Origin: a virus
Strand: one strand, 5' to 3'
DNA length: 64,000 bases
IMG/VR virus record: IMGVR_UViG_3300011443_000014
Span: 2,563-66,562 of that record
Shown here: positions 1-64,000 of the stretch, one piece after another
Layout: each line of letters begins with the position of its first letter
How positions within the stretch are numbered: position 1 is the stretch's first letter
The notes under the pieces: generated by a model
Told to the model about the DNA's origin: nothing
The model's input: only the letters and a program-made list of their open reading frames with translations
Databases searched by the model: none
Translations under genes and position numbers: made by a program

Positions 1-388
1 CTTCCCATGGATCGCCAGTCGTGATGGCGCTGCGAAAGACGTAGACCTGCGCATAGATGTTCGCGGTCGTGCCATCCGTGTCGACCAGCGGGTTCGTTTC
101 AGAACCGCTGGCTGCACGCAGCCAGTACAGCCAGTAGCGTTCCACCGTCGAACGCGTGAACGGTGTCCCGGTGAACGCCGTCCACCCACTGACCGAGATC
201 GTCTCCGTATTACTGCGGATGTTGACGAGCAACAGGAGGATGTCATTCGTCTGGTGCGCCGGGAGCGTGACCGTCACGTCGCCGCTCACCGCGGCTTGCA
301 TGGTCGCCTTCGTGACGTACGTCGGCTGGGCCAGTGCCGTCGACGACAGCAGCAACAGGAACGCGAGGGTCGTCAGGAGTCGCAACAT
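1..388 (-). CDS. Partial (runs off left edge) fibre/adhesin-like protein with signal peptide
   Basis: Not in ORF track; my translation from ATG at 388: MLRLLTTLAFLLLLSSTALAQPTYVTKATMQAAVSGDVTVTLPAHQTNDILLLLVNIRSN..., open to position 1; starts 25 nt after the upstream stop. Confidence 0.7.
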   Translation of the reverse strand, partial: MLRLLTTLAFLLLLSSTALAQPTYVTKATMQAAVSGDVTVTLPAHQTNDILLLLVNIRSNTETISVSGWTAFTGTPFTRSTVERYWLYWLRAASGSETNPLVDTDGTTANIYAQVYVFRSAITTGDPWE

Positions 389-413
389 TAACCGGGCCTA
401 TTGTGCCAGAAAC

Positions 414-3230
414 CTAGCGCTTCTCGATGCGATGCACGATCAGGCGGGTCCTCCCGCTCTCCGGGCCCGTCGCATGCTCGTCGCACAAGGTCTCGACCGG
501 CTGGAACGAATTCGCCCACTGGATCTTCGTCGCGTTCGTCCCACCGAGGACGCACGTCACGCCGCGGCCCCCCTGGATGAACGAGTAGCACCGGGTCGCG
601 CCGTCGAACGACGCCACCGGGGACCCTTGCGACGTGTGGCCCGAGTTTTGGTACTGGAGCACACCCCAGTCGGCCGGCACGATGCCCGTCAGGCCACGCA
701 CAAACGCGTCGGCGCACAGGGTCTCGACGCCACCCGGGATCGTGCACTCGAGGCCGGCGTTCGTGTGATGAATCGCCGGGGTATCGAAGCAGCGATCGAG
801 CAGACCCGCCGTCAGGAAAAAGACCGGGTCGTTCATGCGCCTCGAGGACTGATAGAAGTCGGCCGCGCCGATCCGCTCGTTGTCCCACGATGGCACGTTG
901 TGGCGACTGGCGATCGCGTAGATCTCCCGGATGCGGCGGACCTGGTTCCAGTAGTCGCGGCCGCGATCGAGATGGGCCGTGCAGTACGATCCGCCGGCGC
1001 CGTCGTAGCCGTCCTCGAGCGGTTCGTCTTCCTTCGCCGCGCCCACCGCCCACGGCAGCGCCAGTCCTTTGCACCATCGACGGAGGTTCGCCGTGTCGTG
1101 GATCGCCCCCGACTGTGAGCCGTGGTAGAACTCGTTCGCCGCTTCGAGGGTCGCGTTCCCCGCCGCATGGCCGATGCGTCCGACCTCGCGGACCACCGGT
1201 TCCCAGTTCGTGAACTTGTCCTGGTCCGCGAACAGTTTGCTCCCCGTGATCGTCGTGAGCTCCGCGCCGACCCCGTGCGACTTCAGCCACGCCAGGAAAT
1301 CCGGCAGTGCGGCGATCGCGGCCTGGGGCTTCAGTTCGTTCCACCCCTTCCCCGTCACCAGCACGCGGGCGAAGTTGAACCGATGGGCCAACATGAACCC
1401 GAGATAGTCTTCGGCTTGCTGGCGCTTCCCGTCGACGATCAGTTTCAACAGGACGAACCCGGAGATCCCGACCGGCCGGAAGATCTGGCCGCCGCGGGTC
1501 ATCACGCGCCCACTGACACCGAGGCTGCCATCCCACGTACCGACCGGGGGCGGCAGATTACCTGGGGGAATCGCGCCACCGTGGCCGCCATCCTCGAGCG
1601 GTTCGCCCTTGATGTCGTGGATCACGTCGCGCACGGTCCAGCGCTCAGCCAGCGGCCGCCACGCCAGATGCGCGTAGTCGATGTCGCCCGGTTCGTGGCC
1701 GTAGTAGCTCCGGTACGTGTTGATGATCGACGGGTAGTCCGTGTGAACGAACTGGTCGTAGGGCATCACGGGCGTCGGGAACGACTGGCGCTTCCCGTGG
1801 CCACCGGCCGGCGGGTTCGTGATGTCGGCCACCGCGTCTTCCGGCGTCCAGCCTTCGGACAGCAGCCGCCACGCGTTGTGCGCAAAGTCGGGATCGTTCG
1901 GGCGCTGGCCGTGCTTCGCGCGGAACGCGGCGGCCACCATCGGGATCTCTCGGTGAACAAACTCCGGGTATTGGGCAATCGGTTGCATGATGGGCGGCTC
2001 CGTCGTCGGTGGAGGGTCAATCGGGGGTTCAGGGCTGGACACCGTCACCAGCCGTTGCTTACCGGTCTGTCCCATCCCGCCCGGGCCTTCCGCGCGGAGG
2101 CCGATCTCGTACGTCCCGCTGCGCGGGAACACGTAGTCGTACGTCGGGTCCGTGAGCGGGTGTCCGTTCGGGGTGAGGTTGTCCCAGAGGGAGTCGCCCA
2201 GCGGGCGGCTCAGGAACGAGAGTTTCGTGATCGGGCCTGAGCCGGCCTCCTTCGCCCACGTCGCTGTGGACGTGAGCGGGGCCGGCCCGGAGGCGAGGTA
2301 GCTGGTGATCGTGATCTTTGGCCTGGCGACGACTGGTGGCTCCACAGGGGGCTTCACAGGGGGAGGCGGAACCGGCAGGGCGGTCAGCGGGTCGTTGAAC
2401 GACGCCTCGTAGATGGCCAGATGACCGTTCGTCTGGTCGCCCGCCACGCGGAACGTGTTCCCCATGACCGCGACCGCGTCGACCTGGTTCCCGGCGTGCG
2501 GGAAGATGACGGCCGTCGGCTGCGCGTGGCCCAACGGCCTGGCCAGCATGTACGCCGTACCATTAATCTCGGCCCCGGTCACGACCCACTTCACGCCGAG
2601 CGGGCCGAACACGACCTTGCACGGGCCTTCACCGCCCGTGATGTTCACGAAACCCTGGGTCGTGTCGGGCAGCCGCAGGGCCGACGGGCCGAAGTACCCG
2701 TACGCCACGTAGTCGCGGGACGCGCGCACGACGTTCGGGCCGACCTTCGGGACCACGTCGGTCACGACCCGTGTGGTCGTGTCGATCAGGCGCACACGCG
2801 ACGGGGTTCCCCAGTTCGAGACGCACAGCTGTTCCGACAGGTCGGTGTAGTTGTACCCGGGGCCGAGCCAGACGCCGTCGAGGCACAGGCCGGCGTGATA
2901 CTGCACGACGCACCAGTGCCCGCCGCTCGCACGGAACAGGCCGCCGCGATAGTTGCCATCGTTGCGGTACAGCGTCAGGGCGCCGGTCGGCACGTCGTAG
3001 GCGTAGAGAAAACCGTCGCCCTTGAACGTCGCGTCGTCGTGCTGAATCAGGATCGTCCTGGCGTTGAGCCAGCCGCCGCGTAGGAACCCTTTCAGTTCAC
3101 GCGCGATCGGCTTCTCCGTCTTCGTCTGCAGGTCGATCAGTTTCAGGAACCCGTTCCCGGCCAACACGTAGCGCCCGTCTGGCGAAAACATCGGCCAGAA
3201 GCCGCTCGTCGTGGAATACAGCAGGGTCAT
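414..3230 (-). CDS. Multidomain protein: beta-propeller-like N-terminus, PKD-like domain, two DUF4214-like repeats, C-terminal glycoside-hydrolase-like TIM barrel
   Basis: Start reassigned to ATG 3230 (GAAGGA RBS, just after upstream stop); Pro-rich linkers; GTYEIGLRAEGPGG PKD-like end; AANEFYH and WDNERIG resemble GH-A clan catalytic motifs. Confidence 0.75.
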   Translation of the reverse strand: MTLLYSTTSGFWPMFSPDGRYVLAGNGFLKLIDLQTKTEKPIARELKGFLRGGWLNARTILIQHDDATFKGDGFLYAYDVPTGALTLYRNDGNYRGGLFRASGGHWCVVQYHAGLCLDGVWLGPGYNYTDLSEQLCVSNWGTPSRVRLIDTTTRVVTDVVPKVGPNVVRASRDYVAYGYFGPSALRLPDTTQGFVNITGGEGPCKVVFGPLGVKWVVTGAEINGTAYMLARPLGHAQPTAVIFPHAGNQVDAVAVMGNTFRVAGDQTNGHLAIYEASFNDPLTALPVPPPPVKPPVEPPVVARPKITITSYLASGPAPLTSTATWAKEAGSGPITKLSFLSRPLGDSLWDNLTPNGHPLTDPTYDYVFPRSGTYEIGLRAEGPGGMGQTGKQRLVTVSSPEPPIDPPPTTEPPIMQPIAQYPEFVHREIPMVAAAFRAKHGQRPNDPDFAHNAWRLLSEGWTPEDAVADITNPPAGGHGKRQSFPTPVMPYDQFVHTDYPSIINTYRSYYGHEPGDIDYAHLAWRPLAERWTVRDVIHDIKGEPLEDGGHGGAIPPGNLPPPVGTWDGSLGVSGRVMTRGGQIFRPVGISGFVLLKLIVDGKRQQAEDYLGFMLAHRFNFARVLVTGKGWNELKPQAAIAALPDFLAWLKSHGVGAELTTITGSKLFADQDKFTNWEPVVREVGRIGHAAGNATLEAANEFYHGSQSGAIHDTANLRRWCKGLALPWAVGAAKEDEPLEDGYDGAGGSYCTAHLDRGRDYWNQVRRIREIYAIASRHNVPSWDNERIGAADFYQSSRRMNDPVFFLTAGLLDRCFDTPAIHHTNAGLECTIPGGVETLCADAFVRGLTGIVPADWGVLQYQNSGHTSQGSPVASFDGATRCYSFIQGGRGVTCVLGGTNATKIQWANSFQPVETLCDEHATGPESGRTRLIVHRIEKR

Positions 3231-3241
3231 AGGATGGTCCT

Positions 3242-5965
3242 TCAGAACGGCGCCGAGGTCTCGCCGCCGCCGGCGGGGGCGGATGCCAGTGCAGTGATCC
3301 ACGAATAGCCGGTGTACCAGGTGCCGGTCTCTCCCAGATCAACCGTCAACAGATCGCCGATCTCGACCGTGTCGACATAGGTGATACCCAGCGTGCCGGT
3401 CGTCCGCACGTAGAACTCCATCACGCCGTCGGCGGTCGGCGTCGGGGGAGTACCCGTCACGGTCGTCCAGGTGTCATCGGACCCTGCGAAGGTTCCGATG
3501 GCTGCGTCCGCGTTGATGCCGATGGCCGGGTTCGCCGCGACCCAGATCTGCGGCTCCGTCGCACCGTTGTACGCGGCGCTGGTGCGAATCCGAACGGTGA
3601 TTGTCGGGGCATTTCCATTCTCGACGGCCGCCTTCCACCCGCTGATGAAGCCGTTCAGGTGCGTAGTGAGCCCGCCGAGATAGTTGAAAGCCGTGGTCGT
3701 CGGCGTGAGCGAGATGGACGAACTTCCCGCGTCGACCACCGTGGTCTCTTTCGCAACGACACCCCACTCGCTCTGTGCCCAGCTCCTGTCCGGGTCTCCG
3801 TCGATGTTGTCGAAGAAGATCCACGCGGGGAACCCGTTGTACGTATCGAACGGGGCGCAGATTTCCGTGGCCGATCCGAGCGTTGACGACAGGATGTAGT
3901 TCGGTGACATGACGATCATCCCGTTGATGAAAATGTCACAGCTGCTGTGCGTCAGCATCGAACCGGACGCCACACCAATCGTCATGTTCGAGAACTTTGA
4001 ATAGCTCATGTAGGGCGTGTCACGGAACCAGATGCCGTACGGCGTCGTGTAGCTCGTCTCGCCGTTCGCCGTCAGATACGCGAATTCGGTGAAGTGTCCT
4101 CCGACGAACTGGAAGTTCCCAGACGCATTGCCCCACGCCTTCGCGTACTTCATTCCTGAGCCCATATGCGCCTGGGCGAGATTGAACCCGAACGAGTTGT
4201 TCCGCCAGAACTCGTTGTACGAACCACTCGAGCCGAGCAGGCGCAATCCACCAGAGTCGAACTGGATGCCATGAGCCGCGTTGCTGTGAGACGTGTTCCC
4301 CTCAAAGGTCCGCCAATAGGGGGTCGCTCCGTCGGTCCCGACGAACTGGAAGCCGCTCTGCGCGTGGGACGACGAGCGGTTCCCGACCATCGTCGCTCGC
4401 GATCCCTCGTCCCGGATACCGTCCGTCTGTGAGCCAACGACAGCGTTGCGACTGAAGACGCCAGTCGTCGTTGTGGACGAGCGACTTTTCAGGATGACCG
4501 CGTTGCACCCACCACACGCACCCGTGGCCATGTCGTAGAAGACGTTGTCCTCAATCGTGTACCCAGCAGGCGCGACGTCTGCGTGCAGCACCAGCCCGAT
4601 GAGCTTCGACTTCCAGAACGAGCAGTAGGTGATTGAGATCGTGCTCCCCGTCGTGTAGTTCCGAAAGTCGAGCGTGTACTTGCCGTCGCCGTTGATGCCG
4701 ACGTACTTGAACGCTGCCCACTTGAACACCGGGTCCGTCTCGACGGTCGTGCCCTGTACCGGGCCGCCACCGAACCAGTACGTGTAGTTAGTCGAACTGG
4801 CCGAGCGTAGGATGACGTTCCGCGTCAACAGCACGACCTCACCGATACTCGGCGCAGTGCCGTCGTGCGCGTTCGTCAAACCCGCCGTGATACTGAACGA
4901 CGAGGCGCCAGCGTTCCCACTCAGCACGCGGTTCTCGTATTGCGAGTAGGTCCTGGACGTGCTCCCGAACCCCACTTCGTCCGTGTCCAGCCAGCCCGTA
5001 TCTGCGGCCACGTCGATAGAGGTCGATGCCGCCGCTTCGTTCGCGGTCAATGTGGTCCACGTCACATTCTTCCCGGACGTGCGAGGGCTGCCGACCATGT
5101 TCCACGTCCCGACGTAGAACTGCACGCCAAACTCTCCGTCGCTGCCACAGTCGAATTCGAGGACGGCCGTCGACGTGCCTGGAACCGGCGTGGCGACCGT
5201 CCCCATCGTGAACGTGCCGTAGCGCATCGACAGGTTGCCGCTCAGTTTCAGGTAGTAGTTCGTCGACGCCGACGTGCCGTACGCGAGCGTGCCGTTGTAC
5301 CCGAGGTTCATGTAGCCGAAGTCGGTCGTCGCCGTGTTGTCCATCGTCACGGTCACGGCGCTGTACGTAGTTCCGTCGTGGTTCCCGATGACGTGCATTT
5401 GATCGCCCGCGGCCGGCGCCGCCGTCACGTCCGTCGGGAAGTAATGCCACCAGTTACTCGTGCAGTTCGAATAGCCGGTCGCGCCTGACGACCCTGAGCT
5501 CACGCGCCAGCCGAAGCGATAGTCGTTCCCACCATCGGCCGTGTACGTCGACGAGAACTTCATAAAAACGTGTGTCGGGTTGCCGTCGCTTTGCGGAAGG
5601 TCAGCCAGGGGAATCGTCACCGACCGAACGACGTTCGTCGTGCCGTTGTCACTCAGGTCGACCGTGAGCGTGCCGGTTGATCCCGAGGCGTCCACGAACA
5701 CGACGACGCCCTCGAGAACTTCACCGTTGTCGATGGTGAAGTTCGCGCCATCCCAGCTGTTATTGGCGCTCGTCGCGCCAGCACTGAGACCACCCGCGCA
5801 GAACGTCACCATCCCGGCGTTCGTGATCTCGCCGGCGCCAGTCGCGGCCGACCGCCACGTCCCCGCCGTCGTGAAGTTCCCGGTCGTGGCCGCGGTCAAC
5901 GTGTCCGCAGACGCGGAGCTCGTGAGGGCCAGAAAGACAATCAGACGAATCAGCAACCCGCGCAT
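3242..5965 (-). CDS. Tailspike/adhesin-like protein with parallel beta-helix repeats and signal peptide
   Basis: 907 aa; MRGLLIRLIVFLALTSSASA signal peptide; TGNFTTAGTW G8-like start; Asn-ladder repeats (GNRSSSHAQSGF, GNTSHSNAAHGI, WRNNSFGF); GGAG RBS. Confidence 0.75.
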   Translation of the reverse strand: MRGLLIRLIVFLALTSSASADTLTAATTGNFTTAGTWRSAATGAGEITNAGMVTFCAGGLSAGATSANNSWDGANFTIDNGEVLEGVVVFVDASGSTGTLTVDLSDNGTTNVVRSVTIPLADLPQSDGNPTHVFMKFSSTYTADGGNDYRFGWRVSSGSSGATGYSNCTSNWWHYFPTDVTAAPAAGDQMHVIGNHDGTTYSAVTVTMDNTATTDFGYMNLGYNGTLAYGTSASTNYYLKLSGNLSMRYGTFTMGTVATPVPGTSTAVLEFDCGSDGEFGVQFYVGTWNMVGSPRTSGKNVTWTTLTANEAAASTSIDVAADTGWLDTDEVGFGSTSRTYSQYENRVLSGNAGASSFSITAGLTNAHDGTAPSIGEVVLLTRNVILRSASSTNYTYWFGGGPVQGTTVETDPVFKWAAFKYVGINGDGKYTLDFRNYTTGSTISITYCSFWKSKLIGLVLHADVAPAGYTIEDNVFYDMATGACGGCNAVILKSRSSTTTTGVFSRNAVVGSQTDGIRDEGSRATMVGNRSSSHAQSGFQFVGTDGATPYWRTFEGNTSHSNAAHGIQFDSGGLRLLGSSGSYNEFWRNNSFGFNLAQAHMGSGMKYAKAWGNASGNFQFVGGHFTEFAYLTANGETSYTTPYGIWFRDTPYMSYSKFSNMTIGVASGSMLTHSSCDIFINGMIVMSPNYILSSTLGSATEICAPFDTYNGFPAWIFFDNIDGDPDRSWAQSEWGVVAKETTVVDAGSSSISLTPTTTAFNYLGGLTTHLNGFISGWKAAVENGNAPTITVRIRTSAAYNGATEPQIWVAANPAIGINADAAIGTFAGSDDTWTTVTGTPPTPTADGVMEFYVRTTGTLGITYVDTVEIGDLLTVDLGETGTWYTGYSWITALASAPAGGGETSAPF

Positions 5966-5974
5966 CGGTGTCTC

Positions 5975-7351
5975 CTACGGCGTGATGGTCAGGGTCAACG
6001 TGACGCGCGTGCAACTCGTCACGGAATCGACGTTGTAACCGAAGACCGCCCCCGCCGTCACGCTCGTCGTCCAGCCCGTCAGGGTCGTATCCTGGGATTT
6101 GTTCGCGCTACTCAGTGTCGGCGGGGCGCTCGCCGTGATGGAGTCGGCGTCCGTCGGCGGGTAGTTCGCGTACGTGTCCTTCCAGACGTCGAACACCACC
6201 GAGCACGCGGTAGCGCTGGCGTCCGTCGACAGCAGGGTCGCGGACACAATCGTCCCGCTGATCGGAGCGACCGAGAATCCTTTGACGCCCGTCGTGATGG
6301 CCGACCCCGCGCCGTCGACCGTGATCCCCATCGTCCGGTTGCCGCCACCGGACGCCGCGCCGAGTGACACCGTGACGCCGTTGATCCTGGCGTTCAGGAC
6401 CGTCCCGCTCGAGTTGTACCAGAGGTCGCCATCGGTCGGGGCCGACGGGTTGCCGGCGTGGGCGCCGACGTTCAGGCCCGCGTTCGTCGCGTTCGGGTTG
6501 AAGGTCTGGCGGATCCCATCCGGCAGGGTCAAGGTCCCCGTGTCGGTGGCACAGATGACCGAATCCTGAATCAGTTTTCCGGTCGTCGTGTTGTACCGGG
6601 CGAAACACTCGTCGGTGGCCGAGGCCGGGCCGACGACGTCGCCGCTTCCGGCGCCGGTCGCGACCTGGTCGGTCTGGCAGGAAAAGGTGTTCGTCGATGT
6701 GGCGTAGTGCAACTTTTCCGTGATGCTGTTGCACAGCGGCACCGCTTTGCATTGGTAGACCGACCCGTTCGACACCGCGACTTCGTCGTCGGCGCACAGA
6801 CTGGTCAGGCCGAGGCCGCCGAGCGATGGCGGGATGCTGGTGCACTCCTCGACGGCGCCCGTGCTGGCCGTCGTGCGGCAGAGCACGCGGGCCGTCGACA
6901 TGGTCAGGGCGCTCGTCGTGATCGCGCCTGGCACCACGTAGTCGGTCCCCGCGACCGCGATCGTCGGTACCCCGGTCGTCGTCGTGTTCTTCAGCAGTCC
7001 GGTCGCCAGCGCGCCGAGCGGGAATTCGTTCGACAGGCCGGCTTCCGCGACCTTCGTGATGTAGCTCGCCGCCGCGTCCGCTCCCGACCCGCCCGTGCCG
7101 ACTTCGACCCAGCCCGTGTTGTCGCACCCCGTCCCGGCTTGCTTGACGTAGAGGCCGACCGTCCCGCCAGAGGTCCGCCGGAACGTGGAGCCAGGACAGG
7201 CGCTCGTCGAGGCTTCCGGGTCTACGGCGCCGGTCAGGTCCTGGGGCGCCGTCGCGCACGCGCCGAAGCAGATCTTCGAGAACACCCCTGTCGGCTGCGC
7301 AGAGGCCGCCACAGACCACAGCAGCAGCACGAGGGTCAGCAGGTAACGCAT
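5975..7351 (-). CDS. Tail-fibre-like protein with signal peptide, Cys-rich
   Basis: Start reassigned to ATG 7351 (MRYLLTLVLLLWSVAASA-QPT); fibre-type motifs GDVVGPASATD..ARYNTTTGKLIQ and PSAPTDGDLWYN; multiple Cys pairs. Confidence 0.75.
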   Translation of the reverse strand: MRYLLTLVLLLWSVAASAQPTGVFSKICFGACATAPQDLTGAVDPEASTSACPGSTFRRTSGGTVGLYVKQAGTGCDNTGWVEVGTGGSGADAAASYITKVAEAGLSNEFPLGALATGLLKNTTTTGVPTIAVAGTDYVVPGAITTSALTMSTARVLCRTTASTGAVEECTSIPPSLGGLGLTSLCADDEVAVSNGSVYQCKAVPLCNSITEKLHYATSTNTFSCQTDQVATGAGSGDVVGPASATDECFARYNTTTGKLIQDSVICATDTGTLTLPDGIRQTFNPNATNAGLNVGAHAGNPSAPTDGDLWYNSSGTVLNARINGVTVSLGAASGGGNRTMGITVDGAGSAITTGVKGFSVAPISGTIVSATLLSTDASATACSVVFDVWKDTYANYPPTDADSITASAPPTLSSANKSQDTTLTGWTTSVTAGAVFGYNVDSVTSCTRVTLTLTITP

Positions 7352-7355
7352 GGTC

Positions 7356-9959
7356 CTAGCTCCTCGTGGCGAGCAACGTCGCCAGCGCAAACCCTTCGTA
7401 GGCCGCATCGTTGACTTTCGCTTGGAGGCGGATCGCTTTGGTCGTGGCCGGCAGGGCGATCGACGTGATCGTCTCCTCGTCGGCGATCGTCGTGGTGCCG
7501 ACCGGACTGGCCATCTCCGCAACGACCGTGTCGTCTTCGTCCACGACGCGGACCTGGATGGTCGCGCTCGCGTGGGAGCACCAGCGCTGCACGATCAGGC
7601 TCAACGTCCAGTTGTAGAAGTCGCCGGCGCGCACGGTCGGTGTCAGGCGGCCTGGCACGTCCACGTAACTCGTCGACGCGATCGGGGTCACATGCGACCC
7701 GCCGAGCTCTATCGTCGTCACCATGGGCGTCAGGTCCTCGAAAAATTCGGTCAGGTCCAACAGGCCGACCGTGACTTCCTCATTTGAGGCCGACAGTCGG
7801 TGGCTCACCGCAAAGCCCGGCGTTTCGACGTCGCCCAATTCTCCGGGTCCGTTGTAGTGCGTAAACCTTCGCACGTCGCCGAGATCCGTCGCAAGCCCCA
7901 TCAGGCCGAGCACCAGCGGCTGAATCCGCCGTGGCCGGCGCATCAGCCGGAACAGGCGGCTCGACACGTCCTGGGCCGTCGCGCGATCGCCAACGAACCG
8001 GAGCTCGAGCGGGTCGTCGTAGTAGGCAATCGGCCCGCCGTATTCGTCCGCCAGATCGCGGTCGGTGTGCAGCCCGTCTTCTTCCCGGAACCGGCGGGCT
8101 TCCGCGTCATAGTCCCACTTGAACGCCATCTTCGAGCAGACACGCTCGTCGACGATGGGCGGAAGCCAGCGCTTGATCTCGATGCGGTCGCGCCAGAGGG
8201 CGCCGCTCGAGGGCACCATCGTCTCGTCAATCAGGCGCGGCCCCAGTTGCCCTTGACAGCTGGTCCGCCAGTAGGCGGCGAGGCCCAGACTGGCGTGTCG
8301 GAGGACGTCGCGCACGGTCATCGGTTCGTCGATGACGAAGCGCAACTTGTAGCCGACCGCCGTCCCGAGGCGGAACCCGCTCGTCGTCTGCCCGTCCGTG
8401 AACAGGGAGCTCTGCAGACGTTCGACGCCGTCCGCGAACGTCGGCAGGCCGAGCCACGACCCCGTCTTATAGGTCGTCTGGTCGACGTCGAGGCCGGCCC
8501 AGTTCGACAGCAGGTGCTGGATGACGCGAAACCCGTGCACCAGCACGCCGCCCGTCGCGTCGGCGTTTTCGGTGTACCCGGGGATGTTCAGCGCGATCGC
8601 GACGACGCCTGAGACGTGGTGAAACGACCGAGGCCCACGCCCATAGAACACCGTGAACCGGCGCCCGTTCCGCTCGACCCACGGGTCGTCGTGCGGCCAT
8701 TCCGCGTCGTTCGGCCCGATGAAGTCTTTCCCCCAGATGGTCGGATCCATCAACGTCCGTTCGGGCGGCGCGCCGAGGACGTTGCTCGCATAGATGTCGA
8801 CCTGGTCCCACGACAGGGCGCCCGCGCACACGACGTAGGTGTCCCAGTACAACGGGCCGCTGCCCGGCGTGCCTGGCGTGCCGGCCGCCAGTTGAGCCGT
8901 GTTCGTCGTCGGCGGGGGCGGATACATCCCCTTGTCGTGACGGTCGTCGCCGTCGTCGATGTATTGGTCCGCCGCGTTACCGGCGGGGTTGTAGTTCATG
9001 TCGAGCCGGTACCGTGGGGTTCCGGTCGTCGAGTCGTCGAGGGCGTAGATCCGATAACCGATCACTTCTTCCGAGGGTTCCGGCGCCGTCCAGTCCCACG
9101 ACACGCGGTTCGGCAGACCTGGCACGAGCGAGTCGGAGAACTGGAGCTTCGGGTAGTCCGCGACCGTGACGATGTTGCTCAGGGTCGTCTCGCCGAAGTT
9201 CGTCACCGCCGTCACGCCGCAGCGCACGCTATGTGTCGGCAAGCCGCCCGGGTTGTAGACCGTGATCTCCAGGTTCGTCGGAGGGCTCAGATACGACGGG
9301 GCCGTACCGGGGGTGCCCGGGTACCCAGCCGAGATCAGGGTCTTCCCGACGTACTTGACCGGGACCAGTCCCTTCTCGGCCGACGCCGTCGCCGATGTCC
9401 CGTCGAGGGTCGCGCCGTGATCGCTGCACTCGCCGTAGACCAGCGGCACGACATGGTCCGCGATGTCGGGCGGGAATTCGTGCAGACCCGACCAGTCTTC
9501 CCCGAAGCGCCACAGCGGCAACTCGCGATCGAGGTCGATGGAGAGCAGGTCTCGCGACTCGATGATGACGCGCAGGCCGTCGAGCAGGGACACCTTGTCG
9601 ACTTTGCCGCGCCAGCCGATGCGCGGGGTCGCCCCCGTGTTGTACCCCTCCTCTGAGATCAGTTCGGCCTTCAGTTCCCAGCGCTTGTAGTTCTTCGTCG
9701 CGGGGTCACGGAGCAGGGCGCGAATGAAATGGTCCTGGTCGTCAAACTCGAGGCGCCACACGTCGACGTCGTACTCACCGTCCAGGGTCGACAGGTGGCG
9801 CACGATGTCGCCGTAGCCGCCTTCAACGATGCGGCCCTCGACCAGACCGGAGGCCGGCGCCATCGCGCGCGCCGAGAATCGGTACGTCTGCGTGGTGTCC
9901 GTCGGCCACGGACGGACATACAGCGTGCAGATCACGCGCAGTTGACGGTAGGTGCTCAC
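7356..9959 (-). CDS. Tail tip/central hub protein with FN3-like insertion
   Basis: 867 aa; downstream of tape measure and Dit-like gene; GTGA coupling; LSPPTNL..VSWDWTAP..VIGYRIY FN3-like segment. Confidence 0.7.
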   Translation of the reverse strand: MSTYRQLRVICTLYVRPWPTDTTQTYRFSARAMAPASGLVEGRIVEGGYGDIVRHLSTLDGEYDVDVWRLEFDDQDHFIRALLRDPATKNYKRWELKAELISEEGYNTGATPRIGWRGKVDKVSLLDGLRVIIESRDLLSIDLDRELPLWRFGEDWSGLHEFPPDIADHVVPLVYGECSDHGATLDGTSATASAEKGLVPVKYVGKTLISAGYPGTPGTAPSYLSPPTNLEITVYNPGGLPTHSVRCGVTAVTNFGETTLSNIVTVADYPKLQFSDSLVPGLPNRVSWDWTAPEPSEEVIGYRIYALDDSTTGTPRYRLDMNYNPAGNAADQYIDDGDDRHDKGMYPPPPTTNTAQLAAGTPGTPGSGPLYWDTYVVCAGALSWDQVDIYASNVLGAPPERTLMDPTIWGKDFIGPNDAEWPHDDPWVERNGRRFTVFYGRGPRSFHHVSGVVAIALNIPGYTENADATGGVLVHGFRVIQHLLSNWAGLDVDQTTYKTGSWLGLPTFADGVERLQSSLFTDGQTTSGFRLGTAVGYKLRFVIDEPMTVRDVLRHASLGLAAYWRTSCQGQLGPRLIDETMVPSSGALWRDRIEIKRWLPPIVDERVCSKMAFKWDYDAEARRFREEDGLHTDRDLADEYGGPIAYYDDPLELRFVGDRATAQDVSSRLFRLMRRPRRIQPLVLGLMGLATDLGDVRRFTHYNGPGELGDVETPGFAVSHRLSASNEEVTVGLLDLTEFFEDLTPMVTTIELGGSHVTPIASTSYVDVPGRLTPTVRAGDFYNWTLSLIVQRWCSHASATIQVRVVDEDDTVVAEMASPVGTTTIADEETITSIALPATTKAIRLQAKVNDAAYEGFALATLLATRS

Positions 9960-11014
9960 GAATTCACCCAGTCTTCACCGGGCGGCGGGTCGGCCGCAAA
10001 CGGCACGCCGCCGAAGGTCACGACGCGGGGTGTCCAGTTCCGGCCAAACTGTTCGACGCCGACGCCGGCGCCTGGCGCCACGGAATTCCCCGTGTGATCG
10101 CAACACTGGTTCGGCACGGAGTCGTCGAGCGGAAGATCCGGCGTCGTCGCCACGGGGCCGGCGGGCACGGCTTCGTCGTCGTCATACAGGCGGGCGTAGT
10201 AGCACTTCCCCGGCATCCCGTCGAAGCCGAGGGCGTAGGTCATCCCGTAGGTGATGGCCCCTGACTTCGCCGCAAAAAACGGGGTCGCGATCTTCTCAGT
10301 CTGGCCGGTCTCGAGCACGACGCCGTCGGTCGTGCCTGGCAGATCGGTCCACGTCACGCCATCCGGCGACGTGCGCATCCGGACCGACACGTAGCCGTTG
10401 TTGTTCGGGCTGCCGAAGGTGCCGGTATCACAGCGCCAGCGGGTATCGAATTCGACCCACTTGTCGATGATGTCGGCCCACGGGAACCCGGCGCTCGTGT
10501 CGTAGTCGCTGCCTGGGCGCACGCCGCAGAACGTGTCGAGTTTGAAGTCGGTCCCGTCTTCGTCCCAGAATCCGACGAGGATCCCGCGGTTGCCGCTGCC
10601 GAGGCCTTCGCGTGACGCCGACGTGTAGATGGTGACGACGGGGTAATAGAACGCGTCGGCCTTGACGTCCGCGTCGATATAGTGTCGTGAGACGGTGCGT
10701 CCCAGCGACATATTCCAGCCGTTGCCCGCATGTTCAGGGGTGCCGTCGCCATCGAGCGGGACCGTGCCGAAGTCGCTGAAGACCGCGCCGGTACTCACCC
10801 ACTCCGGGGAATAACCCGAACTGACATCGATCCCTTTTTCGCTGGCGGGTCCGACACCGGACGGCTTGAACCACGTCCCTTCGTACTGCCAGATGTCCGG
10901 GCGATCCGCGTCGGCCGCATCCGATCCGACGATGGGCTGGTGCTTGAAATCGTCGGTGTTGTCCATCCATGTCGCTGGTACCGGACCAGCGAACAGGTCA
11001 ACGACCAGCGCCAT
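9956..11014 (-). CDS. Minor tail protein, possible ConA/lectin-like fold
   Basis: 352 aa in tail-tip module; aromatic/Gly/Asp-rich; KWVEFDTRWR..NNNGYVSV pattern. Confidence 0.55.
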   Translation of the reverse strand: MALVVDLFAGPVPATWMDNTDDFKHQPIVGSDAADADRPDIWQYEGTWFKPSGVGPASEKGIDVSSGYSPEWVSTGAVFSDFGTVPLDGDGTPEHAGNGWNMSLGRTVSRHYIDADVKADAFYYPVVTIYTSASREGLGSGNRGILVGFWDEDGTDFKLDTFCGVRPGSDYDTSAGFPWADIIDKWVEFDTRWRCDTGTFGSPNNNGYVSVRMRTSPDGVTWTDLPGTTDGVVLETGQTEKIATPFFAAKSGAITYGMTYALGFDGMPGKCYYARLYDDDEAVPAGPVATTPDLPLDDSVPNQCCDHTGNSVAPGAGVGVEQFGRNWTPRVVTFGGVPFAADPPPGEDWVNS

Positions 11015-11192
11015 GCGGGCCCTTCACTTTCACGCGATCGTCCCAGCGCTTCAGGCGGGCGGCCTTTCGCTTACTCAGGTGCGCCGTCAGGGCGGCGACC
11101 TTGTCGGGCCGGCCTTCCGCGAGGTACCGATCAATCCGTCGACGGATCCCTTCTTCCGCCACAGAGTCTGCTTCAGGACGCTGCTCTGCCAT
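10998..11192 (-). CDS. Small basic hypothetical protein
   Basis: MAEQRPEADSVAEEGIRRRIDRYLAEGRPDKVAALTAHLSKRK..; fills the gap between 11195 and 11014. Confidence 0.4.
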   Translation of the reverse strand: MAEQRPEADSVAEEGIRRRIDRYLAEGRPDKVAALTAHLSKRKAARLKRWDDRVKVKGPHGAGR

Positions 11193-11194
11193 CG

Positions 11195-11944
11195 TTACCA
11201 CCGATGCCGCGGCACTTCGTCGAAGGCCAGGACGACTTCGTACCAGATGTCGCCACCCGAGGTCGGCACGCGGCGCCATTCGAATCCGACCACCTTCACG
11301 ACCCACGCATCCGTCGGGTCGTCGTCGTCCGGGATGATGACCAGCGGCCGTGAGCCGTCGCGGGTGCTGAGCACCATGGCTTCGATGGCGTCGAAGTCGG
11401 ACGGGGCGTAGAGGTTGGACCCACGGAGGCGTCGACCCTCGAGGCCGCGGTCGTACGGGTTTTGCGACGAGAATTCGGCCTGGGGGTCGATGGCGTACCG
11501 CTGATGGCCCCACACGTTCTGCCCGCGGTGTAGGTTCCTGGCCAGCCGACGGAGTTTCCCGACGAACAGTTCCCCGACCACCGGGTCGACCGGGTTCCCG
11601 GTCACGACGAAGGTCAGGGAGTCGACGCTCGTCTCCGTGAATTCGTCCCACGGGTTGAGGGTGATCCCGTTCGCCCGGGTCGTCGGGGTCAGGGCCGCCG
11701 AGACATCCCCGCCGACCGTACCCGCCACAGTCAGGTTGGAATGGGCCAGGACGACCCCAGAGCACATCTTCGCCGCGCCCGTGATGGTCAGGGACAGGCC
11801 GCCGCCGACGCCGCGTACAGGGCGCCCAGCGCGGCCGTCGACCAGCCAGCCTTGTTCGTAGTCCGTCGCAACCGCCGTCCCGCCGACCGTCGCGTCGAGC
11901 GTGAACAGTTCATCCGGTTGCATGTACGCGAAACCAGCCGCCAC
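11195..11944 (-). CDS. Distal tail (Dit)-like protein
   Basis: 249 aa immediately after the tape measure; size and position typical. Confidence 0.6.
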   Translation of the reverse strand: MAAGFAYMQPDELFTLDATVGGTAVATDYEQGWLVDGRAGRPVRGVGGGLSLTITGAAKMCSGVVLAHSNLTVAGTVGGDVSAALTPTTRANGITLNPWDEFTETSVDSLTFVVTGNPVDPVVGELFVGKLRRLARNLHRGQNVWGHQRYAIDPQAEFSSQNPYDRGLEGRRLRGSNLYAPSDFDAIEAMVLSTRDGSRPLVIIPDDDDPTDAWVVKVVGFEWRRVPTSGGDIWYEVVLAFDEVPRHRW

Positions 11945-11952
11945 CTTGCCTC

Positions 11953-14900
11953 CTACTTCGACCGGCGCGCCATCCGGTCAAACCGGGCGCGAGGTTCCCC
12001 GCCGACGTCTTCGATGGCCCGCATCACCGCCGCCGGCACCTGGCGCTCGAGCCATTCTTCGGTGGCGCCGACCGGCGCATTGAGCTCGAGCGTCACGTAG
12101 AGGTCGCCGCCGCCCGTGCCGATGGCCGCGCGCTCGAGCCACGACTCGAGACGGTCCAGCGGCACGATGGCTTCCGGGCCCGCCTCGCCGGCGATGACCG
12201 GGGTCGCCTGGCGCACGATGCCGCCGTCGGCCATCTCGGGAAGTTCGATATTCCCGCCGTCAGGCAGGCCGTCCGGGTACCGATACCGGATCGGGACGTT
12301 GATCTCCGGGATCTCGATGCGGCTAAATGACTCCTCGACCGCCGCCGCGCCGTCGGCCGCCGCATCCGGGATGCTGCCCCCAAGGTGCTTGATCAGGATG
12401 TCGAGACGCCCGATCAGCGTGTTGATCCCGTCGACCATGCGCTCCGCGGCCGGCTTGAACTTCTCGCCCACCAGCCCCGCCTGTTCGGCTTGCTCGAGCA
12501 GGAGCTTCGTTCCTTCGTCGAGCTCGAGGTTCCACATTTGCGAGGCTTCCCACGCCTTCTGCAGTTGCGGCTGCATCAACCGGAGGGCGTCTTCGGCGCT
12601 GGCACCACCGGCCGTCAACGTGCCGAACGACTTCACGAGGATCCCCGTCAGGGCGTCGAACGACTGCTGCGTGATCAGGCCGGAATTCGACAGGCCGACC
12701 AGCATGTCGTCAACCCCGCTCAGGACCTCGAACAGTTCCTTGTTCTTCGTGACGAGGCCTTCCCAGCCGAGGATCTGACCCAGGAACCCTTCGGCGTTCA
12801 CGCCAGCCGCCGCGAGGACGTCGCGGATAGTCGCCAGACCGGGGCCCATGACGTTCAGGGCCTCAACGACCGACAGGCCTTTCGCCAGCAGGGCGCCGAA
12901 CGCGGCTTCCGCCAGCACCGCGATCGTCGGGAGGTTTTCCTTCAGGTCAGCGATGAAGTCGGCCGACAGTCCATCCTTCCCCTTCTCGCTGATGGCTTCG
13001 AGGATGGCCTCGAGGTCCTTCGATCCAGTTTGGAATCCCGTGATCAGCGCCACGAAGTTCGTCGCGATTTTGTTGAAGCCTTCCGCCGCGAGTTGTGTGC
13101 TGTGTTCGAAGACCTCCTTCAGCGCGGCCTTCGCGGCTTCCTTATCCTTGTCCTTCAGCATCGCCGCCCAGAGGTCACGCCCGATGATCCGGCCTTCGGC
13201 GGCGGCCTGGCGGAAGTCAGTCGCCAGTTTCTGGACGCGCTCGTTCACCGCGGCGAACGCCTTCTCGATCTCGAGGACCGCGGCCTCGTACTCCTTCGCG
13301 TTGCGCGCCTTCAGCAACTTGTCGAGGGTCAGGCCGGCGTCGTGCGCCATCTCGTTCAGTTTGGCCAGTCCGCCGTGGGCCTGGACGAAGGCCTCCCGGA
13401 CTTTGTTCACTTCCTTCTGTTCAGACTTCAGGAGTTTGTCGAGACCCTTCCCGATGACCGCGCCGAGGCCGGCGCCGATCAGCGAGCCGATGACGGGGAT
13501 CGCCGCGCCGACGGCCTTCCCGATACCGGCGCCGATCTTCCCGCCGAGGGCGGTGCCGAGTTTCTTCCCGATGTCCTTCCCGAACGCCTGACCGATCTGG
13601 CCGCCGATGCTGGCGCCGATGGCCTTGCCGACAGAGCCGCCACCCTGAATCGCCGACAGGATGACCTGCGCCAGATGCGCGCCGAACTGGTCGGCCCCGC
13701 CGAACATACGCTCGAGGACCGTCGGGTTCGCGGCCTCGAACCCTTCGATGGTGGCGACCGTGATCGCCGTCTGCAGTTGGCCGCCGACCGACGAGGTCAA
13801 CGTGTCGCCGATGCGGTCGGTCGTCTCCGTCGAGATCGACACGTCGTCGAGGACGCCCGAGAAATCCGCGAACGGGTTGCCCGCCACACCGGCGGCGACC
13901 GGGCCGACTTTCTGGATGTTGTCGAGGACCTGGGCCAACCCTTGAATCTGAAGCCGGGCAGCCAATGCTTGCTCGGCCCACGCGAAGAAAATCGGCGGGA
14001 CCTGATCGCCCTTCGACACGATGATCGCGATCGACTTGTCGATCAGGTCGGCGAATTCCCCCGCGATGTCCGGGTTCAGTTGGGACACGGCGAGGCCGGT
14101 CTCGCGGATCGCGCCGGCCATCTCGAGCACCTTGTCGATGGTGTCCTGACCGGTTATCCGGTCCTGTAGCGCCTGGAACTTCTTCGCGGCTTCGTCGGCC
14201 GCGGTGCCGCCGTCCTTCAGGGAGGCCTCGTAGAGTTTCACGACCTCGACCGCGACCTTCGCCTTCGTCGCGACTTCCTCGATGGACTTGCCCATCTTCA
14301 GGCCGGCGCGGATGTTCGCCTTCGTGGGTTCGTCGAGGCCATTCAGGATGCGCTGGAACTTCGCCAGTTCGTCGGACAGGGACGCGACCTTCGGCAGGGT
14401 CGACGACGCCACTGCCTTCAGACCGCCAAAGCCCTCGACCACCGTCTTCACGCCGACGCCGGCCTTCCCCGCCGCCTCCGCGCCCTTGTTGAACGCGTCC
14501 GACACAGCCGTCGTGATCTTCGCCCCCTTCAGGCCTTCGAGAGACGCGCCACGAAGGCCGAGGCTGTACGCCATCAGCGCCGTCTCGGCTTCCTGGACGG
14601 AGCCGACCTGGTAGCCGAGGATCTTCGTGATCTGCTTGACGTTCTTTTCGGCCGCCGACGCGGCTTGTGCGGTGGCCTGGGTCGCTTGATCCATCGCGTT
14701 CAGGGCATCGACCGCCGACCAGATGATCGCAATGATGCCGGCCGCCGCCAACCCATAGAGGGCTGCCGTCAGACCCGCGACGAACACCGTCGACCCGGCC
14801 GCCGCGGTGCCGACGTTCGTCAGTCCCACCTTCAGCGCCGTCAGGCCACCGGCCACGGACTCGAGCTTGATGAACCAGCCGAACGCCTCGACGAGTTTCC

Positions 14901-16206
14901 CGACCAGTCCGGTCAGGTTGCCGACGGTGTACGCCAGCGGACCGGCCGCCGCGAGGATGGCCAGGAACGCGAGGGCCGTCGTCTGGACCGGTTGCGGCAG
15001 TTGAGCGAACAGGTCCGCCGCCTTGCCGAGGCTTTCGACCAGCGGCTTGACCGCGTTGAGGGCGGACGTCAGGGCCGGGGCCAAACGCTCGCCCAGTGCG
15101 ATCGACGTCGCTTCCAGTTGGGCCTTGAATTCCCCGAACGTCGCCGCGACGGTCTTTTTGTTGCGCTCGAACGCCGCGTCCAGTTGACCGCTCCCGGTCT
15201 TCAGGGTGTTCAGGGATGACGTCAGGGCATTCGACTGCGATCCGGCCGCGCCCATGACGCCGGCCAGCGCTCGGACGTTGCCGAATACCGCCGCGAGGGC
15301 TTCCTCGTTCCCCTTCGCGGCATCCGTGAGGTCGATCAGGGCGGCGCTCAGGCCTTTCTCAGCGACCGCCTGGCGCAGTTCACCGACCGACGTGCCGAGA
15401 GTCTGGAGGGCGACTTCGGCTTCTTTGGTGGGCTGCAGGAGGGTCGTCAGGACCGCCCGGATGCCGGTCGTCGCTTCCGCCGCGTCGACGCCGAGGCGGG
15501 TATAGGTGGCGATGAACGCGCCGACTTCCTCGAACGACACGCCGACCTGGCTGGCGATGCCGACCACGCGCCCGAGGACGCCGGCCAGTTCGTTCGCTTC
15601 CGCACCGCCGAGGCGGACGGTTTCGAACAGGATGTCCGCCGCGCGCGCCGCCGACAGGTTCTCTGCCCCGTACGCCGTGACCGCAGACGTGATCGCCCGG
15701 GCGACGTCGTTCACTTCACCGAGGCCGACCGCCGATCCCTTCGCCGCCGCCGTCAGGACGTCGATAGCCGCCGCCCCCTTGATGCCCGTCGACGTGACGA
15801 CGAGCAGACCCTTCGCCAGTTCGTTCGGACCTTTGCCGACCGCGGGTCCGAGGGCCAGGACCTCCTTCCGCATCGCTTGCATGGAGTCTTCGCTGATGCC
15901 CGACAGGGTGACGACCTGGGTCATCGAGCGTTCGAAGTCGGTGGCGAATTTGGAGGCCGCAAGGCCAGCGCCGATCAGGGGCGCCGAGATCGACAGGGAC
16001 AGGGCCATCCCCACCGATTCGAGGCGGCTACTGGTCTTTTCCAGTGCCGCCCCGATTTTGTCGTACCCGCTGGCGAACTTCTTCGACGAGTCGGTCGTCG
16101 AGCCAAGTCGCTTTTCGAACTTCGCCAGCGCATCGTCGACGCGCTCGACGACTTTCGTCGCCAAGTCGCGCATCATGATCGCGCCTTCGACCGTGCCGGC
16201 ATCCAT
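11953..16206 (-). CDS. Tail tape measure protein (TP901-type)
   Basis: 1417 aa, Ala-rich helical; DFERSMTQV, TRLGVDAAEATTGIR, MADGGIV..AGEAGPEAIVPL motifs; follows the chaperone genes. Confidence 0.95.
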   Translation of the reverse strand: MDAGTVEGAIMMRDLATKVVERVDDALAKFEKRLGSTTDSSKKFASGYDKIGAALEKTSSRLESVGMALSLSISAPLIGAGLAASKFATDFERSMTQVVTLSGISEDSMQAMRKEVLALGPAVGKGPNELAKGLLVVTSTGIKGAAAIDVLTAAAKGSAVGLGEVNDVARAITSAVTAYGAENLSAARAADILFETVRLGGAEANELAGVLGRVVGIASQVGVSFEEVGAFIATYTRLGVDAAEATTGIRAVLTTLLQPTKEAEVALQTLGTSVGELRQAVAEKGLSAALIDLTDAAKGNEEALAAVFGNVRALAGVMGAAGSQSNALTSSLNTLKTGSGQLDAAFERNKKTVAATFGEFKAQLEATSIALGERLAPALTSALNAVKPLVESLGKAADLFAQLPQPVQTTALAFLAILAAAGPLAYTVGNLTGLVGKLVEAFGWFIKLESVAGGLTALKVGLTNVGTAAAGSTVFVAGLTAALYGLAAAGIIAIIWSAVDALNAMDQATQATAQAASAAEKNVKQITKILGYQVGSVQEAETALMAYSLGLRGASLEGLKGAKITTAVSDAFNKGAEAAGKAGVGVKTVVEGFGGLKAVASSTLPKVASLSDELAKFQRILNGLDEPTKANIRAGLKMGKSIEEVATKAKVAVEVVKLYEASLKDGGTAADEAAKKFQALQDRITGQDTIDKVLEMAGAIRETGLAVSQLNPDIAGEFADLIDKSIAIIVSKGDQVPPIFFAWAEQALAARLQIQGLAQVLDNIQKVGPVAAGVAGNPFADFSGVLDDVSISTETTDRIGDTLTSSVGGQLQTAITVATIEGFEAANPTVLERMFGGADQFGAHLAQVILSAIQGGGSVGKAIGASIGGQIGQAFGKDIGKKLGTALGGKIGAGIGKAVGAAIPVIGSLIGAGLGAVIGKGLDKLLKSEQKEVNKVREAFVQAHGGLAKLNEMAHDAGLTLDKLLKARNAKEYEAAVLEIEKAFAAVNERVQKLATDFRQAAAEGRIIGRDLWAAMLKDKDKEAAKAALKEVFEHSTQLAAEGFNKIATNFVALITGFQTGSKDLEAILEAISEKGKDGLSADFIADLKENLPTIAVLAEAAFGALLAKGLSVVEALNVMGPGLATIRDVLAAAGVNAEGFLGQILGWEGLVTKNKELFEVLSGVDDMLVGLSNSGLITQQSFDALTGILVKSFGTLTAGGASAEDALRLMQPQLQKAWEASQMWNLELDEGTKLLLEQAEQAGLVGEKFKPAAERMVDGINTLIGRLDILIKHLGGSIPDAAADGAAAVEESFSRIEIPEINVPIRYRYPDGLPDGGNIELPEMADGGIVRQATPVIAGEAGPEAIVPLDRLESWLERAAIGTGGGDLYVTLELNAPVGATEEWLERQVPAAVMRAIEDVGGEPRARFDRMARRSK

Positions 16207-16218
16207 CCTTGGGCTACC

Positions 16219-16431
16219 TCACCGACGGCGACCTCGCATGTTCGCGCGATTCGCCGCCCGTTTTGCTTCGTCCTGCCGTTCCCGTTCTTCCTTCTCGAGG
16301 TCGCGCATCCAGCGCTGCACCTCCTCGATCACGGGCGTCGGCGTGGCGAGGTAGTCGGGATAGCTCCACCGCATGAAGCGGCAGACGGCTAGCTCGTTCC
16401 GCCTTCGGCCTTGGGCGCCTCGCCGTTTTTT
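16219..16431 (-). CDS. Tail assembly chaperone, gpT-like -1 frameshift extension
   Basis: Frame reading ..RNELAVCRFMRWSYPDYLATPTPVIEEV.. is entered by a -1 slip at A AAA AAC. Confidence 0.75.
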   Translation of the reverse strand, partial: KKRRGAQGRRRNELAVCRFMRWSYPDYLATPTPVIEEVQRWMRDLEKEERERQDEAKRAANRANMRGRRR

Positions 16432-16781
16432 TCCGCGTCCATCGCTTTCACATGCAGGTCCAGCGCCTCGTCGATCTCCTTGGCGATCTCCTGCGTCAAC
16501 GACGCGATGGATTCGGGCGTGACCTTCAACGGCGCGTCGTCGAGGCCAATGAACGACCACTTCACCACGTAGGCTTCGATCCGCGCGAGCTCGAGCCGTT
16601 CGTAGTTCAGTTCAATCGTGCGGTTGCGTTGCGCCCCCTCGAACCCGCGCACGCCCTCGAGGCCGGCGCCACTCAGACGCGCCTTCTCGCCGGCGGTCAG
16701 ATGTTTCTTCACTTCGATCCAGTCGCCTTCTTTCAGGGCGAGCCTGGTCGTGTCCGGTCGAACGACTCCCAGTCGTGCCAT
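16389..16781 (-). CDS. Tail assembly chaperone (gpG-like)
   Basis: 130 aa between tail tube and tape measure; YVVKWSFIGLDDAPLKVTPESI motif; slippery site near the 3' end. Confidence 0.85.
   Translation of the reverse strand: MARLGVVRPDTTRLALKEGDWIEVKKHLTAGEKARLSGAGLEGVRGFEGAQRNRTIELNYERLELARIEAYVVKWSFIGLDDAPLKVTPESIASLTQEIAKEIDEALDLHVKAMDAEKNGEAPKAEGGTS
16425..16431 (-). other. Programmed -1 ribosomal frameshift slippery heptamer A-AAA-AAC
   Basis: In-frame GAA AAA AAC fits X XXY YYZ; the -1 frame stays open to 16219. Confidence 0.8.
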
Positions 16782-16803
16782 TACCTGCTCCTTCGTTGTG
16801 CGC

Positions 16804-17100
16804 TTACCGTCTCACGATCTTCGGATCGCCAGAGACGTGGAGGGTCACGCGGCCCTCCTCCTCGTCAGGGGCTGGAACCGTCCCTTCGACGGCCCACTCC
16901 CACGCCAAGTCGTCCTTCCCTCGCGGTATCGAGAGTACGAGCGACTTGTTGGCGTACCAGACGGGATGCGCACGCACGCCGGCGGCGTCCACGCGGAAAA
17001 AGTCAGGGGCGACGGTGGTGATGCGCCACACCGGGAGCTTCGCCGCTTCGTGATAGCCGGCGAACAACGTGGCGTTGATCCCCTCGAGCTCGAGGTCCAT
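16804..17100 (-). CDS. Hypothetical tail-region protein
   Basis: 98 aa ORF between tail tube and chaperone genes. Confidence 0.7.
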   Translation of the reverse strand: MDLELEGINATLFAGYHEAAKLPVWRITTVAPDFFRVDAAGVRAHPVWYANKSLVLSIPRGKDDLAWEWAVEGTVPAPDEEEGRVTLHVSGDPKIVRR

Positions 17101-17127
17101 CGGTCCCTGACTTCTCCCGTCTGGCTA

Positions 17128-17535
17128 TTAGTCGAACCCGACGATCTTCCACGGGCCGCCCGCCACGTAGCTCGCGGCGATCTCGTTGGCGGACGTGACC
17201 GTGTTGGACATCGAGATCGAGAGCCACGCCGTCCCGTACGCGTACTTCGACGGCATGTTGCGCGACCAGTAGAGGTACACCTTCACCGGCGCGGTCGAGC
17301 GCTGGGCCTTGAACCACTTGTCTTCGTCTTCCTTGACAAAGCCATTGATGGTGCCCGTCAGGTCGGGCAGACCCTGCACGTACTGCTTGTTCGAGTCACC
17401 GAACGACGTCACTTCGACGGTGTCGGTGGCCATGTCCAGCGTCCACTCGCTCGCGCCCAGCAGCTCCGACGCTTCGGCGCTGCCATCTTCGGCGAGGTAG
17501 ACGATGGCGTCTTTCGCATGGTAAGGAACAGACAC
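17128..17535 (-). CDS. Major tail (tube) protein
   Basis: 135 aa; EWTLDMATDTVEVTSFGDSNKQYVQGLPDLTGTINGF tube-family motif; GGAGG RBS. Confidence 0.9.
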   Translation of the reverse strand: MSVPYHAKDAIVYLAEDGSAEASELLGASEWTLDMATDTVEVTSFGDSNKQYVQGLPDLTGTINGFVKEDEDKWFKAQRSTAPVKVYLYWSRNMPSKYAYGTAWLSISMSNTVTSANEIAASYVAGGPWKIVGFD

Positions 17536-17671
17536 TGCATCCTCCGTCCGTTGAAAACGTCACCCTCGAAGACATCGCGCGGGTCGCGCGCTTCGGTGGC
17601 AACAGGTTCAGCGGCCCCCCTCGTCCCGGCCAGACCATCCCGGTCTTGGAAGTGTTGAGAGGCGCAGCGAG

Positions 17672-18814
17672 TTACTGGACGGTCGAGGCCATCCCAGCCT
17701 CCACACTCATGTCCCGCACTGGTGCATCCCGCACGCAGTCCGCCACGCGCTCGAGGTCCGCGACGACCTGGCGCGCACGGTCGGTCCATGAATGCCCGCT
17801 GACCGTCGCGGGCAGCTGCGCAGCGATCGACCGACGGCCCGAGTCGTCAGTGAGAAAGCGGCGCAGCAGCATCTGAAGATCCGACGCGTTCCTGAAGGTC
17901 GGGACCAGTCGACCGAAGGTTTCCTCAACCTCAGGGCGGTACTCCGACAACGTGAACACACCGGAGGCCGCGAGCTCGTAGCTGCGCGGACCCAAACTCT
18001 CGGCCCCTTCAATCCTGGGGGCCTTCACCGCGAACCCGCACGACGAGCGGAACAGGTTCAGCGCAATCTTCGCTCGACGGTGGAGCATCGTCGTCGTCGT
18101 GTTGTCGACCGCGCCCTGGCGGACGAACTGCCGTAGCGGTGACTTCCGCCGCAGACGCCAGAAGCCGTAGAGGCCGAAGTCGATCCCCGTCCAGTCGACG
18201 GCCTCGAGGATTTCGACGCGCTCCTGGAACCCGGTCCCGACGAACACGACGTCGTGTGCCGGCACGTCAGGGTCGAGCGGGCCGCCCGGTTTGTGGACGT
18301 CGGCGTTGAAGCCGTGTCGGAGGTAGCTGGTCTCACGGCAGTAGTTCTGGAACCACCGTACGCCCGTCCGTTCATTCGTCCATGCGACGTCGCAGAACTG
18401 AATGGCGAAGGCTTCCTTCTTCGCGTCGTACGGGGTCTCGGTCAGGAGCATCGACACTCGAACCGGCGACCCGTCGCGGCGGCGGCACTGCTTCAACATG
18501 GCAAGGGCGTCGGGATGGAAATACATCCCCGACACGATCACGATCCAGTCCGGGTCGTGACGCAAGGCCCAGGTGACGGCGAGCTCGCTAGCCCACAAGG
18601 CCGCATCAGCGGCTCTCGGACGTGTGCCGCGTTCTTCCGGGGTGCGCCCCCGCCGTCGCCAGTGAGCCTCGAGCGCGACTCGGAGCACGCCGAACCGGCG
18701 CCCAAAGTAGTACGGCAGCACCTCGTGACCGGCCGCCTTCAGGCCGCCGACGAGGCCGTCGAAGACGTCGCGCGTCGACCAGTCGGCCGCCGGATCAATG
18801 CACAGGATCCGCAT
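17672..18814 (-). CDS. Glycosyltransferase, CgeB/DUF3880-like (GT-B)
   Basis: Start reassigned to MRILCID; motifs DVVFVGTG..ERVEIL, KIALNLFR, RSYELAASGVFTLSEYR. Confidence 0.85.
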   Translation of the reverse strand: MRILCIDPAADWSTRDVFDGLVGGLKAAGHEVLPYYFGRRFGVLRVALEAHWRRRGRTPEERGTRPRAADAALWASELAVTWALRHDPDWIVIVSGMYFHPDALAMLKQCRRRDGSPVRVSMLLTETPYDAKKEAFAIQFCDVAWTNERTGVRWFQNYCRETSYLRHGFNADVHKPGGPLDPDVPAHDVVFVGTGFQERVEILEAVDWTGIDFGLYGFWRLRRKSPLRQFVRQGAVDNTTTTMLHRRAKIALNLFRSSCGFAVKAPRIEGAESLGPRSYELAASGVFTLSEYRPEVEETFGRLVPTFRNASDLQMLLRRFLTDDSGRRSIAAQLPATVSGHSWTDRARQVVADLERVADCVRDAPVRDMSVEAGMASTVQ

Positions 18815-19328
18815 CAGCATCCTTGACCGCCGCAAAGGCGTAGACGTCGCACGGGCCTGGCGCCTCGAGTACCTGGCAGACGTCGAGCTCGCGTCCCGCA
18901 TCACGCAGCCAGAGGCGCAGCGTGTTGGGGTCGATGTTCTCGTAGAATTCGTCGGGCCGCAGGCCGCCGCCATCGTGCGCCGAATGAGGCTTGCGATTCG
19001 GACCGGCCGCCGTGATCAGGAGAATCCCACCCGGCGCCAGCATCTGGACCGCGCGCTGCACCATCCCCGCCGCGTCGGTCGCGTGTTCCAGGACCTCGCA
19101 GCAGACAATCGCTTCGGGTTGGAACGGCGGGTCGTACGCCATGAAGTCGGCCACCACGTCGACGCCCGGGCCTTTGTGCAGGTCGAGCGAGATGTACTCA
19201 GCCTCGCGCCCGAACAGGTCGCGGATCGTGCCGTTGATGTTCCGGCCACCGATCTCGAGGACCGTCGCCGGCATGCGCTTCAATGCCGTCGTGATCGAGG
19301 CGACGAATTGTCGGGCGTCAGGGTGCAT
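18795..19328 (-). CDS. Class I SAM-dependent methyltransferase (non-DNA type)
   Basis: VLEIGGRNING, LDLHKGPGVDVVAD, IVCCEVLEH, LAPGGILLIT. Confidence 0.85.
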   Translation of the reverse strand: MHPDARQFVASITTALKRMPATVLEIGGRNINGTIRDLFGREAEYISLDLHKGPGVDVVADFMAYDPPFQPEAIVCCEVLEHATDAAGMVQRAVQMLAPGGILLITAAGPNRKPHSAHDGGGLRPDEFYENIDPNTLRLWLRDAGRELDVCQVLEAPGPCDVYAFAAVKDADADPVH

Positions 19329-19329
19329 A

Positions 19330-19716
19330 TCAGAATCCGCGGACCAGTTCGACGTTGAAACTGTAGACGATGCGCCCCTTCCCGTCTACCTCGAGCTCGT
19401 AGGGGGGTTGGATCGGTCGTGCGCGGAGGTAGGTCGTGCCGCTGATCAACGACACGGGCATCTCCGCGAAGTCGTTCCACAGGGCGTACGCCGCAACCTC
19501 CGCGAGGTCGACCGTCGCCCGTCGGATGAAGGCCTGGACGGTCGGCTGGGTCCATTCGATGGCGCCGAACGACTCGACGTTCGGGCCGCCACCGGTCGAC
19601 ACGAACGCGATCGCATCCGTCGGGGTATCCGGCAACCCGCCGCGGAAGATGTTCGTCCCGACGGTTCCGTGTCCAGCCGATGCGGCCCACGCGGCGATGT
19701 CGGTGAGCAGGGGCAT
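19330..19716 (-). CDS. Tail terminator/completion protein
   Basis: 128 aa; IFRGGLPDTP, PTVQAFIR, DGKGRIVYSFN motifs; neck position. Confidence 0.8.
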   Translation of the reverse strand: MPLLTDIAAWAASAGHGTVGTNIFRGGLPDTPTDAIAFVSTGGGPNVESFGAIEWTQPTVQAFIRRATVDLAEVAAYALWNDFAEMPVSLISGTTYLRARPIQPPYELEVDGKGRIVYSFNVELVRGF

Positions 19717-19717
19717 G

Positions 19718-20173
19718 TCAGTTCCCGATCACCGCGTGCCACTTGTCGTTGACGCGTTTGAAGATCCGCTGAGGGAGGCCGCCCGCGAACGCGAACAGGG
19801 GTTGTTCGACGAACTTGTAGGCGCCGACCTTCGCCCACTTCTTATAGCGCTGGCCTGACGGGCTCACGCCCTGCGTCTTTCCGGCGCGGGGGTTTTCGTG
19901 CGTCACCCACGCGTACGGCGCCGCCGCGCCGCCGAAGCCGAACACGCACCGCACGATCCCGCCAGCCGTCAACACCGCGTCTTTCACGTACCCGGACCCG
20001 GCCAGAATCGAGTCGCGCTTCGGGACGTGCTTCTCCTTGATCTCGGCCATCAGCACTTCGGTTTCCTCGCGCACCGCGGTCGCCAGGATCAAGGGGGTCG
20101 CCTGGGCCAGCGCTTGGAGCTTCGCCCGGAGTTTGTCGCTGCCCTCGAATGTGACGATGAACGTCTGCGACAT
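19718..20173 (-). CDS. HK97 gp10-like neck/tail-completion protein
   Basis: Start reassigned to MSQTFIV (TGATG coupling); VPKRDSILAGSG, YAWVTHE, KFVEQPL. Confidence 0.8.
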   Translation of the reverse strand: MSQTFIVTFEGSDKLRAKLQALAQATPLILATAVREETEVLMAEIKEKHVPKRDSILAGSGYVKDAVLTAGGIVRCVFGFGGAAAPYAWVTHENPRAGKTQGVSPSGQRYKKWAKVGAYKFVEQPLFAFAGGLPQRIFKRVNDKWHAVIGN

Positions 20174-20538
20174 CAGAGGTAGACCTGGACCAGAAACGGG
20201 GTCCCTTGCCGGGATAGCACGCCGCGGTCGACTCGGAGGATCGGCCCCGTGCGGCCGTCCGGGGTCAGGAGCCGGTCTTCGTTGCGGATCGTCACGTTCT
20301 GCAGGAACAGGATCCGGGTCGTCGCCCGGACGTCGGTCCCGTTGACGTCCTTCACCAGCACGTCCACGTCTTCCACCAGCGCCGGGCGAAGGGTCGGGGA
20401 ACCAAGGGTCGGGTTGCCGTTCCCGTCTCGCGTGGAGCCATCCCACGAGGCGTGGGACACCTTCGGGAGCAGGTTCCCGTCGGACAGGATGCCGTAGACG
20501 GTCGAGACACCGCCGCGAATGAGGTCGTCGAGGGCCAT
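20173..20538 (-). CDS. Head closure/head-tail joining protein
   Basis: 121 aa beta-rich; position in the neck operon. Confidence 0.7.
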   Translation of the reverse strand: MALDDLIRGGVSTVYGILSDGNLLPKVSHASWDGSTRDGNGNPTLGSPTLRPALVEDVDVLVKDVNGTDVRATTRILFLQNVTIRNEDRLLTPDGRTGPILRVDRGVLSRQGTPFLVQVYL

Positions 20539-20541
20539 GGC

Positions 20542-21072
20542 CTATCCGATGGACCGTCGGAGGCGGGTCGCGCCACCGACGCCGGCCTGGGCCATCTCGC
20601 CCCACGTCGACACGAACTGCCACGCACTCGGCGCGATCGCTTGAAGCACGCCGCCGGCGGTCGTCGGGTCGGCAAACTCGAGCTCGACACTGCCGGCCAC
20701 CAGTTTCCGAATCCCGTCCTGGCCCTGGCTGGTCTCGAGCGACCGGTCGCGGCCGAGGATCAGGCGGGCCTGTTCCGCCGTCGCCCACTTCAGCCGGTCC
20801 GGGTAGATGCTGTTCGACACGACGGCCAGCGTTCCAGGGTCGACGAGGCCGATCCTGGGCCACGGCAGCACCTGGGTTCCAGGCACCGTCGCATAGCCGT
20901 ACCAGGTCACGTAGGCCGACAGTTGTCGGGTCGCCTGAATCAGGGCGCGTTCTTTCTCGTCGGTCGAGTAGTTCGACCACGTCTCGGCCGCGACGTGGGT
21001 GACGTGGTACGCGTCCGCGTCCACCACGGAGCAGAACGAATCGCCCGTCGGGGAACCGGGGGTCGCGTCCAT
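20542..21072 (-). CDS. Head-tail connector (DnaT-like/gp15-type adaptor)
   Basis: DSFCSVVDADAYH, KERALIQAT, QVLPWPR, LKWATAEQA motifs. Confidence 0.8.
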   Translation of the reverse strand: MDATPGSPTGDSFCSVVDADAYHVTHVAAETWSNYSTDEKERALIQATRQLSAYVTWYGYATVPGTQVLPWPRIGLVDPGTLAVVSNSIYPDRLKWATAEQARLILGRDRSLETSQGQDGIRKLVAGSVELEFADPTTAGGVLQAIAPSAWQFVSTWGEMAQAGVGGATRLRRSIG

Positions 21073-21075
21073 GTC

Positions 21076-21408
21076 CTACTTCTTTCGGCCGCCGATGGTC
21101 GGCACGTACGGGTCGAGGTTGTTCTTCGAAGCCTTCTTCTTCGAGGGCTTCGAGGGACCGTCCGCGGCGGGGGAAGGTGATCCCGCCGAAGCCGGTGGCT
21201 GGACCGCGACAACCTCGCCGACCGGGGCAGCCGGCGTTCCCAGCGATTGAGCATCGGCCCGTGGTGCCTTGGGCGCCTCGAGGGGAACCTCGTAGCGCGT
21301 GTGCAGAGTCGGGTCGAACTCTTTCGTCGAGAGTACGCGGTAATCGCCGGGTTTCTTCGGGTCGTGGATCGCCACGAACCCGGGCGGGAGGTTGAGGTCC
21401 GTTCGCAT
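21076..21408 (-). CDS. Small protein following the major capsid gene
   Basis: 110 aa, Pro/Ala/Lys-rich C-terminus; AGGGG RBS. Confidence 0.7.
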   Translation of the reverse strand: MRTDLNLPPGFVAIHDPKKPGDYRVLSTKEFDPTLHTRYEVPLEAPKAPRADAQSLGTPAAPVGEVVAVQPPASAGSPSPAADGPSKPSKKKASKNNLDPYVPTIGGRKK

Positions 21409-21427
21409 GATGTCCCCTTGAACAGGT

Positions 21428-21462
21428 TCGGCCGGGCCCTACTCTGGATAGGGCCCGGCCGA
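21428..21462 (-). other. Perfect 14-bp hairpin downstream of the capsid gene
   Basis: tcggccgggcccta-7nt-tagggcccggccga; no clear U-tract on the minus strand. Confidence 0.6.
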
Positions 21463-21514
21463 GATCCCTCGTGCTGGTCGAGCGTTGGAGCGGTCGTCCA
21501 GCGCCGAGAGAGTG

Positions 21515-22666
21515 TTACGCCGCGCGCATGCGGACGCCGAGGTTCCCGTCGAGGATCTTCACGCCGTAGAGCACGTCGAGGGCCACGTAGACCTTCGACG
21601 TGTCACCGTCGTAGAACATCCGGGACCGGATGGCCAAGCCCGTGATGGGGTCGACGACCGACTCCACCTTCGCGCCCAGCTGGTTCGCAATCGACGGCAG
21701 CGGCGCCATCGCCAGCGCGGCCCAGTTCCGGTGGACCGCGATGTTCTGCGTCTTCGTCGCACCCGAGCCGCCCGACAGGACGACCGTCACGACCTGGTTG
21801 TCGACGAGCGCCGCCTTCAGCGGGGGGTAGATCGTCGCGCCCGTCACGACGCCCGTGCCGTCCGCCAGCGGGGCGTTCGTCAGGACATACTGCTGGGTCG
21901 CGCCCGTGAAGACGAGGATGTCGCCCGCCGCGAACTGCGCGGCCGCCGACACGCCGTCGAAGTTGATCGTCGACACGCCCGCGGCGAACGCGCCGTCAAC
22001 CGCACCCGCGAGGTCCGCCACCGTGGCGGAGGTCATCGACAGGCTGTTCTGGTTGGCGAACCACTCGACCCCGAACTTCGTGCCGAGCGTCCCGCGCATC
22101 TGCGTGTTGACGCCCGCATCGCCGGCGCCCTGCCACTGGCTGAACGCCGTCAGCGCCAGGAGCTTTTCCTCGAGGTAGCCGTCGATCATCCCGTGCAGGT
22201 CGTTCATCGGGACCTGGTTCGTGAACAGGACGCGCCGAGCCGCCGTCAGGTCCGCCACGGCCGCCGACGCCAGCGTGACGTCGGTGTACCACGGGATGAA
22301 CTTGATCAGCTGAATCAGCGCCTGATCGATGTTGTCCGCGAGCGCCACGGCCGCCGGGCGGATGTGGTCGTTGATGATCCGCTCGCCCGTGTACGCCAGT
22401 TCCTTGTCGGTCAGGGCGAACTTCACTTCCTTCCACTGATCGAGCTGGATGGTGACGGACTCGGGGTTGAGATCCTGCGCGGTCGACGGCGCGCTCTGCG
22501 CCGTGAAGGTGCCGGGCTTCGAGATCTGGATGCTCGAACCGGGCTGCTGTGGCGACTTGTCGTAGCCGCGATGGCACCGGGCCGCGAGGCCGAGCGCCTT
22601 TTCCAGCTGGATCAGCGCTTCGTTCGCATACCAGATGGGGTCATACGGGTTGATCACGTTGGACAT
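21515..22666 (-). CDS. Major capsid protein (P22 coat/gene 5 family)
   Basis: 383 aa; WYANEALIQLEKAL, VTIQLDQWKEVKFALTDKEL, HIRPAAVALADNID, LDVLYGVK. Confidence 0.92.
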   Translation of the reverse strand: MSNVINPYDPIWYANEALIQLEKALGLAARCHRGYDKSPQQPGSSIQISKPGTFTAQSAPSTAQDLNPESVTIQLDQWKEVKFALTDKELAYTGERIINDHIRPAAVALADNIDQALIQLIKFIPWYTDVTLASAAVADLTAARRVLFTNQVPMNDLHGMIDGYLEEKLLALTAFSQWQGAGDAGVNTQMRGTLGTKFGVEWFANQNSLSMTSATVADLAGAVDGAFAAGVSTINFDGVSAAAQFAAGDILVFTGATQQYVLTNAPLADGTGVVTGATIYPPLKAALVDNQVVTVVLSGGSGATKTQNIAVHRNWAALAMAPLPSIANQLGAKVESVVDPITGLAIRSRMFYDGDTSKVYVALDVLYGVKILDGNLGVRMRAA

Positions 22667-22804
22667 GATGGTCCTCGTCTCCTACACGTCAGAGGGTTGA
22701 AAAACCTCCCGACGCCATCGGCAACGATGGAACCATCCCGGTCCCTGTGACCCGCGTCCCACGGGTCGTCGTGCGTTCCTGGCGGGGCGCTTCGTTTGTC
22801 GACT
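22667..22804 (-). promoter_or_regulatory. Structured 5' leader of the capsid gene
   Basis: Three hairpins in 138 nt: gaggg/aacctc, ccatcg-gcaa-cgatgg, gacccg/cgggtc. Confidence 0.45.
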
Positions 22805-23602
22805 TCAGTCCACGATTTGCAACTGAAGGCCGGCCTTTTCGGCCTGGGCTTTGCTGTCCTTGTAGACCGACGCGTCTCGGGCTTGCTCCCGCGTGATCTT
22901 CAGCGTGTTCCCGACCTGCTGTGCGCCGTTCGCGGGGGTGTTCGTCCCACGGTTCGGTTCGAACAGGTGCGGGGCTTCACTCGTCAACGACGCGATCCAC
23001 TCTTCGACCTCGATGGGCTTCCCACCCGTCTTGCCGTAGTAGATCGTGCCGTCCTTGTACGGGACGAGTTTCCCGTCCTCGACCTTCCAGACGTCCTTCG
23101 CCCGGCGGGTCAAGTCGTTGATGGCGGTCGAGCGGATACCGGTCTTCGGGGCCGTCTGCGCGATCGCCGCGTTGATCAGGGTGTCGCCCAGCTGCGATTG
23201 CAGCGACGTCGCCTGGTCGGTGAACTTTTTGATGTCGGCTTGGAGGGCGGCAATCTGGGATTCGTGGTCGCGGCGCATCTTCTCGGTGCGCTTCGCGATC
23301 GCCTCCTCGAACTTGCCTTCCTTGATCAGTTTCGTCTCGGCGTTGGCTTCGCCGTCGGCCAGCCACTTCCGGTAGGCCTCGACGTCGACGCCCGTGTACT
23401 TCGCGGCCTCGTCGCGGGCGGCTTTCTCAGCGGCCGCGCGTGCCTGGCGTTCGGTGGAGAGCGCCGTCTTCAGCCCGCTCACGTCCTCGACGCCTTCGGC
23501 ATCGAGCAGGTAGGACCCGTCGGCTTGCTTCGTGTAGAGGGCTTTCAGCGCGTCCGCGAGGGCGCCGTGTTCGTCCGCTGTGACTTTGACTTTGAGGGCC
23601 AT
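22805..23602 (-). CDS. Capsid scaffold protein
   Basis: Start MALKVKV (GGAGA RBS); LYTKQADGSYLLD, VSGLKTALSTER, EAPHLFEP motifs; coiled coil; precedes the capsid gene. Confidence 0.85.
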   Translation of the reverse strand: MALKVKVTADEHGALADALKALYTKQADGSYLLDAEGVEDVSGLKTALSTERQARAAAEKAARDEAAKYTGVDVEAYRKWLADGEANAETKLIKEGKFEEAIAKRTEKMRRDHESQIAALQADIKKFTDQATSLQSQLGDTLINAAIAQTAPKTGIRSTAINDLTRRAKDVWKVEDGKLVPYKDGTIYYGKTGGKPIEVEEWIASLTSEAPHLFEPNRGTNTPANGAQQVGNTLKITREQARDASVYKDSKAQAEKAGLQLQIVD

Positions 23603-23645
23603 TCGTTCTCCGTGGCCATCCATCCCGGATGACCTGACGGAGGAT

Positions 23646-23674
23646 GTTGTAACGCAGTTCCCGGCGTTTGTCTA
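23646..23674 (-). promoter_or_regulatory. Putative sigma70-type promoter for scaffold/capsid
   Basis: TAGACA-17 bp-TACAAC on the minus strand. Confidence 0.5.
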
Positions 23675-24043
23675 GTCGGCGCCCCACAATTCGATGGACA
23701 GGTCGGTGTGAAACCGGCCCGGACTGAGGTCGAAGATCGCCGCGTCCCGCGCGCGTAGCGGGCGCAGCAGCAGTCGTTCGCCGCGGTCGGTCACGCCGCG
23801 AATCGTGTCGGCCACCACCGCCAGCGTCGTCACCGGCAACTCGAACCACCGCGAGTCGGTCCGGTACCGCAGAGTGCTCACGTCGGTCTCGAGGTCCGTC
23901 TCCAGACGCAGTTCGGCGGCGTAGGCGGTCAGGTCGCCACGCTGGACGGCGAACGGTCCGTAGGCCAGCGGGGGGTCATCCTGGCCGCGGTCCTTACCAC
24001 GCATGCCGGGCGGGATGTCGATAGGGTCGAGACGCACGCTCAT
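23672..24043 (-). CDS. Hypothetical protein, candidate immunity partner of the MuF fusion
   Basis: 123 aa; ATGA overlap with the MuF stop. Confidence 0.7.
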   Translation of the reverse strand: MSVRLDPIDIPPGMRGKDRGQDDPPLAYGPFAVQRGDLTAYAAELRLETDLETDVSTLRYRTDSRWFELPVTTLAVVADTIRGVTDRGERLLLRPLRARDAAIFDLSPGRFHTDLSIELWGAD

Positions 24044-27000
24044 TTGAAGATGTCCTCGAGACGTCGGCGCCCGAGATGCGTGATCCCCTTCGCGCGCGCC
24101 TTGGCGATGACCGAATTCCTGACCGCCGTGTCGCCGATCCGAATCGAGTCGATGTCGTCCCAGTCGATGCGGTGCTTGAACATCGTCTCCTGGCTGCCGC
24201 TCGTGTACTGCACGTTCTGCAGGTTGTTCCGGGAATGCACGCCGGATCGGGAATTCGGGTTCTGCGCGCCGTACGTGTCGCTGGCGTAGGCGAACCAGTC
24301 CAGCCGACGGAGCAGGTCGCCGCTCAGGGTCACGTTCGCGCGGCCGGTCTTCGCGCCCGTGTGCTGCCGGGTGAAGATGTAATCCGCCCCACCGGTCTGG
24401 ATGTCCGAGCTCGAGGACATGCCCGATACGCCGATCCCTTCGGAGTACCGGGTCGTCGTGGCCGACAACCCGCCGTTCTCGATCATCGACATGATCGTCG
24501 ACTCGCTCGAGCTCGAAAGCGAGTGACTGAAGTGGGTGATCTTCGTGTGCGCCTTCAGTTTCGCGGTCGCCGCGTCGGTGAACTGCAGACGCGGGCGCCC
24601 GAAGTCGTCCTTCGTCAACACGATGTCCGCCGGCGTGATGCCGACCTTCGTTTTGATTTCCGTCAGGACCTTCGCACGCTCGCTCGCGTTGAGGTCTTTC
24701 ACGCCCGTCTGGAACAGACGCACAAACGCGTTCTCGCCGTACTCCGCGATCTGCGCGTCGGTCGGGTAGGACACGGACCGGACGCCGAGTTTGTCCAGGG
24801 CGGCCTTCAGGTGCTTCGGGTCCGGGGTGCCGGCGCCGTTCTTCACGAAGATCTGGACCGTTCCGTCGTACGCCCAGCCCGAGTCGTCGGGTCGGTGGAA
24901 CAGGATCTCGGTATCCGCGTCGACCTGGACCTTGTAAGTCTTCCCGCTGATCCCGGAGTGCGCATTCGTGCCGGTCAGGTGTGGACGCTGTCCGTAGCCT
25001 TGCACGGATTGCTTCGGCATGTGGAACGGCTGCACCGCCCCCGGTTCGGCCGCCAGTTTCGTCGTCGCCCGAGTTTTCGCATCGCCCGTGAGCTTGAACT
25101 TGAATTCCGTGACGGGCTTTCCGCCGGCGCGCCCGCGATGGTCCGCGACCTGGCGCACGCGAATCTCGAAACCTTCGATGTCACCACCGTCGAAGGTCAC
25201 ACCAGACCCGGCGCTGGCGTTCTCGGCCTTCAGGCTGAGGGCGATCGCGTCGTCGTAGGAATTCTGGCTGTTCAGTTGGGCGCCGAAGACGTCCGAGCTC
25301 GAGCGTCGTCCGAGCACCGGGACCACGCGCGGCGGCGGCGGCGGGGCGTTGATGACGTTCAGGATCTCCGTGCGCTTGGCCGCCAGTTTCTTCGTCCTGG
25401 CGTCGAGCATCTTCACGATCCGGGCCTTCGTCGTCGGGTCCGCCTGAGGGAGCACGTCGTCGACGTACGCCTTCCAGCCGCCCTTCGACTTTTGCAGGGC
25501 CAGGACGTGGTCGATCTGCTTCACCGCCTTGGCGCCGAGGTCGTCCGCGCTCGAGATGCCAGCGCCGTCGAAGACCTGTTTGTAATACACGTTTTTGTTG
25601 ATGAACGAATCCCACTCCGTGATCTCGTCGAGGACGTTGTCGGGTTTCAGGCCGGCCTTCGCACGGAACAGGAACGACCCACCCTGGTCGATGCGCCGGA
25701 TCTGGCCGTTGCCGAGCACGACGACGTTGTCCAGACCCGTGCCCACGGCGTCCCAGTTGGCCGTCAGGACGTCGCCGACGAACCCGTCGAGGATCTGGTC
25801 GGCACGGTCCTTCGTCATCCCGAGGTTGCCGACGGTGCCTTTCACGTCGTCGAGGTACTTCGAGGCGAACACCTGACGCCCGTCCGCGAGGACGCCTGAC
25901 ACGGACTGCGGCGCGCCGATGCCGAGGTCGTTGTAGATGCGGTTCGCCAGCATCTCCCCTTGGGCTTGCTTGGCGTCGGGGTAGAACTTCACGTACCACT
26001 TCGAGCCGTCGGGCGCCTCGAACAGGCCACCCGGGTTCGACCCTCCCTGCGGGCCGACTTGCTTCTTCACCAGCGCCTCGAGGTCGACGGCCGGCGCGGG
26101 TCCGTGGAGTGATTGCGGCAGCACCGCTGGCGCGGACGGGATCACGGGAGGCCCGACAGGGGGAGGGACTACCGGCGCGGCATTCTTCGCGTCGATGACC
26201 GCGTTCAGTTTCGACGTGAACGTCGCGCCACCCTTTTTGTAGTCGTCGACGAGGGCCTTCTGTTCGACCGCCGTCAACTTCTTCAGTTTGTTGATCGTGA
26301 GCGTGTGCGGTCCGCTGGTTCCGAACAGGGCGTTGATCTCGTCGATCACCCCGTTAGCGCTGAGGGCAGGTCCTGGCAGGACTGACTTCGCCTGGCCGTT
26401 GATCATCGCGGCGATCGCGTCGTCGACATTCGTCGAGAACGTCGCGTTCATGTGGTTGATCGCCGTGGCCTGGTCGGCCGCCGTCAGGACGTTCAGTTTC
26501 TTCGCGGCATCGAGGCCGAGGCCGTTCTGTTGGACCCACTGCACGGACGACGGGGTCAGGTTCGACGTGCTCGAGGCCCCAGTCTTCGCGGCCTTCTTTT
26601 TCGCCGCGTGCTTCACCGCGGCCGCCTTTTTCGACGCCTTGTACGCCGCCAGTTCCGGGTCGAGGTCGACCACCTTGGCGACGATGGTCTTCGCCGACTT
26701 CGCCCACGCCTTCAGCACCTCCTGCGTCCCGTGTGAACTCTCGACCCAGTACTTCCCGTCGGCCTTGAAGATGGTCGGCAGGGCCTGAGAGAACTGCATC
26801 GTCGTCGGCGCGACCTCCTGGGCGAACGCCGACGTGACGTGGATGTCTTTCAGGTCCACGATGACGTTACTCGTGACCGGCGTCTTTTTGATCGCCGTGT
26901 CCCACGCCGTCTGCGCAATCCCGTTGTGGGTCGCCACCTTCGGGAACGGCACGTCGACGAGGTTCCCCACGCTGCCGAAGTTCACCGCGTTCGGGTCTTC

Positions 27001-28833
27001 GATGGCCTTCAGTTTCAGCGCGGGCTTCTGGAACTGGACGAAGTCGTCGATGTCGACGATCTCCACCTTCACCGGTTTCCCGAGGGCCTTGGCCGCCATC
27101 ATCAGGTCGGCCGACTTCTGGTCCGGAGCGACGTAATAGTTCGTGTAGCCGGGTACGGGCGACTGCTTGAACACCAGCACGGAGTCGGTCGTGTTCGTCA
27201 GGGCTTTCTGCGTGCCTTTCAACGATGCCGACTTCGCGCCCTTCGTGACGATCAGGTTGTCAGGGAATAGTTCGCTCGCTTGACGGTTCGGCATGGCGCC
27301 GATGATGTCGTCCGGGCTGATCAGCGCGTGCAGTTCGTCCTTGACCGCACTCCCCGGCAGGTCGTCGAACAGTTGGGTCGCTTCGTTGAACCCCAGTTCC
27401 TGTTTGAGATCGTGAACCTTCGGCCACCCCGCCTTCGTGAAGTCGTCGAGGTCGTAGAGCTTCATCGTCAGGTCGTCGGCGCCGTTCGCCCATTCGCCGT
27501 ACGCCTTCACGTTCCCGCGCCAGATGTAGGTCTTCCCTTCCCAGCGGACCGCCGTCACCGTCGGGGTCAATCCGTTCGGCATCGTGCCGGTCGCCAGATA
27601 CGACTCGATCTGCGCGGCCTTCGCGCCCGCCGCGGTCGTGTCGACGATCCCGGCGATGTCCTTCATCTTCACCGTCACCGTCGGCAGGTCGGAGATCTGG
27701 ACGGCGTCGTTCAGGTAGTCCAGGTGCGCCGGGTTCCACGTCGCCGCCGGATCGATGACCGTGAACGGCGAACCCGTCACCTTCCCCGCGTCGTCGACGC
27801 CGAGCGATCGGAGTTTCAGCAGATTCGACGGCACCGGCGGCGCCGGCCTGACGAACGGGGGCACACTCCGCGGCAGGTCCGGGATCGAGGGCCGAGGATA
27901 CGCCGGCGGCGGCACGAAGGGCTTCGCGCCCTTGAACGGCTTCGGGGCGCCTTTCCCTTCGGTCGGTTTGCCACGGACCAGCGCCATGACGCAGCGACAC
28001 TGCGGGTGTGCCGGCGGGGTGTCCTTCGGGCCGTACGTGGTTTTGAACGGTTCGGTCGGCTGGACCTGTTGCCCTTGCAGGGGCGCACAGTAGGGGCACA
28101 GACGGTCGTCCGGGGTCACGATCCAGCGCTTGACCATCCCGGCGCCGATCTCCCCCCGGTTCTTCGCTTCCGTCCACGCGTCCAGTTGGCCGGCGTGCAT
28201 CGCCGACAGGACCTCCGTCCTGGCGATGACCTCGCCGCGGGACCGGAGCAGTCGCTTCCGGTAGCGCTCGACGGCCTTGGCGGCGGCAGCCTGGGCCTTG
28301 GGCGTCGTCGCCTGGGTGAACCGCTCCTGGGCAAACTTGCCGAGCGCCGCCGCACGCCGGGGGTCGAGGCCGACCACCGCGCGCACCTGACGCGCCACGG
28401 TTTCCGCGGTCCCGCCGCCGGCGACGGCCTGAGCCACGATGTCCCGGACGGCGTTTCGTTGCGACTCCTGAATCTGGACGATCAGGTTCGATGAGCGGGT
28501 CGAGGCCCAGAGGACCGCCGAGGGGTTCACCAGCCGGAACTGACCGCCGAGGCCGAAGTGTGTCGGGACCGGGGCGTCGATCTGGCCGAGGGCCGCGCCC
28601 GCCGCCATGGCCTGGGACGTCGCCTGGAACAGGGCGCTTTCGAACGCCTGGGCGCCGGGGGCCCAGCCCTGGGCGACCGTCTGGGCGGCCTGGGTCCACT
28701 GCCCGGTCTTCAGACGGGACTCGACGAGCCGCCAGTTCACCGACGCCCCGGCCTTCTCAGCGGCCTCGAGGACGACGCGACGGTATCCGGGGATCTGGGC
28801 GTCGGCCGAGGCCAGCAACTCGCGCCAGCCCAT
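24040..28833 (-). CDS. MuF (gp7/gpF-type) minor head protein fused to ParB-like repeats, a kinase-like domain and an ART-like domain
   Basis: MuF: VIARTE, KRWIVTPDDRLCPYC, PPAHPQCRC; kinase: GPQGGSNPGG..WYVK..EMLANRIY..DVLTANWD..RIDQG; C-terminus: THFSH..IENGGL..DYIFTR..QETMFK. Confidence 0.88.
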   Translation of the reverse strand: MGWRELLASADAQIPGYRRVVLEAAEKAGASVNWRLVESRLKTGQWTQAAQTVAQGWAPGAQAFESALFQATSQAMAAGAALGQIDAPVPTHFGLGGQFRLVNPSAVLWASTRSSNLIVQIQESQRNAVRDIVAQAVAGGGTAETVARQVRAVVGLDPRRAAALGKFAQERFTQATTPKAQAAAAKAVERYRKRLLRSRGEVIARTEVLSAMHAGQLDAWTEAKNRGEIGAGMVKRWIVTPDDRLCPYCAPLQGQQVQPTEPFKTTYGPKDTPPAHPQCRCVMALVRGKPTEGKGAPKPFKGAKPFVPPPAYPRPSIPDLPRSVPPFVRPAPPVPSNLLKLRSLGVDDAGKVTGSPFTVIDPAATWNPAHLDYLNDAVQISDLPTVTVKMKDIAGIVDTTAAGAKAAQIESYLATGTMPNGLTPTVTAVRWEGKTYIWRGNVKAYGEWANGADDLTMKLYDLDDFTKAGWPKVHDLKQELGFNEATQLFDDLPGSAVKDELHALISPDDIIGAMPNRQASELFPDNLIVTKGAKSASLKGTQKALTNTTDSVLVFKQSPVPGYTNYYVAPDQKSADLMMAAKALGKPVKVEIVDIDDFVQFQKPALKLKAIEDPNAVNFGSVGNLVDVPFPKVATHNGIAQTAWDTAIKKTPVTSNVIVDLKDIHVTSAFAQEVAPTTMQFSQALPTIFKADGKYWVESSHGTQEVLKAWAKSAKTIVAKVVDLDPELAAYKASKKAAAVKHAAKKKAAKTGASSTSNLTPSSVQWVQQNGLGLDAAKKLNVLTAADQATAINHMNATFSTNVDDAIAAMINGQAKSVLPGPALSANGVIDEINALFGTSGPHTLTINKLKKLTAVEQKALVDDYKKGGATFTSKLNAVIDAKNAAPVVPPPVGPPVIPSAPAVLPQSLHGPAPAVDLEALVKKQVGPQGGSNPGGLFEAPDGSKWYVKFYPDAKQAQGEMLANRIYNDLGIGAPQSVSGVLADGRQVFASKYLDDVKGTVGNLGMTKDRADQILDGFVGDVLTANWDAVGTGLDNVVVLGNGQIRRIDQGGSFLFRAKAGLKPDNVLDEITEWDSFINKNVYYKQVFDGAGISSADDLGAKAVKQIDHVLALQKSKGGWKAYVDDVLPQADPTTKARIVKMLDARTKKLAAKRTEILNVINAPPPPPRVVPVLGRRSSSDVFGAQLNSQNSYDDAIALSLKAENASAGSGVTFDGGDIEGFEIRVRQVADHRGRAGGKPVTEFKFKLTGDAKTRATTKLAAEPGAVQPFHMPKQSVQGYGQRPHLTGTNAHSGISGKTYKVQVDADTEILFHRPDDSGWAYDGTVQIFVKNGAGTPDPKHLKAALDKLGVRSVSYPTDAQIAEYGENAFVRLFQTGVKDLNASERAKVLTEIKTKVGITPADIVLTKDDFGRPRLQFTDAATAKLKAHTKITHFSHSLSSSSESTIMSMIENGGLSATTTRYSEGIGVSGMSSSSDIQTGGADYIFTRQHTGAKTGRANVTLSGDLLRRLDWFAYASDTYGAQNPNSRSGVHSRNNLQNVQYTSGSQETMFKHRIDWDDIDSIRIGDTAVRNSVIAKARAKGITHLGRRRLEDIFK

Positions 28834-28836
28834 GTT

Positions 28837-29076
28837 CTAGGCCTTCAGGGACAGGTTGTGGGTTTGCAGGTCGGACATCAGGCGGCGAACGAGGTCGTCG
28901 TCGATCTGGTTGGCGAGGGTTTGGGCCGCTGGACGGAGGTACCGCTCGACAAGGTCGACGTGGACGACCTTCTCGCCGAAGTCGAACGAGACTTCGAAGA
29001 ACTTCGGCGGGGTCGGGCAGACGAGGGCCGCGACCGGGACCGCCAGCAGGGACAGCAGGAACGACCGCCGGTTCAC
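28837..29076 (-). CDS. Small protein with twin-arginine-like leader and a capsid-protein-like segment
   Basis: GTG start overlapping the portal TGA, GGAGG RBS; (M)NRRSFLLSLLAVPVAAL..EVSFDF..ERYLRPAAQTLANQIDDDL. Confidence 0.7.
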   Translation of the reverse strand: MNRRSFLLSLLAVPVAALVCPTPPKFFEVSFDFGEKVVHVDLVERYLRPAAQTLANQIDDDLVRRLMSDLQTHNLSLKA

Positions 29077-30560
29077 TCCTGGCCTCCCGCGCCCTGGTCC
29101 CCTGGTTCGGGGGGGGGCGTCGGCTGGCCAGGTTGCCCTGGCACCGGCGCCGGGTCGGGCGGTTCTTCGGCTTCGATGGTCGTCCGTTCTTCCTCGTACT
29201 CGACGTTCGGGCGGGCAATCTCGCCCGTCTGCAGGTTCCAGTAGAGGGTCTTTCCCGAGATGCCGCCGGCTTGCCACGCCTTCACCAGCGAATCGAGCTC
29301 CTGCGCGGTCAGGCGGGTCTCGAGGAAATCCGTGTTCAGTTGGATCGACACCTTCGAGGCCGAGTCCACGTCGACGTCGCCGTACCCCTGCCACCATGCG
29401 TGGATTCGCAAGGCCTGAGTGAGGCCCATCGACTGCGCCCGGGCCAGCAGCCCGAGGGCTGAGGTCTCGCCGGCGTGCCTGAGGCGCACGGCTTCGGCCG
29501 TCTCCTGGACTCCGGGTTGGCTCTCGAGCAGACGGGCGCCGACCGTCGCCATCTGATGTTCTTTCCGGTCGAGGGCTTTCTCCACGGCGCCGAGGCCGGT
29601 CCCCGTGAATTCCAGCATCGCCACCCGGGCGTCCTTCGAGGGGATCACCCACGCCGTCCCGCTGCCGATCTTCAGGGGAGTCGCGTTGTTCGTCCAGCCG
29701 GTCACGTAGGGCGTCGGTAGCGCCGTGAAGTGCAGCCCGTATTCGTAGTCGACGCTCGACCGCCAATGCGACAGGTTCAACAGGGCGAGGTCGAGCAGGG
29801 GCGGCTTCGCGACCGCCGGTTCAGGGCGTCGAGGTCCGAGAAAGACGAACGGGATGAACGGCAACGGCTTCCCGCGACGGATGAACGCCGACCACGGGCC
29901 GGGAGTGTAGGTCTTCTTCCCGTTCACCGTCGTCTCGACCCACGTCCTCGAGGCCGCCACCTTCTGGCCGCCCTCCGTCGCCATCAGGGCCAGTTCACGA
30001 TACGTGCACTTGCGTTCCTGTTTGTAGGGGTCGGTCGGTGACGGCACCCAGCCGTCGTCTTCGAGCACCACGCGGTCGAGTACAACCTGGCCGCTCTCCA
30101 TGCGCGCTTGCCAGTTCACAATCGACTCGGCCCGCCAGAGGGACCAGTACGGGCGGTTCAACGTCTCGGACCAGTCGACACTGACTCCCGCGCGACCGAC
30201 GACCAGCAACTCCTCCAGCGAGCTCGAGACGAATTCGAGCAGCCCTTCGCCATAGAGCGTGATCCCGCTCTCGACGTCGACGCTGGTCGGCACCTTCACC
30301 TGAGCGGGCTTGCGCAGCACCATCCCGGTCAGGCCGATGATGGTGCGCTCGACGGCCGGGAAAAACGTCCCGCGATCGAGGTACGCCTTGAATTCACGGG
30401 CGTCCGCGTGATCGCAACCCTCGAGCAGGGGCACGTAGGCCACGCCAGCGGAACGAACGGCCTGTTCCCCGGCGTAGGTGTCACGACAGGGCTTCCACCA
30501 GAGGGCGGCGGCTTGCAGGTAGGCCGGATGTCGTGTCGTGATGTCAGGGGTCTCTGGCAC
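29073..30560 (-). CDS. Portal protein (DUF4055-like)
   Basis: 495 aa directly after TerL; YLDRGTFFPAVERT, PPLLDLALLNLSHW..DYEYGLHFTALP. Confidence 0.9.
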   Translation of the reverse strand: MPETPDITTRHPAYLQAAALWWKPCRDTYAGEQAVRSAGVAYVPLLEGCDHADAREFKAYLDRGTFFPAVERTIIGLTGMVLRKPAQVKVPTSVDVESGITLYGEGLLEFVSSSLEELLVVGRAGVSVDWSETLNRPYWSLWRAESIVNWQARMESGQVVLDRVVLEDDGWVPSPTDPYKQERKCTYRELALMATEGGQKVAASRTWVETTVNGKKTYTPGPWSAFIRRGKPLPFIPFVFLGPRRPEPAVAKPPLLDLALLNLSHWRSSVDYEYGLHFTALPTPYVTGWTNNATPLKIGSGTAWVIPSKDARVAMLEFTGTGLGAVEKALDRKEHQMATVGARLLESQPGVQETAEAVRLRHAGETSALGLLARAQSMGLTQALRIHAWWQGYGDVDVDSASKVSIQLNTDFLETRLTAQELDSLVKAWQAGGISGKTLYWNLQTGEIARPNVEYEEERTTIEAEEPPDPAPVPGQPGQPTPPPEPGDQGAGGQE

Positions 30561-30581
30561 GGCGGGCGCCTCCGGGAACGG

Positions 30582-30590
30582 ATTCTAGCA
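30582..30590 (-). promoter_or_regulatory. Putative extended -10 promoter upstream of the portal
   Basis: TGcTAGAAT followed by a GGAGG RBS. Confidence 0.45.
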
Positions 30591-31997
30591 TCAGCGGCGG
30601 CGCATGCTGCCGAATCCCGCGATCGAGACGACGCCGCCCCCGGTTCCGTGAACGAGATCGTCGAGGGCGCCCGACGCCGCGTCGGCCTGGTCGTCGTGGC
30701 CACCGGGGAGGTTTTCCAGTTCCTTCACGAACACCGCGTTCCAGGGCGCACGCAGCAGGTAGACGTTCCGGGCCTTCGCCGCCACCGCGAGGGGTTTCCA
30801 CCGTGTTTGCTTCGGGCCAGTCGCACGTTCGCCTGAGTAGTCGTAGCCCAACATCTCGAGCCGACGACGATAGACCACCGCTTTCCCGCTCGAGCCCGGT
30901 TCCTGTTCTTCGCGCACCGCGCACGCCACCCCGTCGTCACGCGCGGTGGATTTGATCTCCGCGTCGACGTCGGCCGGGTCCCATTGTCCGTGCCGCACGT
31001 CGGCGATGATGACGCGGCCGTCTTCGTGAATCCCGAGTTTCACGCCGGCGGTCCAGTCCGGGTCCTGTGCCGACACGGAGGTCTCGTCCACTTCCGTCGA
31101 GGCCACGTCCCAGAAGCGACACCAGCGGATGTACCCCTCCGGGATCGCGTCGACGTAGCGGAACCAGTCGCCACGGAAGATGGTCCCCGCCGTCGCACGC
31201 ACGTTCCAGTTCCCACGCCGCAGCCGCATCTGGTCGACGTAGGGCAGGGCCTCGAGACGCGCCTCGTACGACGGGTCGACCGTGCGCAGCGCTTGGTTTT
31301 CTTCGAGGGTCATCGGCTGAAACGACAACGACAGCGGCGACACGACGTTCCCGAATTCCGCCTTCAGGGCTTCCGCGCTCTCGCCCCAGTGCAGGTTGTT
31401 CCCCCGACGCACGAACCACCGGACCACGCCGGCGCGGGTCCCGATGGGGAACCCGGTCTCGGCGTCGATCCACCAGTCGACGAGTTTCCGCAGCCAGCCG
31501 CCCACCGGGTCGTCGTCAGGCACCGGGTTCGCGGTCGCGCGGCAGTAGGGCCGCACGCCAGACACCGACCGCAACCTCGAGATGAGGTACCAGAACTGCC
31601 CCTCCGTGAATTCTTCCAGCTGGTCGAACAGGAGGGTCGCGATCTGCGCGCCTTTCCAACCGAGCTTGTCCTTTTCCAGCTGCAGGGACCGGAACTGCAC
31701 GACGTTCCGACCGGGCCAGACCCAGTCCATGTAGTTCGACCGGCCGCCGATCAGCGGGTAGAGGCCCGTCGACTCCTGCCAGAGGCCACCGACGGCCTTC
31801 AGTTGTGGATTCGTGCGCCGGAAGATCACCGCGTTGTAGTTCGTGCGGCGGAGCACGTGTCGGGTCGGTTCGAGCAGGAGGCCGTAGGACTTCCCCCCTC
31901 CTGCCTGACCACCGCCGATGCAGATGTCGGCCCGGTTCTGCGCGAACGCCGTCTGGCCGCCCGCTTGAGGGCCGATCTGCAGGTCGGTCGGGAGCAT
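30591..31997 (-). CDS. terL: Terminase large subunit
   Basis: Start reassigned to ATG 31997 (TGATG coupling); Walker A GGQAGGGKS; RATANP; nuclease motifs RFWDVA, DWTAG, HDDQADA. Confidence 0.93.
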   Translation of the reverse strand: MLPTDLQIGPQAGGQTAFAQNRADICIGGGQAGGGKSYGLLLEPTRHVLRRTNYNAVIFRRTNPQLKAVGGLWQESTGLYPLIGGRSNYMDWVWPGRNVVQFRSLQLEKDKLGWKGAQIATLLFDQLEEFTEGQFWYLISRLRSVSGVRPYCRATANPVPDDDPVGGWLRKLVDWWIDAETGFPIGTRAGVVRWFVRRGNNLHWGESAEALKAEFGNVVSPLSLSFQPMTLEENQALRTVDPSYEARLEALPYVDQMRLRRGNWNVRATAGTIFRGDWFRYVDAIPEGYIRWCRFWDVASTEVDETSVSAQDPDWTAGVKLGIHEDGRVIIADVRHGQWDPADVDAEIKSTARDDGVACAVREEQEPGSSGKAVVYRRRLEMLGYDYSGERATGPKQTRWKPLAVAAKARNVYLLRAPWNAVFVKELENLPGGHDDQADAASGALDDLVHGTGGGVVSIAGFGSMRRR

Positions 31998-32626
31998 CAG
32001 CGGCCGATCCAGCCGGTCGGGGTCTTCCTGAAGTCGAGGGGATGCTGGCACTTCGGACAGGTAATCGGGGTTCCGGGGAGCATCCGAGAGAATTCGGCGT
32101 TCCACGGAACGTCCCAGACCACCCGGGCGAGGGACAGCAGGCCGGTCGCGGGGGCCGCCGCGTTCGCCGGGACACGTCCGAACACGGTCTGGCAGTGGCC
32201 GCACTCGATGGTCGGGTCCGGATCGCGGCCTCCCCCGAACGGTTTGCCGTAGCTGCTGGACCCTGGCGCCTCGAGGGCCTGGGCGAGCGGGGGCGTCGGC
32301 AAACCAGGGGCGAAATCCTTAATGATTTTGAGGGCCGCACTCCCCTGGACTGGGCCAGACGGGGTCCCCTGGTCGGCCCCCTGGTCGGCCCCCTGGTCGC
32401 CTGGCTCGAGCGCCTGGCTCGAGATGCCTGGCGCGGGCCTCGAGAGCAGGCCGGCCAGCAGGTGGATCGAGCCGGTCGTTGACTCGAGGGCCGCCAGCAG
32501 CTGGCCTTGGATGGCTTCCCAGACCAGCGGGTCCTCTAGCCGGGAGTGAAACCGTGGGTCGAGGGTCTGGATTGTCAGGTCGAGCTTCAGGAGATCGCCG
32601 ATCCGGGTCGTTCGGGTCGTTCGCAT
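31997..32626 (-). CDS. Hypothetical protein with C-terminal zinc ribbon
   Basis: CGHC...CPKC; coupled to terL. Confidence 0.65.
   Translation of the reverse strand: MRTTRTTRIGDLLKLDLTIQTLDPRFHSRLEDPLVWEAIQGQLLAALESTTGSIHLLAGLLSRPAPGISSQALEPGDQGADQGADQGTPSGPVQGSAALKIIKDFAPGLPTPPLAQALEAPGSSSYGKPFGGGRDPDPTIECGHCQTVFGRVPANAAAPATGLLSLARVVWDVPWNAEFSRMLPGTPITCPKCQHPLDFRKTPTGWIGR
32366..32399. repeat. 12-bp tandem repeat (~2.8 copies)
   Basis: cccctggtcggc unit encoding DQGA repeats. Confidence 0.7.
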
Positions 32627-32632
32627 GGGGTC

Positions 32633-33424
32633 TTATTCGTCCGAGCAGATGCCGGCGGCCTTGAAATACAGGTCGCGCAGTTGGGCCACCCCGTTCGGGG
32701 CGAGGGCGTCGGGGAGGGTCGCGGCGCGTTCGGTCCACGCCACACGGACCGCCGTCACGTCGAGGTCCGGGCCGAGCCGTCTGGCGAGGGTGTGGCCCTC
32801 GTCGACCATCATCCGGCGCAGGCGCTTGAACTGTTCGCCCCGGCCTTGGTGTCGCCGGTACTGGTAGCCCATCGCCAGTTTCGCACGGCGGGCCTCGAAG
32901 TCGCCCACGGGCACCTGGACCGACTTCGTCACCCTGGCCGGGGCTTCGGCTGGGTCGGCCTGGGCGATCGCCTGGGCGACGGCCTGGGCCTGGGCCTCCG
33001 CGCCTGGGTCGTCACCCTGGACGACGAGGCCGTCCGCCTGGACGGGGTCAGGACGGGGGGGGGTCGGACCGTCGGGGGCCGCCGCCGTCCGTGGACGCAT
33101 CAGCAAGCCGCCTTGCTGGACGTGGTATCGGTAGTCGTCGGCCTGTTCGGGGTCACGGCGACAGAGGTAGGCCAGTTCGTCGTCCGAGGGCCGATACCAT
33201 TCGTAGGTGGCCGCCAGAGGGTCCTGGACGACTCTGTAGAACGCCGAGAACGCCGATTGACCACAGAGCCGACCGTTCCAGAGGGGTCGCGTACAGGCGA
33301 TCGAGAACGGCGTCGTCCCGGTCACGAGGTTCAGGGTCATCGTGACGTACCCGCACTTCCCGCACCGGTAGCCGTTCACGCCCCCGGCGACGTCGCCGGA
33401 GCCGACCGGGTTCGGGCTACCCAC
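32633..33424 (-). CDS. Hypothetical protein with N-terminal Zn-binding domain
   Basis: YRCGKCG..TPFSIAC..CGQS..YEWYRPS..GGLLMRP; Ala/Gln linker. Confidence 0.7.
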   Translation of the reverse strand: MGSPNPVGSGDVAGGVNGYRCGKCGYVTMTLNLVTGTTPFSIACTRPLWNGRLCGQSAFSAFYRVVQDPLAATYEWYRPSDDELAYLCRRDPEQADDYRYHVQQGGLLMRPRTAAAPDGPTPPRPDPVQADGLVVQGDDPGAEAQAQAVAQAIAQADPAEAPARVTKSVQVPVGDFEARRAKLAMGYQYRRHQGRGEQFKRLRRMMVDEGHTLARRLGPDLDVTAVRVAWTERAATLPDALAPNGVAQLRDLYFKAAGICSDE

Positions 33425-33659
33425 GGGCGCGGTCCTCCCGGAGGATGGCTTCGGTCAGGGCCAGCGCGGCGCGCCGAGCGGACAGCCGGGCTTCAGCCTT
33501 CGTGTCCAACCCCCAACCCGAGGCGACGATCTCGCCGTTCCCGGCATGGCAGGACCAGCCCCACTCCCGGCGCATCACCGGCGCGCCTTCCCTGGAACCG
33601 GGCCCGGGCACGTGCCTGGATGCGTAGTGCAGGGCGGGGATCGAGCGTTTACGTGTCAT
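33417..33659 (-). CDS. YegP/DUF1508-like small protein
   Basis: WGWSCHAGNGEIVASGWGLDTKAEA matches the DUF1508 pattern. Confidence 0.65.
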   Translation of the reverse strand: MTRKRSIPALHYASRHVPGPGSREGAPVMRREWGWSCHAGNGEIVASGWGLDTKAEARLSARRAALALTEAILREDRARG

Positions 33660-33756
33660 CGGAGCCTCCCAGAGCAAAGCCGAGCAGGAACAAGGCGAAC
33701 GCCGCACAGTAGACGGCGAACGCCAGATAGAGGACGGCCTGAGGGGTGAGGGTCAT
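33649..33756 (-). CDS. 35-aa single-TM peptide
   Basis: MTLTPQAVLYLAFAVYCAAFALFLLGFALGGSDDT; ATGA overlap with the terS stop; not in track. Confidence 0.55.
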   Translation of the reverse strand: MTLTPQAVLYLAFAVYCAAFALFLLGFALGGSDDT

Positions 33757-34310
33757 CGCCCGTTATCCGGCATCGTGATCACGACGCGGCCCTCGATGGG
33801 ACCGCCGCCGGGACCGCTCAGTTCGACACGGCGCCGTCCGTAGACTTCGGGCTTCCGCCGTTCGAGCAGCCACGCGCTCGCTTGCCATTCGCGCTTTCCG
33901 GCGTTCGTGATGTTGGCGAGGGCGCGGAGCTCCCATTCGTTCAGGGCCTTTTGATAGTCGTAAGAAAAACGGGCGAGGGCCTGATCCTTCGGCGTGTCGG
34001 CCAACACCCACGGACTGGTCGTTGCCGCGGTGAGGTCGACGGGCTTCGGCTTCTGGCCACGACCGACGAGTCGACGCGGGGGAACGTGACCGGCCTCGAG
34101 GTTCGACAGGCGTGTGTAGCAGAGGGCGAGGACCTTGGCGCCTTTCGTGTGCCAGTCGTGAATCGTCTCGCGCGTCAGGCCCGCGTTCTCGGCGGCGACG
34201 TCGAGGGTCGCGCCGAGTCGGATGGCCGTCACGATGGCGTCGTGAACGTCGGGCGTCAGTTTTGTCGGCCGGCCTGGGGGAGTCTTCGGAGGCGCGAGGT
34301 CGTCGCTCAT
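33753..34310 (-). CDS. terS: Terminase small subunit (HTH)
   Basis: GRPTKLTPD..AIRLGATLDVAAENAGLTRETIHDW; WQASAWLLERR..YGRR; VELSGPGGGPI. Confidence 0.8.
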   Translation of the reverse strand: MSDDLAPPKTPPGRPTKLTPDVHDAIVTAIRLGATLDVAAENAGLTRETIHDWHTKGAKVLALCYTRLSNLEAGHVPPRRLVGRGQKPKPVDLTAATTSPWVLADTPKDQALARFSYDYQKALNEWELRALANITNAGKREWQASAWLLERRKPEVYGRRRVELSGPGGGPIEGRVVITMPDNGR

Positions 34311-34331
34311 GGCTGAATACCTTACACCGGG

Positions 34332-34511
34332 TCAGGGTCGCTCGTGCCACTGTCGAACACGGCGGTCGCGCAAGGGCACCTTACAAAGGTCGCAGCCGCA
34401 CGACTTCATTTGCAGGACGCCGAGTCGGGCGAGGATGCGAATGACGTTCTGGTGGCGTCGAGCCAGCGCGAGCCAGCGGCGGGTGTCGTCATTTGCCTTC
34501 GTGGACAGCAT
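34332..34511 (-). CDS. Small hypothetical protein
   Basis: MLSTKANDD..CGCDLC; fills a gap. Confidence 0.3.
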   Translation of the reverse strand: MLSTKANDDTRRWLALARRHQNVIRILARLGVLQMKSCGCDLCKVPLRDRRVRQWHERP

Positions 34512-34926
34512 GGCAGACGGCCGTCCGCACACGCGCCGGGATCTCCGGGTCGTTCAGGGCCGCTTCGTAGTAGGGCCAGCGTTTTCGGGGTGACAGTTCC
34601 GACCAGCAGGATTCGCACAGCACCGCGAACGTCGCGCCGATGGAGTACCGGGTCTGGTGCGGCGTCGTGAACGCCCAGCCGACCGAACACCGGGCACAGC
34701 AGCCGTGATTACCTGAGGTAATCGGGTCCAGCCGTCGTCGCATCCACCAGCCGCGCAGCCGTCGCAGCCAGAGCGGGTTCGTGCCGAGGGCGAGGCCGAC
34801 AACGATGGACGTCAGACCGATGGCTTGATGCGCTGGCGAGGACATATCCAGACCAGCGAGCCAGACGCCAGCCACGATCAGCGCGACCCCGAGGATGAAC
34901 GCCTTCCATTCCTGATACGGCAACAT
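34489..34926 (-). CDS. Membrane protein with C-terminal Cys cluster
   Basis: Two TM helices, then CARC..CESC. Confidence 0.6.
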   Translation of the reverse strand: MLPYQEWKAFILGVALIVAGVWLAGLDMSSPAHQAIGLTSIVVGLALGTNPLWLRRLRGWWMRRRLDPITSGNHGCCARCSVGWAFTTPHQTRYSIGATFAVLCESCWSELSPRKRWPYYEAALNDPEIPARVRTAVCHAVHEGK

Positions 34927-35156
34927 CAGGCCTCCCGCACGTAGGCGACGTGGGTTTGCACCAGCCGGCGCAGCCCGAGCTTTTCGAGGATCTTCGGCGA
35001 CGGCGATCGTTGCGTGTGCAGGGCCGCCGACAGGTAGCTGTAGGGGATGGCCCAGTCGACGCTGAGACTGCGCAGTGTCCCACCCGACGAGGCTTTGGCT
35101 GCCGCACGAATCAGGTCGCGCACGCCGTCGATGGTGTAGCTCTGAATCGCGCTCAT
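34926..35156 (-). CDS. Cro-like HTH protein
   Basis: TLRSLSVDWAIPYSYLSAALHTQRSPSPKILEKLGL. Confidence 0.6.
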   Translation of the reverse strand: MSAIQSYTIDGVRDLIRAAAKASSGGTLRSLSVDWAIPYSYLSAALHTQRSPSPKILEKLGLRRLVQTHVAYVREA

Positions 35157-35803
35157 ACGCCCAGGTCCTTTCGTGCTTCGTCGCGCGCCACGTTCAGTCG
35201 TGCCATGAGGTCGACCGATCCGCCGGCGTCCGGGTGTCGCTCACGGGCCAGCGTTTTGTAGCGGGCGTCGACGATGTTCGGGCTCACCAGTTCGTGCGGG
35301 CCGAACCCGAGCTCGAGGCGCCAGTCGGTCGCCGCGTGGCCGATGGCCGTGTACCCGGCGAACGCCTGGTCGAGCGTGCCGACCCCGTGTCGCTCAATCG
35401 CCCGCAGCGCTTCGACGTGGGCCGCCAGTGCGGCGAGGTTGCCCTGCACCGCCCGGTATTTATCGCACGCCAGACATCGGTCCTGCTTGTTGATTTTGAA
35501 GTAGACCGCGGCGCCCGGGTCGTCCGGGTTCTTCTCGCCCGACCTGGGGAGGCCGTCGTTTCGCGTGCGCACGTTCGTCGAGATGACGATGTTCGTCGCG
35601 CCGAGTCGTGCCAGTTCCCCGATCAGGCGGGCGATCGCTTCGGCGACCGTCAGGTTGTCGGTGCGGGTGTACGACCCGCCGCCGTTTGACGGGATCGTGC
35701 GCTTCGTGGAGAACCGGTCGAAGGTCCGCGCGTGATGGCTCGTGCGCTTCCAGTTCCGGGGCCAGGACAGCGGATAGCGTGAGACGGTGTCGCTGGTCAT
35801 CAT
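35153..35803 (-). CDS. Phage J-domain (DnaJ-type) protein
   Basis: RYPLSWPRNWKRT N-terminus; C-terminal LARERHPDAGGS..MARLNVA with HPD motif. Confidence 0.85.
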   Translation of the reverse strand: MMTSDTVSRYPLSWPRNWKRTSHHARTFDRFSTKRTIPSNGGGSYTRTDNLTVAEAIARLIGELARLGATNIVISTNVRTRNDGLPRSGEKNPDDPGAAVYFKINKQDRCLACDKYRAVQGNLAALAAHVEALRAIERHGVGTLDQAFAGYTAIGHAATDWRLELGFGPHELVSPNIVDARYKTLARERHPDAGGSVDLMARLNVARDEARKDLGV

Positions 35804-36132
35804 CGGCTCTTCGACGAGAACGTCAGTAGGGCCGCGCGCGCCTGGCGTTCGGTGATCTCGTTGTGATTGCTCACGGCCAACTGGAACGCCGCGATCAGGC
35901 GGATCGCCGCCGCGCCGTTGAACACGGCTTCGGCCAGATCCCCGATGGCTTTCTGTTGTTTGTCGAGGTAGTCCACGACGCCTTGCGGGACCATGTACGT
36001 CTGGCCATCGAGGGTCACGGGGTTCAGGACAGGTGCAACCTCGTGGTGAACGTGGTTGCAGTTCGGGCAGCCCCACACGCCCGCGCTCCCGTCTTCTTTG
36101 ACCATCGGGCTTTCACAGAATCGACAGTTCAT
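35800..36132 (-). CDS. Zn-ribbon protein
   Basis: MNCRFCESPM..WGCPNCN. Confidence 0.65.
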   Translation of the reverse strand: MNCRFCESPMVKEDGSAGVWGCPNCNHVHHEVAPVLNPVTLDGQTYMVPQGVVDYLDKQQKAIGDLAEAVFNGAAAIRLIAAFQLAVSNHNEITERQARAALLTFSSKSR

Positions 36133-36137
36133 GGTCG

Positions 36138-36851
36138 TCAATCTCCCTGTTGCTTCTCGAACACCGTGAACACGCGCGCTTGATTGCCGCGGCCCATCAG
36201 TACCGCCACGACCGCGACCTCCTGACCGATGACCGCGCCGGTCAATGGCGGACGCGGCCACACGTAGTCGAGGATCCCGACACGACACCCCAGCGCCACC
36301 CGGCGCAGCGCGTTGCGGAGCAGCAGGTTCGCACTCGGCAACGACACGCGACTCGAGGCCTCGTAGTGCAGGTGATCCGCCTTCGTGTAGGGCCGGTCGA
36401 TCAGCACCGAGGGCCAGTACGCGTTCGGGATCGCCGTCAGGTTCTTCGTCTCTCCGTAGTCGCCGCGCTCGAGATACACGCCGCCCTCGATCATCGCGTG
36501 CAGGTCGCCGGGCTCGTCGCTCGAGGTCAGGCGCACACGGGTCGGTGGCGTCTCCGTGCGGCGGACGTGCAACGGCGGGAGCTCGAGGTTCGCATCGCGC
36601 AGAAAGTCGGGCAGGTAGTCCGGGCTCGCGTCCAGCGTCATGTCGTTCGGGCCGAGGCCTTTGTAGGCGACTCCGTTGTGTGGCCCCGGATACTGACGCA
36701 CGGCACCCGCGCAGACGTGGAGCACCGCGTCGTACGGACGCACGCCGAGCAGCGCACGGGCGCGGGACAGGAACCCCGCCGGATAGGCGCCGTAGAACTT
36801 CACCTTCGGCCGTGCCAGGATCCAGACGTCGGTGATCGGACGGTAACTCAC
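36138..36851 (-). CDS. Putative amino-(N6A/N4C) DNA methyltransferase-like protein
   Basis: GTGA-coupled start; YGAYPAGF, VLHVCAG (SAM-binding), VLIDRPY (DPPY-like). Confidence 0.6.
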   Translation of the reverse strand: MSYRPITDVWILARPKVKFYGAYPAGFLSRARALLGVRPYDAVLHVCAGAVRQYPGPHNGVAYKGLGPNDMTLDASPDYLPDFLRDANLELPPLHVRRTETPPTRVRLTSSDEPGDLHAMIEGGVYLERGDYGETKNLTAIPNAYWPSVLIDRPYTKADHLHYEASSRVSLPSANLLLRNALRRVALGCRVGILDYVWPRPPLTGAVIGQEVAVVAVLMGRGNQARVFTVFEKQQGD

Positions 36852-37111
36852 TGCACCGTCTCCCGCCGTTCGGCCGCGTCGTGAATTACGCCTTCGATGG
36901 TCACGGTCAGGGATCGGGCCGACGCCATCTGCACAACCCACACGCCGAGCACCGCGGTCTCGAGGGCACCGCCGGCCAGCAGGAACAGGCCGATGGTCGA
37001 GTCGCCGTCCGTGATGGCCACGGTCAACGTGCCGACGAAGCACAGCACGCACACCCACGCCGCCAGATAGACCGCCAGTTTTTCCTTGAACAACGTCGTC
37101 CAGCGCTTCAT
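36848..37111 (-). CDS. Two-TM membrane protein
   Basis: 87 aa, hydrophobic; coupled on both sides. Confidence 0.6.
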   Translation of the reverse strand: MKRWTTLFKEKLAVYLAAWVCVLCFVGTLTVAITDGDSTIGLFLLAGGALETAVLGVWVVQMASARSLTVTIEGVIHDAAERRETVQ

Positions 37112-37287
37112 TCGTCAATCACCAATCTCCGGCGTTTCGGGCCGGTCATCGTCGGGGTCCACGGAGGGGGAGGTTCAGGTTCGGCACGGCGAAGGGCCGC
37201 CGCGACACGCTCGAGGGCCGTCTCAAAGTCATCGGACAGAATCGGCCAGACCTGTAGCCGAGGCGCGCCGTACGCGTAGATGTTCAC
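37108..37287 (-). CDS. Small hypothetical protein
   Basis: GTG start coupled to the upstream TGA; NIYAYGAPRLQVWPIL.. Confidence 0.45.
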   Translation of the reverse strand: MNIYAYGAPRLQVWPILSDDFETALERVAAALRRAEPEPPPPWTPTMTGPKRRRLVIDE

Positions 37288-37391
37288 AGGCCGAGGGCCG
37301 CCGAGACCTGGGCCTGGGCCTGGGTGATGACCTGGCCAACGGCCAGCGCCAACCACAGGGCCGCCACAACAACCAGCAACACGATGCGCAT
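37284..37391 (-). CDS. 35-aa membrane/secreted peptide
   Basis: AAGGAGG RBS; MRIVLLVVVAALWLALAVGQVITQAQAQVSAALGL; not in track. Confidence 0.6.
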   Translation of the reverse strand: MRIVLLVVVAALWLALAVGQVITQAQAQVSAALGL

Positions 37392-37412
37392 GGTCGACCT
37401 CCTTGGGCACGG

Positions 37413-37442
37413 AGGATACAACAGGATGTTGTGGTTTTACAA
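37413..37442 (-). promoter_or_regulatory. Putative promoter with palindromic operator
   Basis: TTGTAA-18 bp-TATCCT; ACAACA-gga-TGTTGT palindrome at 37418-37432. Confidence 0.45.
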
Positions 37443-37466
37443 ATCGGTGTGCTTTTGTTCGGGATT

Positions 37467-38918
37467 CTACAGGGCGATGTAGGGGCCGGATTTGCCGAAG
37501 GTGCCTTCGGCGAGGGCACGGGCCAGCCGGTAGGCCATGATCGGCGGGACCGAATTCCCCATCCGGGCCCACGCCTGGGCCCTGGACTTCGGCAGCCAGA
37601 AGTCGTCCGGGAACGAGCAGAGGGCGCGGACCTCGTCGATGGTGATCAGCCGGCGCACGGCGAACTTGCCCGCCTCAACCGCGATGCCATGGTGCTGCTG
37701 CTGTGTCGTGACGGCGCCGGCCGGTTCGGTGCTCGAGATCTTAGGCTTGTGCTTCGCCTTCGCGGTCGGTTTGGCGTTGATGCCGGCCGCATCCACGGTC
37801 ACGGTCGACAGGTGCGGACAGGCGTCACGGATGCTGTAGCGGTATGGCAGGGGCGTCGGGAAGGTGATCGGCAGGTCGAGGTCCTGGCGCACGCACACGA
37901 AGATCACGCGGCCACGGGTTTGTGGCACGCCCAGCCATTGCGCATCGACCTTCCGGCACTCGACGCGGTAGCCGGCCGCCTTGATGGCCCGCACGATCCC
38001 GTTGTAGATGCCGCGGGCGACACCCATCGTCAGGCCGACCACGTTCTCCGCGATCGCCACCTTCGGCTGCAAGCCGTCCAGCAATCGGATCCACTCGAAA
38101 AACAAATCCTCGATCCGGTCCTGTTCCACCCCGCCGTGCATCTTCGTCTCGTTCCACCCGTCTTCACGTCGGCCGGCGGTGCTGAACGCCGTGCAAGGCG
38201 GCGATCCTTCGAACACGTCGAGCTCGCCAGCCTTCAGGCCGGTCGCGCTCAGGATGTCGGCGGCCGTGATCACGCGGATGTCGCGGCGGTCGAGGTCGAC
38301 GTCAGGGAAGTTGAACCCGTAGGTCTGTTGCGCGATCGGGTCGATGTCGTTCGCCCAGAGCGTGCGGAACCCGGCCATCTTGAACCCGAGGCACGTCCCG
38401 CCGCCACCGCTGAAGGTCGAGACGTGGGTCAGGCCATGCGTCCCGAGGGCGTGTACTTCCGACAGCAACGGTCGACGATAGGGCGGCTTCCCTGAGACAT
38501 CGACCGGGGCTTGGTCGCTGGCCGCCACGATCTGTGCGTAGTGCGCACGTTCGGCGCCGAGGCCTTCGGTCGTGATGCACGGCGCCGGGTCGTCGATCCC
38601 CGTCGTGGTGCGAATCGAATGGCCCTTCTTTTTGCTCGAGGCCAGATACGAGGCGGGCATGACGATCTCCGTCTGGTCGGTGGAACTACCGTCGATGCCG
38701 CCGGCCTGGATGCACGGCGGGGCGTCAATCGACGACGTGCGCTCCGTGCTGAATCCTGACCGACGCGCGAGGTAGGGCTCAGCCATCAGCACGACCTCGA
38801 TGTCGCTGTGGCCGCATTTCCGAATCCCGCTCGCCGTGATGCACGGTGACGGTAGGTCGAACGGCACGACGTCTTCCGCGGCCACGCCTTGCCGGTACGC
38901 GAGGAATCCATTCACCAC
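37467..38918 (-). CDS. C5-cytosine DNA methyltransferase with N-terminal repeat extension
   Basis: STFSGGGG (I), GSPPC (IV), ENV (VI), QTRGRV (VIII), RMGNSV (X). Confidence 0.92.
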   Translation of the reverse strand: MVNGFLAYRQGVAAEDVVPFDLPSPCITASGIRKCGHSDIEVVLMAEPYLARRSGFSTERTSSIDAPPCIQAGGIDGSSTDQTEIVMPASYLASSKKKGHSIRTTTGIDDPAPCITTEGLGAERAHYAQIVAASDQAPVDVSGKPPYRRPLLSEVHALGTHGLTHVSTFSGGGGTCLGFKMAGFRTLWANDIDPIAQQTYGFNFPDVDLDRRDIRVITAADILSATGLKAGELDVFEGSPPCTAFSTAGRREDGWNETKMHGGVEQDRIEDLFFEWIRLLDGLQPKVAIAENVVGLTMGVARGIYNGIVRAIKAAGYRVECRKVDAQWLGVPQTRGRVIFVCVRQDLDLPITFPTPLPYRYSIRDACPHLSTVTVDAAGINAKPTAKAKHKPKISSTEPAGAVTTQQQHHGIAVEAGKFAVRRLITIDEVRALCSFPDDFWLPKSRAQAWARMGNSVPPIMAYRLARALAEGTFGKSGPYIAL

Positions 38919-39442
38919 TCGTATCCGCAGTGTTTACAGGTGTGCTCCGTCTCGAGGACGTCGTCAATCGCGGCGAACGTGTCCGGGGCAATCACGGGGC
39001 CGCGCACCGCGCGCGCCAGTTCGTCTGGCAGGAACCCGAGCTTCGGGGCGTCGAGGCCGTCGAGCAGGTCGCGCAGTGTCGCGCCGTCCCACTGGCTGAG
39101 CTCGTTCGTGCGGTTGTCGGCGATCGCGAGGATTTGCTTCTGTTCGTCGCTCAGGCCCGTCCGTCGCACCGCGACGACCGTCTCGCCGTCGGACTCGAGG
39201 ACGAGCACCTTCGTGAACCCCGCCGCCAGTGCCGCCTCGACGACACCGTTCCCCGCCAGCACGACGTTGTGCTCGTCGAGGACCAGCGACCGGCCTGGGC
39301 CGACGGTCTTCAGGGCATGAGTGATCGCGCGGATGTTTTCCGGCGTGTGGCGCCTGGCGTTGCGCGGGTCAGGCAGGAGGTCGGCGAGGTTCAATTCGAC
39401 AGCAACCATGATGTTTGATGGGCCGACCCTCTCCACCGGCAC
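38912..39442 (-). CDS. ParB N-terminal-like domain protein, paralog 1
   Basis: LADLLPDPRNARRH, SLVLDEHNVVLAGNG, LAIADNRTNE; C-terminal CKHC. Confidence 0.85.
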   Translation of the reverse strand: MPVERVGPSNIMVAVELNLADLLPDPRNARRHTPENIRAITHALKTVGPGRSLVLDEHNVVLAGNGVVEAALAAGFTKVLVLESDGETVVAVRRTGLSDEQKQILAIADNRTNELSQWDGATLRDLLDGLDAPKLGFLPDELARAVRGPVIAPDTFAAIDDVLETEHTCKHCGYEW

Positions 39443-39506
39443 GGGTCAATCGTGGCTGATACGGCCGTGTGCCAGTTGTGCACTGAACCACCAGTGCGCC
39501 GGCCCG

Positions 39507-40028
39507 TCAGAAGTCTACGACGAATCGGTCGTCGAGCGGCCACGGTTCGAGGTAACGCTTGTCGACCAGCCATGTCGGGCGCGGCAGTTGTTTCCCCCAT
39601 CGGCGCACGGCCAGCGCCCGCTGAATCGAGATGGTCCCGAGCAGTGCAATCCGTGGCGGCGACTGGTTCAGCATCAGCACGAGGGTATGCGCGGGCGGCA
39701 GGTCGGAGTCGTCGAACCGGAGGTCGTAGGTCGGCTTGCTGATGGTCTTCACCGCGTAGCCGTCAACGTCCGCGTCTTTCCAGGTGCTCGTGAGCTCGTC
39801 TACGGTCGGCAGGGGAAGGCCGGTCACGACACGGAACGCCACTTCGCCTTGCATGCCGAGGACGCGCTGGTAGCGTTGATCTGGCGTGTGCGCGTAGCGG
39901 GGATTCGGGCCGAGGTTGGCAGCGTTCTCGGCCATTCTGGTCGCCGCCGCGTCCGCCAGCGCCAGATGCTGGTCGTTCAGCACGCACCAGAGCCAGTTAC
40001 TCGATGATGATCCGGCGCCGTCGGACAT
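39507..40028 (-). CDS. Hypothetical protein, possible PD-(D/E)xK nuclease
   Basis: GMQGEVAF..DADVDGYAVKT pattern. Confidence 0.5.
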   Translation of the reverse strand: MSDGAGSSSSNWLWCVLNDQHLALADAAATRMAENAANLGPNPRYAHTPDQRYQRVLGMQGEVAFRVVTGLPLPTVDELTSTWKDADVDGYAVKTISKPTYDLRFDDSDLPPAHTLVLMLNQSPPRIALLGTISIQRALAVRRWGKQLPRPTWLVDKRYLEPWPLDDRFVVDF

Positions 40029-40245
40029 GGTCGATCCTCGAGGGAACAGGCACGTCGTCGAGCACGAGGACCGGGATCGTCCCGAGCGCGTGGCCCATTT
40101 TCACGATGGCTTCACCGGCTTCGTTCACGGTGAACGCCGACAGGCTGAACGCTTCCGACAGTCGTTGAAGGTTCACGGCCATTTGTTCGACGGCCGCGCG
40201 CATGGCATCTTCGACGTCTATTGGAGGCGGCGGCAACGTGGGCAT
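39997..40245 (-). CDS. Hypothetical protein
   Basis: 82 aa, GGAGAG RBS. Confidence 0.5.
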   Translation of the reverse strand: MPTLPPPPIDVEDAMRAAVEQMAVNLQRLSEAFSLSAFTVNEAGEAIVKMGHALGTIPVLVLDDVPVPSRIDHVRRRRIIIE

Positions 40246-40799
40246 CGCTCTCCCTCCTCAGTCCCGCCCGACAGTCCGTCACTGGTCGAGGCGCGGCCGC
40301 TCATCGACGCGAGGTCGTCTTTCCTGAATCCGAGTTTCGCCATCAGGTCGTCGTCGCCGGCCGTCATGGTGTCGAGGGCCGCGCGCAACTTCGGGCCGTC
40401 GAACGTCGAGAGCTCGTTCGCCCGGTTATCGGCGATCGCCAGATGGCGCTTCTGCTTGTCGTTCAACCCACGCCGGCGCACGGCGACGAGGGTGTCCGGG
40501 CCCGCGTCGACGACGACAGCCTTCGTCAGGCCCACACTCGCGGCGGCTTCGGTCGCGCCGTTACCCGCCAGGATCATGTTCCCTTCGTCGATGACGATGG
40601 ACCGCGAGAACCCGGCGGCCTGGATGGCGTCTTCGATGACGGCGAGACTCCGGGCGGTGTGGACGCGGAGGTTGTCGGGGTCGGGGGTGAAGGTCGACAC
40701 GGTGGTGTCTGTGAGAGTCGGCCCAGCGCGTCGACGAGATGGTCGCCGTACAGGGGTTTTCGTTTTCGCCGCAGCTTTTCGAGCAGGTCGCTTAGCCAC
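40218..40799 (-). CDS. ParB N-terminal-like domain protein, paralog 2
   Basis: FTPDPDNLRVH, SIVIDEGNMILAGNG, LAIADNRANE; C-terminal CPRC; basic N-terminal tail. Confidence 0.85.
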   Translation of the reverse strand: MAKRPARKAAAKTKTPVRRPSRRRAGPTLTDTTVSTFTPDPDNLRVHTARSLAVIEDAIQAAGFSRSIVIDEGNMILAGNGATEAAASVGLTKAVVVDAGPDTLVAVRRRGLNDKQKRHLAIADNRANELSTFDGPKLRAALDTMTAGDDDLMAKLGFRKDDLASMSGRASTSDGLSGGTEEGERCPRCRRLQ

Positions 40800-40802
40800 A
40801 CG

Positions 40803-41123
40803 TCATTCTCCTTGAAGGGTCGCCCGGATGTCGAAGCGGACATCCCGCATCCCGCGCATGTACTGCGAGGTGTGGTCCGCGAACGACGTGACGTCGATGG
40901 TCTCATGGGTCACGTCCACGCCGCAGAGGACGCCGACTTGTCGGAACGCGCCGTCGATGAACAGGTAAAGCGGCGGATCTTCTTTGGCTTGCCATCCGGC
41001 CTGGACGGTCGCAATGACTTCGACGAGTGAGGCCAGCGTCGTCGTCGGCGGGTGTGCTTGAACTTTCCGTACAGACGGCAGGGTCTCGAGCTCGACGCCG
41101 TCTACGAGGATCCGTCGCTTCAT
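40803..41123 (-). CDS. Hypothetical protein with a tail-tube-like C-terminal segment
   Basis: 106 aa, ATGA-coupled; VDVTHETIDVTSFADHTSQYMRGMRD. Confidence 0.7.
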   Translation of the reverse strand: MKRRILVDGVELETLPSVRKVQAHPPTTTLASLVEVIATVQAGWQAKEDPPLYLFIDGAFRQVGVLCGVDVTHETIDVTSFADHTSQYMRGMRDVRFDIRATLQGE

Positions 41124-41470
41124 CGGATGGTCTTTCGGTGCGCGCCACTCGGGCCGCTGAAGTGGCAGCCGTGACAGAGCAGTCGGCAGTTTTTCGGGTC
41201 GGTCCAGTCGCCGCCGAGGGCCTTGGACAGGATCTCGTCGACGTGGCCGACAAGGGTGAATAGTTCGTGGGCCAGATGCACGAACACGCCGCAGCGGTGC
41301 TTCCCAGCCGCGTCAGAGGGGTAGCAGTGCGGACAGCCCGTGCACTCGCATCGGGACATCGCGCGCTTCCAGACGACCGCGCAGCACTTCTTCCGGGCGC
41401 GGAGATCGACGCGCTTCAGGCGGGCCTTATGCTTCGCCCACGGTTCCGGCTTCCAGTTCGGTACGATCAT
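41120..41470 (-). CDS. HNH endonuclease-like protein
   Basis: CECTGC..HVDEILSKALGG..NCRLLCHGCH. Confidence 0.7.
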   Translation of the reverse strand: MIVPNWKPEPWAKHKARLKRVDLRARKKCCAVVWKRAMSRCECTGCPHCYPSDAAGKHRCGVFVHLAHELFTLVGHVDEILSKALGGDWTDPKNCRLLCHGCHFSGPSGAHRKTIR

Positions 41471-41910
41471 TCCGTCACCACGATCCGGCGGCCACCTGGA
41501 CGCGTGCGCTCGACGGCCTGGCCGGGTTCGGCCATGACGTCAGGGAGCAGCAGACATTCAGCGATCTTCGTCGTCGCAATCCACGGGGTCCCACATTTGG
41601 CGCACACCGGTTGCGGGACGTCCGACGAGGACAGGCGGCCCGGGATCACCGCTAGATGGTGGAGGCAGCAACTGCAGACGGCCCGGAACGCCCGGTTCGG
41701 GGAGTCGTAGCCGAGCTCACGCGCACGCCATGCGCGCCGCCACCAGACGTCTTCGCCTGTGGCCAGTTGCGTGTCCGTCGCTTTGTAGTCGCAGCCGCAG
41801 CACACGACCGACGCGTGCATCGGGTCGTAGTAGACCTCACGGCTGAGACACGACGGACAGGCCACCTTCGTGCCGACCAGCCACCGGACGTCAGGCTTCG
41901 GGAACGGCAT
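41467..41910 (-). CDS. Multi-zinc-finger protein
   Basis: CPSC, CCGC, CSCC, CAKC. Confidence 0.6.
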   Translation of the reverse strand: MPFPKPDVRWLVGTKVACPSCLSREVYYDPMHASVVCCGCDYKATDTQLATGEDVWWRRAWRARELGYDSPNRAFRAVCSCCLHHLAVIPGRLSSSDVPQPVCAKCGTPWIATTKIAECLLLPDVMAEPGQAVERTRPGGRRIVVTE

Positions 41911-42475
41911 CGGGCTTCTTCTGGCCCTTCTCCTGCAACTTTGCCGTCCGACCTTCGACGCGCATCCGGTCGGCCAGTCGGTCGGCGTCGGACTGGTCCT
42001 TCGCGCTCACCACGACGTACCACGCCGTCGGGCCACCACCGGGCTTCGCGGACTGGACCTCCGCGCGCAATCGCTCGCGCGTCCACGACGATCCGTCGGG
42101 GTCGCCTGTCACCGCGCGCTCGAGCCATTCGACCTGGGCGGACGGCTCGAGGCCGGCGACTTCACGGTGATGGAAAAACGTGAGCTCCGGACGTCGGATG
42201 TCGCGGTGGACGCGCGCGCAGACCCATCGGTACTGGTTCAGGGTGTCGATGGCCCAGCCGGTCGCGTCGATGGCCTGGGCGGCTTGTTCGCCAAACGCTT
42301 GCTCGCCGTAGTTCAACCAGTCGCCGATGCACCACTGAATCCCGTGCTCGACGGCTTCGAGCCACGCGCCGAGGCCCGCCCAGTCGGTGAACGACAGGTC
42401 TTTGTTGACGCGAAGGCCGAGCGGGTCGAGGTCGTACTTCTTCCGGCTGAGGATGGCGACGGCTTCATCGGACAT
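41891..42475 (-). CDS. LmbU-like DNA-binding protein
   Basis: QWCIGDWLNYGE..TLNQYRWV..RRPELTFFHHREVA..WLERA. Confidence 0.7.
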   Translation of the reverse strand: MSDEAVAILSRKKYDLDPLGLRVNKDLSFTDWAGLGAWLEAVEHGIQWCIGDWLNYGEQAFGEQAAQAIDATGWAIDTLNQYRWVCARVHRDIRRPELTFFHHREVAGLEPSAQVEWLERAVTGDPDGSSWTRERLRAEVQSAKPGGGPTAWYVVVSAKDQSDADRLADRMRVEGRTAKLQEKGQKKPDAVPEA

Positions 42476-42707
42476 GGGCGGACTCCGTGCGCTTCGCACA
42501 CCGGTAGCCGGCGTACCACGCGCTGATCATGTGAGGTTGGGCGTAGGGGCACCGGGTCTCGGTGCGGGTCGACAGGTCGTGAAGGGCGGCGGCCCAGCCG
42601 AAGCGGAACGCGCCGCTCTGGATGCGGGATTGCGCGATCGAGGCCGGCATCTCGGCAGCGCTCACGGGCGCCGAGGGCCGACCGGAGGTCGTCTTCGTCG
42701 TCTGCAT
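42465..42707 (-). CDS. Rmf/CrpP-like small protein
   Basis: FRFGWAAAL..RCPYAQPHMISAWYAGY resembles RMF GYQAG..CPY..W..GW. Confidence 0.55.
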   Translation of the reverse strand: MQTTKTTSGRPSAPVSAAEMPASIAQSRIQSGAFRFGWAAALHDLSTRTETRCPYAQPHMISAWYAGYRCAKRTESAHVR

Positions 42708-42743
42708 CGTCGGGGTCTCTCCGATACTACACCGGGTTGTGGT

Positions 42744-43262
42744 TCAGAAGCCATCCGAGAACGCGTTGGGCGCCGTCTCCGCGTCGACCAGCGTCTTCAC
42801 GGCCTGGCTCCACGCTTCGCCGTGGGCGTTCGGCAACTCGTGGATCGTCACGCGCACACCCGGGGCCTCGTGCGCGAACGCGTAGCGCTTCTCGACGAGC
42901 AGTCGGGCCACTTGTTTGTCGTCGGCGAACGCCGTCTTCTGCAGCCCGTCGAGGACCGCGCGCGCCAGTTTGTCGGCGTCAGGCGTGACGACGGGGTAGA
43001 CCTCGAGCTTCCGCGACTTCGGGCGCTCGAGGCGGAATTCGAGGATGACGCCGAGCGGGCCATCGGCGAACATCGCCATCTCCCCGGTCGTCGTGTCGGT
43101 CACAGCATCGGCCGCCGCGGTGCGGATGACGCCTTCCCACGTCCGCAGGTTCTTTTTGTTCGCCGGGATGACGACCGCGCGATTCGTGCCTGGGATCACG
43201 AACGCTTTCGCGGAGCCTTTCGGGCTGGGCTTTCCGTAGACGTCAAACTCGACGCATCGCAT
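42744..43262 (-). CDS. rusA: RusA-family Holliday junction resolvase
   Basis: GKPSPKGS; PDADKLARAVLDGL; ADDKQV. Confidence 0.9.
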   Translation of the reverse strand: MRCVEFDVYGKPSPKGSAKAFVIPGTNRAVVIPANKKNLRTWEGVIRTAAADAVTDTTTGEMAMFADGPLGVILEFRLERPKSRKLEVYPVVTPDADKLARAVLDGLQKTAFADDKQVARLLVEKRYAFAHEAPGVRVTIHELPNAHGEAWSQAVKTLVDAETAPNAFSDGF

Positions 43263-43591
43263 GTGGTCTCCTCGAGGGTGATTCGGCGGCCAGACTTCTT
43301 CGCGGCGTAGGGGCGTACGGGCATGGTGTTCGTGATGGCCTCGAGGACCAAACGCTTCGCGGTGTTCACGAACGGACTGACCGCGATGACGTCCTCGAGG
43401 TTGCGCACTGCATCGCGGTCGATGAATAGCTCGACCCGAGGGAACACGGCGTCCTCGCGCATCTTCGTTTCGTGGTAGTCCCCGGAGGGTTGCTCCGTCA
43501 CGCGCACGCCGACCCCGACGCGGCCATCCTTATGGGCCAGCATCTGGTAGATCTCCATCGACAGGCGCATCAGGACCTTCGCGGTGTTCAT
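43196..43591 (-). CDS. Hypothetical protein
   Basis: ATGA-coupled start MNTAKVL. Confidence 0.55.
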   Translation of the reverse strand: MNTAKVLMRLSMEIYQMLAHKDGRVGVGVRVTEQPSGDYHETKMREDAVFPRVELFIDRDAVRNLEDVIAVSPFVNTAKRLVLEAITNTMPVRPYAAKKSGRRITLEETTCDASSLTSTESPARKAPRKRS

Positions 43592-44124
43592 GGCAGCAAC
43601 GGGGTCGGGTTCGGGTCGCCCACGATCTCGATGCCCGGGTCGACGCGCGACGACCAGACGAACCACGCGCACGTCACGGAGTCGGTGCCGCCGTCACCCG
43701 TGAACGAGATCCGAGGCAGCACGATCAGGCGCCGAGGCGGGGTCTCGACGAGCAGCCGCTCCCGGCCTTCGCACGGCTCGAGAAACGTCAGGCGCAGCAG
43801 GAACGCGACATGGTCCGAATGATCGAGGGCCTGGCGCAGGATGTCCGACGCGATGACGAACGGCGGGTTCGTCACGATGGCGTCCCACCGTCCAAACTGG
43901 TCCCAGAACTTTCCGTCGCGTGCGTCTCGGTGATACATCGTCGCACGGGTCAGGTCCGGGTCGTTCGTCGTGACGTAGTGATGGTCGCGGAGGACCGTGG
44001 CCATGTCCAGCGCACCCGCGCACGGTTCGAAGACTTGCGACCCGGCCGGCAGATGGAACCGCTGCAGCAGGGCCTGAGTCGCCCACGCCGGCGTCGGGTA
44101 GAAGTCGTTCAGGCGCCGAGCCAT
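43588..44124 (-). CDS. N6-adenine DNA methyltransferase (small phage type)
   Basis: DFYPTPAW, FEPCAG, IVTNPPF, LLRLTFLE. Confidence 0.88.
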   Translation of the reverse strand: MARRLNDFYPTPAWATQALLQRFHLPAGSQVFEPCAGALDMATVLRDHHYVTTNDPDLTRATMYHRDARDGKFWDQFGRWDAIVTNPPFVIASDILRQALDHSDHVAFLLRLTFLEPCEGRERLLVETPPRRLIVLPRISFTGDGGTDSVTCAWFVWSSRVDPGIEIVGDPNPTPLLP

Positions 44125-44348
44125 CAGTTCACAAACTCCACCAGCGCCCAGTCCTGCGAGATCCCTTGCTTGTCGGCGATGACGTTGCCGACGTGCTTCA
44201 TCACCGACGCGTGTTTACCGCCGAGGCCGACGACCTTCACGCGCTCACCTGGCTTCGGGGCCAGTCGCTTCGGCACAAACGCCCACGGCCGGCCATCGAG
44301 CACGGCCTTCAGGTCGTCGTCGTAGAGGCGGACGATCAGGTCATTCAT
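44124..44348 (-). CDS. Small hypothetical protein
   Basis: MNDLIVRL..; TGATG coupling on both sides. Confidence 0.55.
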   Translation of the reverse strand: MNDLIVRLYDDDLKAVLDGRPWAFVPKRLAPKPGERVKVVGLGGKHASVMKHVGNVIADKQGISQDWALVEFVN

Positions 44349-45682
44349 CAGAATCCTGCCAGTTCCGGGGGTTGGGCTTCGACGAACTTCGTCGCCGTCG
44401 CACGATAGGCGAGCTCGACGCGGGCCAGCGGGCCTTGTCGGTTCTTCGCCACCTTCAGCCAGATCTTCGCTGGCTTCGAGCGTTCGTCGCGCCAGAGCAG
44501 CCACACCTGGTCGGCGTCCTGCTCGAGGTTCCCCGACTCGCGGAGGTCCTTCAGCGTCGGCTCGCGCTTCCGTTCAGCATCGCGGCCCAGTTGTGCCAGC
44601 GCAATCACGATGACGTTCATCGACTTGGCAATGCGCTTCAGGCCGCGCGAGATTCGGCCGACGGTCAGGTGGCGCTTGTCGTCGTCGTCGTCGTCGGTGT
44701 CGCTCAACAGCTGCAGATAGTCGACGATGATGATGTCGAGGCCGCCAAGCAGTCGGCGGTGTTGCATCGCCCTCGAGCGCACTTCGGCCACCGTCTGCGC
44801 CGTGTCGTCGGTGGCGATCGACAGGTTCAGGACCGTCGCTTCCGCGAACCGGGTTTCTTCGGCTTCGTCCAGTTCACCGGAGGACAACCCGACGACCGGG
44901 ACATCGGCCGCCACGCCGACGTACCGCTGGCCGATGGAGGCCCGGTCCATCTCCGCGCTGATGAACGAGATCTTCAGGCCGGCCTTCGCCCACGGGATCG
45001 CCAGACTCACCGCCAGTGCCGTCTTCCCGACCGACGTCCTGGCGCCGACCAGCACGTATTTTCCGCGTTGAATTCCTCGCGTGACCCGGTCGAGGCCCGC
45101 CAGCCCGGTTTTGATCATCGACTCCTGGCCGCCGCGATAGTGGTCCCACACGTCCGCCATGATGGACTCGAACGAATCGGCCTCGAGCGGTCGCGCGGCG
45201 TCTTCTGCCGTGTCCAGGGTCTCGTAGAGGCTCGCGCGGATGTCATCGAACGACTCCGACGCCAGTTTGCCGCGGGTGTCTTCGAGGGCGTAGTAGAGGG
45301 CTCTCCGCCGAGACGCATCCCGGACGCGTCGAGCGACGTCGTCCCACACTTTCGAGATCGGGGCCGCATCCGACAGGCGGGACAGGTCGAGGGCTTTCAC
45401 CCCGTCGAGGCCGAGTCGTTGCAGTTCCTGGCGCACGGCCTGAAGGTGCGGCGTCTGGTTCGCGCGGACCAGTGACAGGACGGCTTGCATCGTGGTCCGG
45501 GCCACGAACCCGTGGAAATGCCCGGGCTCGATGCCGGCGCCGACGACTTCGGTAGCACGGTCCGGGTACGTCAGGATCCACCCGACCAGTGAATCCTCGA
45601 GGTCTTTGTCCCAGACCAGTTTCGAGGTCAGGAGATCCTTCGGCGGTTCCGGGCGGTCGTCCACCTTCATTCGGCGCCTCAT
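44348..45682 (-). CDS. dnaB: DnaB-like replicative helicase
   Basis: Start reassigned (ATGA with the initiator stop); GARTSVGKT, FISAEM, IIVDYLQL, LAQLGR, DLRESGNLEQDAD, KNRQGP. Confidence 0.95.
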   Translation of the reverse strand: MRRRMKVDDRPEPPKDLLTSKLVWDKDLEDSLVGWILTYPDRATEVVGAGIEPGHFHGFVARTTMQAVLSLVRANQTPHLQAVRQELQRLGLDGVKALDLSRLSDAAPISKVWDDVARRVRDASRRRALYYALEDTRGKLASESFDDIRASLYETLDTAEDAARPLEADSFESIMADVWDHYRGGQESMIKTGLAGLDRVTRGIQRGKYVLVGARTSVGKTALAVSLAIPWAKAGLKISFISAEMDRASIGQRYVGVAADVPVVGLSSGELDEAEETRFAEATVLNLSIATDDTAQTVAEVRSRAMQHRRLLGGLDIIIVDYLQLLSDTDDDDDDKRHLTVGRISRGLKRIAKSMNVIVIALAQLGRDAERKREPTLKDLRESGNLEQDADQVWLLWRDERSKPAKIWLKVAKNRQGPLARVELAYRATATKFVEAQPPELAGF

Positions 45683-46515
45683 TTGGACACCGGCAGGTGC
45701 ACCAGGCAACGGCCGGCCGCCGCCTTCCCACAGACGCACGCCTTCAGCCGTTCGGCACGGGCCGCCGCCGCAATCTGGTCGCTCGTCCAGAGGGTCGAGG
45801 TCGTCGGGACGATGGGAACGCCGACGTCGGGGGAGGTTTCTCGCTGGCGGGCTTCCAGCGAGGCGTGGCAGGCCTTCAGGCACAACACCCACGTATCCCC
45901 GCGGGCGGCCAGACGGAGGGGGTAGTCCCGCTCGTCGAGGTACGCGTCGTCGAGGGTCAGGAATTCCCTCAGGTAATCCTCGAGGGACACGCCTTCCGGC
46001 TCGAGACGGCCGGCCAGCGTCTTCAGGTGTCGGCGCTCCTCGCGCTCGACGGTCGGCGCCACGGCCGTCCTGGGCCGGCCTTTCAGTTCCCGGTACACCC
46101 GCAGGAACAGCATCCACTGTTGCGTGCTGGCATTGATGGCGGGTCGTTGTGGTCGTCGGGGTCTTTGCATCGTCTCCTCGTCGCCGGCGACAGCCGGTAC
46201 TGACTCCCGAAGGGAGTACCGATCTAGTACATAGTCCGAACCGGCAAATCGTCGTCCCTTTTTGCCGGTTCGGAAGTGGGACAGGTCGAGCAGATCCGGC
46301 TTCCGGCCGCCGCCGGGGTTCGGCCTGGACTGGCGGCGCAGCCAGCCCCACGACTTCAGCCGGCGGTAGGCCGTGCGGACGGTCCGTTCGGACACCCCGG
46401 ACAGGTGTGCGATCGTGGTTTGCGCCCGGCTCGTACGTCGGGCGCCGGGTTTCAGTTGGGCCAGGATGGTGTCGAAGACGCGGTAGTCGGACGTCGTCAG
46501 TCGTTCAGGGGCCAT
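45679..46515 (-). CDS. Replication initiator with N-terminal winged HTH
   Basis: AQTTIAHLSGVSERTVRTAYRRLKSWGWL; directly upstream of dnaB. Confidence 0.75.
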   Translation of the reverse strand: MAPERLTTSDYRVFDTILAQLKPGARRTSRAQTTIAHLSGVSERTVRTAYRRLKSWGWLRRQSRPNPGGGRKPDLLDLSHFRTGKKGRRFAGSDYVLDRYSLRESVPAVAGDEETMQRPRRPQRPAINASTQQWMLFLRVYRELKGRPRTAVAPTVEREERRHLKTLAGRLEPEGVSLEDYLREFLTLDDAYLDERDYPLRLAARGDTWVLCLKACHASLEARQRETSPDVGVPIVPTTSTLWTSDQIAAAARAERLKACVCGKAAAGRCLVHLPVSK

Positions 46516-46583
46516 CGTCGGTCAGGTCTCCCGTGCGGCGGGCTCGCCAGCGGTCTCTGGCGGGTCGTCACCCGAAGGTTGAG

Positions 46584-46613
46584 ACAATACGCTTCCAGTT
46601 ACACCGTCGTCAA
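46584..46613 (-). promoter_or_regulatory. Putative promoter for the replication genes
   Basis: TTGACG-18 bp-TATTGT. Confidence 0.5.
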
Positions 46614-47275
46614 ACGCGACGGAAATCTCGTTCCTTTCGCGGGGTCAGGCCGGGCACCGCCTCGCTCAGCAACTCCTTGAACTGGTCGGCCAGTTTGTGG
46701 ATCGGGGTCGGGTTCACGGACACGCACTCGAGGCCCGCCTTCCCGTCGAGGACCGACTGCAGGAACGCGCGGAGGTCGGTCACGTCGGCCTTCCACTTCG
46801 TCACTTCGGTCAGACCCTCGAGCTCGGGCAGAGCGATCGCGCCGTCGCGCACCCCTTCCGCGGACCGGAGGTCATCGGCCAACGTCGTGAGCACCGCGGC
46901 TTCGGCCGGCGTCTCGGCGACCTGGGCGGCGGCCTCGAGCTCGGCGACTCCCGCCGCCGTCTGCTGCGTGATCAGGCGGCAGGCTTCGGCGTCCCGCCAT
47001 TCGCGGATGGCGAACGTCACGTCGGAGATCCGCGCCGTGATGGTCTGCACCATGTCGCGCTCGAGGGCCAGGATCTCCGCGCGCGCCTGGTTGAGGGGGT
47101 CCTTGATGCGCTTCACCCGGCGCTCGATCTCGGCCTTGGTCGTCTTCAGTTTGACCAGTAGATCCTGCGCCTTCACGAATTCCTTCGGGTTCGTGACGTT
47201 GTACGCCTTCGTCAGGAGGTTCTTCTCGCTAGTCGTCAACGAGAGTGCCGGTCGCTTCTTCGTCGTCGGTTGCAT
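46610..47275 (-). CDS. Coiled-coil protein of the recombination module (Gam/Gp157-like, tentative)
   Basis: LKTTKAEIERRVKRIKDPLNQA; adjacent to the nuclease and SSAP genes. Confidence 0.6.
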   Translation of the reverse strand: MQPTTKKRPALSLTTSEKNLLTKAYNVTNPKEFVKAQDLLVKLKTTKAEIERRVKRIKDPLNQARAEILALERDMVQTITARISDVTFAIREWRDAEACRLITQQTAAGVAELEAAAQVAETPAEAAVLTTLADDLRSAEGVRDGAIALPELEGLTEVTKWKADVTDLRAFLQSVLDGKAGLECVSVNPTPIHKLADQFKELLSEAVPGLTPRKERDFRRV

Positions 47276-47876
47276 GGTCGGTCTCCCACCAGTCCAGCGT
47301 GAGGCGGCGAAACTCGTACACGTCACGCGGATCCGTGTACGGGTTCATGGTGTAGGTGCCGTCGGCCTTCAGATGCACGCTCAGGCGCAGCGTCGTCGGC
47401 GGCAGGTTCAACATCAGCACGTAGCCACCCAGTTGGAGGCGATGCCACGGCTGCTTCGGGCCGGTCTTCAGGTCGAGGACGGCATACGGGGCACCACCCA
47501 ACCCCTCGAGCACGCCGGCGCGATCGACGATGCCGGCGACGAGGCCATCCCAGTGCACTCGGCGCTCGATGTAGTCCCAGGTCTGCGGGCCGTGGAACCG
47601 GCGCCGGAATTCCAGCCACGCTTGCACGTAGCCTTCCTCACCGTCGAGCACCATCGACAACGGGTCGTCGTGGACCGTCGGGTCGTCGTGCGTTTCGGTC
47701 GCGCGGTGGACGCGCCGGCCTCGCGCCAGATACGGCTTCGCAAACTTCAGGCGGCCCGCTTCGGGGATCAGGCCATGCCACCGGAGGATCGACGTGCAGG
47801 ACGGGATCACGCGGAGGTCCGACGCCCGTCGGAACAGATGCCGACGGGCGTCGAAGTGAACAACGACGAGGGGCAT
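47229..47876 (-). CDS. PD-(D/E)xK exonuclease (Cas4/RecB-like)
   Basis: PSCTSIL, GRRVH, IERRV, AGIVDR, LDLKTG, QLGGY. Confidence 0.85.
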   Translation of the reverse strand: MPLVVVHFDARRHLFRRASDLRVIPSCTSILRWHGLIPEAGRLKFAKPYLARGRRVHRATETHDDPTVHDDPLSMVLDGEEGYVQAWLEFRRRFHGPQTWDYIERRVHWDGLVAGIVDRAGVLEGLGGAPYAVLDLKTGPKQPWHRLQLGGYVLMLNLPPTTLRLSVHLKADGTYTMNPYTDPRDVYEFRRLTLDWWETDHATDDEEATGTLVDD

Positions 47877-48973
47877 CAGCCGCCGACCTCGTCATCGGCG
47901 GGGCCACCGGCTTCGACCCACGCCTTGCACGCGTTGAACAGGCGCTTCGGGATGCCGTGGCCATCGGTGGCTTCGACCTGGTGCACTCGCTTCAGCCAGT
48001 CGAACAGGCGCTGCGCCTCGACGTGGTTCGTCCGGAGCATCCCCTTCATGTAGTTGTACTGGGCGTCCGAGATCATCGCGTTCAGACCCGCACGCTCTGC
48101 CGCGTCCGGGTTCGCCTGGGCGGCCGCCGTGGGCTTCGAGGCCTGGGCACGGGGCTTCGCCTGGGTCGTGGGCGGTTCGTTCTCCATCGGCGGCCCGGAC
48201 GGGCCACGCGGGGCCTGGGCGGGCTTCGCCTTGGGCGGACGCACGTAGCCGCTCGCCGACGCGCCGTCGATCTGCGTCTTCCACGCGGCCTTGTTCGGGC
48301 TGCCGGGATGCACACCGGTCTCGTTCCAGTGCGGCCCGCGCTCGAGGGTCCGCCACTCGTCGAATTCCTCGTTCGACGACTTGTCCGTCCGGTAGACGTG
48401 GACGGCGTACTTCGACTTCCAGTCTTCGGTGAACTTCCGATCCCAGTTCTGCGCGGCCACGCCGATGTCCTTGCAGCACCGCATCAGGGCGTTCGACTTC
48501 GCGGACTCCATCGCCGTCCCGTACGCCATCTCCCACTTGCGGGCCTTCGCGCGGTCGGTTTTGTAGTTCGCCTCACCCGGCGCCGTCGCCACGACGCGGC
48601 CACGGATGACCAGCGCCCACAGCTGCACGAGGGTGTCGTCACGCAGAACCGGATCGCCGAGGGCCACCAGTCCCCACGCGCCCGGGCCGAACACGTCCAG
48701 CAATCGCTGGCGATACCCGATCTGGTGGAGGTAGACCTCGCCGGTCGGCAGGATGTCCAGTTCTTCGTCGGGCACCGTGGCACGCAGTCGGGCCACTTCG
48801 TCCGGGGTGAACGCCGCCGCGCCCAACCCGCGCAGCTGCCGGAAGTCGTCGAGGGTCCGATCCTCGAGGGCGTAGGTCACTTCGAGGTCGCCGGCGCGGA
48901 CCTGATGGATCGGGCCGGTTTCCGTGGATTCGGTCGCCAGCGGCAGGGCTGGCGCCTGGGGTTCGTTCGTCAT
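47876..48973 (-). CDS. Rad52/Mgm101-like single-strand annealing protein
   Basis: DILPTGEVYLHQIGYRQRLLDVFGPGAW..ESAKSNALMRCCKDIGVA..WD. Confidence 0.8.
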   Translation of the reverse strand: MTNEPQAPALPLATESTETGPIHQVRAGDLEVTYALEDRTLDDFRQLRGLGAAAFTPDEVARLRATVPDEELDILPTGEVYLHQIGYRQRLLDVFGPGAWGLVALGDPVLRDDTLVQLWALVIRGRVVATAPGEANYKTDRAKARKWEMAYGTAMESAKSNALMRCCKDIGVAAQNWDRKFTEDWKSKYAVHVYRTDKSSNEEFDEWRTLERGPHWNETGVHPGSPNKAAWKTQIDGASASGYVRPPKAKPAQAPRGPSGPPMENEPPTTQAKPRAQASKPTAAAQANPDAAERAGLNAMISDAQYNYMKGMLRTNHVEAQRLFDWLKRVHQVEATDGHGIPKRLFNACKAWVEAGGPADDEVGG

Positions 48974-49064
48974 CGTCGGGGTCCTTTCAGTTTGTGCTAT
49001 GGTGTCTACAGACGTCGTGCTTCTTCGTCGGGGCACACAGTCTCCCAAGGGCCGGCGGTGCTCG

Positions 49065-49268
49065 TCACACTGTCGGCCCGCTTTTACGTACGGCCATCGC
49101 TTGCACGCGCTCGAGGTCGACGGTCGACCAGTAGCCGTGGCACTCGCAACAGAGGTAGCCGTCGTACCTCCCTTCATCCTCGCTCTCGTCGTGCAGATAC
49201 TGGCCCTCGAGCGGGTCGGCGCAGCCATTCGGGCACGGGATGTCGTCGCGGTTCGTCGGGGTCGTCAT
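49065..49268 (-). CDS. Small Zn-ribbon protein
   Basis: CPNGC..CCEC. Confidence 0.5.
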   Translation of the reverse strand: MTTPTNRDDIPCPNGCADPLEGQYLHDESEDEGRYDGYLCCECHGYWSTVDLERVQAMAVRKSGPTV

Positions 49269-49462
49269 CAGAAGTCTCCGCGCAGCCGTCCCTCGATGGC
49301 GTCCGCCAGCGAGCAGTCGTGTTCCCGTTGCAGTTGTTCCGCGCGCTGCCAGCCTTCATCGGTCAGTTTGATCGACGCCGCCTTCGTCCCTTTGCCGGGA
49401 TAGAGGGTCGGCGGTCCCCCGCGCGTGGGGTTCGTTTTCTTCGTCAGCGTCCGTCGCTTCAT
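49268..49462 (-). CDS. Ribbon-helix-helix DNA-binding protein
   Basis: ASIKLTDEGWQRAEQLQREHDCSLADAIE; AGGAGA RBS. Confidence 0.6.
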   Translation of the reverse strand: MKRRTLTKKTNPTRGGPPTLYPGKGTKAASIKLTDEGWQRAEQLQREHDCSLADAIEGRLRGDF

Positions 49463-49476
49463 CGTCGTCTCCTTTC

Positions 49477-49917
49477 CTACGTGGGTCGGGTCGTCGTGTC
49501 GAGGGCTTCGGCGAGGGTCATCGCCACGCCCATTTCTTCGGTCATGTCGAGCAGGGCGCGGCCGAACTTCGCACGCGTCCAGTCGTCCGTGACGGTCAGC
49601 AGTCGGTGGCAGAACGCGGCCTCGAGCTCGCCGGGGTTCTGCTTCGGGAGGATCGCCAGCATCTCCGTACGCTCGTCGTCGGTCATGCGGCGGACCAGTT
49701 GCGCGAATCCGCGGGCGCGCAAGGTCATCCAGCTGGCTTCTTCGCGGTCGTCCGTCACCAGCAGCACGCGCGAGGGCTGGTCGGGCAACGTGCGCAGCAC
49801 CGCCCACACCTGGGCGCCGGTCTCGACGTCGATGGCGCGGGCCAGGACGGCATCGGCGAAGGCCTGGATGGTCGGCTCGTGAATCAGGAATCGTCCGTGT
49901 CGGAGTGAGGTCGTCAT
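49477..49917 (-). CDS. Hypothetical protein
   Basis: 146 aa; GGGAGAC RBS. Confidence 0.65.
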   Translation of the reverse strand: MTTSLRHGRFLIHEPTIQAFADAVLARAIDVETGAQVWAVLRTLPDQPSRVLLVTDDREEASWMTLRARGFAQLVRRMTDDERTEMLAILPKQNPGELEAAFCHRLLTVTDDWTRAKFGRALLDMTEEMGVAMTLAEALDTTTRPT

Positions 49918-49938
49918 GTTCAGTCTCCCGTCTTCGTT

Positions 49939-49975
49939 ATGTTATCACGCGTAGTGTTACGACTGGCGTTCCCCC
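49939..49975 (-). promoter_or_regulatory. Degenerate fourth copy of the early promoter/operator
   Basis: atgttatcacgcgtagtgttac matches the -10/spacer half; no TTGACG. Confidence 0.45.
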
Positions 49976-50157
49976 TTGACGCCGCGCCAGAGGATCGAAA
50001 ACGCCCGCACGTCACCCGCCTTCACCGGGGGATGGTCGTCGAACTTCAGGACCTTCCCTTGGGTGCGCTCCCGGAACTTCGCCACGAACGACGTCCCGTC
50101 CTTCAGGACGACGCGCACGCGCTTCCCCGGATAGGTGATGGTGTGCGGGTGCTTCAC
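49957..50157 (-). CDS. Small Sm-like beta protein
   Basis: GKRVRVVLKDGTSFVAKF; GTGA coupling. Confidence 0.55.
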   Translation of the reverse strand: MKHPHTITYPGKRVRVVLKDGTSFVAKFRERTQGKVLKFDDHPPVKAGDVRAFSILWRGVKGERQS

Positions 50158-50456
50158 TTCGGCAACCAGCGTTCTCGCACGTCGTGGACGTCCGAGAACC
50201 CCTTCCAGGCCCCGAGGATGGCGCCGGTCAGGACGTAGACCGGCCACGTCAACAGACCCCACCAGCGGTCAGCCACCCACGCGGCTTCGAATCCCGCCGA
50301 GCCGTACAGGCCGACGCACAGCGTCCAATGGACGGCGACGGCCCCGTACCACAAGGTCAGCGACCAGAGGCGCAGGGCCGTCCACTTCAGGAGGACGCAC
50401 GGGAGGACCACCAGCAGCCGCCAGAGCAGCACGAGGATCAGGGCGACGGTCTGCAT
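50154..50456 (-). CDS. Membrane protein
   Basis: 100 aa, very hydrophobic, Trp-rich. Confidence 0.55.
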   Translation of the reverse strand: MQTVALILVLLWRLLVVLPCVLLKWTALRLWSLTLWYGAVAVHWTLCVGLYGSAGFEAAWVADRWWGLLTWPVYVLTGAILGAWKGFSDVHDVRERWLPK

Positions 50457-51367
50457 CAGTCCTCGAGGGTGATCTTCCGTTTGCGCCCACCGGCTTCCGC
50501 GACCAGCACCTCGAGGCCGCGGGACATCGCCGTGAACCGGGCCGCGATCGCCGCGCGCACGCTCTCGTCGTCACGCACGGTCTCGACGTTCACCGACTCG
50601 AGGGTCGACCTGGCTTCGGCCAGCATCGCCGCCAGCGTCGTGTCGTCCGCCACGTTCCGGCCCGGGAACCCGTCGACGAATTCGCGGAGGTTCTCGAACG
50701 CCGACGCGTAGACCCGGCGCTTCTTCCCGTCCTTCGTCTTCCCGTCCATCTGGTCGACGAGTTTGGCGACGTAGTCGGCGGCGGCGACACGGAGCATCGA
50801 CCGGTAGGACTCCGCGGCTTCCTGCAGGTGCTGGCGGTACCGCTGCCGTTCCTGCTGGTCGAGGGCTTCGTCGACGGCCGCCAGTTGGGCCGGCACGCCA
50901 CCGGCCAGCAGCCGCCACGACATCCCAAACTCGAGGGCCGCGACGTCCGGCGTCGGGTAGTCCTTCAGGTTGGCGAGGCCGGCCAGACGGGTGATCGTGC
51001 GGTCGCGGTCGACAGGATACGCGACCTTGAACGCCTCCACCAATCCCGCGCGGGCGTCGGCGCGTTGCTGCAACCAGCCGATGACGTCGGACAGGTTCGT
51101 CGTCGCCACGCGGTAGAGGCCCGACTTGATCAGGGCCGGGAGGGTCTTCTTCGCCAGATCCTTTTGCACCTTCGAGTCGAACGCTTCGATGGATCGGAGG
51201 GTCGGCGAGTCGATGCGGATTCGGGTCGCGGACGTCAGGGTCTTATCCCCGTCGACCTGGTATTCGTCGTCGCTCATGGTGCGCTTGAGGCCAAACCGGC
51301 GGAACGACACCGCCAGCAGGAGGGTCTTCTCGTCGATGGACTGGATCGCGTCGGGGCTCATAGTCAT
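50456..51367 (-). CDS. DUF3150-like helical protein (tentative)
   Basis: LLLAVSFRRFG..KTLPALIKSGLYRV..LKDYPTP..FENLREF. Confidence 0.6.
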   Translation of the reverse strand: MTMSPDAIQSIDEKTLLLAVSFRRFGLKRTMSDDEYQVDGDKTLTSATRIRIDSPTLRSIEAFDSKVQKDLAKKTLPALIKSGLYRVATTNLSDVIGWLQQRADARAGLVEAFKVAYPVDRDRTITRLAGLANLKDYPTPDVAALEFGMSWRLLAGGVPAQLAAVDEALDQQERQRYRQHLQEAAESYRSMLRVAAADYVAKLVDQMDGKTKDGKKRRVYASAFENLREFVDGFPGRNVADDTTLAAMLAEARSTLESVNVETVRDDESVRAAIAARFTAMSRGLEVLVAEAGGRKRKITLED

Positions 51368-51564
51368 CGTCCTTTCTTCGTCGGGGGCCACGGGTGTCCG
51401 GGTTCGGCGCCACACGAACACCGGCAACGGCCGGCCTCGTGGTTGTGGGCCAGGATGCAACGGTGGAGGCGGGCGTCGAGGTCACGGAATTCCTGGCCGC
51501 ACGCCCGATGGTGGAGCACCACCACCGGGGTCTCGTCGTCGTGGTCGAAGGGGAGCAGCATCAC
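51364..51564 (-). CDS. Small Cys/His-rich protein
   Basis: 66 aa, coupled on both sides. Confidence 0.5.
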   Translation of the reverse strand: MMLLPFDHDDETPVVVLHHRACGQEFRDLDARLHRCILAHNHEAGRCRCSCGAEPGHPWPPTKKGR

Positions 51565-52037
51565 AGACCCACGTCGCCGTCCACGCGGCCATGGTGACGG
51601 TCAACCGAGGCGCACGGGCGCTCGTCATTGACGTCCGTGATGCCGCCGCACACGCGGCGCAGTCGGTCGATGGTGCTCTCGGTGAACAGCATCGTCTTCC
51701 CCGTGCGGATGCGACGGAGCTCGAGCGGGTACCGCGGGCGGTTCGGGTGCAGGGCCACGACCACCCAGTCTTCGCGGTTCACGGTGATCGTCCGTCCGTA
51801 CGCCGACTTCGGGAGGTCGAACATCGGGGCGTAGCGCTCGAACAGGAACCGCTCGACCGACGTCCCGTCCGCCCGGGTCTTCAGGGTGAACGTGACCTTC
51901 GGACGGAACGAGGCGCCTTCGATGGTGCCGCCCGTCGACTTGTAAGTGAGGCCGTTCGCTTCGGCGACGGCGCGGAGGGCGTCGTCGATCTGGCGGCCGA
52001 GGTTCCGGCAATCGTTGTTCGTCAGGCTCGTCATCAT
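51561..52037 (-). CDS. Hypothetical protein
   Basis: 158 aa from MMTSLTNN. Confidence 0.65.
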   Translation of the reverse strand: MMTSLTNNDCRNLGRQIDDALRAVAEANGLTYKSTGGTIEGASFRPKVTFTLKTRADGTSVERFLFERYAPMFDLPKSAYGRTITVNREDWVVVALHPNRPRYPLELRRIRTGKTMLFTESTIDRLRRVCGGITDVNDERPCASVDRHHGRVDGDVGL

Positions 52038-52285
52038 CGTCGGTCTCCCGTGCAACGGTTCATGGTCAGGGCCGGCGACAACGAGTGCCACCGGGTCTCG
52101 AGGATCTGAATCAGTCGGTCGTCAGCGACGTAGTAGCCGTCGCCGTCGGCGAACGCCACGTACCACGACAGGTGATCGTGGCGCTCGAACGTGAACTTGG
52201 CGCCCGTCGGGAGGTTCGCAATCAGCGACTCCCCCCGACGGATGACCACGGCGCCGATCAGGTCGGTCGAGGTCAGGTAGGCCAT
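52034..52285 (-). CDS. Hypothetical protein
   Basis: MAYLTSTD..; TAATG coupling. Confidence 0.55.
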   Translation of the reverse strand: MAYLTSTDLIGAVVIRRGESLIANLPTGAKFTFERHDHLSWYVAFADGDGYYVADDRLIQILETRWHSLSPALTMNRCTGDRR

Positions 52286-52482
52286 TACGTCCACCCACAC
52301 GCATGCCGGTCTTCGTCGGCGCACTCGCGCTCGTATTCGGCGACGGCGAAGTCGTACGCCTCCGCACAGGTGCGGCAGCACGGCTTGCCTTGACGACGGC
52401 ACCCACGGGTGTGGAGGCCTTCGCAGTTGTCGACGACGTTCATCACGCAGCGGACGTGGGTCTTCTTCGCGGGGGTGTTCAT
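52285..52482 (-). CDS. Small Cys-rich protein
   Basis: 65 aa, 8 Cys. Confidence 0.55.
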   Translation of the reverse strand: MNTPAKKTHVRCVMNVVDNCEGLHTRGCRRQGKPCCRTCAEAYDFAVAEYERECADEDRHACGWT

Positions 52483-52721
52483 TACGCGTTCCTCTGGGCG
52501 TCGGTGATGGCGGCGTACTCGGACGTGAACGGGCCGACCGGGGCACCGTTCAGCACCCAGTACCAGGCTTCGGTCTGACGGTAGAGGTCGACGGTCGTCG
52601 TGTCGTCGATGGCCACGTACTTCAGTTCGTCCACGTAGGCGTCGGCGACGTCCGCACGCTCCTCGTAGAACCGCTCGGTGGCTTCGGCTTCGGCTTGTTC
52701 GTAGCTCGTCATCATGTCCAT
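52482..52721 (-). CDS. Small acidic protein
   Basis: MDMMTSYEQAEAEATERFYEE..WYWVLNGAPVGPF. Confidence 0.6.
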   Translation of the reverse strand: MDMMTSYEQAEAEATERFYEERADVADAYVDELKYVAIDDTTTVDLYRQTEAWYWVLNGAPVGPFTSEYAAITDAQRNA

Positions 52722-52745
52722 CGTCGTCAGTCTCCCGTGTGAGTG

Positions 52746-52777
52746 AAAACCCAAACCGGAGGCCCGAAGGCCCCCGG
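52746..52777 (-). terminator. Intrinsic terminator
   Basis: CCGGGGGCC-UUCG-GGCCUCCGG followed by UUUGGGUUUU, just after the stop at 52790. Confidence 0.75.
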
Positions 52778-52789
52778 CTTCGTCAGGGT

Positions 52790-53179
52790 CTAGCGGTTGA
52801 TGTAGGGGTTCGGGAACATCCCGCAAATGATCTCCGTGTGAACGCACGACACGGCTTCGGCAATCGACGAGCAGAGGTCGCTCGCGTCGGCCACGAACGA
52901 CTCCATCGTGACCTTCCGCGAATCGTGGTTCAGGACGACCATCCCGCCGCGGGTGATCATGATCGTCTTCGTATCGGTCACGACGAGGACCGTCGAACCG
53001 TTCAGGCGCACCGTCGCGCCTTCGGGCTTGGCCACCGTCAGGACACGGTCAACACCGTTTGCGAACCGGAGGCCGTCATCGTTGCGGCCGGGGAACACGC
53101 CGAACGCGTGGGCTTCAGCCTTCTCGGCGAGGCGGGTCAGTTCCGGGGTCGTAATCGGGTTCGTCAGGCGGGTCGTCAT
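52790..53179 (-). CDS. Hypothetical early protein
   Basis: 129 aa, first gene after the promoter at 53228-53257. Confidence 0.65.
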   Translation of the reverse strand: MTTRLTNPITTPELTRLAEKAEAHAFGVFPGRNDDGLRFANGVDRVLTVAKPEGATVRLNGSTVLVVTDTKTIMITRGGMVVLNHDSRKVTMESFVADASDLCSSIAEAVSCVHTEIICGMFPNPYINR

Positions 53180-53222
53180 GTTCGTCAGTCTCCCGTTGTT
53201 CGGCGCCCATCGCCGTCAACAC

Positions 53223-53264
53223 GAGTGATGTTACTACGCATAGTGTTACTACGTCAACCCCCCG
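53223..53264 (-). promoter_or_regulatory. Conserved early promoter/operator, copy A
   Basis: TTGACG(53252-57)-18 bp-TAACAT(53228-33); spacer contains ACTATGCGTAGT. Confidence 0.8.
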
Positions 53265-53715
53265 CCTTTCCTTGGGCTTTCCGGGCCTTTTTCCGGGCCG
53301 TCGACCACCGGGCCTTCAGACGTCGACGTTGACGTGAGGGCAGACGGGGCTCGTCGAAGGGCAACCGCTCACGCTGCGTCGAGCTCGGCGCCTGGATGGG
53401 CAGCAGGGCCGCCCAGCATCGGGTGTAGAGGTTCGCGCGGGTCGGGTCGTCTTTGGAGATCTCCGACTTGAAGTTGTCGTAGTTCACCGCGTTCGCCAGT
53501 TTCCACACGGCATCGCTCACCGACTCACGCGGACCTTGCGCACGATACCGATAGTCGGCGACGTCGTCGCGCTTCGTCGGGCCGAGGCCCGGGCAGATTG
53601 CACGGAACCGCTCGAGGTCCGCCGCGCACCTGGCGCGCACGGTCAACGTCTTCGTCTTCATGTCCCACGGCTTCTGCACGATGCTGTAGAACCCGATCTT
53701 CGTCATCAACCACAT
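53254..53715 (-). CDS. Conserved phage hypothetical protein
   Basis: MWLMTKIGFYSIV..VRAR..DYRYR..YDNFK. Confidence 0.75.
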   Translation of the reverse strand: MWLMTKIGFYSIVQKPWDMKTKTLTVRARCAADLERFRAICPGLGPTKRDDVADYRYRAQGPRESVSDAVWKLANAVNYDNFKSEISKDDPTRANLYTRCWAALLPIQAPSSTQRERLPFDEPRLPSRQRRRLKARWSTARKKARKAQGKAGG

Positions 53716-53716
53716 C

Positions 53717-54502
53717 TCAGTCTCCCACCACGATCCGCCGGCGCACGACCGACGTCGTCGTCGGCCTCGAGCTCGTGCGGTCGTGTGCGGCCGGCAGCGT
53801 CAGCGCCACCTGGCCCTTCGTTTTCTCGGCCGCCTTACACGCCGCGCGTGTGCAGAGGCCACGTTCCCACGTCACGGCGCCACGCAGCACGTTGTTGCAG
53901 TGTCGGCATCGACGCTCCGGGCGCGGAGGTCCAGCCGCCGCGATCGAGGCTTCCGCTATCTGCTCGAACGACTGGCCGCCCGGCAGTGGTGTGGCGACGT
54001 AGACCTGGGCCGGCATGCCGATCACGTCGCCGGCGTCGTTCATCGTGCTCGGGGCCAGGACCACGCCGCTCGGATACGCCGGCGACCACTTCGGCACCAT
54101 CCCCAGATGCCGCACCGGGCAGTACCGCTCACGCCACGCCGACGCCGCGGCACGCACGACGGACACCTCGAGCTTCGCCCAGAGGGCGACCCACGTCACG
54201 GTGTTCTCGTTCCACGACGTCGGCTGGCGATCGAGGGCGCCGAGTCGGAAGGTGCGACCGACCTGGAGCAGTCCGCGCCACCGGGCTTCGTGGGCAATCT
54301 CCTTGACGACTTTGAATCGCGGCGAATTCAGCAGGAGGCGCAGCGACAGGAGGTCAGAGGGTTCGACGGTCGGGAGGGTCCGCGCGACGTAGTTCAGGAC
54401 GTTCAGCAGATGCGACCCGTCCATCGAGCGGACGGGTCGCTTCTGCTTGTCGAGAGTCGTCCATGTCGCCCACGGTGCGGCGCGACGATGGGTCAGGGTC
54501 AT
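53717..54502 (-). CDS. Hypothetical protein with C-terminal Zn finger
   Basis: CRHC..GLCTRAAC; TGATG-coupled start. Confidence 0.65.
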   Translation of the reverse strand: MTLTHRRAAPWATWTTLDKQKRPVRSMDGSHLLNVLNYVARTLPTVEPSDLLSLRLLLNSPRFKVVKEIAHEARWRGLLQVGRTFRLGALDRQPTSWNENTVTWVALWAKLEVSVVRAAASAWRERYCPVRHLGMVPKWSPAYPSGVVLAPSTMNDAGDVIGMPAQVYVATPLPGGQSFEQIAEASIAAAGPPRPERRCRHCNNVLRGAVTWERGLCTRAACKAAEKTKGQVALTLPAAHDRTSSRPTTTSVVRRRIVVGD

Positions 54503-55056
54503 CAGTCCTCCATGATGATCCGGCGCAGCCGTTCGACGCCAGCGACCGGGACGACCGCCTTTGCCATCGCATTCGGCGCCACCAGACGGAGGTCGTCGAC
54601 GAACGCGTTCCACTCGGCACCCGTCGCCAGCCCCGTGATGATGGTGAACCCGAGGCTGGTGAACCCGAGGCCGGGCCTGGCCTTCATGCGCTCGAGAAAC
54701 TTCTCTCGGACCAGCGCGCCGAACGGGTCGACGACGGCTTCGGTCGCGGGACCTTTGCCGACCGACGCCAGCGTGCCCGCCGACTGATACCGCTCGATCA
54801 GCAAGGACGGGTGCGACTCGACGTAGAGCAGGTGCTTACACAGCACCTCGTAACCCGAATTCCGGGTTTTGAAGATGTAGGACGGGCAGAGGCATCGCAG
54901 GTCCTGGGCCTTCACGGCTTCACGGATGTCCCGCATCACGACGGCCGGGGAGGTCCCCGGTCGTCGCTGCACCTGCCAGAACTTCGTCGGGTCTTTCGAC
55001 GTCGCCAAGTCGACGACCGGGATCCAGATGATCTTCGCCGCCTTTGCCGCCGTCAC
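54502..55056 (-). CDS. SWIM zinc-finger protein
   Basis: RCLCPSY..LCKHL. Confidence 0.7.
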   Translation of the reverse strand: MTAAKAAKIIWIPVVDLATSKDPTKFWQVQRRPGTSPAVVMRDIREAVKAQDLRCLCPSYIFKTRNSGYEVLCKHLLYVESHPSLLIERYQSAGTLASVGKGPATEAVVDPFGALVREKFLERMKARPGLGFTSLGFTIITGLATGAEWNAFVDDLRLVAPNAMAKAVVPVAGVERLRRIIMED

Positions 55057-55862
55057 TTTGAGTCTCCCAGCAGTCGCTTCAGGGCGTCGATGGTCTCCTT
55101 CGCCGCCGCGTTCTTCTGCGCTTCGGCACGGGCCAGGATGGACTGACGGAGGACGGTCAGGGCCGTTTCCTTCGCCAGACTCAGGGCGGCTTCGGCTTCT
55201 TCGAAGACCTTGACCACAGCGAGCTCGTCGTTCGTCAGGGTCGACGCCACGTCTGGCGCCACGACCGCTGCGGCGACCGTGGCTGAGACGATGTCCGGGG
55301 GAAGGACGATCCGCACGGGAGGCCCACTCGACACCACCTCAGGCCGTCCAGCACGTTCCTGGCTGTGCACTTCCCGGATCACGCGGTTCACGGCGCCGAC
55401 CGAGGTCATCGGGCCGTAGGTGTCGACGCCGGCTTCCCGCGCCTTGTCGATGGCGATGCGCTGCAAGTTCAGTCCGACGTTCTTCGTCAGGAGCAGGGCG
55501 CCGACCTTGTGCGGGATGGAGAACCGGGCGGCCGTGCGCTCCGTGGTTTCGGTTGAGGCGTAGTGAACGAACCGGTCGTCGTGGTCGATCTCGTAGCTGC
55601 CCGACGGGCCGCCGACGATCATCACGCGCTGGCCGGCGGCCAGATGCTGGCGCAGTTCCGTCGCGACTCGATCCGGGGTTACGAGTAGTTCGCGGCCCGT
55701 GCCGCGCAGTGCGCTCTCGAGATTGTTCAGGCCCATGTCATCGTCTCCTTCAGGTTCGTCGGGGGTGTCGTCTCCCGGCGCGTGGTACGTCCCGTAGAGG
55801 GCGACGGCAGCCCCGTTGCTGCCGGCGTTCCACGGTCGTCGCGCCGTCTTCCGTGCGGTCAC
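55053..55862 (-). CDS. Hypothetical protein (start could be 55736)
   Basis: C-terminal coiled coil; stronger RBS at MGLNN. Confidence 0.65.
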   Translation of the reverse strand: MTARKTARRPWNAGSNGAAVALYGTYHAPGDDTPDEPEGDDDMGLNNLESALRGTGRELLVTPDRVATELRQHLAAGQRVMIVGGPSGSYEIDHDDRFVHYASTETTERTAARFSIPHKVGALLLTKNVGLNLQRIAIDKAREAGVDTYGPMTSVGAVNRVIREVHSQERAGRPEVVSSGPPVRIVLPPDIVSATVAAAVVAPDVASTLTNDELAVVKVFEEAEAALSLAKETALTVLRQSILARAEAQKNAAAKETIDALKRLLGDSK

Positions 55863-56113
55863 AGATTACGGTGTTCCTTCAGCCACCGAACTTCGGCCTC
55901 GAGGGCCTGGGCTCGCGTCGTGAACGGGCCGAGCAGAGGACCAGCGGACGGGCTCATGTCGGCCGTCCAGAGGCCGTCAGGTGTCGGCTCGACGTGTGAG
56001 GCACGGGTGATCGTGACGACGGCACCCTGAGCCACCAGCGGGCTCAGGGCGTCATCGTAGATCGCCCGGATACGGCCGCCAGCGGCGACCTTCAGGACGA
56101 CCGGGGTCTTCAC
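55859..56113 (-). CDS. Conserved small protein of the DUF1257/DUF2997 neighbourhood
   Basis: GRIRAIYDD..ITRASHVEP..WTADM..LGPFTTRAQALEAEVRWL. Confidence 0.75.
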   Translation of the reverse strand: MKTPVVLKVAAGGRIRAIYDDALSPLVAQGAVVTITRASHVEPTPDGLWTADMSPSAGPLLGPFTTRAQALEAEVRWLKEHRNL

Positions 56114-56298
56114 CGGCCGGCTCCCCGTGTCACTTCGACGGGGTCGTTGTACATCTCGGCCGTCGGCGTGTCGTTGATGGTCGTGCCGAGCGCCGTCTCC
56201 AGCGCCCGGGTTGCGTCCTTGCACTCGGCGCCGACGAACCCGTCGGTCGCTACGCGGACCTTGGCGTCCTTCGTGATCGTGACTGTGATGGTCTTCAT
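56110..56298 (-). CDS. DUF2997-family protein
   Basis: ITVTITKDAKVRVATDGFVGAECKDATRALETALG. Confidence 0.8.
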   Translation of the reverse strand: MKTITVTITKDAKVRVATDGFVGAECKDATRALETALGTTINDTPTAEMYNDPVEVTRGAGR

Positions 56299-56343
56299 CG
56301 GTCAGGTCTCCGTCTGTATGAACGTGGGGAACAGGGGGAACGA

Positions 56344-56361
56344 TAAGCCCCGAAGGGCTTA
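56344..56361 (-). terminator. UUCG hairpin (possible weak terminator/processing site)
   Basis: TAAGCCC-TTCG-GGGCTTA overlapping the DUF1257 stop; weak U tract. Confidence 0.45.
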
Positions 56362-56814
56362 CCGCTGGTACCCCATGACGACGACTTCACCGGTCGACTG
56401 GTCGACGTGTCGCGTCACGTCGTACCCTTCGGCCATCAGCGAACGCGCCGAGGTCTCGGCCGCGTATTCCTGGCGCAGCCGCTCGAGGCTCCGACCGGCC
56501 ACGGCCTCGAGGCCATAGCCTTCGTGCCAGTTGTCGTACACCAGCGCGAACCCGTCGCCGTCGGTCGCCTTGACGACGCCGATCTCGTACGCGTTCGTGT
56601 TGTTCGGCACGCCGATGGCGTGCTCGCACTTCCCGAAGGTCTTCGGGTCGCGGGTCCGGGCCGCCGCGTCGTTGCCGCGGTAGTCGCCGACGAATCGGCC
56701 GTACCACTTGTGCGTCTTCTGGTCGGTTCGGAATTCCAGACCGACGTTCAGGCTCGCTTGCGCGAGGGCGTTCAGGTCGAGGACCTTCAGGTCCATCTCT
56801 ACGACGTGGGACAT
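56359..56814 (-). CDS. DUF1257 (Ycf35-like) protein
   Basis: MSH..LDLNALAQA..GLEF..YEIGV..FALVYDNW..RLRQEYA..GY. Confidence 0.8.
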   Translation of the reverse strand: MSHVVEMDLKVLDLNALAQASLNVGLEFRTDQKTHKWYGRFVGDYRGNDAAARTRDPKTFGKCEHAIGVPNNTNAYEIGVVKATDGDGFALVYDNWHEGYGLEAVAGRSLERLRQEYAAETSARSLMAEGYDVTRHVDQSTGEVVVMGYQR

Positions 56815-57113
56815 TGCACACTCTCCTTCTGTTGTTCGACGGTCGACGACGACGAGGGCTTCAGGACCAGGTACTGGTTGTAGACGCACTCGGTGACGCG
56901 CGTGGCGTGGTTGTAGCGGCGACCCGCATAGTAGGTCGTGCCGCGTCGGTCGTTGTTCAAATAGGTCACGGTCGACATCTTCAGGCGGACGTCGAGGATC
57001 TGCACCTTCCGCCACGTTCCCGTGCAGTCCTTGTAGAGGGTCACGCCGTCAGGGTTCGCACGATGGGCGATCAGCCGCTCGACGAGCAGACGGTCCGCGG
57101 CGGCGCGGGTCAT
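56799..57113 (-). CDS. Hypothetical protein
   Basis: MTRAAADRLL..; ATGA coupling. Confidence 0.55.
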   Translation of the reverse strand: MTRAAADRLLVERLIAHRANPDGVTLYKDCTGTWRKVQILDVRLKMSTVTYLNNDRRGTTYYAGRRYNHATRVTECVYNQYLVLKPSSSSTVEQQKESVQCPTS

Positions 57114-57355
57114 CGCGCCACCGCCACATACACCGGCACGACGATGGTGTGCAGCCGACCGGACCCGAGCAGGGAGTCTCGCATCCGGATCGCCGCGGTC
57201 ATGTCGACGAAGGGGATCGCGTAGTCGGAACCACCGGGCATCCAGCAGGACGACTCCGTATCGTAGACCCATGAGGTCCCGTCGACGAGGTCTTCCTGGC
57301 GGAGTGAGTAGCGGATAACAGGGGCGGGCGGGTTCGTCGTCGTCGTGTTCGTCAT
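57110..57355 (-). CDS. Hypothetical protein
   Basis: First gene after promoter copy B. Confidence 0.55.
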   Translation of the reverse strand: MTNTTTTNPPAPVIRYSLRQEDLVDGTSWVYDTESSCWMPGGSDYAIPFVDMTAAIRMRDSLLGSGRLHTIVVPVYVAVAR

Positions 57356-57383
57356 CGTCGTCTCCCGTCGGACCATCCGACCC

Positions 57384-57426
57384 GAGTGATGTTACTACGC
57401 ATAGTAACACCACGTCAACCCCCCGG
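57384..57426 (-). promoter_or_regulatory. Conserved early promoter/operator, copy B
   Basis: TTGACG(57413-18)-18 bp-TAACAT(57389-94); here GTTACTA-TGCG-TAGTAAC is a perfect inverted repeat. Confidence 0.8.
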
Positions 57427-57451
57427 CAACCCTTAGGAAAACCGGGGGGTT
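57417..57451 (-). terminator. 10-bp stem hairpin after the AAA gene, overlapping the -35 of copy B
   Basis: aaccccccgg-15nt-ccggggggtt. Confidence 0.5.
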
Positions 57452-57460
57452 TACCGAGGT

Positions 57461-59068
57461 CTAGCTCTCCAGTTTGATGTCCCGCTTCCGCACGTTCGAC
57501 GGCACCGGCAGGGCCAGTTCCGGCTTCGCCGTGGACGGGGTCACATAGGAGTCACCGGTTCGGGCATCGACGAACCCGGACGCCACGGCTTGCTGCCGCA
57601 GACCCTCGACCAGTCCGGGGTTGCTCCGGTAGATCGACACGATCTTCCGGGCCGCATCGGTCAGGGGCTTCTTCGTCCGTGCCGAGATCTCGCAGCACGC
57701 CTTCACTTCGGCGCCGGTCCAGTTCGTCGACACCGGCAAGGGCTGGGCCGCCAGTTTGTACGTCTTCATGTAGTGCGCCCAGAGGGCCGCCATCCCACGA
57801 TCTGTCGGGAGGTCGAAGTAGTAGAGGCCGTACTTGAATCGACGCCGCAGTTCGGGCGGCATGGCCTCGAGGCCGTTGCACGTCGCAATCATCAGGACGC
57901 GGCCTTGACCGACGGCATCGACGACCGACAGGCCGTGACGGATGCGCGCCTGGCTGCCACCGACGAGCTCGTTCTGCATCGCGCCGAGGTCGAACTTCAC
58001 CGTCGGGGCGCCGCAGTAGGAACCGGCCGCCTTCGCAAACGCCGACTTCCCGGTACCAGGTGCGCCCATCAGGAGCAGGCCGACGACGTCACGGAACCCG
58101 TCGGCGCCATCGGACCACGACAGCAACTGGCCGACCTGATCCTGCGCCACGCCGCTCGTGTCGCCACGGAACCCGGCGATCGACTTCTCGATCTCGTCCA
58201 GCCACATGACGACGCGCGGCGACCAGTGCTTCGACAGGTCACGCACAAACTCCGCGGCGCCGTCGACGTCCTGCAGTTCGGTGAACTGTTCCTTTCCGCG
58301 GTAGACGCTCAGGCCTTCGGTCTGTTCGATGACGCTGATCTTCCGGGACCAGAGCTCGTCCTTGTCGACGCCGGCCTTGCGCAGCGACAGGGCCGTCACC
58401 TGTTCGACGGCGAAGGCCGACAGGCCGATGGTCGCGTCGACCAGTTGATCGAGGGTCGGCGCATCGGGCTTCGTCACCTTCCCTTGTTCGAATACGTCAT
58501 TGATGATCTTCCGCACGGCTTCGTCGTCGGGCAGGGCTTCGGCGAAGACGAGCACGTCGTTCACCAGTTCCGTCGGCAGACGCAGCGACGGCGCGAGCAG
58601 CACGAGGGTTCGGCCGTCTTCCTTGAACGGGTCACGGGCGATCGTGACGGCCTGGATGGACGGTGTCGAGCGGGAGTCGGGACCGCCGACGACGCGGTGC
58701 GCGTTCATGGCGAACACGCAGCCGCCTTCCGGCAACCCGGACACGGTCTTCGTCCCGTTCACGAGGACGTCGACGGCCGTCGTGAAGTCGATGGTCCGGG
58801 CCAGGACGAACGGCGGGGCCGGCGGCTGGTTCGGCTTCGGCGGACGGGGCGCCTCGAGGGCCGCGATCCACGCGCGGGCCGCATCGTTCTCCGGGGTCAG
58901 GCCTCGCACGCAATCCCACGTCAGGATCGCGTCGACGCCGACCACGGCGGCGAGGGTCTTAATCGTCTCGGGCTGATCGGGCGTCTCGACGCCGAGGATG
59001 GGCACGCCCTTGTTCCTGGCGTTTTTGAACGTCTCGGACAGTTTCGTCGGGTGAATCGTCAGGCTCAT
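57461..59068 (-). CDS. Ycf46-like AAA+ ATPase with permuted motif order
   Basis: Start MSLTIHP; VMWLDEIEK precedes GAPGTGKS; IATCN sensor-1; PPELRRRF. Confidence 0.88.
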   Translation of the reverse strand: MSLTIHPTKLSETFKNARNKGVPILGVETPDQPETIKTLAAVVGVDAILTWDCVRGLTPENDAARAWIAALEAPRPPKPNQPPAPPFVLARTIDFTTAVDVLVNGTKTVSGLPEGGCVFAMNAHRVVGGPDSRSTPSIQAVTIARDPFKEDGRTLVLLAPSLRLPTELVNDVLVFAEALPDDEAVRKIINDVFEQGKVTKPDAPTLDQLVDATIGLSAFAVEQVTALSLRKAGVDKDELWSRKISVIEQTEGLSVYRGKEQFTELQDVDGAAEFVRDLSKHWSPRVVMWLDEIEKSIAGFRGDTSGVAQDQVGQLLSWSDGADGFRDVVGLLLMGAPGTGKSAFAKAAGSYCGAPTVKFDLGAMQNELVGGSQARIRHGLSVVDAVGQGRVLMIATCNGLEAMPPELRRRFKYGLYYFDLPTDRGMAALWAHYMKTYKLAAQPLPVSTNWTGAEVKACCEISARTKKPLTDAARKIVSIYRSNPGLVEGLRQQAVASGFVDARTGDSYVTPSTAKPELALPVPSNVRKRDIKLES

Positions 59069-59081
59069 GGTCAGTCTCCCT

Positions 59082-59465
59082 TTACGCAGCGTGGAACGTG
59101 AAAAACGCACGGAGGATCAAGTCGATGACGCGGGCGTGTGGCAGCACGCCGGCAGCGTCCAGCCTCAGCGGACGGAGCAGGGCGTACTCTCGCTTGTCGC
59201 CGCGCACCGTGTAGGCACGGCTCGGGAACAGCACCGTGTAGCGGTTCTTCCGCACTTCAGGCGACACCGGGACCATGTCGGTGACGTGTCGCTCGTGGAT
59301 CGTGAACCCCATCAGGCGCATCCCCGTCAGCGGGCCGTCGACGAAGTGAATCTCGGCTTCGGCGACCTTCGTGTTCCCGGCCTTCACCGGGGTCGGCGTG
59401 ATCTTCACGAACACGCCGTCGAGCTCCACGACTTCTCCGTGATCAATCACAGTCGTCATCGTCAT
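59082..59465 (-). CDS. SpoVG-like protein
   Basis: AEAEIHF..MRLMGFTI..VLFPSR..YALLRP. Confidence 0.55.
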   Translation of the reverse strand: MTMTTVIDHGEVVELDGVFVKITPTPVKAGNTKVAEAEIHFVDGPLTGMRLMGFTIHERHVTDMVPVSPEVRKNRYTVLFPSRAYTVRGDKREYALLRPLRLDAAGVLPHARVIDLILRAFFTFHAA

Positions 59466-59574
59466 CCTCCCGCGCGAAGTCTCGCGCCTCGTCGTAGTCC
59501 AGATCAGGATCGCCGGCGTCGGACAGGACGTGTCCGTCGTCGTCGGTCGGAAAGTAGTCCAGCAGTCGGTTCAT
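59443..59574 (-). CDS. 43-aa highly acidic peptide
   Basis: MNRLLDYFPTDDDGHVLSDAGDPDLDYDEARDFAREDDDDDCD; GAGGA RBS; not in track. Confidence 0.55.
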   Translation of the reverse strand: MNRLLDYFPTDDDGHVLSDAGDPDLDYDEARDFAREDDDDDCD

Positions 59575-59582
59575 GGTGTCCT

Positions 59583-59660
59583 CTAGGACAGGTCGACGGT
59601 GACGTCGTGGGCTCGGCACAGGCCCACGACAAAGGTGAACAGGATCACGATGACGGTCAC
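59583..59660 (-). CDS. 25-aa hydrophobic peptide
   Basis: GTGA-coupled; MTVIVILFTFVVGLCRAHDVTVDLS. Confidence 0.4.
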   Translation of the reverse strand: MTVIVILFTFVVGLCRAHDVTVDLS

Positions 59661-59893
59661 GACTCGAACACCCGTGCGATCTCGTCGGCGTCTTCGGTCA
59701 GGTGCTGCGCGCCACGCTCGACCGCCGCGACCATGTCGGACAGGGTCTCGATGGCCGTCGTCATCGCTTCGCGCTCTTCGACGTTCGCCGGGCGGGCGAT
59801 GTCCTCGAGGTCGATCTGGATCGCTTCGATCAGTTCGGCGAAGGTCTTCGCCGCATCACGCGCACGCAACACTTTGTCTTTGATCGTCGTCAT
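59657..59893 (-). CDS. Small acidic helical protein
   Basis: 78 aa, GGGAGAC RBS. Confidence 0.6.
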   Translation of the reverse strand: MTTIKDKVLRARDAAKTFAELIEAIQIDLEDIARPANVEEREAMTTAIETLSDMVAAVERGAQHLTEDADEIARVFES

Positions 59894-59908
59894 CGTCAGT
59901 CTCCCGGG

Positions 59909-60109
59909 TTAGCGAACGAACGCCGCAAACTCGCAACCGTTGCAGAGCACCACGCGCTTCGTGACGAGGCGCACGGTCATCGGCAGGTTGATCAGGTGAT
60001 AGGGTTCGGCGACCGTCTGTTCGACGGTGCACTTGGGATCGAAGGTGAGAGTCGAGCCGCACTCGGGGCAAGTCGTCGGGGCCGTCTTCAGCGTCGGGGT
60101 CATCGTCAT
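59909..60109 (-). CDS. Zn-ribbon protein, first gene after promoter copy C
   Basis: CPEC..CNGC. Confidence 0.6.
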   Translation of the reverse strand: MTMTPTLKTAPTTCPECGSTLTFDPKCTVEQTVAEPYHLINLPMTVRLVTKRVVLCNGCEFAAFVR

Positions 60110-60147
60110 CTCCCGTGTCGGCCATCACTCACCGGCCAACAACACGG

Positions 60148-60188
60148 ATGATGTTACTACGCATAGTGTTACTACGTCAACCCCCCGG
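60148..60188 (-). promoter_or_regulatory. Conserved early promoter/operator, copy C
   Basis: TTGACG(60175-80)-18 bp-TAACAT(60151-56); identical to copy A across the core. Confidence 0.8.
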
Positions 60189-60258
60189 TTTTCCTTCGGG
60201 AATTCTCAATCTGTCAGACCGTGTCCGGGCCGCACGTCATAGCGGCATAGGGGGATTG

Positions 60259-60477
60259 ATGATGACGAACACACGACGCGGACCGACGTCAGGGATCTAC
60301 ACCAGCGGGTGCCGATGGGTCAGTCGCAAGGCCCAGCGCGACGAGTGCCGCCGACTGCGACAGATGGAAGTGGAGAACGCGCGGCGAGAACGTCGGGTCG
60401 TGCGTCACAGCTGCTGCGGACAAACCGGATCCGGTTGCTCGTGCTGCTACGACGACGACCCGACGGTCGAGTACTAG
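60259..60477 (+). CDS. Possible lone plus-strand gene, basic with Cys cluster
   Basis: AGGGGGA RBS; MMTNTRRG..CCGQTGSGCSCC; stop shares CTAG with the convergent gene. Confidence 0.35.
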   Translation: MMTNTRRGPTSGIYTSGCRWVSRKAQRDECRRLRQMEVENARRERRVVRHSCCGQTGSGCSCCYDDDPTVEY

Positions 60478-60698
60478 TCGATGGGAGTCGGGTCGCCGTC
60501 GACCTGGCCTTCGGCGTCCTGGCGGCGGCGCTCGATGCGGCGATCGTAGTCCGCGATCTTCTCGTCGAGGATCGCGTTCCCGGCTTCGTCGGTCTGGTCG
60601 ACGGCGCCACGAATCGCCGCGAGGGCACCGCTGCCGACCTTCACCAGTTGCGAGCCGACTTCAATCCAGACGAGCACTGAGGCGGGGTCGAACGGCAT
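60474..60698 (-). CDS. Small protein, last gene of the lysis cassette
   Basis: AAGGAG RBS; amphipathic N-terminal helix. Confidence 0.65.
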   Translation of the reverse strand: MPFDPASVLVWIEVGSQLVKVGSGALAAIRGAVDQTDEAGNAILDEKIADYDRRIERRRQDAEGQVDGDPTPID

Positions 60699-61227
60699 GG
60701 CTCTCTCCTTGGCGAACGGCAATCCGCGCTTCGTACGCGGTGCTCAGGAACGGCACTTCCTCGTAGGCGACGGACACCTGAAGCGGCAGCGCCGTCAGGA
60801 TAGCGATGGCGGCTTGCTGCACGAAGATCACCTTCCCCACGATCTTCGACTTCGCGGTGTTGTCGCGCAGGAGCTCCGTCGCGCTCAGCGCCAGCGCGCC
60901 GACCTGGTCGATCAACGTGCGAATCTCGGACGGCATCGGCTGGCCGACCGGCCATTGTCGCGCCGTCACCGTCGCGGCCTTCGCGGTCTCGAGGACCGGG
61001 ATCAGTTTCGCGCTGAACGCTTGATGTTCGGCCGGCGTGATGCACAGGGTCGGGCCGTCGCACGTCGCCTTCGATTCGAACACCACGCGTTCGGTATCGT
61101 CGACCGCGGCGATCGCGGCGTGGAGGCCGACCATACTGACCGTCACGTACTTCCGGGCGTTCGACTTCAGGGCGCAGCCCGTGGTCAGCACCGCGAAGAC
61201 GACAAGGATCGAGAGACGTCGCAACAT
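60661..61227 (-). CDS. Lipoprotein (possible o-spanin/accessory)
   Basis: MLRRLSILVVFAVLTTG-C lipobox. Confidence 0.75.
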   Translation of the reverse strand: MLRRLSILVVFAVLTTGCALKSNARKYVTVSMVGLHAAIAAVDDTERVVFESKATCDGPTLCITPAEHQAFSAKLIPVLETAKAATVTARQWPVGQPMPSEIRTLIDQVGALALSATELLRDNTAKSKIVGKVIFVQQAAIAILTALPLQVSVAYEEVPFLSTAYEARIAVRQGESHAVRPRLSARLD

Positions 61228-61244
61228 GGGGAAGGTCCTTTCGG

Positions 61245-61574
61245 TTAGACGGTCGGACTGCTACCGGCGCCGCCGCCTGGCGGAGGCGTCATCCTCGAGA
61301 CCGCCTCACCACTCGCACGGGTGAAGCCGAAGATCCCGGCGGCCTGAAGCATCACGGCGATCCAGCCGACGAAGTATTCCCAGACGTTCGGGCCGGCAAA
61401 CATGATGCCCTTCGAGTATCCGAACAGGGCCACGCCGAGCAGGGAGTAGAGCATCACGGCCAGCGGACCGTAGGAGTCTTTCAGGAACCCCCACTTCGAC
61501 AACTGCACCAGCGCAACCACGGCCGTCGAGATGGCGAGCGAGTCGATCACCGGGGAACCTGTCACAGAATCCAT
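61245..61574 (-). CDS. Three-TM holin-like protein
   Basis: Three hydrophobic helices; lysis cassette; GAAGGAG RBS. Confidence 0.65.
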   Translation of the reverse strand: MDSVTGSPVIDSLAISTAVVALVQLSKWGFLKDSYGPLAVMLYSLLGVALFGYSKGIMFAGPNVWEYFVGWIAVMLQAAGIFGFTRASGEAVSRMTPPPGGGAGSSPTV

Positions 61575-61624
61575 AGGGGGCTCTCCTTCAGGCCGTCACG
61601 GTAACACGGGCCAGTCGTGCGGGT

Positions 61625-61768
61625 CTAGCGAGTCGGGAACCCGAGCAGCAGCAGCACCGCGAGGGACAACAGGAGCACCGCGGGCCAGAGCGGCACCTTC
61701 CCGACGGCCGACACAATCGAGATGACGAACGCGCCGAGGGCGAGCAGGATCGCAAGGGATGGGAACAC
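61625..61768 (-). CDS. 47-aa two-TM peptide
   Basis: AGGAGG RBS; MFPSLAILLALGAFVISIVSAVGKVPLWPAVLLLSLAVLLLLGFPTR; not in track. Confidence 0.6.
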   Translation of the reverse strand: MFPSLAILLALGAFVISIVSAVGKVPLWPAVLLLSLAVLLLLGFPTR

Positions 61769-61769
61769 G

Positions 61770-62024
61770 TTAGCCTCCTGGCTTGTGACGACGGAATCCG
61801 AGGGCTTCGAGGGCCGCCATCGCCAGGATCGTCTTCCCCTCCGTCATGTCGAAGGTCGTCGCGTTCACCTTCATCAGGACGAACAGGACCGCCACCTTCG
61901 TCAGCGGGTTGTTCACGATTCGGCTCAGACGGGCGTAGACGAGGCGACAGCGCTCCCACCATGTCGACGGCCGCCGGCGCCGTCGTCGTCGCTTCGGCGG
62001 CTTCTGGTCGGCCTCAGGGCTCAT
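61770..62024 (-). CDS. Membrane protein with polyarginine N-terminus (holin/antiholin-like)
   Basis: ATGA overlap with the endolysin stop; KRRRRRRR, then hydrophobic helices. Confidence 0.6.
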   Translation of the reverse strand: MSPEADQKPPKRRRRRRRPSTWWERCRLVYARLSRIVNNPLTKVAVLFVLMKVNATTFDMTEGKTILAMAALEALGFRRHKPGG

Positions 62025-62515
62025 TCCAGTAACCGGCGCACGCCGAGCACGCGCCCGACGGGGAAGACCTGGACGTTGACCGCGTCGGCTTGATTGCCGC
62101 CCAGTAGGGCCACCGACTTCACCTGATTCGTCGAGGGGTCGAAGTCGAACGCGCTGTAAAACCCGACGTGTCCCGGTGCGGCGATCACTTCCGGGCCTGG
62201 CTGCGTACCCACACCGCGCTGTAGCACGACGATGTCGAACCCGCGCACGGCGTGCTGCAACGAGATCGGCCGGCCGACGCCGAGCCAGGACCGTGCCGCC
62301 AGCGACTTCGACCGCGGCAACCGCAGATGCCAGCAGATCCAGTTCACGAACGCCGAGCACCACGGGGTCTCGTCCTCGAGCACGGCCGACTTGCGATCGA
62401 GGTTGAGCATCGCCTTGACCACGGGCGTCGAGGTCAGGCCTGGGGTCTCCTTGACGCCCGTGTAGCGCTCAGCGACGTCGTAGGCGGTCAGGTCAAGGTG
62501 TTGCACGTGGAACAC
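62021..62515 (-). CDS. Endolysin, NlpC/P60-CHAP (TIGR02594-like)
   Basis: DETPWCSAFVNW, GHVGFY, LLGGNQ. Confidence 0.88.
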   Translation of the reverse strand: MFHVQHLDLTAYDVAERYTGVKETPGLTSTPVVKAMLNLDRKSAVLEDETPWCSAFVNWICWHLRLPRSKSLAARSWLGVGRPISLQHAVRGFDIVVLQRGVGTQPGPEVIAAPGHVGFYSAFDFDPSTNQVKSVALLGGNQADAVNVQVFPVGRVLGVRRLLE

Positions 62516-62528
62516 TCCATCCGACGAA

Positions 62529-62924
62529 TTAGTCGATCATCCCGAGACGCCAGCGCTCGAGCCGCTGGATTCGTTCGCGCAATTCCTTGTCGTTCTGTAG
62601 CAACAAGGCCTCGAGCCGTGACTCCGGTTGCGTTGTGGCTTTCCGGTCCATCTTCGGAATGATGTCCCCGAACATGGCACGCTCGAGCAAATCGAGTCGC
62701 GCGTCGAGGTCGGCCAGGATCACCGTCCGCTGAAGTAGCACGTTCTGCACGGTGCCGTCGAGTTGATTCACGCGGGTTTCGAGGACGTAGGTGTCTCGCA
62801 GTCGGATCACGGCAAACGTCAGGGCGATCAGGAGGGCGCCGACGCTCAGGCCGCCACCGATCAAGGTCGCGGTGTGCTTGACCGTGTTCCACCGTTTATT
62901 GGTCGAAGCATCGTTGCCGCGCAT
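62529..62924 (-). CDS. Single-TM coiled-coil protein (i-spanin-like, tentative)
   Basis: TM helix followed by coiled coil; AAAGGA RBS. Confidence 0.6.
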   Translation of the reverse strand: MRGNDASTNKRWNTVKHTATLIGGGLSVGALLIALTFAVIRLRDTYVLETRVNQLDGTVQNVLLQRTVILADLDARLDLLERAMFGDIIPKMDRKATTQPESRLEALLLQNDKELRERIQRLERWRLGMID

Positions 62925-63201
62925 GGTCGTCCTTTGCTGCATTGGAGCAGGCGCGCTGGGAAATCCGGATCAGCGAATTCGTCAGAGCGACCAGTTCCGA
63001 GACTTGTTCGCGCGTTTGCTTCATCTCCTGGCGGGTCGCTTGCTGTTCGCGCACGATGTCAGGCAACCATTGCGAACCGACGAGGACCACGTACACCGCG
63101 ATCGCGCCGGGAATTCCCACGAAACCAATCGCCTGGGCCCACGACTTCAGTGAGCTCCAGTCTGACCCGCCGCCGTTCAGGATCCCGTGTCCGTTTGCCA
63201 T
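62896..63201 (-). CDS. Holin-like single-TM protein
   Basis: IGFVGIPGAIAVYVVL, then coiled coil. Confidence 0.65.
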   Translation of the reverse strand: MANGHGILNGGGSDWSSLKSWAQAIGFVGIPGAIAVYVVLVGSQWLPDIVREQQATRQEMKQTREQVSELVALTNSLIRISQRACSNAAKDDHARQRCFDQ

Positions 63202-63269
63202 GGTCCACCTTTGCTAGTCGTCGCCAAGCGAAAGTTTGCCATGGCTGCCGTGATGGCGTTGCACAGTCG

Positions 63270-63605
63270 TTAGACCTTATGGACGAGGATCGTATCAGGC
63301 GCGCCGTTCGGAAAAAACACGACGTCGCCCAGCCCGTCCGTCACCTTCCAGTGCAGCGCGTACGACTTGCCGCCTTGCGCGCCACGGAAGTCGGTCGCGT
63401 CAGGCTTGAAGTAGACCTTCCCCGTCGAGGGGTCGGCGTCGATGCGCACGTCTCCGGACGTCTCGATGTACGCGCTGCCTTCCTCAGGACGTGCGAATAG
63501 TTCGACCGTCATCCCGCCCAGCGGCTGAACGACACCGTCGACGGCCAGCACGAACGGCCCGAGCTCTGCCGTCCAGCCTTCCGTGATCTCGAGCAGCAGG
63601 CTCAT
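63270..63605 (-). CDS. BppU N-terminal-like Ig-fold protein
   Basis: DPSTGKVYFKPDATDF..YALHWKVT..FFPN. Confidence 0.7.
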   Translation of the reverse strand: MSLLLEITEGWTAELGPFVLAVDGVVQPLGGMTVELFARPEEGSAYIETSGDVRIDADPSTGKVYFKPDATDFRGAQGGKSYALHWKVTDGLGDVVFFPNGAPDTILVHKV

Positions 63606-64000
63606 GGGTCCTCCAAGGTGATGGTCCGCGCGACTCCGGTGTACGCCACCGTTCGGGCGACCGACTCTGGTGTGGTGACGGTGCGGGCCGTCCCGGTGTA
63701 CGTCACCGTTCGGATCGCCGCCGTGGCCGCAACCGTCGTGACGACCGGCGTGTGCGCCACGCTGGTCACGTCGACGCCGGCCGGGAAGGTGCCGCCAATT
63801 TCCCCTTCGACCGTCAGGGCCTCGAGGACGGCGGCCACCGATCCGGCGATCGGGACTGTTCCCGCCGCGGCCGATGTCGCCGCGCCGAGCGACTGGCTTC
63901 CGTTACCCGTGACCGGCAGGGTCCCCGCCGCCGCCAGCGTGGCCTGGCCGAGGGTCCTAGTTGTCGTGCCGGCGACCGCGACGGTCCCGGCCCCCGCGCC
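63602..64000 (-). CDS. C-terminal part of a Gly/Ala/Thr-rich fibre-like protein (runs off right edge)
   Basis: Frame open to 64000; ~20-aa repeats AGTVAVAG..LGQATLA / AGTLPVTG..LGAATSA / AGTVPIAG..LEALT. Confidence 0.75.
   Translation of the reverse strand, partial: GAGAGTVAVAGTTTRTLGQATLAAAGTLPVTGNGSQSLGAATSAAAGTVPIAGSVAAVLEALTVEGEIGGTFPAGVDVTSVAHTPVVTTVAATAAIRTVTYTGTARTVTTPESVARTVAYTGVARTITLEDP

Follow-up and report, generated by a model that had tools for sequence, protein, structure and literature searches.

The gene P0001, at positions 57461 to 59068 on the minus strand of the window (the whole 64,000-nt stretch of an IMG/VR virus record analyzed here), very probably encodes a Ycf46-type, Cdc48-like tandem AAA+ protein, in which a degenerate first domain (D1) is followed by a catalytically complete second domain (D2) with two swapped blocks and a conserved fold; that this protein acts as an ATPase is inferred. 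Within D2, two adjacent blocks have truly exchanged places, and the permutation is of the non-circular, not of the circular type.

Gene layout and order of the D2 motifs

The gene starts with an ATG at position 59068, preceded at a distance of 7-8 nt by the ribosome binding site GGGAG, and ends with a stop codon at 57461-57463. Homologues of P0001 share the same start methionine and are colinear with it along the full length. Domains and motifs are arranged as follows, with the underlying evidence given in brackets.

57461..59068, minus strand: whole gene, P0001, 535 aa, Ycf46-like tandem AAA+ (ORF list and translation)
58325..59068, minus strand: D1, degenerate AAA-like domain with lid, aa 1-248 (AlphaFold model, alignment)
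58214..58324, minus strand: linker and D2 lead-in, aa 249-285, with beta0 and helix alpha0, ending ..SPR (homology to relatives)
58091..58213, minus strand: block B, aa 286-326, with beta3/Walker B, pore-loop-2 region and alpha3 (VAT alignment, de-permutation, model)
58213-58184, minus strand: Walker B VVMWLDEIEK, aa 286-295 (translation)
in block B, minus strand: GDTSG (pore-loop-2 region), aa 302-306 (translation)
in block B, minus strand: LLSW, aa 315-318 (translation)
57905..58090, minus strand: block A, aa 327-388, with beta1, Walker A, alpha1, beta2, pore loop 1 and alpha2 (Pfam AAA, model)
58066-58043, minus strand: Walker A GAPGTGKS, aa 335-342 (translation)
in block A, minus strand: FDLG, aa 359-362 (translation)
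in block A, minus strand: pore loop 1 ELVGG, aa 367-371 (sequence)
in block A, minus strand: LVGGSQARIR, aa 368-377 (translation)
57875..57904, minus strand: beta4 and sensor-1 GRVLMIATCN, aa 389-398 (invariant N398, model strand 390-397, beta3/beta4 couplings)
57836..57859, minus strand: second region of homology with arginines, PPELRRRF, aa 404-411 (conservation)
57464..57835, minus strand: beta5, helical lid and C-terminal tail, aa 412-535 (model secondary structure)
in the lid, minus strand: sensor-2 region WTGAEV, aa 450-455 (model)

DEIEK of Walker B begins at nt 58198, AVGQG followed by RVLMIATCN spans aa 385-398, and IATCN of the sensor-1 strand corresponds to aa 394-398. The lead-in (aa 249-285) is homologous to the lead GGLENLK...G..P(R/K)G of normal-order relatives. 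Compared with these relatives, two residues are missing from the arginine region (ELRRRF versus ELLRKGRF).

In a D2 of normal order, the lead is followed by beta1/Walker A-alpha1-beta2-pore loop 1-alpha2, then by beta3/Walker B-pore loop 2-alpha3 and finally by beta4/sensor-1. P0001 has the order lead, beta3/Walker B to alpha3, beta1/Walker A to alpha2, beta4, with Walker B located approximately 45 residues N-terminal of Walker A and alpha2 leading directly into the sensor-1 strand. The initial annotation had proposed both the early Walker B and the direct connection of alpha2 to sensor-1, and the translation confirmed them down to the motif coordinates. The classical AAA linear order (Walker A, Walker B, sensor-1) is not met by P0001; the classical motif set is complete (GAPGTGKS, VVMWLDE at 286-292, N398 and R408-R410). 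The Pfam PF00004 match (48.8 bits, cut-off 21.2) covers only profile positions 1-51 of 131 (aa 331-381). In a phmmer alignment against the solved VAT ATPase, residues 324-378 fall on chain positions 316-370 and residues 279-333 on 375-429, so that the two pieces are reversed.

The swap was reverted in silico by placing aa 286-326 behind aa 388, and the resulting sequence was compared by BLASTP with three normal-order relatives. E-values of 2.7e-35, 9.4e-16 and 1.8e-9 for the native protein improved to 2.2e-53, 3.8e-29 and 1.7e-21, corresponding to a gain of 12-18 orders of magnitude. In Smith-Waterman alignments, the mean gain from the true swap was +118, compared with -38 +/- 48 for 200 random adjacent swaps with the block sizes of the real ones; the top random control reached +119, which we assume, without having checked it, to be a draw nearly coinciding with the real swap. 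Junction 1 lies after residue 285 (285|286 was the best position in the scan) and junction 3 at 388|389. Based on the de-permutation test and on AlphaFold secondary structures matched between permuted and normal-order proteins, block B was relocated within the active D2, and its ~41 aa agree with the ~40-aa Walker B block suspected of having moved. The internally permuted P-loop topology inferred in the initial annotation is thereby supported and can be refined to a non-circular swap of adjacent blocks, with ATPase activity remaining an inference.

Catalytic residues and fold

The expectation that all catalytic residues are retained was met: D291, E292, K341, N398 and R410 are invariant in the 120 listed homologues, and at least 90% of these sequences also have R408 and R409. 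An arginine that is lost from position 409 reappears at position 453, a shift which, judged from the sequences, suggests selection on the site. Some family members carry inteins within the P-loop and within sensor-1; inteins are usually found in essential motifs. Pore loop 1 (LVG) has no aromatic residue, likewise in normal-order Ycf46 relatives, and classical threading is therefore uncertain.

It is conceivable, but in our view unlikely, that the fold is kept in a pseudo-ATPase, a nucleotide binder or scaffold in which the rewiring of alpha3-beta4 and alpha2-beta3 breaks hydrolysis or inter-subunit signalling. The inter-subunit signalling motif of classical AAA proteins is located at the end of alpha3, and in P0001 this end leads into beta1 and not into beta4. 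Together with the shortened arginine region and the lack of biochemical data, this leaves some room for an inactive protein. However, Lys, Asp-Glu, Asn and an Arg are invariant across sequences that are only 36-40% identical, which is unexpected for a dead site, and both the inteins interrupting P-loop and sensor-1 and the return of the departed arginine at 453 argue in the same direction. We prefer to regard P0001 as an active ATP-driven protein remodeller, probably hexameric; this is inferred, with no ATPase, oligomer or substrate data available for any member.

The AlphaFold model of P0001 (pLDDT 93.8, pTM 0.87) displays the secondary structure order beta3-alpha3-beta1-alpha1-beta2-alpha2-beta4, with block B forming a strand (286-290) and a helix (307-320). 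The control model of a normal-order relative contains the same elements with similar lengths in the opposite block order. The whole model superposes on the D1D2 chains of p97, Cdc48, NVL and Rix7 (Foldseek E 4e-11), with p97/Cdc48 aligned from residue 6 onwards, which upholds the earlier claim that the degenerate N-terminal domain is already complete. VIA-align gave Z 18.4 with 406 aligned residues for p97 D1D2, and Z 16.8 for Vps4, where 217/259 residues were aligned and about one block was left out. D1 aligns in full to p97 D1, with five strands of its own and a lid, all before residue 248; in the homologue alignment it has neither a P-loop (TPDQ is found there instead) nor a DE Walker B (NAHR instead).

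Mean-field DCA was based on 338 and 416 family members (only about 290 effective sequences), and the picture was unchanged between the two sets. The strongest coupling, 286-387, bridges the site at which alpha2 and beta3 were formerly joined. Among the top-L couplings, 7 were between beta3 and beta4, 3 between beta3 and beta2, 3 between beta1 and beta5 and 2 between beta1 and beta4, with none for beta3-beta1, beta1-beta2 or beta2-beta4; the non-neighbour pair beta4-beta5 also received 1-2. In addition, a link between the P-loop helix and the strand carrying Walker B is given by the couplings 289-342 and 289-345. According to coevolution, beta3, the DEIEK strand, sits between beta4 and beta2, beside the P-loop helix.

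A location of DEIEK outside the D2 nucleotide site, which the initial annotation had named as a possible refutation, fails on this placement between the sensor-1 strand and beta2. In that case, D2 would possess no Walker B, and the block would represent either what remains of the D1 Walker B or a distinct subdomain; the position of the block N-terminal to the D2 P-loop, immediately after the D1-D2 linker, and the confinement of the Pfam match to the first 51 profile positions are compatible with that. However, D1 already possesses five strands and a lid of its own, D2 without the block would be left with four strands only, strand 286-291 coevolves with elements of D2 (beta4, beta2, alpha2, P-loop helix), and colinearity with a normal-order D2 is restored by de-permutation. 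We therefore hold a DEIEK block foreign to D2 to be very improbable.

With block B as part of D2, the ASCE sheet order 5-1-4-3-2 is kept and the fold appears to be unchanged, which rests on coevolution and matched secondary structure and not on inspected model coordinates. Such conservation would follow from a rewiring confined to three loops (lead to beta3, alpha3 to beta1, alpha2 to beta4), all of which would be found at the bottom of the parallel sheet, its N-terminal edge; the helices would remain on their face, and the top edge with the nucleotide site would be left untouched.

Distribution, relatives and origin of the swap

The search for the same order in other sequences, envisaged from the start, was successful. 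All listed homologues of P0001 (120/120, 36-75% identity, from many sources) are permuted, and none of the listed homologues of the normal-order protein P0123 (0/120). The permuted order is also found in the best 150 cluster representatives at 50% identity; in a pooled set of 340 sequences including these, 322 were permuted by motif pattern and the remainder could not be classified. Moreover, the permuted form is encoded by a cultured phage (Tunturiibacter phage Tunturi_3, gp103) and by at least 430 loci in IMG/VR and at least 537 in GTDB genomes. Identical contigs were present in independent metagenome runs, with three runs bridging junction 1 and one bridging junction 2. Support across the junctions, as far as contigs and not raw reads are concerned, is thus independent for the first two, but for junction 3 comes only from the probable source sample. 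Since the order, with identical junctions, is conserved across the listed homologues, the cluster representatives, the cultured phage and hundreds of independent IMG/VR and GTDB assemblies, an artefact of misjoined metagenomic reads, the other refutation considered beforehand, can practically be dismissed, even for a metagenome-derived IMG/VR contig whose third junction has no coverage from another run.

As normal-order Ycf46-like ATPases of mobile elements and cyanobacteria, we compared proteins from a Candidatus Manganitrophus plasmid (WDT73634.1), Rhizobium phage RHph_I4 (QIG76105.1) and a Planktothrix plasmid (WP_254030557.1). They share with P0001 a degenerate D1 and an active D2 as well as the lead, pore-loop, sensor-1, arginine and C-terminal tail motifs. 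In these relatives, however, Walker A to alpha2 comes first and Walker B to alpha3 second, whereas P0001 has the reverse and belongs to a separate clade. Identity to the Manganitrophus protein is 26.5% over 90% of the length (tblastn 5e-33), and membership of the Ycf46-like proteins is met by a degenerate N-domain, an AAA domain and a C-terminal tail that are homologous over the full length. Colinear tblastn matches in Rhizobium, Pseudomonas and Stenotrophomonas phages stop at alpha2; their translation revealed normal order and ruled them out as permuted proteins. With the C-terminal part, tblastn against phages provided few useful normal-order relatives, and these were supplied by the plasmid collection.

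The best two-domain structural matches are the type II unfoldases Cdc48/p97/VCP, NVL/Rix7 and AFG2/DRG1 (Foldseek E about 4e-11, VIA-align Z 17-18, ~400 residues aligned). P0001 differs from them by an identity of only 12-16%, a D1 without nucleotide motifs, the absence of an N-domain and the permuted D2 connectivity. Among the single-domain classical AAA proteins of the SpoVK/Ycf46/Vps4 group, Vps4, spastin and fidgetin-like 1 (FIGL1) superpose on D2 (Z 15-17, rmsd 3-4 A) and can be aligned to about residue 503. Like classical AAA proteins, P0001 has no Arg in sensor-2 (GAEV); unlike in the Vps4 group, pore loop 1 is non-aromatic, and ~42/259 D2 residues remain unaligned, a number matching the length of the relocated block B.

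In the tree, a single branch (SH-aLRT 98) separates the permuted sequences from all others, and they are nested among normal-order sequences. With the root assumed (cyanobacterial and Treponema outgroup) and only best-scoring matches sampled, this single clade indicates a single origin of the permuted proteins. The swap may have arisen a single time, possibly through a duplication of A-B in tandem after which the first A and the last B disappeared, and we infer that it could have been functionally near-neutral.

Neighbouring genes and significance of the permuted family

Downstream of P0001, on the same strand and at a distance of 650-1350 nt, two genes encode further proteins with Pfam assignments.

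56359..56814, minus strand: DUF1257 (Ycf35-like), 151 aa, next operon downstream (Pfam PF06868, 23.6 bits, cut-off 22.2)
56110..56298, minus strand: DUF2997, 62 aa (Pfam PF11211, E 2e-14)

Both neighbours recur at most related loci. Considering loci with full flanks, a DUF1257-like ORF lies within 2.5 kb of the ATPase gene in 60/71 IMG/VR and 53/56 GTDB loci. The same trio with a normal-order ATPase is present in Rhizobium phage RHph_I4 and the Manganitrophus plasmid. For an 88-aa ORF at 57110-57376, no relatives were detected in related loci. P0001 may work together with the DUF1257 and DUF2997 proteins during phage infection, which is inferred, as the function is unknown. A PHROGs search assigned P0001 to PHROG 8638 (unknown function), and none of NCBIfam, PADLOC and PHROGs offered an informative family. 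The anti-phage AAA ATPase IetA/IteA (PADLOC PDLC02196, NCBIfam NF042959) gave weak partial matches from sensor-1 to lid (E 1e-9 and 6e-9); membership was rejected at 35.6 bits versus the NCBIfam cut-off of 510, with the PADLOC matches being partial. PADLOC revealed no IetS-like partner among the six neighbouring ORFs scanned, and the P0001 gene resides in a phage and not in a defence island.

Altered motif order with conserved fold and site is known from other P-loop NTPases. The GTPases YlqF/YjeQ/YqeH are circular permutations (G4-G5-G1-G2-G3) within the TRAFAC GTPases; in P0001, by contrast, two internal blocks of an ASCE AAA+ domain have been exchanged. A naturally occurring case in which two structural elements are exchanged non-circularly and the fold is conserved was described for the HK97-fold capsid protein of Bordetella phage BPP-1, whose authors consider such swaps rare in nature (PMC3863775). 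That protein is not an enzyme and has no detectable sequence similarity to relatives of normal topology, whereas both forms of the P0001 family are clearly homologous. Literature searches, with most subscription journals outside the coverage, yielded no description of the order found here, whether for AAA+ or P-loop proteins whose Walker motifs are permuted, swapped or reversed or for Ycf46, DUF1257 and DUF2997. On balance, and with considerable reservation, we lean towards viewing this family as the first recognised natural non-circular permutation of an AAA+ (ASCE P-loop) core that is still active as a motor, its activity being inferred, and as the product of a single ancient swap, since disseminated among phages of Acidobacteriota and of further bacteria from soils and sediments.

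The connectivity of the AAA+ core is assumed to be invariant in classification, profile models and mechanistic thinking, and here a large natural family departs from it. One practical consequence is an annotation problem: profile tools mark only a third of the domain. If our reading is true, the beta1-alpha2 and beta3-alpha3 units would be exchangeable modules, and ATPase function would be able to dispense with the covalent connections alpha2-beta3 and alpha3-beta4, of which the second includes the region for inter-subunit signalling. The family would constitute a natural experiment on which covalent links of the motor are expendable, and would provide a template on which split or permuted AAA+ proteins could be designed. 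It also draws attention to the Ycf46/DUF1257/DUF2997 module, which is uncharacterised and widespread in phages, plasmids and cyanobacteria, and whose permuted form is experimentally accessible in the cultured phage Tunturi_3.

Motif order and the block swap in P0001

The window covers most of an IMG/VR phage record 66.9 kb long. Nearly all its genes lie on the minus strand, and they include those for a tape-measure protein, large terminase, DnaB-type helicase and methyltransferases. Here, we analyzed the final gene of one operon, encoding P0001, a Ycf46-like tandem AAA+ protein. Its ATG at 59068 follows a GGGAG and is the start shared by its homologues. The ORF list and translation gave the following elements:

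57461-59068, minus strand: P0001 ORF, 535 aa
aa 286-295: Walker B, VVMWLDEIEK
between Walker B and Walker A: GDTSG, then helix alpha3
aa 335-342: Walker A, GAPGTGKS
after Walker A: beta2, LVGG, helix alpha2 (ending ..AVGQG)
aa 390-398: sensor-1 strand RVLMIATCN, fused directly to alpha2
aa 404-411: PPELRRRF, beyond sensor-1

The order proposed in the initial annotation, with Walker B before Walker A and alpha2 running straight into sensor-1, is thus correct. When compared with solved structures by phmmer, P0001 aligned with VAT as two segments in exchanged order: query 324-378 matched chain 316-370, and query 279-333 matched chain 375-429. As relatives with Walker A first ("normal order"), we used annotated plasmid proteins (the Planktothrix Ycf46-like protein, a Treponema and a Candidatus Manganitrophus protein) and proteins of Rhizobium phage RHph_I4, Stenotrophomonas phage Summit and Pseudomonas phage UF_RH6. 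De-permutation in silico, placing aa 285-326 behind aa 389, improved the BLASTP E-values against the three plasmid proteins from 2.7e-35, 9.4e-16 and 1.8e-9 to 2.2e-53, 3.8e-29 and 1.7e-21, respectively. Across eight normal-order proteins, the mean Smith-Waterman gain was +118, compared with -38 +/- 48 when adjacent blocks of matching sizes were swapped at random 200 times. The highest of these controls reached +119, which we assumed, without checking, to be a draw almost coincident with the real swap. Scanning junction positions placed the breakpoints between 285 and 286, at 323-329, and between 388 and 389.

Family-wide occurrence and origin

Misassembly is excluded as the cause of this order, since it recurs in homologues, a cultured phage, and IMG/VR and GTDB loci alike, and other runs cross two of the three junctions. 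Walker B comes first in all 120 listed P0001 homologues (36-75% identity, colinear over the full length), and Walker A in all 120 listed homologues of the normal-order Manganitrophus protein. Identical contigs from three other sediment or soil metagenome runs cross junction 1 (the preceding D2 stretch to beta3) and one from a single such run crosses junction 2 (alpha3/beta1); junction 3 (alpha2/beta4) is crossed only in the probable source run. The DNA of 57461-59068 has near-identical counterparts in several runs from freshwater sediment and in one from a soil metagenome, the runs coming from separate studies; the phage or its close kin is therefore widespread.

Among 1.84 billion cluster representatives, searched exhaustively, 4,774 relatives reached E <= 1e-3 and 960 reached E <= 1e-30. 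In a pool of 340 sequences, comprising the best 150 representatives (E <= 4.5e-78) and other collected members, 322 were permuted by motif pattern; the remainder, motif variants or intein-bearing proteins, stayed unclassed. By pattern scanning, at least 430 relatives were identified in IMG/VR and, in the species genomes of GTDB, at least 537, the latter chiefly in Acidobacteriota (Bryobacteraceae, Terriglobia), with some in Armatimonadota, Myxococcota, Nitrospirota and Planctomycetota. The sole cultured-phage member found was gp103 of Tunturiibacter phage Tunturi_3. Several copies of the permuted ATPase were present in single MAGs (loci L122, L132, L136 and L119 in one Acidobacteriota MAG; L156, L163 and L165 in one Terriglobia MAG), some on megabase contigs, which suggests multiple prophages or resident elements.

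A tree was built from 50 normal-order sequences and 55 permuted ones, the latter de-permuted through their alignment columns. In it, the permuted rows formed one side of a single branch (SH-aLRT 98) and, with a cyanobacterial and Treponema outgroup, were nested among normal-order phage and plasmid proteins. The simplest interpretation, within the limits set by root and sampling, is that the permuted order arose once, by descent from a normal-order ancestor. Duplication of the segment comprising both blocks, followed by two deletions, would yield the permuted order. Circularly permuted GTPases are one of the nearest precedents. The other is the HK97 fold of phage BPP-1, whose permutation is non-circular (PMC3863775), akin to the D2 swap. 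Full-text searches found no description of permuted, swapped or reversed Walker motifs like these, nor any under Ycf46, DUF1257 or DUF2997.

Fold and nucleotide site of the permuted domain

The AlphaFold model of P0001 (pLDDT 93.8, pTM 0.87; moved block 88-97) matches the type II AAA proteins Rix7, NVL, Cdc48 and p97 D1D2 (Foldseek E ~4e-11; VIA-align Z 18.4, 406 residues aligned). Because the whole chain matches, the N-terminal half is a complete, degenerate D1, as initially annotated. D2 by itself matched Vps4, fidgetin-like 1 and spastin (Z 15-17); against Vps4, the aligned range spans 259 residues, 217 of which were aligned, leaving about one block length over, as expected from a sequence-order aligner. 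In a normal-order relative modelled as a control (pLDDT 90.1), the same elements of D2 recur with similar lengths, arranged in the usual order:

Normal-order control D2: beta1 244-249, alpha1, beta2, alpha2 283-299, beta3 303-307, alpha3 324-340, beta4 345-351
P0001 D2: beta3 286-290, alpha3 307-320, beta1 327-335, alpha1, beta2 356-359, alpha2 369-387, beta4 390-397

Mean-field direct-coupling analysis was run on 338 and afterwards on 416 sequences of the permuted family (effective number 284-298). The top coupling of the entire D2, 286-387, pairs the first residue of beta3 with the last turn of alpha2, two elements that normal-order proteins link covalently; its residue pairs are size-complementary (A/S, V/G, G/T), and 285-388 also scored high. 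Top-L strand couplings linked beta3-beta4 (7), beta3-beta2 (3), beta1-beta5 (3), beta1-beta4 (2) and beta4-beta5 (1-2), and none linked beta3-beta1, beta1-beta2, beta2-beta4 or beta2-beta5. From these couplings, without inspection of coordinates, the sheet is of the classical order 5-1-4-3-2. Nine further top-L couplings connect alpha3 with alpha2. The Walker B strand is connected to the P-loop helix by couplings 289-342 and 289-345. Taken together, the couplings do not support the alternative of a DEIEK outside the nucleotide site, so this refuting condition of the initial annotation does not hold.

Judging from topology, the parallel sheet would carry all three new joins (lead-beta3, alpha3-beta1, alpha2-beta4) on its N-terminal edge. 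Each would remain a right-handed crossover of unchanged direction, keeping the helices on the same sheet face, and the nucleotide site at the C-terminal edge would be unaffected.

All catalytic residues are indeed retained: no variation occurs among 120 sequences at D291, E292, K341, N398 or R410. Intein-like insertions (C...HN then S or C) interrupt the P-loop of family members P0281 (846 aa) and P0347 (810 aa), and one splits sensor-1 between IAT and CNS in P0306 (896 aa). The second-strongest coupling, 409-453 (window 57840-57842 and 57708-57710), reflects R409/A453 in 302 sequences and S, G, A or E at 409 with R453 in about 25, in which the arginine appears, from sequence, to have left the arginine region for the GAEI position of sensor-2. 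Invariant residues, inteins and this coupling argue, in the absence of biochemistry, for an active enzyme.

Gene neighbourhood and possible function

Beyond the ATPase lie a hairpin and a promoter, then an 88-aa ORF, a DUF1257 (Ycf35-like) gene and a DUF2997 gene:

57419-57449, minus strand: GC-rich hairpin immediately past the ATPase stop codon
57418-57413 (TTGACG), 18-nt spacer, 57394-57389 (TAACAT), minus strand: promoter heading the DUF1257 operon
57110-57376, minus strand: 88-aa ORF between ATPase and DUF1257
55859-56224, minus strand: 121-aa ORF overlapping the DUF2997 gene end

The 88-aa ORF had no Pfam match and no relative across 80 related viral loci. Among related loci with full flanks, 60/71 from IMG/VR and 53/56 from GTDB carry a DUF1257-like ORF no more than 2.5 kb away (approximate counts, from iterated HMMs). 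The trio of ATPase, DUF1257 and DUF2997 also accompanies normal-order ATPases, in RHph_I4 and the Manganitrophus plasmid. The plasmid module (L004:475-4195), with a JAB-domain gene upstream of the ATPase and DUF1257, DUF2997 and DUF3150 downstream, is larger than the conserved module of the window.

No defence or anti-defence family matched. In our working model, which is inferred, P0001 would form a Cdc48-like ring and, together with two small partners, DUF1257 and DUF2997, remodel a protein target. Relatives of the 121-aa ORF adjoin DUF2997 in 19/80 IMG/VR loci but only 7/80 GTDB loci, and its product may be a third, phage-specific partner.
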